IMG/VR virus record: IMGVR_UViG_2778261594_000007
Reading direction: 5' to 3' (one strand)
Length of the DNA stretch: 3,646 bases
Origin: a virus
Taxonomy: Duplodnaviria; Heunggongvirae; Uroviricota; Caudoviricetes
Part shown: one piece after another, positions 1 through 3,646 of the stretch
Layout: every line of letters begins with the position of its first letter
Numbering within the stretch: the first letter of the stretch is position 1
Translations under genes and position numbers: made by a program
Notes under the pieces: generated by a model
Told to the model about the DNA's origin: nothing
What the model saw: the letters and a program-made list of their open reading frames with translations, nothing else
Databases searched by the model: none

Positions 1-1242
1 ATGGCGAGAAAAACACCCCCATTAACCACAGTACAGATCAAAGCAGCCAGACCAGCAGAAAAGGAATACACCCTACAGGACGGCGGAGGGCTTTTTCTCC
101 TGATCAAACCGTCCGGATCAAAACTCTGGAGATTTTCCTACTACCGACCATCGGACAAAAAAAGAATATTGCTGAGTTTTGGATCGCTTGATGATGTTTC
201 CCTGGCTGATGCCAGAAAACGCCGTAGCGAGTACAGGGCGTTAATTCGTGCCGGAACTGACCCGCAGGACCACGAGAGGCAAAAAAGAGAGACAGAGGCC
301 CGAAGACAAGGGAACACGTTCGAAAATGTGGCAACAGCATGGTACCAGGTGAAAATCAGCCAGAATCTGGCCCCCAATACGATTAAAGACATCTGGCGAT
401 CGCTGGAAAAATATGTATTCCCGTTCATCGGCAACACGCCAATAGACACCCTGACCGCTCGCAGGTTCGTTGAGGTGCTTACCCCCATCAAGGAACGTGG
501 CAACCTGGAAACGCTCAAGCGAGTTTTACAGCGTATAAATGAGGTAATGGATTACGCCGCCAATAGTGGGATGATTGATGCCAATCCGGCTATGAATGTG
601 CGTAAGGCGTTCCCCTCCCCTGTAAAAAAACATATGCCAACAATCCGCCCCGAACAGCTGCCGGAGCTTATGCAGGCTTTATCAGTATCGGCAACAGAAC
701 GGCAGACCAGATTACTGATTGAATGGCAGTTACTGACCGTAACCCGTCCCGTTGAAGCATCGTCGGCACGCTGGGAAGAAATCGACATGGAAGCGCAACG
801 CTGGACCATACCCGCCGGACGCATGAAGATGCGCCGCGACCACGTTATCCCGCTTTGTGACCAGGCTATGGCAGTGCTGGAGGCTATGAAACCAATCAGC
901 CACCACCGCGATTATGTTTTCCCGAGTCTGAAAGACCCACAGCAGCCGATGAACAGCCAGACCGCTAACGCAGCATTACGACGCATGGGATTCGCTGGCG
1001 TGCTGGTGTCTCATGGATTACGCGCCATATTCAGCACAGCAGCGAACGAAGAAGGCTTTGAGCCGGACGTAATAGAGGCCGCACTTGCCCACGTCGACAC
1101 CAACGAAGTCAGACGGGCATACAACCGGAGCAACTACATAGAAAAACGCATCGTGCTTATGCGCTGGTGGGGCGAATTTGTCGAGGCTGCGGCGACGGGC
1201 GTAACCCTCGCCAGTGGTAAAAGGGGTATCCGAGCCGTTTAG
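1..1242 (+). CDS. int: Tyrosine recombinase / phage integrase, P4-type (IntA-like)
   Basis: Complete 413-aa ORF starting at nt 1 and ending TAG 1240-1242. N-terminal arm-type region (GLFLLIKPSGSKLWRFSYYRP) and C-terminal catalytic motifs (RMKMRRDHVIPL; HGLRAIFSTA; VRRAYNRSNY) match my recollection of P4/CP4-57 IntA-like integrases. Not confirmed by search. Confidence 0.93.
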   Translation: MARKTPPLTTVQIKAARPAEKEYTLQDGGGLFLLIKPSGSKLWRFSYYRPSDKKRILLSFGSLDDVSLADARKRRSEYRALIRAGTDPQDHERQKRETEARRQGNTFENVATAWYQVKISQNLAPNTIKDIWRSLEKYVFPFIGNTPIDTLTARRFVEVLTPIKERGNLETLKRVLQRINEVMDYAANSGMIDANPAMNVRKAFPSPVKKHMPTIRPEQLPELMQALSVSATERQTRLLIEWQLLTVTRPVEASSARWEEIDMEAQRWTIPAGRMKMRRDHVIPLCDQAMAVLEAMKPISHHRDYVFPSLKDPQQPMNSQTANAALRRMGFAGVLVSHGLRAIFSTAANEEGFEPDVIEAALAHVDTNEVRRAYNRSNYIEKRIVLMRWWGEFVEAAATGVTLASGKRGIRAV

Positions 1243-1249
1243 CTGTACA

Positions 1250-1295
1250 GAAAACCAGTAAAAACTACGAAAACCATTTAAAACCGTCGTATAAT
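1250..1295 (+). promoter_or_regulatory. Candidate promoter: four helically phased A-tracts upstream of a perfect TATAAT; poor -35
   Basis: Seen in sequence: A-runs start at 1251, 1260, 1270, 1280 (spacing 9-10 bp), then TATAAT at 1290-1295. Phased A-tracts bend DNA and can act like UP elements (established knowledge). Promoter activity is inferred. Confidence 0.35.
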
Positions 1296-1340
1296 TGCAT
1301 CACATTTAACGACGAGGCCTTGAAAAATGAAACTGTTAAG

Positions 1341-1571
1341 ATGCAAACAAATTTCAGATGCAATTGCGACGGGCTGCAACTGGCCCTGATGGTTCAGCAT
1401 GAATTTTGGTCAACCTACGATCCGGAGGACAGAACGACGGCCCCATCAAAAAAACAGGTAGTAGATTTCCTGGTATCCCGTGGGGCTTCCAGAAATCTGG
1501 CTGTAAGTATTGATAAGGTTGTACGTCCGGCATCCATGAAGACCGGAGGCAGGCCAAAAAAATGGCGGTAA
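1341..1571 (+). CDS. Hypothetical small protein (76 aa from ATG 1341; 83 aa if TTG 1320 is used), basic C-terminus GGRPKKWR
   Basis: Open frame between int and the alpA-like gene, stop TAA 1569-1571, about 10 nt before a strong intrinsic terminator. Start is uncertain: GAGG 1314-1317 is too close to TTG 1320, and ATG 1341 has no clear SD. An alternative 20-codon ORF (1327-1389, MKLLRCKQISDAIATGCNWP) has better SD spacing. Confidence 0.4.
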   Translation: MQTNFRCNCDGLQLALMVQHEFWSTYDPEDRTTAPSKKQVVDFLVSRGASRNLAVSIDKVVRPASMKTGGRPKKWR

Positions 1572-1582
1572 CAATCCTGAAA

Positions 1583-1605
1583 GCGGCAGAAATGCCGCTT
1601 TTTTT
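1583..1605 (+). terminator. Rho-independent terminator (plus-strand orientation)
   Basis: Seen in sequence: perfect 6-bp GC-rich stem GCGGCA (1583-1588) / TGCCGC (1593-1598) with GAAA tetraloop, followed by seven T (1599-1605). The stem can extend to 8 bp with the flanking AA/TT. Confidence 0.72.
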
Positions 1606-1640
1606 ATAAATCCCTTTCAAATCATCAATATAAAAAATGG

Positions 1641-1667
1641 TGTATACCGTTTAAAAACGGTGAGTAC
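1641..1667. promoter_or_regulatory. Candidate operator upstream of alpA-like gene: TGTATACC box (1641-1648) within a near-palindrome
   Basis: Seen in sequence: the octamer TGTATACC is identical to the core of the two direct repeats at 2500-2512 and 2538-2550. It is followed by the inverted repeat ACCGTTT-AA-AAACGGT (1646-1661). It lies about 90 bp upstream of the alpA-like ATG. Confidence 0.4.
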
Positions 1668-1738
1668 TGTTTTTCCCTGCATCCGATGATTTACCGTATT
1701 TCTCACCGGAATACACCGGATTAATGAGGTAAATCACG

Positions 1739-1945
1739 ATGGAAGCAATCAAAAAAGTCATCTTTCGCCAGGAAGTAAAAAAACTTATCCACATTAAGGC
1801 AGACAGCACGCTGCAAAGCATGATCAACGCCGGAGAATTCCCGCAGGGTTTTCGTGTCGGTTTGCGCCGTCGCGGATGGTATGAGGAAGACGTAATCGCA
1901 TGGATGAAAGAACGCGAACAAGAAGCGCGCGGAACGACCGCTTAA
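1739..1945 (+). CDS. alpA: AlpA/Vis-family small HTH regulator or excisionase (68 aa)
   Basis: SD GAGGT (1725-1729) 9 nt upstream of ATG 1739; stop TAA 1943-1945. The C-terminal motif FPQGFRVGLRRRGWYEEDVIAWMKER aligns by eye with the FP..G...GW.E.E...W...R signature I recall from E. coli AlpA and P4 Vis. The position directly downstream of a P4-type int is the canonical context. Confidence 0.85.
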   Translation: MEAIKKVIFRQEVKKLIHIKADSTLQSMINAGEFPQGFRVGLRRRGWYEEDVIAWMKEREQEARGTTA

Positions 1946-2066
1946 CATATATAGGGCAAATGATGAACATAAAAAAAGCGGCCCCGAAATGGAGCCACCT
2001 TTCTGAACAATTAACCCGCTGCGCCGTATGTGTCAACAATCATAAGCCTGGGCATGATAACCGCGA

Positions 2067-2270
2067 TCAGGCTGGTGGGCAATTATCTTGCTTGTTGGGG
2101 CCGTATTGTGCTGCCATTTTCATCCGTTCGGAACGTGAATATTTTTTTAGAAACTCATCAAGGACAAAAGCGCATGGTGCGAATCTTTCTGATTCATGCT
2201 CGAGCGCCATATTTTCGTGCTCTCTGTTCGTTTTTTGCGATGGTGTATTGGTTGATTCTTTGTTGGTCAT
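2067..2270 (-). CDS. Hypothetical 67-aa hydrophilic protein downstream of the RHH gene (possibly co-transcribed)
   Basis: ORF on the minus strand with AGGT 7 nt upstream of ATG (plus coords 2268-2270); 57-bp gap after the RHH stop and no terminator between them. No recognisable motif, and composition is not obviously protein-like, so this is weak. Confidence 0.3.
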   Translation of the reverse strand: MTNKESTNTPSQKTNREHENMALEHESERFAPCAFVLDEFLKKYSRSERMKMAAQYGPNKQDNCPPA

Positions 2271-2327
2271 TGTGTGTACCTGTAAAGCAATGCGCCGGAG
2301 TTCCTCACGCCACGGCGCTGATAGTAA

Positions 2328-2504
2328 TTATTCTTTTGATTCTATGCCGCGTTTATCCAACTCACGGCGCAAAAGCCTTTTTATCCATCCTGAGCGGTTA
2401 TCATCGCCATCTTCTTTCATGGCGATGCTTAAGCGTTCGAATAAGTCAGCATCAAGACGAAGCTGTACGGAAAACCTTTCCTTTTTGTTGTCATTGGTTG
2501 ACAT
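2328..2504 (-). CDS. Ribbon-helix-helix (CopG/Arc/MetJ-like) DNA-binding protein, 58 aa; candidate repressor of the element
   Basis: Translation verified codon by codon on the minus strand: MSTNDNKKERFSVQLRLDADLFERLSIAMKEDGDDNRSGWIKRLLRRELDKRGIESKE. It has an N-terminal alternating beta-strand (RFSVQLRL) followed by two helices, the RHH pattern. GAGG lies 6 nt upstream of the ATG. The longer track ORF (199 aa) extends upstream through low-complexity sequence and is probably not real. Confidence 0.65.
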   Translation of the reverse strand: MSTNDNKKERFSVQLRLDADLFERLSIAMKEDGDDNRSGWIKRLLRRELDKRGIESKE

Positions 2505-2526
2505 TGTATACCTCGAGTATAATAAT
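2498..2526 (+). promoter_or_regulatory. Candidate sigma70 promoter for the rightward small-gene operon
   Basis: Seen in sequence: consensus TTGACA (2498-2503); perfect TATAAT (2518-2523) at a short 14-bp spacing, or AATAAT (2521-2526) at 17-bp spacing. Predicted start near 2530-2535. Confidence 0.45.
2500..2512. repeat. Direct repeat copy 1 (GACATTGTATACC), putative operator half-site
   Basis: Seen in sequence: 12/13 identical to copy 2 at 2538-2550; overlaps the RHH start codon and the plus-strand TTGACA. Confidence 0.55.
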
Positions 2527-2542
2527 GGCCTTACGGTGACAA
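2516..2542 (-). promoter_or_regulatory. Candidate promoter for the RHH gene, face-to-face with the rightward promoter
   Basis: Minus-strand reading: TTGTCA (2542-2537), 15-bp spacer, TATACT (2521-2516), ending 11 nt before the RHH ATG. This would give a very short, near-leaderless mRNA that excludes the GAGG, so either the mRNA is leaderless or the real promoter lies further upstream. Confidence 0.3.
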
Positions 2543-2550
2543 TGTATACC
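2538..2550. repeat. Direct repeat copy 2 (GACAATGTATACC), putative operator half-site
   Basis: Seen in sequence: 38 bp downstream of copy 1 (start to start); the two copies bracket the -10 regions of the predicted divergent promoters. Confidence 0.55.
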
Positions 2551-2630
2551 AATGACACCACAAAAGCAAAGCCCGCTGGCGCTATGAACACCAACGGGCT
2601 TCTAACCAACAACGTAAACGAGGAGCCGTT

Positions 2631-2831
2631 ATGGTTGCCGTAAATCATATACCACACCTTGTACACACACAAACGGCCTTTGTGTGGCGTTTTCTGGCAC
2701 TGAGTGCCGGAGAATCTCAAATCATCCACGTAACCGCCTGGACGGAACGCGAAGCGCGTAGCCGTTGCCCGTCCGGTTGTGTTGCTGTATTTGCCGCCCG
2801 TATTCGCCAGGGAGAAACCTATGCACAATAA
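2631..2831 (+). CDS. Hypothetical 66-aa protein, possible first gene of the rightward operon
   Basis: Strong SD GAGGAG (2620-2625) 5 nt before ATG 2631; stop TAA 2829-2831 overlaps the start of the next ORF by 11 nt. Caveat: the ORF contains a hairpin plus T-run (2666-2694) that could instead mark a structured leader. Confidence 0.35.
   Translation: MVAVNHIPHLVHTQTAFVWRFLALSAGESQIIHVTAWTEREARSRCPSGCVAVFAARIRQGETYAQ
2666..2694 (+). promoter_or_regulatory. Hairpin plus T-run: weak terminator or attenuator-like element, or protein-binding inverted repeat
   Basis: Seen in sequence: perfect 8-bp inverted repeat CACACAAA (2666-2673) / TTTGTGTG (2679-2686) with 5-nt loop CGGCC, then GCG and TTTT (2691-2694). 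The stem is AT-rich, so termination would be weak. Confidence 0.3.
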
Positions 2832-3060
2832 AACCACACCGGACGCAGCCGCCGCCGCGCTCACTACGCTGATGCACGCGCTTATTGATATTTCTGTTAT
2901 TGCTGACAGGGCGCATAAGCACGCCACCAGTGAAACAGAATATGCCGGGGCTTTCGTTCCTCATTCGCTGGCGGTTATGCAACTTAGTGCTGATATGGCT
3001 CTGAATGAGGCCAAAGCTATCCTGATTGCTGATTGTGAAAATGGGGGGGGTTATGCGTGA
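2821..3060 (+). CDS. Hypothetical small acidic, alanine-rich protein (79 aa)
   Basis: SD GGAG (2811-2814) 6 nt before ATG 2821; translation verified, ending CENGGGYA, stop TGA 3058-3060. Its stop overlaps the next ORF start (ATGCGTGA), suggesting translational coupling. Confidence 0.55.
   Translation: MHNKTTPDAAAAALTTLMHALIDISVIADRAHKHATSETEYAGAFVPHSLAVMQLSADMALNEAKAILIADCENGGGYA
3043..3050. repeat. G8 homopolymer tract at the junction of two ORFs
   Basis: Seen in sequence: eight consecutive G encoding the GGG of the upstream C-terminus and serving as SD for the downstream ATG 3053. Confidence 0.9.
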
Positions 3061-3274
3061 TGATCGTTTTAATTCCCTGAAACAGGAATTTTCCGGCGTT
3101 CCTGATGATGCGGCTGATGCGCTTTCGTCAATATCTGAAATTATGCGGGTGGCTTTTTTCTTTCTTTGCACTGATGAGCACAGAGATACAGGGCTAAATA
3201 TTCTTGATATTGCCGCTAACTATGCTGATTTCGTGACAGAGGTTATTTTAAGAAAAGCGACGGACGGGGATTAA
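3053..3274 (+). CDS. Hypothetical small very acidic protein (73 aa; about 15 Asp/Glu vs 7 Lys/Arg)
   Basis: ATG 3053 is 2 nt after the G8 tract; translation verified (MRDDRFNSLKQEF...KATDGD); stop TAA 3272-3274. The track's upstream start at 3026 is less likely than the SD-supported ATG 3053. Confidence 0.55.
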   Translation: MRDDRFNSLKQEFSGVPDDAADALSSISEIMRVAFFFLCTDEHRDTGLNILDIAANYADFVTEVILRKATDGD

Positions 3275-3275
3275 T

Positions 3276-3509
3276 ATGCGTGATATTTACCACGAAACAA
3301 CAGATCGCGTATTTCTTGCACTTTCTCACAGTGAAAATATGATGGAAATATTGCGCATATGGCTTGAAACACTTGGCGACAATGAACGCGACAAACAAAA
3401 ATCAAGAATTGCCACGGCATTAATAACGCTTCTTGAGCCTGTAATAAATGAGTTGCAGGAAATAGAGACATTACACGACCAGTATAAAGCGCCCCACACC
3501 GGAGAATAA
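3276..3509 (+). CDS. Hypothetical small acidic protein (77 aa), probably helical
   Basis: SD GGGGA (3266-3270) 5 nt before ATG 3276, which is 1 nt after the previous stop; translation verified (MRDIYHETTDRVF...HTGE); stop TAA 3507-3509. Uses several ATA Ile codons, suggesting foreign AT-rich origin. Confidence 0.6.
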   Translation: MRDIYHETTDRVFLALSHSENMMEILRIWLETLGDNERDKQKSRIATALITLLEPVINELQEIETLHDQYKAPHTGE

Positions 3510-3514
3510 AAATA

Positions 3515-3646
3515 ATGAAACTTAAATATTCTGGCTTAACTGCCAGTGGCAACACTCACCCTAAATTTACGCGCGGTGATATTTACCGCGACCAGTACGG
3601 CGGCACGGTAATGATTAAGGGCGTGGCGGGACGGTGCGTAACTTAC
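3515..3646 (+). CDS. Hypothetical protein, 5' part only (runs off the window end)
   Basis: ATG 3515 with GGAG (3501-3504) 10 nt upstream; 44 codons with no stop to the window end (MKLKYSGLTASGNTHPKFTRGDIYRDQYGGTVMIKGVAGRCVTY). Not in the ORF track because no stop lies within the window. Confidence 0.5.
   Translation, partial: MKLKYSGLTASGNTHPKFTRGDIYRDQYGGTVMIKGVAGRCVTY

Follow-up and report, generated by a model that had tools for sequence, protein, structure and literature searches.

A divergent RHH repressor gene and paired putative operators form a candidate immunity-type switch in an E. coli satellite island

The two similar repeats found at 2499-2550 of a 3,646-bp window (the whole stretch of DNA that was analyzed) are most likely binding sites of a small ribbon-helix-helix (RHH) repressor that would silence the main operon of a phage-satellite island. 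We assign a probability of about 0.7 to the reading that this region is an immunity-type switch, in which the RHH protein would act as repressor both of its own promoter and of the operon that holds the Icd-like and replication genes. The preliminary description of the window had proposed RHH autoregulation and rightward repression from a compact switch, and this proposal is now backed comparatively by co-exchange of the cassette components, by type-specific repeats, and by co-variation of the RHH β-strand with the operator. The anatomy of the region, its conservation, the cassette exchange, and the operator/protein co-variation were obtained directly. The switch is of an ordinary kind but has not yet been described for these islands, and we found no description of an RHH or YlcI repressor in phage-inducible chromosomal islands (PICIs) in the literature.

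The region lies in a ~9.6-kb Gram-negative PICI-type satellite island of E. coli, between 16-bp repeats by tRNA-Pro. This island (L001) carries int, an AlpA-like HTH gene, DUF4222, a RepA helicase, an SSB, and a protease/major capsid fusion. Its content follows the Gram-negative PICI layout (~10-20 kb with int, alpA, a replication module, and often a capsid gene, and no full virion or lysis set) and agrees with the layout described previously (PMC10111431). The rightward operon begins with an Icd/Kil-like gene (2631-2831, plus strand; NCBIfam NF033153, E = 6e-18) that has a Shine-Dalgarno sequence, GAGGAG, at 2620-2625. Downstream are small ORFs, whose only matches are PHROGs of unknown function, and then DUF4222, the RepA helicase, the SSB, and the capsid gene. 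On the minus strand, the gene for the putative repressor (58 aa, 2328-2504, Shine-Dalgarno GAGG at 2514-2511) is accompanied by orf67 (2067-2270; phrog_21027, unknown function), the second gene of the leftward unit. The unit is closed by a terminator, T2 (1971-1998, minus strand; -19.8 kcal/mol, z -5.7, compared with -7.3 kcal/mol for the plus strand), whose hairpin also accounts for a weak Rfam Atu_C8 match.

The 58-aa protein is modeled with an RHH fold. In an AF2 model (mean pLDDT 79), residues 10-18 are extended and residues 19-32 and 37-51 form helices, which is the β-α-α arrangement of RHH proteins (~45 residues), and the chain stops right after helix 2. The leading Foldseek matches in the PDB were RHH proteins, namely the NikR N-terminal domain (probability 0.98; 39% identity over 38 residues, rmsd 1.0 Å), Arc, and MazE9, with CopG lower down. 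Foldseek E-values were all >0.1 because the RHH domain is so short. Sequence profiles gave fainter signals: the Pfam RHH_1 match was below threshold (E = 0.02, 15.2 versus 20.5 bits), NCBIfam matches to NikR and to YlcI_YnfO_N (17.2, cut-off 30) were weak, and a family-profile search of PDB sequences returned nothing significant, with NikR at E = 0.89. We collected 96 homologs, every one annotated as hypothetical. Annotation sometimes overlooks the family altogether, calling in its place a long ORF that runs on the other strand. A DNA search of a phage database returned integrase fragments only; a protein search returned one Pasteurella record, Pmp8, which served as a distant comparison.

The two 13-mers reported earlier were recovered as described: GACATTGTATACC at 2500-2512 and GACAATGTATACC at 2538-2550 are 12/13 identical and lie 38 bp apart, start to start. 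An extra matching base on the left brings the pair to 13/14 identity, and we refer to the resulting putative operators as O_L (TGACATTGTATACC, 2499-2512, spanning roughly -34 to -21 when counted from the predicted start of rightward transcription) and O_R (TGACAATGTATACC, 2537-2550, at roughly +5 to +18 on the same scale). The left copy overlaps, as had been noted, both the plus-strand -35 TTGACA (2498-2503) and the RHH start codon (ATG, minus strand, 2504-2502), and O_R covers the -10 (TACATT) of a conserved leftward promoter candidate. Each copy is a pseudo-palindrome with the core ACAWTGT followed by GTATAC, and because of this symmetry relatives can show the same pair inverted. The term direct repeats thus applies in this window but not in most relatives, where the copies form an inverted repeat; the functional unit is probably the pseudo-palindromic site, present twice. 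CAWTG pentamers 10 bp apart were also considered as the repeat unit and were dropped because the distal left pentamer reads CTTTG in relatives and so is not conserved. The copies are centered at 2504 and 2542, and a center-to-center distance of 38 bp, or ~3.6 turns of the helix, gives no hint of cooperative binding on one face of the DNA. Both lie within an extended 31-nt inverted repeat with arms at 2477-2507 and 2539-2569 that are 81% complementary.

By itself, the repeat pair is only modestly significant. Identity of 12/13 was reached in none of 300 shuffles of the right-hand zone of the switch, and this is the single 13-mer pair with ≤1 mismatch within 60 bp in the whole 3,646-bp window; dinucleotide shuffles of the window gave at least one comparable 13-mer pair in 9 of 100 cases. 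Comparative evidence was therefore needed. A rival reading is that the repeats lack a binding function and are either the leftover of a local duplication or a chance resemblance on top of the -35, start codon, and -10 constraints. The shuffled windows are compatible with such an origin, and each copy is partly constrained, the left by the -35 and the start codon, which explain TTGACAT, and the right by the putative -10, which explains AATGTA. The 31-nt inverted repeat also looks as though the 5' end of the RHH gene had been duplicated in inverted orientation. One relative, L003, encodes an RHH protein whose first 57 of 58 residues are unchanged, but its left copy matches at only 9/13 positions, so the left site may tolerate change or matter less.

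The comparative data argue the other way. We examined 16 loci from other genera that encode RHH homologs (RHH-A loci). GGTTGACAT and AATGTA (2541-2546 here) are invariant across them, and a repeat with an 11-13-bp core and identity of up to 13/13 recurs between their left and right zones, for the most part in inverted form. The unconstrained flanks of the repeat vary between lineages but agree within a locus (TATACC here, TCAACTC in L016, and GTGTTTT in L015). A broader set of 78 related loci was sorted into 16 independent switch types, and in 14 of these a type-specific repeat occupies the same two positions (p ≤ 0.03). Together with an operator that tracks the RHH β-strand across genera, as described below, these observations make it unlikely that the repeats are without function.

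Alignment with a related island, L002, revealed an exchangeable cassette: the two sequences are ~98% identical outside ~2334-2593 and unrelated inside. The exchanged segment comprises the RHH gene, both putative operators, both predicted promoters, and an intrinsic terminator, T1, and the version analyzed here is present in only 18 of 5,426 E. coli genomes. Other cassettes have repeats of their own, with GTGTTYAACAC present three times in L002, ACATGGTAATTACC twice in L004, and GTGGTCACCT twice in L006, and the repeat of a YlcI-type switch is GTGTTCAACAC. In the β-strand alignment, the DNA-reading residues of the RHH protein fall at positions 12, 14, and 16; at positions 12 and 14, RHH-A has S and Q, and RHH-C has Q and R. 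E. coli RHH-B and Pasteurella RHH-D proteins have a common β-strand, YQMRL, and a common operator, GGTAATTACC; the RHH-C β-strand FRMRI pairs with GGTGGTCACC, and that of the RHH protein studied here, VQLRL, with TGTAYACC. Within the RHH-A family, an operator reading GTATACC goes with S or A at residue 12, and one reading GTACACC goes with V. On this comparison, the sequence of the putative operators follows the β-strand residues of the RHH protein and not AlpA.

This last point bears on whether the repeats are instead sites at which AlpA, or some other protein whose gene lies beyond the cassette, activates the rightward operon. There is a precedent in EcCICFT073, where AlpA activates PICI genes (PMC6092414), and a third exact TGTATACC is found at 1641-1648, ~98 bp upstream of alpA, making three copies where 0.07 were expected. 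Binding by AlpA is nevertheless unlikely because islands with identical AlpA, such as L001 and L002 (both WP_000387403.1), carry entirely unrelated switch sequences. The TGTATACC copy upstream of alpA moreover stays the same where the cassette is of the YlcI or RHH-B type, and for this reason it was also rejected as a third RHH-specific operator despite the enriched count. We regard control of the repeats by a factor from outside the cassette as very improbable.

Cassette exchange also bears on a toxin-antitoxin interpretation, in which the RHH protein would be a type II antitoxin paired with orf67 and the repeats would serve only to autoregulate that pair. RHH antitoxins autoregulate via repeated operators, the structural neighbors of this protein include MazE9, PrpA, and HicB-associated RHH domains, and the leftward unit consists of two small co-oriented genes. 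However, orf67 lies outside the cassette and is 98.5% conserved beside a different, unrelated repressor, and searches with toxin and defense models, PADLOC among them, gave no match, orf67 included. In addition, the 58-aa RHH protein has no toxin-binding tail, and the promoter of the replication operon has its -35 overlapped by one of the repeats. Of the readings considered, we judge this the least probable.

The predicted rightward promoter, P_R (2498-2526, plus strand), consists of TTGACA (2498-2503), a 17-bp spacer, and AATAAT (2521-2526), with a predicted start at ~2533. It matches 11 of 12 consensus positions and is the top plus-strand PWM match, at the same position, in 16/16 RHH-A loci and 16/16 switch types. 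The preliminary description had placed σ70 hexamers on both strands between the repeats. This holds for the near-consensus plus strand; the minus-strand pair, TATACA-18-TATTAT, is weak (9/12), unconserved in relatives, and probably not the leftward promoter. That pair and a second one, TTGTCA-15-TATACT, were ranked below another candidate because their positions are unconserved and because their starts would lie downstream of the conserved Shine-Dalgarno sequence. The preferred candidate, P_L (2541-2569, minus strand), consists of TTGCTT (2569-2564), a 17-bp spacer, and TACATT (2546-2541). It is the sole minus-strand candidate at a conserved position in 16/16 RHH-A loci (PWM scores 6.4-10.8), it scores only 9.8 bits here, and an equivalent arrangement was recognized by eye in the L004 and Pmp8 sequences. 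Its predicted start at ~2534 would give a leader of ~30 nt that includes the Shine-Dalgarno sequence of the RHH gene. The face-to-face promoters proposed earlier are thus predicted for the TTGCTT-17-TACATT candidate, with the 5' ends from P_R and P_L meeting at ~2533/2534, ~2 nt apart; an alternative leftward candidate would give non-overlapping divergent starts.

Directly upstream of P_L is T1 (2568-2602, minus strand), a hairpin followed by UUUGCUUUU, whose U-tract provides the P_L -35. Seven of the 11 hairpin pairs show compensatory changes, the G·U pairs are valid on the minus strand only, and the folding energy is -27.1 kcal/mol on the minus strand versus -15.3 kcal/mol on the plus strand. 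In P22, the genes at the start of the repressed operon are the target of a short antisense RNA, and the conserved minus-strand terminator T1 suggests that a similar RNA may be made here.

The symmetry of the region could also act at the RNA level, if the 31-nt inverted repeat formed a hairpin in transcripts reading through from alpA or in leftward read-through transcripts and so controlled how the RHH gene, or a leader ORF, is translated. The complementarity of the arms would permit this, and a stop-free plus-strand frame (1900-2643) spans the region; it sets out at the end of alpA, crosses the promoter, and reaches the start of the icd-like gene. Given the predicted starts, however, neither the P_R nor the P_L transcript would hold both arms, most relatives repeat only the 11-13-bp core, and the palindromes of other cassettes would be too short for a stable RNA hairpin. 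RNA-level control through this repeat therefore appears highly improbable. As a separate observation, frame arithmetic, checked computationally for the loci of other species, gives the long plus-strand ORF and the RHH frame the same wobble positions, so codon positions would say little about which strand is coding.

We also searched for C4/isrK RNA and for RNA of the P1 c4/P4 CI type. Rfam searches gave nothing at E ≤ 1 over the window, and over 2480-2720 they gave nothing at E ≤ 10 but a meaningless CRISPR-DR match. Across the complete island, no match reached the gathering score. The search itself works, since it detects C4 and isrK in L004, and a P1 c4/P4 CI-type immunity RNA in the leader was rejected on these results. 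In two related islands, L004 and L024, isrK and C4 RNAs are found just downstream of the RHH switch.

Among known systems, immI of P22 appears to be a closer analogue than the P2 switch to which the region had first been likened. The immI region has the Mnt and Arc RHH repressors, the Pant and Pmnt promoters, and the sar antisense RNA (PMC2629481). As in immI, the gene of a small RHH repressor is predicted here to point away from the strong promoter that is its putative target, the operator overlaps that promoter, and the weak promoter of the repressor itself overlaps the same stretch; the predicted geometry and fold both agree. There are also differences. Beyond the fold, no sequence relationship to Mnt or Arc is detectable; there is one repressor gene rather than two, with two separated operator copies 38 bp apart and a -35 that includes the start codon; the switch resides in a satellite island, whereas immI belongs to a phage moron; and the regulated genes are the Icd/Kil-like and replication genes rather than an antirepressor, no ant homolog having been found in the window.

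The likeness to the P2 C-repressor switch holds for the geometry. The two repeat copies flank the -10 of an early-type promoter, as do the P2 half-sites, and transcription of the repressor gene runs up to the lytic-type promoter and through it, as in P2 and 186. With the preferred P_L candidate, the promoters would also face each other. It does not extend to the components, since the repressor has a predicted RHH fold and no P2 C-type or HTH family match was found for it, and no Cox/Apl-type first gene was found, the first gene being Icd/Kil-like (NF033153). The operators differ as well: P2 O1 and O2 are spaced ~two helical turns apart, whereas here pseudo-palindromes lie 38 bp apart, and the predicted transcripts would overlap by a few nucleotides only.

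The left operon of P4 is controlled by P_LL-vis, P_LE, and CI/C4 RNA immunity, with nested kil/eta genes (PMC10111431). Shared with it is the order of an AlpA/Vis homolog, a constitutive-type promoter, a leader, a 66-aa Kil/Icd-like first gene, and replication genes, and the long plus-strand ORF from the end of alpA to the icd-like start resembles eta. This island differs from P4 in being without C4/isrK and in having, at the position of the immunity determinant, a divergent protein repressor with putative DNA operators. The Stl (Rpr) repressors of SaPI stl-str regions are likewise satellite-encoded, divergent from an operon of replication functions, and of many allelic specificities, but they are larger HTH repressors that are inactivated by helper-phage proteins. 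The RHH protein differs from its best structural neighbors, the NikR N-terminal RHH domain and CopG, in that it has no nickel-binding C-terminal domain and does not control the copy number of a plasmid, and its operator is another one. CopG is reported to repress by keeping RNA polymerase from its promoter (PMC2724298).

From the arrangement described above, we infer binding, transcription starts, the direction of regulation, and bistability as follows. The 58-aa RHH protein would be made from the weak leftward promoter, and its dimers or higher oligomers would bind the two pseudo-palindromic sites (core ACAWTGT-ATACC). RHH dimers typically read a repeated or pseudo-symmetric operator by inserting a two-stranded β-ribbon into its major groove, and the pseudo-palindromic repeats beside the gene and the co-variation of β-strand and operator are indirect indications that this may apply here. 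On O_L, the protein would block the -35 of P_R and keep the Icd/Kil-like, replication, and capsid operon off. On O_R, at +5 to +18 of P_R, it would hide the -10 of its own promoter and thus exert negative autoregulation. Since P_R and P_L are predicted to point at one another and to start only ~2 nt apart, polymerase at either of them should exclude the other. Once the repressor was lost, the strong P_R would therefore shut down the gene that encodes it, in the manner of a bistable switch.

A wider proposal can be made only tentatively and is less probable than not. Small RHH and YlcI/YnfO proteins encoded divergently from Icd-like operons might be the missing master repressors of Gram-negative PICIs, belonging to at least 16 heteroimmune cassettes, each with a repressor, operators, face-to-face promoters, and an insulating terminator, that are exchanged by recombination at conserved boundaries. 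Induction might then occur without inactivation of the repressor, by AlpA-driven read-through of the switch, with the eta-like ORF antisense to the repressor gene guarding against termination, much as P4 P_LL bypasses immunity.

RNA (C4/isrK) immunity has been described in the same "dynamic zone" (PMC10111431). The present results suggest that many islands in E. coli and other Enterobacterales, and at least one element in Pasteurella, have in front of their replication operon an immunity switch that works through a protein and can be exchanged as a cassette. Such a switch, once confirmed, would provide a compact, sequence-defined set of orthogonal repressor/operator pairs. It would also explain the silence of these islands and would predict heteroimmunity groups among co-resident satellites.

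Two 13-bp repeats, GACATTGTATACC (2500-2512) and GACAATGTATACC (2538-2550), lie 38 bp apart in the window, and their positions and 12/13 identity, reported in a preliminary description of this DNA, were reproduced. The pair extends one base leftward (TGACATTGTATACC and TGACAATGTATACC; 13/14 identical), giving a left copy, O_L, and a right copy, O_R. As had also been described, O_L overlaps a plus-strand -35 hexamer (TTGACA, 2498-2503) and the start codon (2504-2502, minus strand) of the 58-codon gene encoding a ribbon-helix-helix (RHH) protein. A 12/13 match was reached in none of 300 shuffles in a local test of the right-hand zone. The repeat by itself is suggestive but short of conclusive, because nine of 100 dinucleotide shuffles of the whole window yielded some 13-mer pair of equal quality. 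The copies do match as direct repeats, but the sites are pseudo-palindromic and usually inverted in relatives. Since their core, ACAWTGT, is its own reverse complement, the pair also lies within a 31-nt inverted repeat (2477-2507 with 2539-2569; 81% complementary). The right arm (2539-2569) reads ATG TAT ACC AAT GAC ACC ACA AAA (MYTNDTTK) on the plus strand, resembling the 5' coding start of the RHH gene (MSTNDNKK; minus strand, 2477-2507), and looks like an inverted duplication of that start.

A position weight matrix was used to score sigma-70 promoter candidates in 16 loci: the window and 15 that encode close RHH homologs (73-89% identical or more), of which one (L003) is another E. coli island and 14 come from other genera. 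The rightward promoter P_R combines the TTGACA hexamer, a 17-bp spacer, and the -10 element AATAAT (2521-2526). This near-consensus promoter (11 of 12 positions) ranked first among plus-strand candidates in each of the 16 loci, always at the same position, with scores of 12-15.5 and a predicted start 28-30 nt from the RHH ATG (~2533 in the window). Promoters had been proposed on both strands between the repeats. The plus-strand promoter stood, but the minus-strand hexamers are not conserved and would start transcription at 2509-2512, downstream of the RHH Shine-Dalgarno sequence. They were replaced by the only minus-strand candidate at a conserved position in the 16 loci, TTKNNN-17/18-TACATT. 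In the window this predicted leftward promoter, P_L, consists of TTGCTT (2569-2564), 17 bp, and TACATT (2546-2541), the latter coinciding with the invariant alignment block AATGTA. Its predicted start (~2534) gives a leader of ~30 nt that includes a conserved Shine-Dalgarno sequence, GAGG (2514-2511). If this candidate is right, P_R and P_L would be truly face-to-face, each within the transcribed region of the other, and their predicted 5' ends would meet within a few nucleotides.

Matches of the leftward protein to Pfam RHH_1 and to NCBIfam NikR and YlcI_YnfO_N were all below threshold, and the protein falls outside the curated RHH sequence families. All 96 homologs found in the protein collection are labelled hypothetical, and none carries a Pfam domain. 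An AlphaFold model (34 homologs; mean pLDDT of 79) has an extended segment at residues 10-18 and helices at 19-32 and 37-51. In a Foldseek comparison with the PDB, the top of the list was taken by RHH proteins, namely the NikR N-terminal domain (probability of 0.98, 39% identity, rmsd of 1.0 Å), Arc, and MazE9, with CopG further down the list; E-values were >0.1, as expected at ~40 residues. We accept an RHH fold for this protein.

The earlier proposal of RHH operators in a compact two-promoter switch appears right in substance, as five comparative lines argue that the repeats are operators of the adjacent RHH protein. In the 16 loci of the window's RHH family (RHH-A), a significant repeat is common to the left and right zones, usually inverted and matching at 10-13 of 13 positions. 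Repeat parts free of promoter or start-codon constraint differ across lineages and match within each locus (TATACC in the window, TCAACTC in L016 and L017, and GTGTTTT in L015). A cassette (~2334-2593) made up of the RHH gene, the two repeats, the two promoters, and an adjacent hairpin is swapped for unrelated cassettes in islands otherwise ~98-99% identical; the window's version is present in only 18 of 5426 complete E. coli genomes. The alternative cassettes each carry their own repeat at equivalent places. L002 has three copies of GTGTTYAACAC around TTGACG-17-TAAATT. L004 and L006 have two copies each of ACATGGTAATTACC and GTGGTCACCT, respectively, with spacings of 30 and 35 bp, and L005 has GTGTGTTTCATG as an inverted pair. 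A 15-kb satellite-like Pasteurella record, with an RHH protein only 44% identical, has GGTATATACC and GGTAATTACC 31 bp apart.

With the first rightward gene, the conserved Icd-like one (2631-2831), as anchor, we distinguished at least 16 switch types at one conserved position among 78 IMG/VR loci (L025-L104), only one of which had the window's type. Every type has a -35 of the TTGAC(A/G) or TTGAA type 122-141 nt from the icd-like ATG. Type-specific repeats were found in 14 of 16 types (p<=0.03 by shuffling), one copy falling on the -35 or spacer and the other just beyond the -10. Palindromic examples among these loci include GTGGCTGACAC, TGTACGTACGT, GTGCAAGTCAC, and ATGTGCGCACA, and many YlcI-type cassettes have a third upstream repeat copy, then a conserved CAGTATACAC. 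Operator sequence also tracks the RHH beta-strand: YQMRL occurs with GGTAATTACC (RHH-B in E. coli and RHH-D in Pasteurella), FRMRI with GGTGGTCACC (RHH-C), and VQLRL with TGTAYACC (the window's RHH). RHH-A family members carry S or A at residue 12 with the site GTATACC and V with GTACACC. From an alignment to NikR, we take the DNA-reading beta-strand positions to be RHH residues 12, 14, and 16 (S, Q, and R).

The AlpA-like protein was rejected as the repeat binder since L001, the window's island, and L002 encode identical AlpA (WP_000387403.1) and have unrelated switches. Judging from these sequences, AlpA has no role at the switch. A third exact TGTATACC occurs at 1641-1648, ~98 bp upstream of alpA (three copies in the window versus 0.07 expected), within the near-palindrome ACGGTGTATACCGT that is followed by a partial direct repeat, AACGGTGAGTACTGT (1637-1670). 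This copy is unchanged in islands with other repressor types and, instead of belonging to the RHH protein, may be a site through which AlpA regulates itself.

Relative to the predicted starts, O_L (2499-2512) covers -34 to -21 of P_R and +23 to +36 of P_L, and O_R (2537-2550) covers +5 to +18 of P_R and -16 to -3 of P_L. Mnt, Arc, and CopG are RHH repressors whose mode of action is established. RHH bound to O_L would block RNA polymerase at P_R, and RHH bound to O_R would limit its own synthesis. Once repression is lost, the strong P_R should silence the weak P_L because the polymerase footprints overlap almost completely. We infer these steps from the geometry and from how such repressors act (PMC2629481; PMC2724298). 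Against the switch model, L003 encodes an RHH protein whose first 57 of 58 residues are the same as in the window, yet the left copy there matches at just 9/13 positions; the 38-bp spacing does not bring both sites onto one helix face; and the P_L candidate is weak.

Directly upstream of P_L, between the switch and the icd-like gene, a hairpin (T1, 2568-2602) forms a minus-strand intrinsic terminator that is kept across cassettes. Compensatory changes affect 7 of its 11 pairs, many G.U pairs are workable on the minus strand only, and folding energy is -27.1 kcal/mol on the minus strand versus -15.3 on the plus strand. The presence of T1 implies that leftward transcripts come in from the icd-like gene. 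From a candidate minus-strand promoter, TTGTGT-17-TATGAT (2672-2644), an unproven RNA of ~75 nt would be made, antisense to the Shine-Dalgarno sequence and ATG of the icd-like gene. This putative RNA resembles sar and matched no Rfam family. Immediately right of the cassette boundary, TCTAACCAACAAC (2601-2613) is kept from E. coli to Pasteurella in all switch types (TCTAACCAACAA in Pasteurella phage Pmp8). This stretch may serve cassette exchange as a recombination linker, or it may have a function as a leader or antisense-RNA element.

A 247-codon plus-strand ORF (1900-2643) runs from inside the alpA end, over the antisense of orf67 (the second leftward gene, 2067-2270) and of the RHH gene (2328-2504), and over the switch, stopping 12 nt past the icd-like ATG. 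Its N-terminal part had no protein family match. Of six E. coli cassette types, four have a similar frame across the switch, those of the window, L003 (2238-4025), L004 (2161-3390), and L005 (2040-2663), the last three in frame with the icd-like ATG; 8 of 14 loci from other species have a 208-432-codon open frame. In L004 the frame spans the isrK and C4 genes and shares its stop with the icd-like gene. PGAP sometimes annotates the long ORF and then leaves out the RHH gene. This pattern resembles the eta/kil arrangement of P4, in which eta translation lets vis-promoter transcripts bypass immunity (PMC10111431). This analogy suggests that AlpA-driven read-through could bypass the RHH switch.

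Kinship with the P2 C-repressor switch, which the direct repeats had at first called to mind, was rejected: the geometry is alike, but the repressor family, Cox-type partner, and spacing differ. P22 immI, where promoters overlap, an RHH repressor gene diverges from a strong promoter, and an antisense RNA takes part, is the closest functional analogue. The closest gene order is that of P4 (vis/alpA, promoter, leader, kil/icd-like, and replication genes). Unlike in P4, no C4 or isrK RNA was found in the window's island. L004 has isrK (66 bits) and C4 (77.6 bits) at 2959-3144, between its RHH switch and a second icd-like gene. L024 (1532-1870), with an identical RHH-A cassette, probably also has an isrK-plus-C4 module downstream, as judged from annotation, in which the corresponding insert is given by PGAP as an 'ash family protein' pseudogene. 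Protein- and RNA-based control can thus be stacked. The 15-kb Pmp8 record (L023) encodes a primase, an AlpA-like protein, a terminase, and an RHH protein divergent from an Icd-like-domain gene, and has an Rfam int-alpA RNA match (7939-8004; 46 bits); this 'phage' looks like a packaged satellite. A toxin-antitoxin reading of RHH and orf67 was rejected, as orf67 does not co-vary with RHH. A strong minus-strand terminator (1971-1998; -19.8 kcal/mol, z of -5.7), 26 bp from the alpA stop codon, ends the RHH-orf67 unit. The sole whole-window Rfam match, Atu_C8 (E=0.12), falls on this same hairpin and carries no meaning.

The window forms the left end of a ~9.6-kb island that adjoins tRNA-Pro and sits between yejM and yejO in E. 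coli strains, Shiga-toxigenic ones among them (98.6% identity in NZ_CP031906). Copies of a 16-bp direct repeat, the att-like TTTTAGTTATACGTTT, mark the two ends of the island (within L001 13913-13985, just left of the window, and at 23460). Two direct AGTTATACG motifs and two inverted CGTATAACT motifs next to int are probably arm sites for integrase or excisionase. Gene order begins with int, a small ORF, the AlpA-like HTH gene, and the leftward RHH-orf67 pair, and the rightward operon comprises the Icd-like gene, small ORFs, DUF4222, RepA helicase, SSB, and a protease/major-capsid fusion. By gene content, this is the layout of Gram-negative phage-inducible chromosomal islands (PICIs), which have integration, dynamic, replication, and late zones (PMC10111431). 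We found no description of an RHH or YlcI repressor in Gram-negative PICI-type elements in the literature searched. Control of the kind seen in this switch is well known; what makes it interesting is the setting, in which a highly polymorphic and undescribed protein-repressor module heads the replication operon of Gram-negative PICI-type satellites.

Follow-up and report, generated by a model that had tools for sequence, protein, structure and literature searches.

Proposed Icd-led head of the early operon in an Escherichia coli PICI-type phage satellite, with a poly-G junction between fused and split small genes

The window, i.e., the whole 3,646-nt stretch of viral DNA analysed here, ends in a block of five small plus-strand ORFs, which is the standard, as yet uncharacterised opening section of the early operon in a common E. 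coli satellite and not new cargo. The element itself is an E. coli PICI-type phage satellite, located at tRNA-Pro. According to the explanation that we favour, and to which we give about an even chance of being right as a whole, the block would be the stretch of the early (regulation-replication) operon nearest the promoter, and ORF2, ORF3 and ORF4 would be protein-binding subunits (helical-bundle adaptors or inhibitors) forming complexes with an Icd-like protein in phage-triggered arrest. They would act at the first step after a phage induces the satellite, with takeover of the host or helper seen as growth arrest, and would not be DNA-binding regulators, enzymes or defence cargo. The genes would be co-transcribed from a repeat-flanked promoter (2498-2526) facing a divergent RHH/orf67 pair, the transcript passing a structured leader and then translationally coupled cistrons for the Icd-like protein, ORF2, ORF3, ORF4 and a DUF4222 protein, and the operon would continue past the window into a replicase, origin iterons and SSB. 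Slippage in a poly-G run would make ORF2 and ORF3 either one 150-aa protein or two coupled cistrons. The features of the window are as follows.

1-1242, plus strand: tyrosine integrase (Pfam PF00589, 3.5e-29; PF22022; PF13356)
1739-1945, plus strand: AlpA-like HTH regulator (weak match to Pfam Phage_AlpA, 0.003)
2067-2270, minus strand: orf67, second gene of the leftward arm of the switch (phrog_21027, 2e-12)
2328-2504, minus strand: RHH protein of 58 aa (weak matches to RHH_1 and YlcI/YnfO_N)
2498-2526, plus strand: predicted sigma-70-like operon promoter (TTGACA-17-AATAAT, 11/12 in a consensus scan)
2568-2602, plus strand: leader hairpin, predicted from sequence
2631-2831, plus strand: ORF1, Icd-like, 66 aa (NCBIfam NF033153, 6.1e-18)
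2821-3060, plus strand: ORF2, 79 aa, pI 5.27 (phrog_5146, 1e-29; phrog_2512 positions 1-76 of 154)
3043-3050, plus strand: G8 homopolymer where ORF2 and ORF3 adjoin (G8 runs in the window: one observed, 0.06 expected)
3053-3274, plus strand: ORF3, 73 aa, pI 4.29 (phrog_24341, 7e-42; phrog_2512 positions 78-145)
3276-3509, plus strand: ORF4, 77 aa, pI 4.95 (phrog_2196, 6e-38)
3515-3646 (window end), plus strand: ORF5, 5′ part of a DUF4222 protein (PF13973, 2.9e-8 for this partial copy; phrog_285)

The gene order of the element is int, alpA, the divergent RHH/orf67 switch, and the genes for the Icd-like protein, ORF2, ORF3, ORF4 and DUF4222, which are followed beyond the window, in the matching genome L001, by a replicase, origin iterons, SSB and a protease-capsid fusion. 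The integrase, with a P4-type arm-binding domain followed by a central and a catalytic domain, lies at the left end of the island. In L001, tRNA-Pro lies 218 bp upstream of the integrase, and the island spans about 9.4 kb, from tRNA-Pro(ggg) to yejO, a size in keeping with PICIs, which measure about 10-15 kb and lack lysis and tail genes; no att repeats were identified in the L001 island. The alpA-like gene, which matches phrog_66 and phrog_2790 (“excisionase and transcriptional regulator”) at 1e-7 and is an HTH regulator in RefSeq, is co-oriented with int as in PICIs, and related loci carry either this alpA type or the EDL933 type. The replicase (17822-19231 in L001) is an AAA_25 RepA-like helicase (1.9e-43), and three AAAAAGTGGGGAGTAAAA iterons come directly after it (19230-19442), as in the PICI replication module. 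The sole phage-structural gene of the L001 island is a ClpP-protease/MCP fusion, accompanied by small ORFs, and a literature search for protease-capsid fusions in PICIs turned up no relevant report. L001 lacks the complete cf-PICI capsid/packaging set (MCP, protease, portal, head-tail connectors, HNH, TerS and TerL) that is present in EcCIEDL933, and none of Sid, Delta, Psu, epsilon, cnr or an alpha-type primase, as in P4-like satellites, is annotated in it.

The window element has int, alpA, a divergent RHH/orf62-67 pair, the Icd-like gene, the small-ORF slot, DUF4222, replicase, orf83 and SSB in common with E. coli PICIs and cf-PICIs such as EcCICFT073 and EcCIEDL933, whose regulation-replication module has been described previously (Fillol-Salom 2018, PMC6092414; Alqurainy 2022, bioRxiv 10.1101/2022.09.08.507074). 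Helper-driven induction, replication and high-frequency transfer have been shown only for these two elements (PMC6092414; 10.1101/2022.09.08.507074). Compared with EcCIEDL933, the Icd-like proteins are 95% and the DUF4222 proteins 77% identical, and a homologue of ORF4 is present; however, EcCIEDL933 has o61 and o63 where the window element has ORF2 and ORF3, and it carries a DUF927 primase and a full capsid/packaging module, instead of RepA and a single protease-MCP fusion.

The earlier note on this DNA had placed the block behind a repeat-flanked promoter and a divergent RHH gene in an int-alpA context, all of which were recovered by a consensus scan, a repeat search and profiles. Direct repeats TGACA[T/A]TGTATACC at 2499-2512 and 2537-2550 bracket the promoter, and the start codon of the RHH gene overlaps its -35 element. 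The RHH protein (dN/dS 0.26), which has an RHH-like counterpart in EcCIEDL933, is judged from its sequence to be a candidate repressor of the switch, and orf67 (dN/dS 0.37) has a homologue at the same position in EcCIEDL933. The 3′ arm of the leader hairpin, GGGCUUCUA, could instead pair with the SD of icd, which reads GAGGAGCC in the window and UAGGAGCC in most related loci, and the inner stem, as judged by eye, varies between loci in a paired fashion. When read on the minus strand, the hairpin and its T-run resemble a terminator, and an antisense RNA or a counter-transcript terminator might be suggested at the leader. An Rfam scan revealed no C4/CI-type or other RNA family, the single match being a sub-threshold Atu_C8 caused by the terminator-like hairpin.

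This arrangement is similar to the immI-type organisation of P1 (c4-icd-ant) and P22 (mnt / arc-ant with the sar antisense RNA), in which an RHH repressor is divergent from the promoter and a short first cistron, icd, is coupled to downstream small effectors, with a structured leader. Unlike the immI regions, the block shows no Ant, Arc or Mnt homology beyond the generic RHH fold, and its genes lead into a replicase.

Within the block, icd and ORF2 overlap by 11 nt and ORF2 and ORF3 by 8 nt, while gaps of 1 nt and 5 nt separate ORF3 from ORF4 and ORF4 from ORF5, respectively. Purine-rich SD-like motifs (GAGGAG, GGGAGA, the G8 run, GGGGA and GGAGA) precede ORF1 to ORF5, so that the five packed ORFs claimed previously, each with its own SD and with overlaps or gaps of 1-5 nt, are borne out by coordinates and motifs. 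The description of these ORFs as unassigned holds for ORF2-4 and does not hold for ORF1 and ORF5. ORF1 scores 64.6 bits against the curated NF033153 cutoff of 25 and by sequence is a member of the Icd-like family. It also matches phrog_1743 (1.8e-22), as does the P4 “cI ORF”; direct BLASTP between the two proteins was negative, and they are linked solely via this shared PHROG. ORF5 reaches 33.6 bits against the DUF4222 cutoff of 27, while its full-length form in L001 (17526-17825; 99 aa; PF13973, 2.1e-23) reaches 82.1 bits.

The block is present in 1618 of 5426 complete E. coli genomes (roughly 30%), and its carriers include Shiga-toxin-producing (STEC) and O157 strains as well as the prototype cf-PICI. 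Moreover, most of about 80 IMG/VR satellite loci retain icd-(o63)-ORF2-ORF3-ORF4-DUF4222 in this order, and the loci differ in integrase, alpA, replicase (RepA or DUF927) and packaging modules. The occurrence of the same slot and order in these genomes, in EcCIEDL933 and in such varied contigs indicates a conserved regulation-replication backbone rather than cargo, and the notion of an undescribed accessory module was not supported, whereas support was obtained for an operon in an int-alpA satellite that has its own switch and encodes, in coupled cistrons, small proteins yet to be characterised. A peptide-pattern scan of genome contigs, which is a narrow method, recovered one Shigella locus only. 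Pairwise dN/dS (NG86, with 41-61 distinct alleles of each gene among the fetched loci) was 0.31 for icd, 0.30 for each of ORF2, ORF3 and ORF4, and 0.36 for DUF4222, and variation was greatest at the third codon position in the plus-strand frames. The five ORFs are real genes under purifying selection; the conservation and dN/dS check proposed earlier thus gave a conserved order and a ratio of about 0.3, which is not neutral. For each of ORF2, ORF3 and ORF4 there are many alleles, with identities as low as 32-50%, and these have been shuffled while the junctions stayed conserved; the slot holds 1 to 5 small ORFs.

ORF2-4 have no match in Pfam or NCBIfam, as had been claimed, but they do belong to PHROG families (5146/2512, 24341/2512 and 2196, respectively, at about 1e-29 to 1e-42), none of which carries an assigned function. 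The exact ORF3 sequence is present on 918 contigs. ORF4 has a constant length of 77 aa in hundreds of clusters and is homologous to the third small ORF of EcCIEDL933 (80 aa; hhalign 88%, E 3e-6); a profile search with diverse ORF4 alleles yielded 627 clusters, and among the 120 of these that were listed there was no functional name and no named organism besides E. coli. In addition, no PADLOC-DB model matched the Icd-like protein, the 150-aa protein P0001, ORF4, DUF4222 or RepA, the 50,697 phage records searched by tblastn contained nothing similar to P0001 or ORF4, and profile-based sequence searches of the PDB were likewise negative.

ORF2, ORF3 and ORF4 are predicted to be small all-helical hairpin proteins, the AF2 models showing hairpins as the sole fold. 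ORF2 was modelled as a helical hairpin (helices 9-37 and 42-73), ORF4 as a two-helix hairpin (helices 2-32 and 37-71; pLDDT 90.8 in the best of five models and 59-73 in the others), and the fused ORF2-3 as two hairpins with moderate confidence (pLDDT 70, pTM 0.61). When compared by Foldseek with PDB and BFVD, these models matched nothing more specific than generic helical bundles or hairpins, at a best E of 0.3-0.5. The profile and Foldseek check suggested earlier therefore produced the matches of ORF1 and ORF5 and the PHROG families, and no functional or fold match for ORF2-4. The helical hairpin is a generic fold. ORF2, ORF3, ORF4 and o63 were also considered as paralogous repeats of one hairpin domain, which was rejected at hhalign probabilities below 1.2% with both shallow and more diverse alignments.

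The speculation that ORF2-4 are acidic DNA-mimic anti-restriction or anti-defence proteins, expressed early and guarding incoming or replicating satellite DNA, could draw on their being small, helical, acidic (pI 4.3-5.3), predicted early and allelically diverse. Classical mimics such as T7 Ocr, however, carry charge far beyond the level of ORF2-4, whose net charges are only -5, -8 and -7 over 73-79 residues, so that “strongly acidic” is right as to acidic and wrong as to strongly. Such moderate acidity leaves the DNA-mimic role unsupported. No Pfam anti-restriction, PADLOC or PDB sequence match and no fold match at E <0.3 was obtained for it either, and the block is a syntenic backbone instead of a variable cargo hotspot; we regard this role as highly improbable.

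The G8 run at 3043-3050 codes for the Gly linker of a fused form and doubles as the SD-like motif of ORF3. In-silico loss of one G (G7) gives a 150-aa protein which is 100% identical to P0001 on 129 contigs, and in which ORF2 is the N-terminal and ORF3 the C-terminal half, both helical. Fused ORF2-3 results from G7 or G10, and split, overlapping cistrons result from G8 (as in the window), G9 and G11. The fused/split polymorphism is found directly among natural sequences: a census of 60 loci gave 22 with G7, 18 with G8, 14 with G9, four with G10 and two with G11, and the tract length spans 5 to 11 or more between islands. Seven of the ten groups with near-identical flanks (at most 2 differences in 450 nt) contain more than one tract length, and the protein end-states of G5, G7, G8, G9 and G11 were found on one identical ORF2 sequence. 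Part of the tract variation could represent homopolymer sequencing error in assemblies.

As for the relation between the two halves, phrog_2512 is itself a 154-position profile of the fused ORF2-3, and 224-aa forms consist of the fused ORF2-3 plus an o63-like N-terminal domain. The junction GATTGTGAAAAT-Gn-TT-ATGCGTGATGAT is kept even where the ORF3 bodies are less than 50% identical. Judging from these sequences, the best explanation is that ORF2 and ORF3 act as one unit, not simply as two independent genes; the separate ORFs noted previously do exist, and their independence is contradicted by the G8 junction and the 150-aa fused form. It might be argued that the poly-G frameshift marks an ORF2/ORF3 pseudogene in a degenerate island, whose small ORFs are decaying or dispensable and have no current role. 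For the same allele, out-of-frame G8 (523 contigs) and G9 (at least 1000 contigs) outnumber in-frame G7 (129 contigs), which is also compatible with a relaxed need for the fused form, and the one structural gene of the island is a protease-capsid fusion. However, dN/dS is about 0.3 in both halves, ORF3 keeps its own ATG with a G-rich SD in every tract state, some versions have separate ORF2 and ORF3 genes with a normal stop and SD, interrupted (stabilised) tracts occur in both phases, and stand-alone ORF2 and ORF3 halves occur in distant relatives. We give decay very little probability.

The tract also resembles the phase-variable poly-G contingency loci of Neisseria, Campylobacter and other bacteria, since it is an intragenic coding G tract of at least 7 bases whose length is polymorphic among near-identical alleles. 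A different ORF4 allele was observed to carry a second tract of this kind within its loop. Mismatch repair is intact in E. coli. In contrast to the known contingency loci, the ORF2/ORF3 tract toggles fused versus split forms instead of switching a gene off, because ORF3 has its own start. That the two tracts form a contingency locus of satellite early proteins is, in our opinion, unlikely; if so, slippage, at G9 possibly by -1 ribosomal or transcriptional slippage, could produce subpopulations with fused, split and truncated subunits. A literature search combining PICI and homopolymer tracts gave no relevant report.

Evidence for the favoured role of ORF2-4 as partners of the Icd-like protein comes from the prophage-encoded “superinfection exclusion / PCD” locus of ECOR61, where small overlapping ORFs and a primase likewise come after an Icd-like gene. 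Transposon suppressors of cell death triggered by phage orf24 were found in the Icd-like gene and in the two ORFs that follow it, which measure 186 and 192 nt and have overlaps of 8 and 1 nt, and the phenotype was rebuilt only with six linked genes including the primase (Silas et al., bioRxiv 10.1101/2023.04.06.535777). These hits, which are the sole experimental results for equivalent genes, support the partner role and point to phage-triggered growth arrest together with the Icd-like protein, in place of the anti-defence role proposed earlier. The ECOR61 Icd-like protein differs in carrying an N-terminal extension, and the sizes and overlaps of the hit ORFs equal those of EcCIEDL933 o61 and o63 and do not fit ORF2/ORF3; from gene sizes and overlaps only, we infer that the ECOR61 locus is of the EDL933 type. 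The o61/o63 and ORF2/ORF3 pairs belong to different families, with no detectable homology between them, and o63-like domains were found fused to ORF2-3. Transposon hits can be polar.

P4 epsilon, which comes after the Icd-like “cI ORF”, and P1 Ant, which comes after icd in a coupled icd-ant arrangement, act as derepressors. By the same logic, one or more of ORF2-4 might bind the repressor of a resident helper prophage, and their allelic diversity and shuffling between conserved junctions would then mirror different helper repressors. The P4 left operon is analogous in position, with vis, the Icd-like ORF, epsilon (95 aa), ORF151, ORF106/cnr and alpha, i.e., an AlpA/Vis-type regulator, an Icd-like ORF, three small proteins (95-151 aa) and a replicase, and its Icd-like ORF shares PHROG 1743 with that of the window. 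The coupling of icd and ant in P1 offers a further parallel, and ORF2-4 are small, helical and acidic without a DNA-binding motif. However, sequence and profile comparisons with P4 epsilon, ORF151 and Cnr showed no similarity, there was no match in the phage collection, and the specific equations of fused ORF2-3 (150 aa) with ORF151, ORF4 with epsilon and DUF4222 with Cnr were dropped for lack of similarity. The window element also differs from P4 in that it lacks Sid, Delta and Psu, Rfam detects no C4/CI RNA in it, and its operon runs in the same direction as int. Moreover, PICIs of this type are described as helper-induced and not helper-inducing (PMC6092414; 10.1101/2022.09.08.507074). Derepression of a helper is therefore considered a minor possibility.

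The small genes lie directly 5′ of the replicase, and in L001 DUF4222 (17526-17825) overlaps the replicase start codon (17822-19231) by 4 nt. In P4, cnr occupies the equivalent position, and Cnr modulates the alpha primase. Accordingly, the small proteins, DUF4222 above all, might be speculated to be replication accessory or copy-number factors which modulate the downstream replicase. However, alleles of ORF3, ORF4 and DUF4222 that are 93-100% identical to those of the window occur with two unrelated replicases, the RepA AAA_25 type and the DUF927 primase-helicase (e.g., loci L004 and L028 versus L030 and L038), which argues against a specific replicase partnership. The slot, furthermore, varies in the number of small ORFs, and DUF4222 has no similarity to Cnr. 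Such a replication role appears rather improbable.

The PICI literature searched does not discuss the small ORFs or the poly-G tract, and the small ORFs are drawn there only as “hypothetical”. For annotators, the 79/86-aa plus 73-aa “genes” and the 150-aa gene are one locus. Placed at the head of the induction operon, with the Icd-like gene leading, the block would provide an entry to helper sensing and to the toxicity of Gram-negative PICI induction, an entry point which is strengthened by the transposon link in ECOR61, and the natural G7, G8 and G9 alleles offer a genetic handle on the fused/split junction. If the contingency view were true, clonal hosts would diversify their sensing of and response to phages, for instance in which phage protein triggers Icd-linked arrest or island induction, and this would be, as far as the literature searched, a new bet-hedging layer for phage satellites.

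The block comprises five plus-strand ORFs, which are arranged in the window as follows.

2631-2831, plus strand: ORF1, Icd-like gene (icd), NF033153
2821-3060, plus strand: ORF2, PHROG 5146/2512
3053-3274, plus strand: ORF3, PHROG 24341/2512
3276-3509, plus strand: ORF4, PHROG 2196
3515-window end, plus strand: ORF5, DUF4222, PF13973

Neighbours overlap by 11 nt (ORF1/ORF2) and 8 nt (ORF2/ORF3) or are separated by 1 nt (ORF3/ORF4) and 5 nt (ORF4/ORF5), and a purine-rich SD-like motif is present upstream of all five start codons; ORF calls in the window confirmed the coordinates and tight packing described in the earlier note. The three middle products, which had been called strongly acidic, are acidic to a moderate degree only, with a pI of 5.27 (net charge -5) for ORF2, 4.29 (-8) for ORF3 and 4.95 (-7) for ORF4. 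This mild acidity is the sole point in favour of the DNA-mimic, anti-restriction role suggested in that note, which stays among the candidates.

Selection was assessed across 80 related IMG/VR loci, several E. coli genome loci and one Shigella locus. Pairwise dN/dS (Nei-Gojobori) was 0.31, 0.30, 0.30, 0.30 and 0.36 for ORF1 to ORF5, respectively, compared with 0.21 for alpA and 0.22 for the downstream orf83. Variation in the plus frames was highest at third codon positions, and ORF4 was invariably 77 aa long in hundreds of clusters at 90% identity. Because these features are unlike those of chance ORFs or antisense shadows, the five ORFs are judged from their sequence evolution to be genuine genes. 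Pseudogenisation of ORF2 and ORF3 is contradicted by the same dN/dS values, as well as by the retained ORF3 start. ORF3 (3053-3061) and ORF4 (3276-3284) share the start ATGCGTGAT, encoding Met-Arg-Asp, and a 16-nt repeat, GTGATATTTACC[A/G]CGA, is found at the ORF4 start (3280-3295) and inside DUF4222 (3576-3591), with DIY encoded at both; these shared sequences may be recombination joints or coincidence.

The window matches the chromosome in 1405 of 5426 complete E. coli genomes, at 98.6% identity in the best case. The island in strain FWSEC0008, about 9.4 kb between tRNA-Pro(ggg) and yejO, begins at its left end with an integrase, orf76 and an alpA-like HTH gene, followed by leftward orf67 and a ribbon-helix-helix (RHH) gene, and its rightward part carries the Icd-like gene, three small ORFs, DUF4222, a RepA-like AAA_25 helicase, orf83, SSB and a ClpP-protease/major-capsid fusion. 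Three iterons, AAAAAGTGGGGAGTAAAA, lie within two 45-nt repeats directly 3' of the helicase gene (19230-19442 in L001, the matching E. coli genome locus), and this region is probably the replication origin of the island; a replicase with its origin immediately after is a hallmark stressed in the PICI papers (Fillol-Salom 2018, PMC6092414; Alqurainy 2022, bioRxiv 10.1101/2022.09.08.507074). The locus matching the block in EDL933 (O157:H7) is EcCIEDL933, which was published as the prototype capsid-forming PICI (cf-PICI) and has the order int, alpA, leftward orf62/RHH pair, Icd-like gene (95% identity), three small ORFs, DUF4222, DUF927 primase, orf83, SSB, PerC and a full capsid/packaging module. 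On the basis of the gene order in these two strains and the replicase-iteron arrangement, the window is assigned to the left part of a PICI-type satellite, with the five-ORF block as the predicted head of its regulation-replication operon. All PICI traits that can be read from sequence are present, namely integrase, alpA and a replicase with iteron origin, together with a small size and the absence of tail and lysis genes. The island lacks the full capsid and packaging set of a cf-PICI, and a P4-like satellite was likewise rejected on Sid, Delta, Psu, epsilon and cnr.

The sole phage-structural gene of this island subtype encodes a 629-aa fusion of ClpP-like prohead protease and major capsid protein (L001 20743-22632), which was seen again in many IMG/VR loci; no PICI with such a fusion was found in the literature searched. 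It is flanked by two 99-nt direct repeats, 74% identical (L001 20112-20210 and 22650-22748), each G-rich and opening with a terminator-like CCGGCTTTTTTG, for which pac/cos, promoter or recombination joint may be considered as roles. Between int and alpA, a 76-aa basic ORF (pI 9.9; window 1341-1571, plus strand) without a family match is kept alongside one integrase type in related loci.

The block alone was found in 1618 of 5426 complete E. coli genomes, with coverage of at least 80% in 685. Most of the 80 IMG/VR loci preserve the order icd-(o63-like)-ORF2-ORF3-ORF4-DUF4222 (o61, o63 and o80 being the small ORFs of EcCIEDL933). The surroundings are mosaic: integrase and alpA each come in several types, the replicase is either RepA or the unrelated DUF927, and the packaging end carries PerC, the protease-MCP fusion or a full cf-PICI set. 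Near-identical ORF3, ORF4 and DUF4222 alleles pair with both replicase types and with different int/alpA types, so a replicase-specific partner role is unlikely, and the Cnr-like role in replication is weakened by this free assortment. The pattern shows that recombination moves the block as one conserved unit. The slot for small ORFs holds one ORF in ES2, o61, o63 and o80 in EDL933, and up to five in other strains, and ORF4 is homologous to EDL933 o80 (hhalign 88%, E 3e-6; PHROG 2196/5796 cross-hits). The block is backbone with conserved position and variable alleles, not a hotspot of the defence-cargo type. The order kept across related islands, together with dN/dS of 0.30-0.36, bears out the conservation, synteny and selection check proposed in the earlier note, while its reading of an undescribed accessory module with anti-defence cargo is unsupported, given the synteny in EcCIEDL933, the 1618 genomes and the mosaic loci; the block, although its genes are uncharacterised, belongs to the known parts of an already described kind of element.

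ORF1 was assigned to the Icd-like family (NF033153, 64.6 bits against a cutoff of 25) and ORF5, as a full-length copy, to DUF4222 (PF13973, 82 bits). ORF2, ORF3 and ORF4 have no family in Pfam or NCBIfam and no match among 50,697 phage records, in PADLOC or among PDB sequences; they do belong to PHROG families (1e-30 to 1e-42), all of 'unknown function', which corrects the earlier impression that they match no recognisable family. The ORF2-3 family is narrow, with only 50 clusters (50% identity) at E <=1e-3 among 1.84 billion proteins, and Shigella flexneri was its sole match in a genome-per-species scan, whose narrow peptide-pattern method says little about host range. A profile built from diverse ORF4 alleles matched 627 clusters, and among the 120 listed every named host was E. 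coli and none had a functional name. AlphaFold2 predicted ORF4 as a two-helix hairpin (helices 2-32 and 37-71; pLDDT 90.8 for the best of five models, 59-73 for the other four) and the fused ORF2-3 as two hairpins with a short helix (pLDDT 70, pTM 0.61). In PDB and BFVD, Foldseek matched nothing below an E of 0.3, and its hits were to generic helical bundles, designed heterodimers or coiled coils. These predicted folds fit small protein-binding subunits, with nothing function-specific in them. Profile-profile comparison gave no sign of paralogy among ORF2, ORF3, ORF4 and o63.

PHROG 2512, a 154-position profile, is covered at positions 1-76 by ORF2 and 78-145 by ORF3. A G8 run (3043-3050) marks the boundary between ORF2 and ORF3, one such run being observed versus 0.06 expected, and in-silico removal of one G gives a 150-aa protein 100% identical to P0001, a database protein with ORF2-3 fused that is found in 129 contigs. 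With identical upstream ORF2 sequence, the G8 end-state ...ENGGGYA (the window form) occurs in 523 contigs, the G9 end-state ...ENGGGLCVMIVLIP in at least 1000, and the G5 and G11 end-states in a few each; the exact ORF3 sequence occurs in 918 contigs. Among fetched loci, whose ranking biased the sample towards fused forms, tract lengths were G7 in 22, G8 in 18, G9 in 14, G10 in 4 and G11 in 2. More than one length was present in 7 of 10 locus groups with at most 2 differences over 450 nt of flank; therefore, tract length changes recurrently. The junction GATTGTGAAAAT-Gn-TT-ATGCGTGATGAT is kept even where the ORF3 body falls below 50% identity, interrupted, stabilised tracts exist in both phases (GGGGGTGG, GGGGAGGGGGGG, GGGGTGGG, TATGGGG), and an alternative ORF2 allele has a normal stop and a G6 SD (...caggggggtaaacATG). 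Part of the variation may be homopolymer sequencing error, which nevertheless cannot account for the stabilised variants or for contig counts of this size.

The TGA stop of ORF2 in the window is 3 nt past the ORF3 ATG; this ATG is always present, with the G run as its SD-like motif. Distant relatives have stand-alone N-halves and stand-alone C-halves beginning at the ORF3 methionine. We read ORF2 and ORF3 as two cistrons of one putative functional unit, in which slippage at the G tract would switch the output from one 150-aa fusion to a pair of coupled products and back. The observation of the earlier note holds once it is corrected on this point, ORF2 and ORF3 being one two-part locus. Some relatives encode 224-aa forms with an o63-like domain fused ahead of ORF2-3, and by the gene-fusion argument o63, ORF2 and ORF3 are probably physically linked. 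A poly-G junction that fuses or splits ORF2 and ORF3 was not found in the literature searched. A second poly-G tract, GCCGAACAG-Gn-ATTTATTTTC, likewise unreported there, was observed in a divergent ORF4 allele.

L070 3480, L071 3602, L024 3890, L072 3809 and L023 3517 (related loci): second poly-G tract, in the loop of the alternative ORF4 allele

At this tract, G5 and G8 are in frame and the product is full-length (68-69 aa), whereas with G7 or G9 it is cut short at 47-52 aa.

Direct repeats TGACA[T/A]TGTATACC flank a near-consensus promoter, TTGACA-17-AATAAT (2498-2526), as the earlier note had seen; the leftward RHH gene has its start codon within this promoter, an arrangement that points to a classical divergent switch. 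In the published model for such islands, the helper phage turns on alpA and AlpA activates the island genes. The leader (2527-2640) matches no Rfam family. It contains a conserved hairpin (2568-2602), whose inner stem, by eye, shows paired changes between loci (UGG/CCA, AGUG/CACU, ACUG/CAGU) and whose 3' arm GGGCUUCUA can alternatively base-pair with the SD of icd, which reads UAGGAGCC in the majority of related loci and GAGGAGCC in the window itself; with a T-run, its minus strand resembles an intrinsic terminator. Early icd also contains, by eye, a weak promoter-like TTGTGT-17-TATGAT that might give rise to an antisense RNA, about 85-90 nt long, spanning the start of icd. Within the first 20 icd codons, a plus-strand terminator-like hairpin (2666-2686), CACACAAA-CGGCC-TTTGTGTG then GCGTTTTCTG, is identical in EDL933; its role as an attenuator is uncertain because the same bases encode a conserved Icd motif. 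A sub-threshold Rfam hit to Atu_C8 (E 0.12; 1963-2059, minus strand) is due to a minus-strand hairpin, GGCUCC-AUUUCG-GGGCC with a U-run (about 1971-1995), which lies just past alpA, is conserved in EDL933 and is likely the terminator of the leftward RHH-orf67 transcript. A 247-aa ORF of odd, Cys/Ser/Arg-rich composition (1900-2643, plus strand) is antisense to both the RHH gene and orf67. In EDL933 the counterpart has the same length (8232-8975, plus strand, in the EDL933 locus L002), and RefSeq annotates it as the gene while omitting both leftward ORFs. This ORF may be a mere shadow or else a real gene that overlaps them.

The left operon of P4 (vis, Icd-like 'cI ORF', epsilon, ORF151, cnr, alpha) is parallel in architecture, and both its 'cI ORF' and the Icd-like protein of the window belong to PHROG 1743, whereas ORF2-4 and DUF4222 have no similarity to epsilon, ORF151 or Cnr. 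An anti-repressor role, like that of P4 epsilon or P1 Ant, also stays in contention through the position after icd and the allelic diversity, though it has no sequence support and runs contrary to the published direction of PICI induction. The sole experimental data on equivalent genes come from the ECOR61 locus (Silas et al., bioRxiv 10.1101/2023.04.06.535777), where the phage accessory gene orf24 triggers cell death, transposon suppressors fell in the Icd-like gene and the next two ORFs, and the phenotype was rebuilt only with six linked genes including the primase. Those two ORFs, of 186 and 192 nt with overlaps of 8 and 1 nt with their neighbours, equal EcCIEDL933 o61 and o63 in sizes and overlaps. 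With the large primase gene absent from the suppressor hits listed, simple polarity on replication seems unlikely. We propose that the small helical proteins would act alongside the Icd-like protein, as protein-binding subunits, in the earliest step that follows induction; this step would be directed at host or helper and would show as growth arrest. Our confidence is high for the anatomy of the block and low to moderate for ORF2-4 acting with the Icd-like protein in such a step.

The genes are conserved, very common and functionally uncharacterised, they sit where a satellite senses its helper, and the poly-G junction offers a natural genetic handle on them, with a published phenotype available for comparison.

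Follow-up and report, generated by a model that had tools for sequence, protein, structure and literature searches.

The DNA analysed here, a 3646-base window from an IMG/VR record classed under Caudoviricetes, begins with a P4-type tyrosine integrase (1-1242) that has strong integrase domains. To the right of the integrase are a small ORF and then an AlpA-like HTH gene (1739-1945), the latter recognised through a Pfam match under the cutoff (E 0.003). Two small leftward genes, one of them ribbon-helix-helix/YlcI-like, separate the AlpA-like gene from a rightward early operon. A promoter-like site, TTGACA-17-AATAAT (2498-2526, + strand; 11/12 match), is a candidate driver of this operon; in the same consensus scan the total of promoter-like sites in the window is not above shuffle expectation.

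The first gene of the operon is Icd-like (2631-2831, + strand; NCBIfam NF033153 phage_ICD_like, E 6e-18), an annotation that is identical in near-identical genomes, and its stop and the next start share an 11-nt overlap. It is followed by two small genes of the ORF list, referred to below as the N-half and the C-half. The N-half gene (2821-3060, + strand; 79 aa in the state found in the window) corresponds to PHROG 5146 and to the N-terminal part of PHROG 2512, and the C-half gene (3053-3274, + strand; 73 aa) corresponds to PHROG 24341, where it stands alone, and to positions 78-145 of PHROG 2512. Further downstream are a 77-aa gene that also begins MRD... (3276-3509, + strand; PHROG 2196), which is present in the ORF list and in the annotations of three loci from near-identical genomes (L001-L003), and a DUF4222 gene, of which the window holds the start (3515, + strand). 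The window stops short of the replication gene, and the remainder of the operon is known from near-identical loci, in which it goes on with a primase or a RepA-type helicase and then with SSB and PerC-like genes. Two further ORFs in this region were rejected as genes: a reverse-strand ORF of 149 aa (2722-3171), at a place where near-identical genomes annotate no reverse-strand gene, and a TTG-extended ORF (3026-3274), which is merely the C-half frame read upstream.

The same organisation is found in Gram-negative phage-inducible chromosomal islands (PICIs), such as EcCICFT073 and the capsid-forming EcCIEDL933 (PMC6092414; PMC11773190; bioRxiv 10.1101/2022.09.08.507074). Features shared with these PICI and cf-PICI elements are the P4-type integrase, the AlpA-type HTH gene and the small early genes, together with the primase or RepA helicase and the PerC-like and SSB genes of near-identical loci. 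Helper-phage induction and packaging are known for EcCICFT073 and EcCIEDL933 (PMC6092414; 10.1101/2022.09.08.507074); the present element is a candidate for the same class. The junction between the two small genes, with the G-tract described below, is best read as part of the early operon (Icd-like ... DUF4222 ... primase/RepA-helicase) of an E. coli PICI-type satellite. The homologous segment occurs in approximately 900-1050 of 5426 complete E. coli genomes, with at most five copies per genome. The two small ORFs and the G-run go unmentioned in the three studies of such islands (PMC6092414; PMC11773190; bioRxiv 10.1101/2022.09.08.507074), and no paper mentioning the tract was found in the literature on PICIs and E. 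coli prophages.

Neither the N nor the C protein has a match in Pfam or NCBIfam, and in PHROGs they fall only into families of unknown function (2512, 5146 and 24341). A sequence profile search against the PDB and a tblastn search of 50,697 phage genomes likewise gave no match for either protein, Rfam contained nothing relevant, and no relative emerged when species-representative genomes were scanned with a protein pattern. At the DNA level, scans matched only Shigella flexneri, Escherichia ruysiae and, by chance, one Opitutales MAG, and the family appears to be confined to Escherichia/Shigella. An AF2 model of both halves (pLDDT 62, low confidence) places helices at residues 9-37 and 39-73 and then at 80-89, 95-115 and 118-147, with an ENGGVM linker between the two units. 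In this low-confidence model the N-half is a predicted helical hairpin, to which the C-terminal tail ...CENGGGYA would be appended, and the two helical units would be compatible with modules that work either linked or unlinked. Foldseek searches of the PDB returned only generic helical bundles (best E 0.23) and are not interpretable. The possibility that N and C are paralogues was rejected (hhalign probability 0.3%).

The G8 run and the overlapping genes

The N-half and C-half genes meet at a run of eight G's, GGGGGGGG, which occupies 3043-3050 (+ strand) and is read directly in the window as ...GATTGTGAAAAT GGGGGGGG TT ATG CG TGA TGA TCG.... Nowhere else in the 3646 bases is there a G/C homopolymer of six or more. 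The expected number of G8 runs in a dinucleotide-preserving shuffle of the window is 0.06, and 9 of 200 shuffles yielded one or more. The upstream ORF runs from ATG 2821 to a C-terminus of ...CENGGGYA and the stop TGA at 3058-3060, and the downstream ORF begins one frame away at ATG 3053, so that the two overlap by 8 nt, ATGCGTGA (3053-3060, + strand). The first-pass annotation had described the run and the one-frame offset exactly as they stand. The G8 is thus an uninterrupted simple repeat between ORFs that are one frame apart, where a change in length alters the frame. Three roles converge on it, as it supplies the Gly-Gly-Gly tail codons of the upstream gene, forms the predicted Shine-Dalgarno (SD) of the downstream gene and is a hypervariable, putative slippage site.

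The layout is that of coupled overlapping genes in phages and satellites (ATGA or ATGnnTGA, with the SD inside the upstream gene). In the G8 state the stop and the start share the 8-nt overlap, which the sequence and its relatives point to as the canonical junction of this operon family, and the predicted SD lies within the last codons of the upstream gene. Unlike in such gene pairs, the embedded SD is here a long homopolymer, which would make the junction mutationally unstable and lead to repeated in-frame fusions.

The duplex predicted between the downstream start and the 16S 3′ end has an energy of -11.1 kcal/mol, compared with -6 to -8 kcal/mol at the other operon starts and a mean of -2.7 over all ATGs of the window. 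Whatever the tract state, no start of the operon has a stronger predicted anti-SD pairing than the G-run followed by TT-ATG, and this pairing is unchanged from G7 to G11. It had been proposed that the tract forms the SD of the downstream gene and that its length tunes both products. The first half of that proposal is in line with the predicted duplex; the second finds no support where SD strength is concerned, which tract length should not tune because the predicted pairing is constant from G7 to G11. A change in length should instead alter only the place at which upstream ribosomes stop.

Folding prediction also yields a local hairpin of about -12 kcal/mol for the G7-G9 alleles (3045-3078, + strand), in which the G-run pairs with AAUUCCCU and the AUG is enclosed. 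The 141-nt region has no extra stability relative to shuffles (z 0.74), and the hairpin is without covariation because the segment is invariant. This weakly predicted element might render downstream initiation dependent on upstream translation.

Tract-length alleles and their predicted products

Three complete E. coli genomes, a class of record that includes some long-read assemblies prone to homopolymer errors, carry the junction at three lengths with 98.7-99.6% identity over 541 nt. CP027461 has G7 and is annotated with one 150-aa protein (WP_047086597.1), CP027586 has G8 and is annotated with proteins of 79 aa and 73 aa, and CP075632 has G9 and is annotated with an 86-aa protein (...GGGLCVMIVLIP; WP_045149701.1) and a 73-aa protein. 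Two expectations formed from the window alone are thereby realised in natural alleles. Removal of one G, which had been expected to fuse the ORFs into a protein of about 150 aa, does give a 150-aa fusion (...CENGGVMRDDRFNSL...), as in CP027461; addition of one G produces the anticipated short alternative tail, in an 86-aa protein ending ...ENGGGLCVMIVLIP that is followed by the same 73-aa ORF, as in CP075632.

Length variation is equally evident in larger samples. Fifty-two metagenome contigs, which are Illumina assemblies found with a pattern allowing any tract of at least five G's, comprise G7 (10), G8 (27), G9 (12), G10 (1), G11 (0) and interrupted runs (2), and G8 is their commonest allele. 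When IMG/VR loci with an N-Gn-C junction were retrieved by peptide patterns far from the tract, and hence independently of it, the 57 loci divided into G7 (20), G8 (16), G9 (13), G10 (2), G11 (2) and interrupted (4). Pooling these sets with loci from complete genomes gives 114 loci, of which 32 have G7, 46 G8, 26 G9, three G10 and two G11, with five interrupted. The run is uninterrupted and between G7 and G11 in 109 of the 114.

Exact-sequence look-ups in a collection of 15 billion proteins extend the allelic series. For the window-type N-half they returned G5 in 3 contigs, G6 in 2, G7 in 129, G8 in 523, G9 in at least 1000, G10 in 1, G11 in 36 and G12 in 2, and for the O157/EDL933-type N-half, covered from G6 to G10, they returned G6 in 70, G7 in at least 1000, G8 in 912, G9 in 140 and G10 in 41, all of these contig counts being inflated by clonal over-sampling and not readable as frequencies. 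The look-ups show that every length occurs many times in mostly Illumina-based assemblies. G5 and G6 alleles are rare in this series, and each of the three frames is common on many backgrounds.

G/C homopolymers of eight are classic sites of indel error, and the nearest complete genome (99.6% identity) has G7, so it must be considered whether the G8 of the window is a sequencing or assembly error that conceals a true G7 (fused) or G9. However, the exact 79-aa product of the G8 state is present in 523 contigs and the exact 73-aa product in 918, G8 is the modal allele of the Illumina metagenome assemblies, and it is G8 that yields the canonical 8-nt overlap of the operon family. Error, which the first-pass annotation had listed among its explanations, is accordingly a small probability, because an allele that is both modal and canonical has nothing anomalous about it.

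With respect to reading frame, the alleles fall into three groups. G8, G5 and G11 encode N (...GG(G)YA*) and C with the overlap kept. G7 and G10 encode a single two-domain fusion of 150-155 aa, in which an ENGG(G)VM linker joins the two parts and the C-half is the C-terminal domain. G9, G6 and G12 encode an N protein with a nine-residue tail, LCVMIVLIP, after the Gly run; in the G9 frame this protein stops about 25 nt inside the C gene, and C is still encoded. The downstream ORF has its own strong predicted SD and its ATG in every state, and both modules are for this reason probably still made whatever the length of the tract. Whether a locus carries the primase or the RepA-helicase module has no association with its tract frame.

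Of 110 complete homologous loci, 106 have an intact C-half ORF. Purifying selection acts on both halves in all three states: dN/dS is 0.23-0.29 for the N-half, and pairwise values are 0.20-0.35 for each half, whether the alleles compared are fused, G8-frame or G9-frame, although in such within-state comparisons a situation in which both states are functional and one in which switching is too fast to leave a signature look alike. Truncated C-halves were observed in a few loci.

The same allelic spread bears on programmed recoding, whereby a ribosomal frameshift or transcriptional slippage would make the 150-aa fusion from the split allele in a fixed ratio. As at the programmed frameshift sites of dnaX, IS3-family transposases and lambda G/GT, two ORFs lie one frame apart and could be fused, with an SD-like element and a possible hairpin nearby. 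From the sequence, the fusion frame would be reached by shifting -1 on G9 or +1 on G8; the G-run is SD-like, and SD-like sequences can stimulate frameshifting; and the hairpin is predicted just downstream. Programmed sites, however, are conserved in length and frame, whereas lengths here extend from G5 to G12, all three frames are common and the change of frame resides in DNA alleles. Moreover, there is no canonical slippery heptamer (G GGG GGG is not known to be an efficient one), slippage by the E. coli RNA polymerase is documented for A/T runs, and the hairpin is not significant relative to shuffles. Since neither length nor frame is conserved, programmed recoding is disfavoured and in our estimation very improbable.

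Ancestral layout and recurrence of length change

When 1.84 billion cluster representatives were searched exhaustively with HMMER, only 50 homologue clusters, defined at 50% identity, came to light. Divergent clusters (32-50% identity) are almost all standalone proteins, either N-only (73-84 aa) or C-only (75-77 aa), and the first residue of the C-only proteins aligns exactly with M78 of the fusion. Below 70% identity, only two clusters (155 and 141 aa) align over nearly the full length; a few other clusters span the junction in part. A comparable division exists in PHROGs, where N-only (5146), C-only (24341) and fused (2512) proteins each form a family of their own. Distant N-only proteins end in ...HA*, which corresponds to CATGCnTGA.

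Related junctions show the same overlap with other tracts. In the loci L004 and L005, a different N-like gene of 121 aa lies upstream of the same C-half gene, and the junction, CAGGGGGGTAAACATGCGTGA, consists of G6 and the same 8-nt overlap, ATGCGTGA. This type of G6 junction is in the split frame in approximately 16 of 19 sampled complete genomes; there are occasional +1 and +2 variants, of which the +2 is annotated as one ORF, and a copy in Escherichia ruysiae carries G9. Where other genes lie downstream, IMG/VR loci contain shorter G-rich SDs (GGCGGGGGC, CAGGGGGTG and GGAGGTGG) and a CATGCnTGA junction, and the same start/stop overlap recurs at several junctions of the operon.

Because the G8 frame is the canonical 8-nt overlap of distant, tract-less relatives, the split arrangement is likely to be ancestral and the fusion derived. 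The two-gene layout with an 8-nt ATGCnTGA overlap thus looks to be the original one, of which the G8 of the window is an instance. Comparison of homologous loci, suggested at the outset as a means of deciding whether the fused or the split form is ancestral, consequently points to the split form, and the same frame identity speaks against the proposal that the window contains a true, gene-disrupting frameshift. From these sequence comparisons we conclude that the 150-155 aa proteins are probably recurrent derived fusions and that the long G-run is probably an expanded Shine-Dalgarno/glycine tail.

This order of events also bears on gene decay, under which a 150-aa gene, having become dispensable to the satellite, would survive in the split alleles as pseudogenised remnants. 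NCBI annotates many fused proteins of 150-155 aa, down to 75% identity, and both these and the few truncated C-halves would be in keeping with decay. Nevertheless, the distant relatives are natively split, the junction, its ATG and its SD are invariant, and the integrity of the C-half together with the split-state dN/dS of 0.2-0.35 is what disfavours decay, to which we attach hardly any probability.

Changes in tract length recur on identical or nearly identical backgrounds. L002, from a US isolate of 2012, and L003, from a Swiss isolate of 2018, are identical over 6.5 kb but for a single G in the tract (G8 versus G9). The window and L001 differ as G8 and G7 with 1 SNP in 690 nt, and an O157:H7 locus (L007, G7) and a metagenome contig (G9) have identical 690-nt flanks. 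On a neighbour-joining tree of the 690-nt flanks with 51 tips, tract length has a Fitch minimum of 18 changes, compared with a mean of 22.6 and a minimum of 17 for randomly shuffled states on the same tree, and the fused/split state changes at least 9 times; tract length is almost independent of the flanking phylogeny. Where two loci have no differences in their 730-nt flanks, tract length differs in 21% of cases; with 1 or 2 flank differences the figure is already 91% and 77%, no lower than the plateau of 72%. Such recurrence implies that the tract mutates orders of magnitude faster than the average site. Fast length mutation is expected of a G8 homopolymer by replication slippage, and a special mechanism is unnecessary.

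There is also evidence of a limit to this instability. As inferred from alignment spans, approximately 20 sampled complete genomes of O157:H7 all have G7, with a single annotated ORF, so the instability of the tract stops short of scrambling a clone. The uniformity would reflect either limited instability within the clone or selection for the fused state there. Contingency loci switch reversibly within a clonal culture at about 1e-5 to 1e-2 per generation, and the O157:H7 sample argues against very high switching rates at G7.

Proposed toggling between split and fused forms

The reading that we favour, and consider reasonably probable, is that the tract is a slippage-prone SD/glycine-linker in a PICI-type early operon, at which gene fission and fusion are recurrent and tolerated, rather than a proven on/off switch. 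The ancestral pair of genes would have been translationally coupled through an 8-nt stop/start overlap (ATGCnTGA), with the G-rich SD of the second gene lying within the part of the first that encodes its glycine-rich tail. The SD would then have grown, in this lineage, to 7-9 uninterrupted G's, whereupon replication slippage could shift its length by ±1 far faster than point mutation. Slippage would thereby toggle the junction among split (G8), fused (G7, G10) and alternative-tail (G9) forms. If both modules are made in all states, as is probable, toggling should be largely tolerated, and perhaps nearly neutral, instead of acting as an on/off switch.

The integrity of the ORFs, the dN/dS values, the lack of association with a replication module and the AF2 modules together favour a tolerated toggle over an on/off switch. 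They do not amount to proof, because fast switching would also erase state-specific signatures of selection. Of the slip-strand switch envisaged in the first-pass annotation, the variability is real, with lengths from G5 to G12 and at least 18 changes; the switching function is hypothetical, and all frames encode both halves, keep the downstream SD and ATG, and are common.

Poly-G/C phase variation is well known in Campylobacter jejuni, Neisseria, Haemophilus and Helicobacter. As at those SSR contingency loci, the G-run is coding and uninterrupted, its ±1 changes recur on identical backgrounds, and the neighbouring ORFs are annotated as fused or split according to tract length. The present locus differs from them in its mismatch-repair-proficient E. 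coli host, where such loci are considered rare, in a modal length of only 7-9, in that any within-culture switching or phenotype is hypothetical, and in that no frame silences either ORF, the downstream half having its own SD and ATG. Frame switching driven by SSRs is regarded as uncommon in E. coli and is not known to have been described from phage satellites. A homopolymer slippage polymorphism that gives split or fused gene calls is a known phenomenon; its occurrence in an E. coli phage satellite, with the SD as the repeat, is unusual.

Thousands of public genomes contain a natural allelic series, from G5 to G12, in the early operon of PICI/cf-PICI-type islands. At a minimum, the series accounts for the uneven annotation of this locus, for which pipelines give a single "hypothetical protein", two of them or ones of different sizes, and it is a warning against "correcting" the tract. 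It is also a clear natural case of genes being repeatedly fused and split by way of a Shine-Dalgarno that serves as a glycine linker as well. Should the states differ functionally, they would add a new layer of heterogeneity to the conflicts among satellite, helper and host, and would offer a handle on two conserved satellite proteins.

A functional difference between states is the premise of an adaptive contingency locus, in which selection keeps the run long and the stochastic production of separate or fused proteins, or an altered coupling geometry (N:C ratio), serves the satellite or its host as bet-hedging, with possible benefits in induction, replication control or helper-phage interference. 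We regard this as rather unlikely, although several observations fit it. The run remains uninterrupted in nearly all pooled loci despite a dS of 0.3-0.8 in flanking coding sequence, even though GGT/GGC interruptions are one synonymous step away, and the short, stable G5/G6 alleles are rare; persistence of the run could reflect selection for mutability or for a long SD. The frequency of all three frames on many backgrounds would also be expected of a contingency locus. Against it stand the preservation of both ORFs and of the downstream SD and ATG in every state, the lack of any link to replication-module type and the uniform G7 of the O157:H7 genomes. The related G6 junction, in addition, is stable in the split frame, so the operon can do without the long run. 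That the poly-G is a selected switch in the satellite, generating reversible, heritable subpopulations that differ in induction, replication licensing or helper interference, seems doubtful to us; were it so, the tract would constitute an SSR-based switch for bet-hedging in E. coli, the first of its kind in a PICI.

The surroundings of the tract can be read in more than one way. Outside the positions fixed by the search pattern, there is almost no nucleotide diversity between roughly -14 and +41 relative to the tract, as opposed to 0.3-0.4 further out, and the junctions of IMG/VR loci defined by tblastn are identical in 57 of 57 cases, even where N identity is 70% and C identity 49%. On the selected-switch reading, this invariant segment of about 55 nt would be maintained for switching, and the island counts to that extent in its favour. 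The island could also result from selection that acts on the tract itself, the initiation region or the predicted hairpin. Alternatively, the junction may act as a recombination linker between mosaic modules, which explains the conserved island equally well. N and C variants assort independently, with combinations such as N 100%/C 65% and N 75%/C 95%.

Start/stop junctions of the operon

Consecutive small genes in the early operon share a common start, ATGCGTGAT, which encodes M-R-D and is found in the window at 3053-3061, the first codons of the downstream gene (C-half), and again at 3276-3284. The upstream genes frequently end in ...CATGCnTGA ('HA*'), and in L004, a homologous locus that carries a different, N-like 121-aa gene before the same C-half gene, the 8-nt junction marks gene starts at 3143-3150, 3501-3508 and 3727-3734. 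Variants of the upstream (N-half) and C-half genes assort independently of each other. The recurrence of the 8-nt start/stop junction, taken with this independent assortment, suggests a modular linker at which gene cassettes can be exchanged by recombination.

At 3485-3508 in L004 and L005, the latter a locus of the same arrangement, and at approximately 2550-2572 in L141, from E. ruysiae, the same C-half gene follows a junction of another, non-identical type, CAG-Gn-TAAAC-ATGCGTGA. Its G-run also varies in length, with G6 in most E. coli, one or two additional residues in a few, and G9 in E. ruysiae. Expansion of the G-run at the SD of the C-half gene has thus occurred on more than one occasion. 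Outside Escherichia and Shigella, an exact 20-nt match to ATGCGTGATGATCGTTTTAA in L142, an Opitutales MAG (2584-2603), was rejected as a chance match in an unrelated MAG, as homology does not extend beyond those 20 nt.

Nucleotide diversity around the tract

Across 76 distinct haplotypes, nucleotide diversity is near zero, synonymous sites included, at window positions ~3029-3091 (tract -14 to +41), and reaches 0.3-0.4 in the flanks. This low-diversity island may reflect constraint on the initiation region, a hairpin, a recombination sweep, or the use of several reading frames.

Fusions, truncations and insertions

Gene fusion and fission are common along the operon. A 224-aa fusion (P0058, P0060, P0068) places a further upstream small ORF in frame with the N-C fusion, and a 167-aa fusion (P0165) joins the L004-type 121-aa protein to C-half via a shared ...R(L/M)RDD... 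motif. In three loci, L034, L059 and L140 (the Shigella flexneri representative genome), C-half is shortened to 50 aa and ends ...STGLMY*, possibly at an insertion or deletion breakpoint. One close relative (H12; NZ_CP129259.1, 1760286-1761051; 98.3% identity) contains ~225 extra bases inside the 541-nt query region, together with one more annotated hypothetical protein; the extra bases are an inserted small-gene cassette adjoining the tract region.

A non-aligning segment upstream of the operon

Window positions 2335-2592 do not align to the near-identical E. coli loci L001-L003, despite 97-99.7% identity of both flanks. Spanning the 5′ part of a leftward RHH/YlcI-like gene, a strong stem-loop (2568-2602) and a promoter-like site (2498-2526), this segment resembles a regulatory/immunity cassette that has been swapped. 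The stem-loop has a GC-rich 16-bp stem and was scored as terminator-like on the minus strand; it has the divergent promoter region on one side and the Icd-like gene on the other. This structure could be a leader RNA element or a terminator of leftward transcription from the early-operon side.
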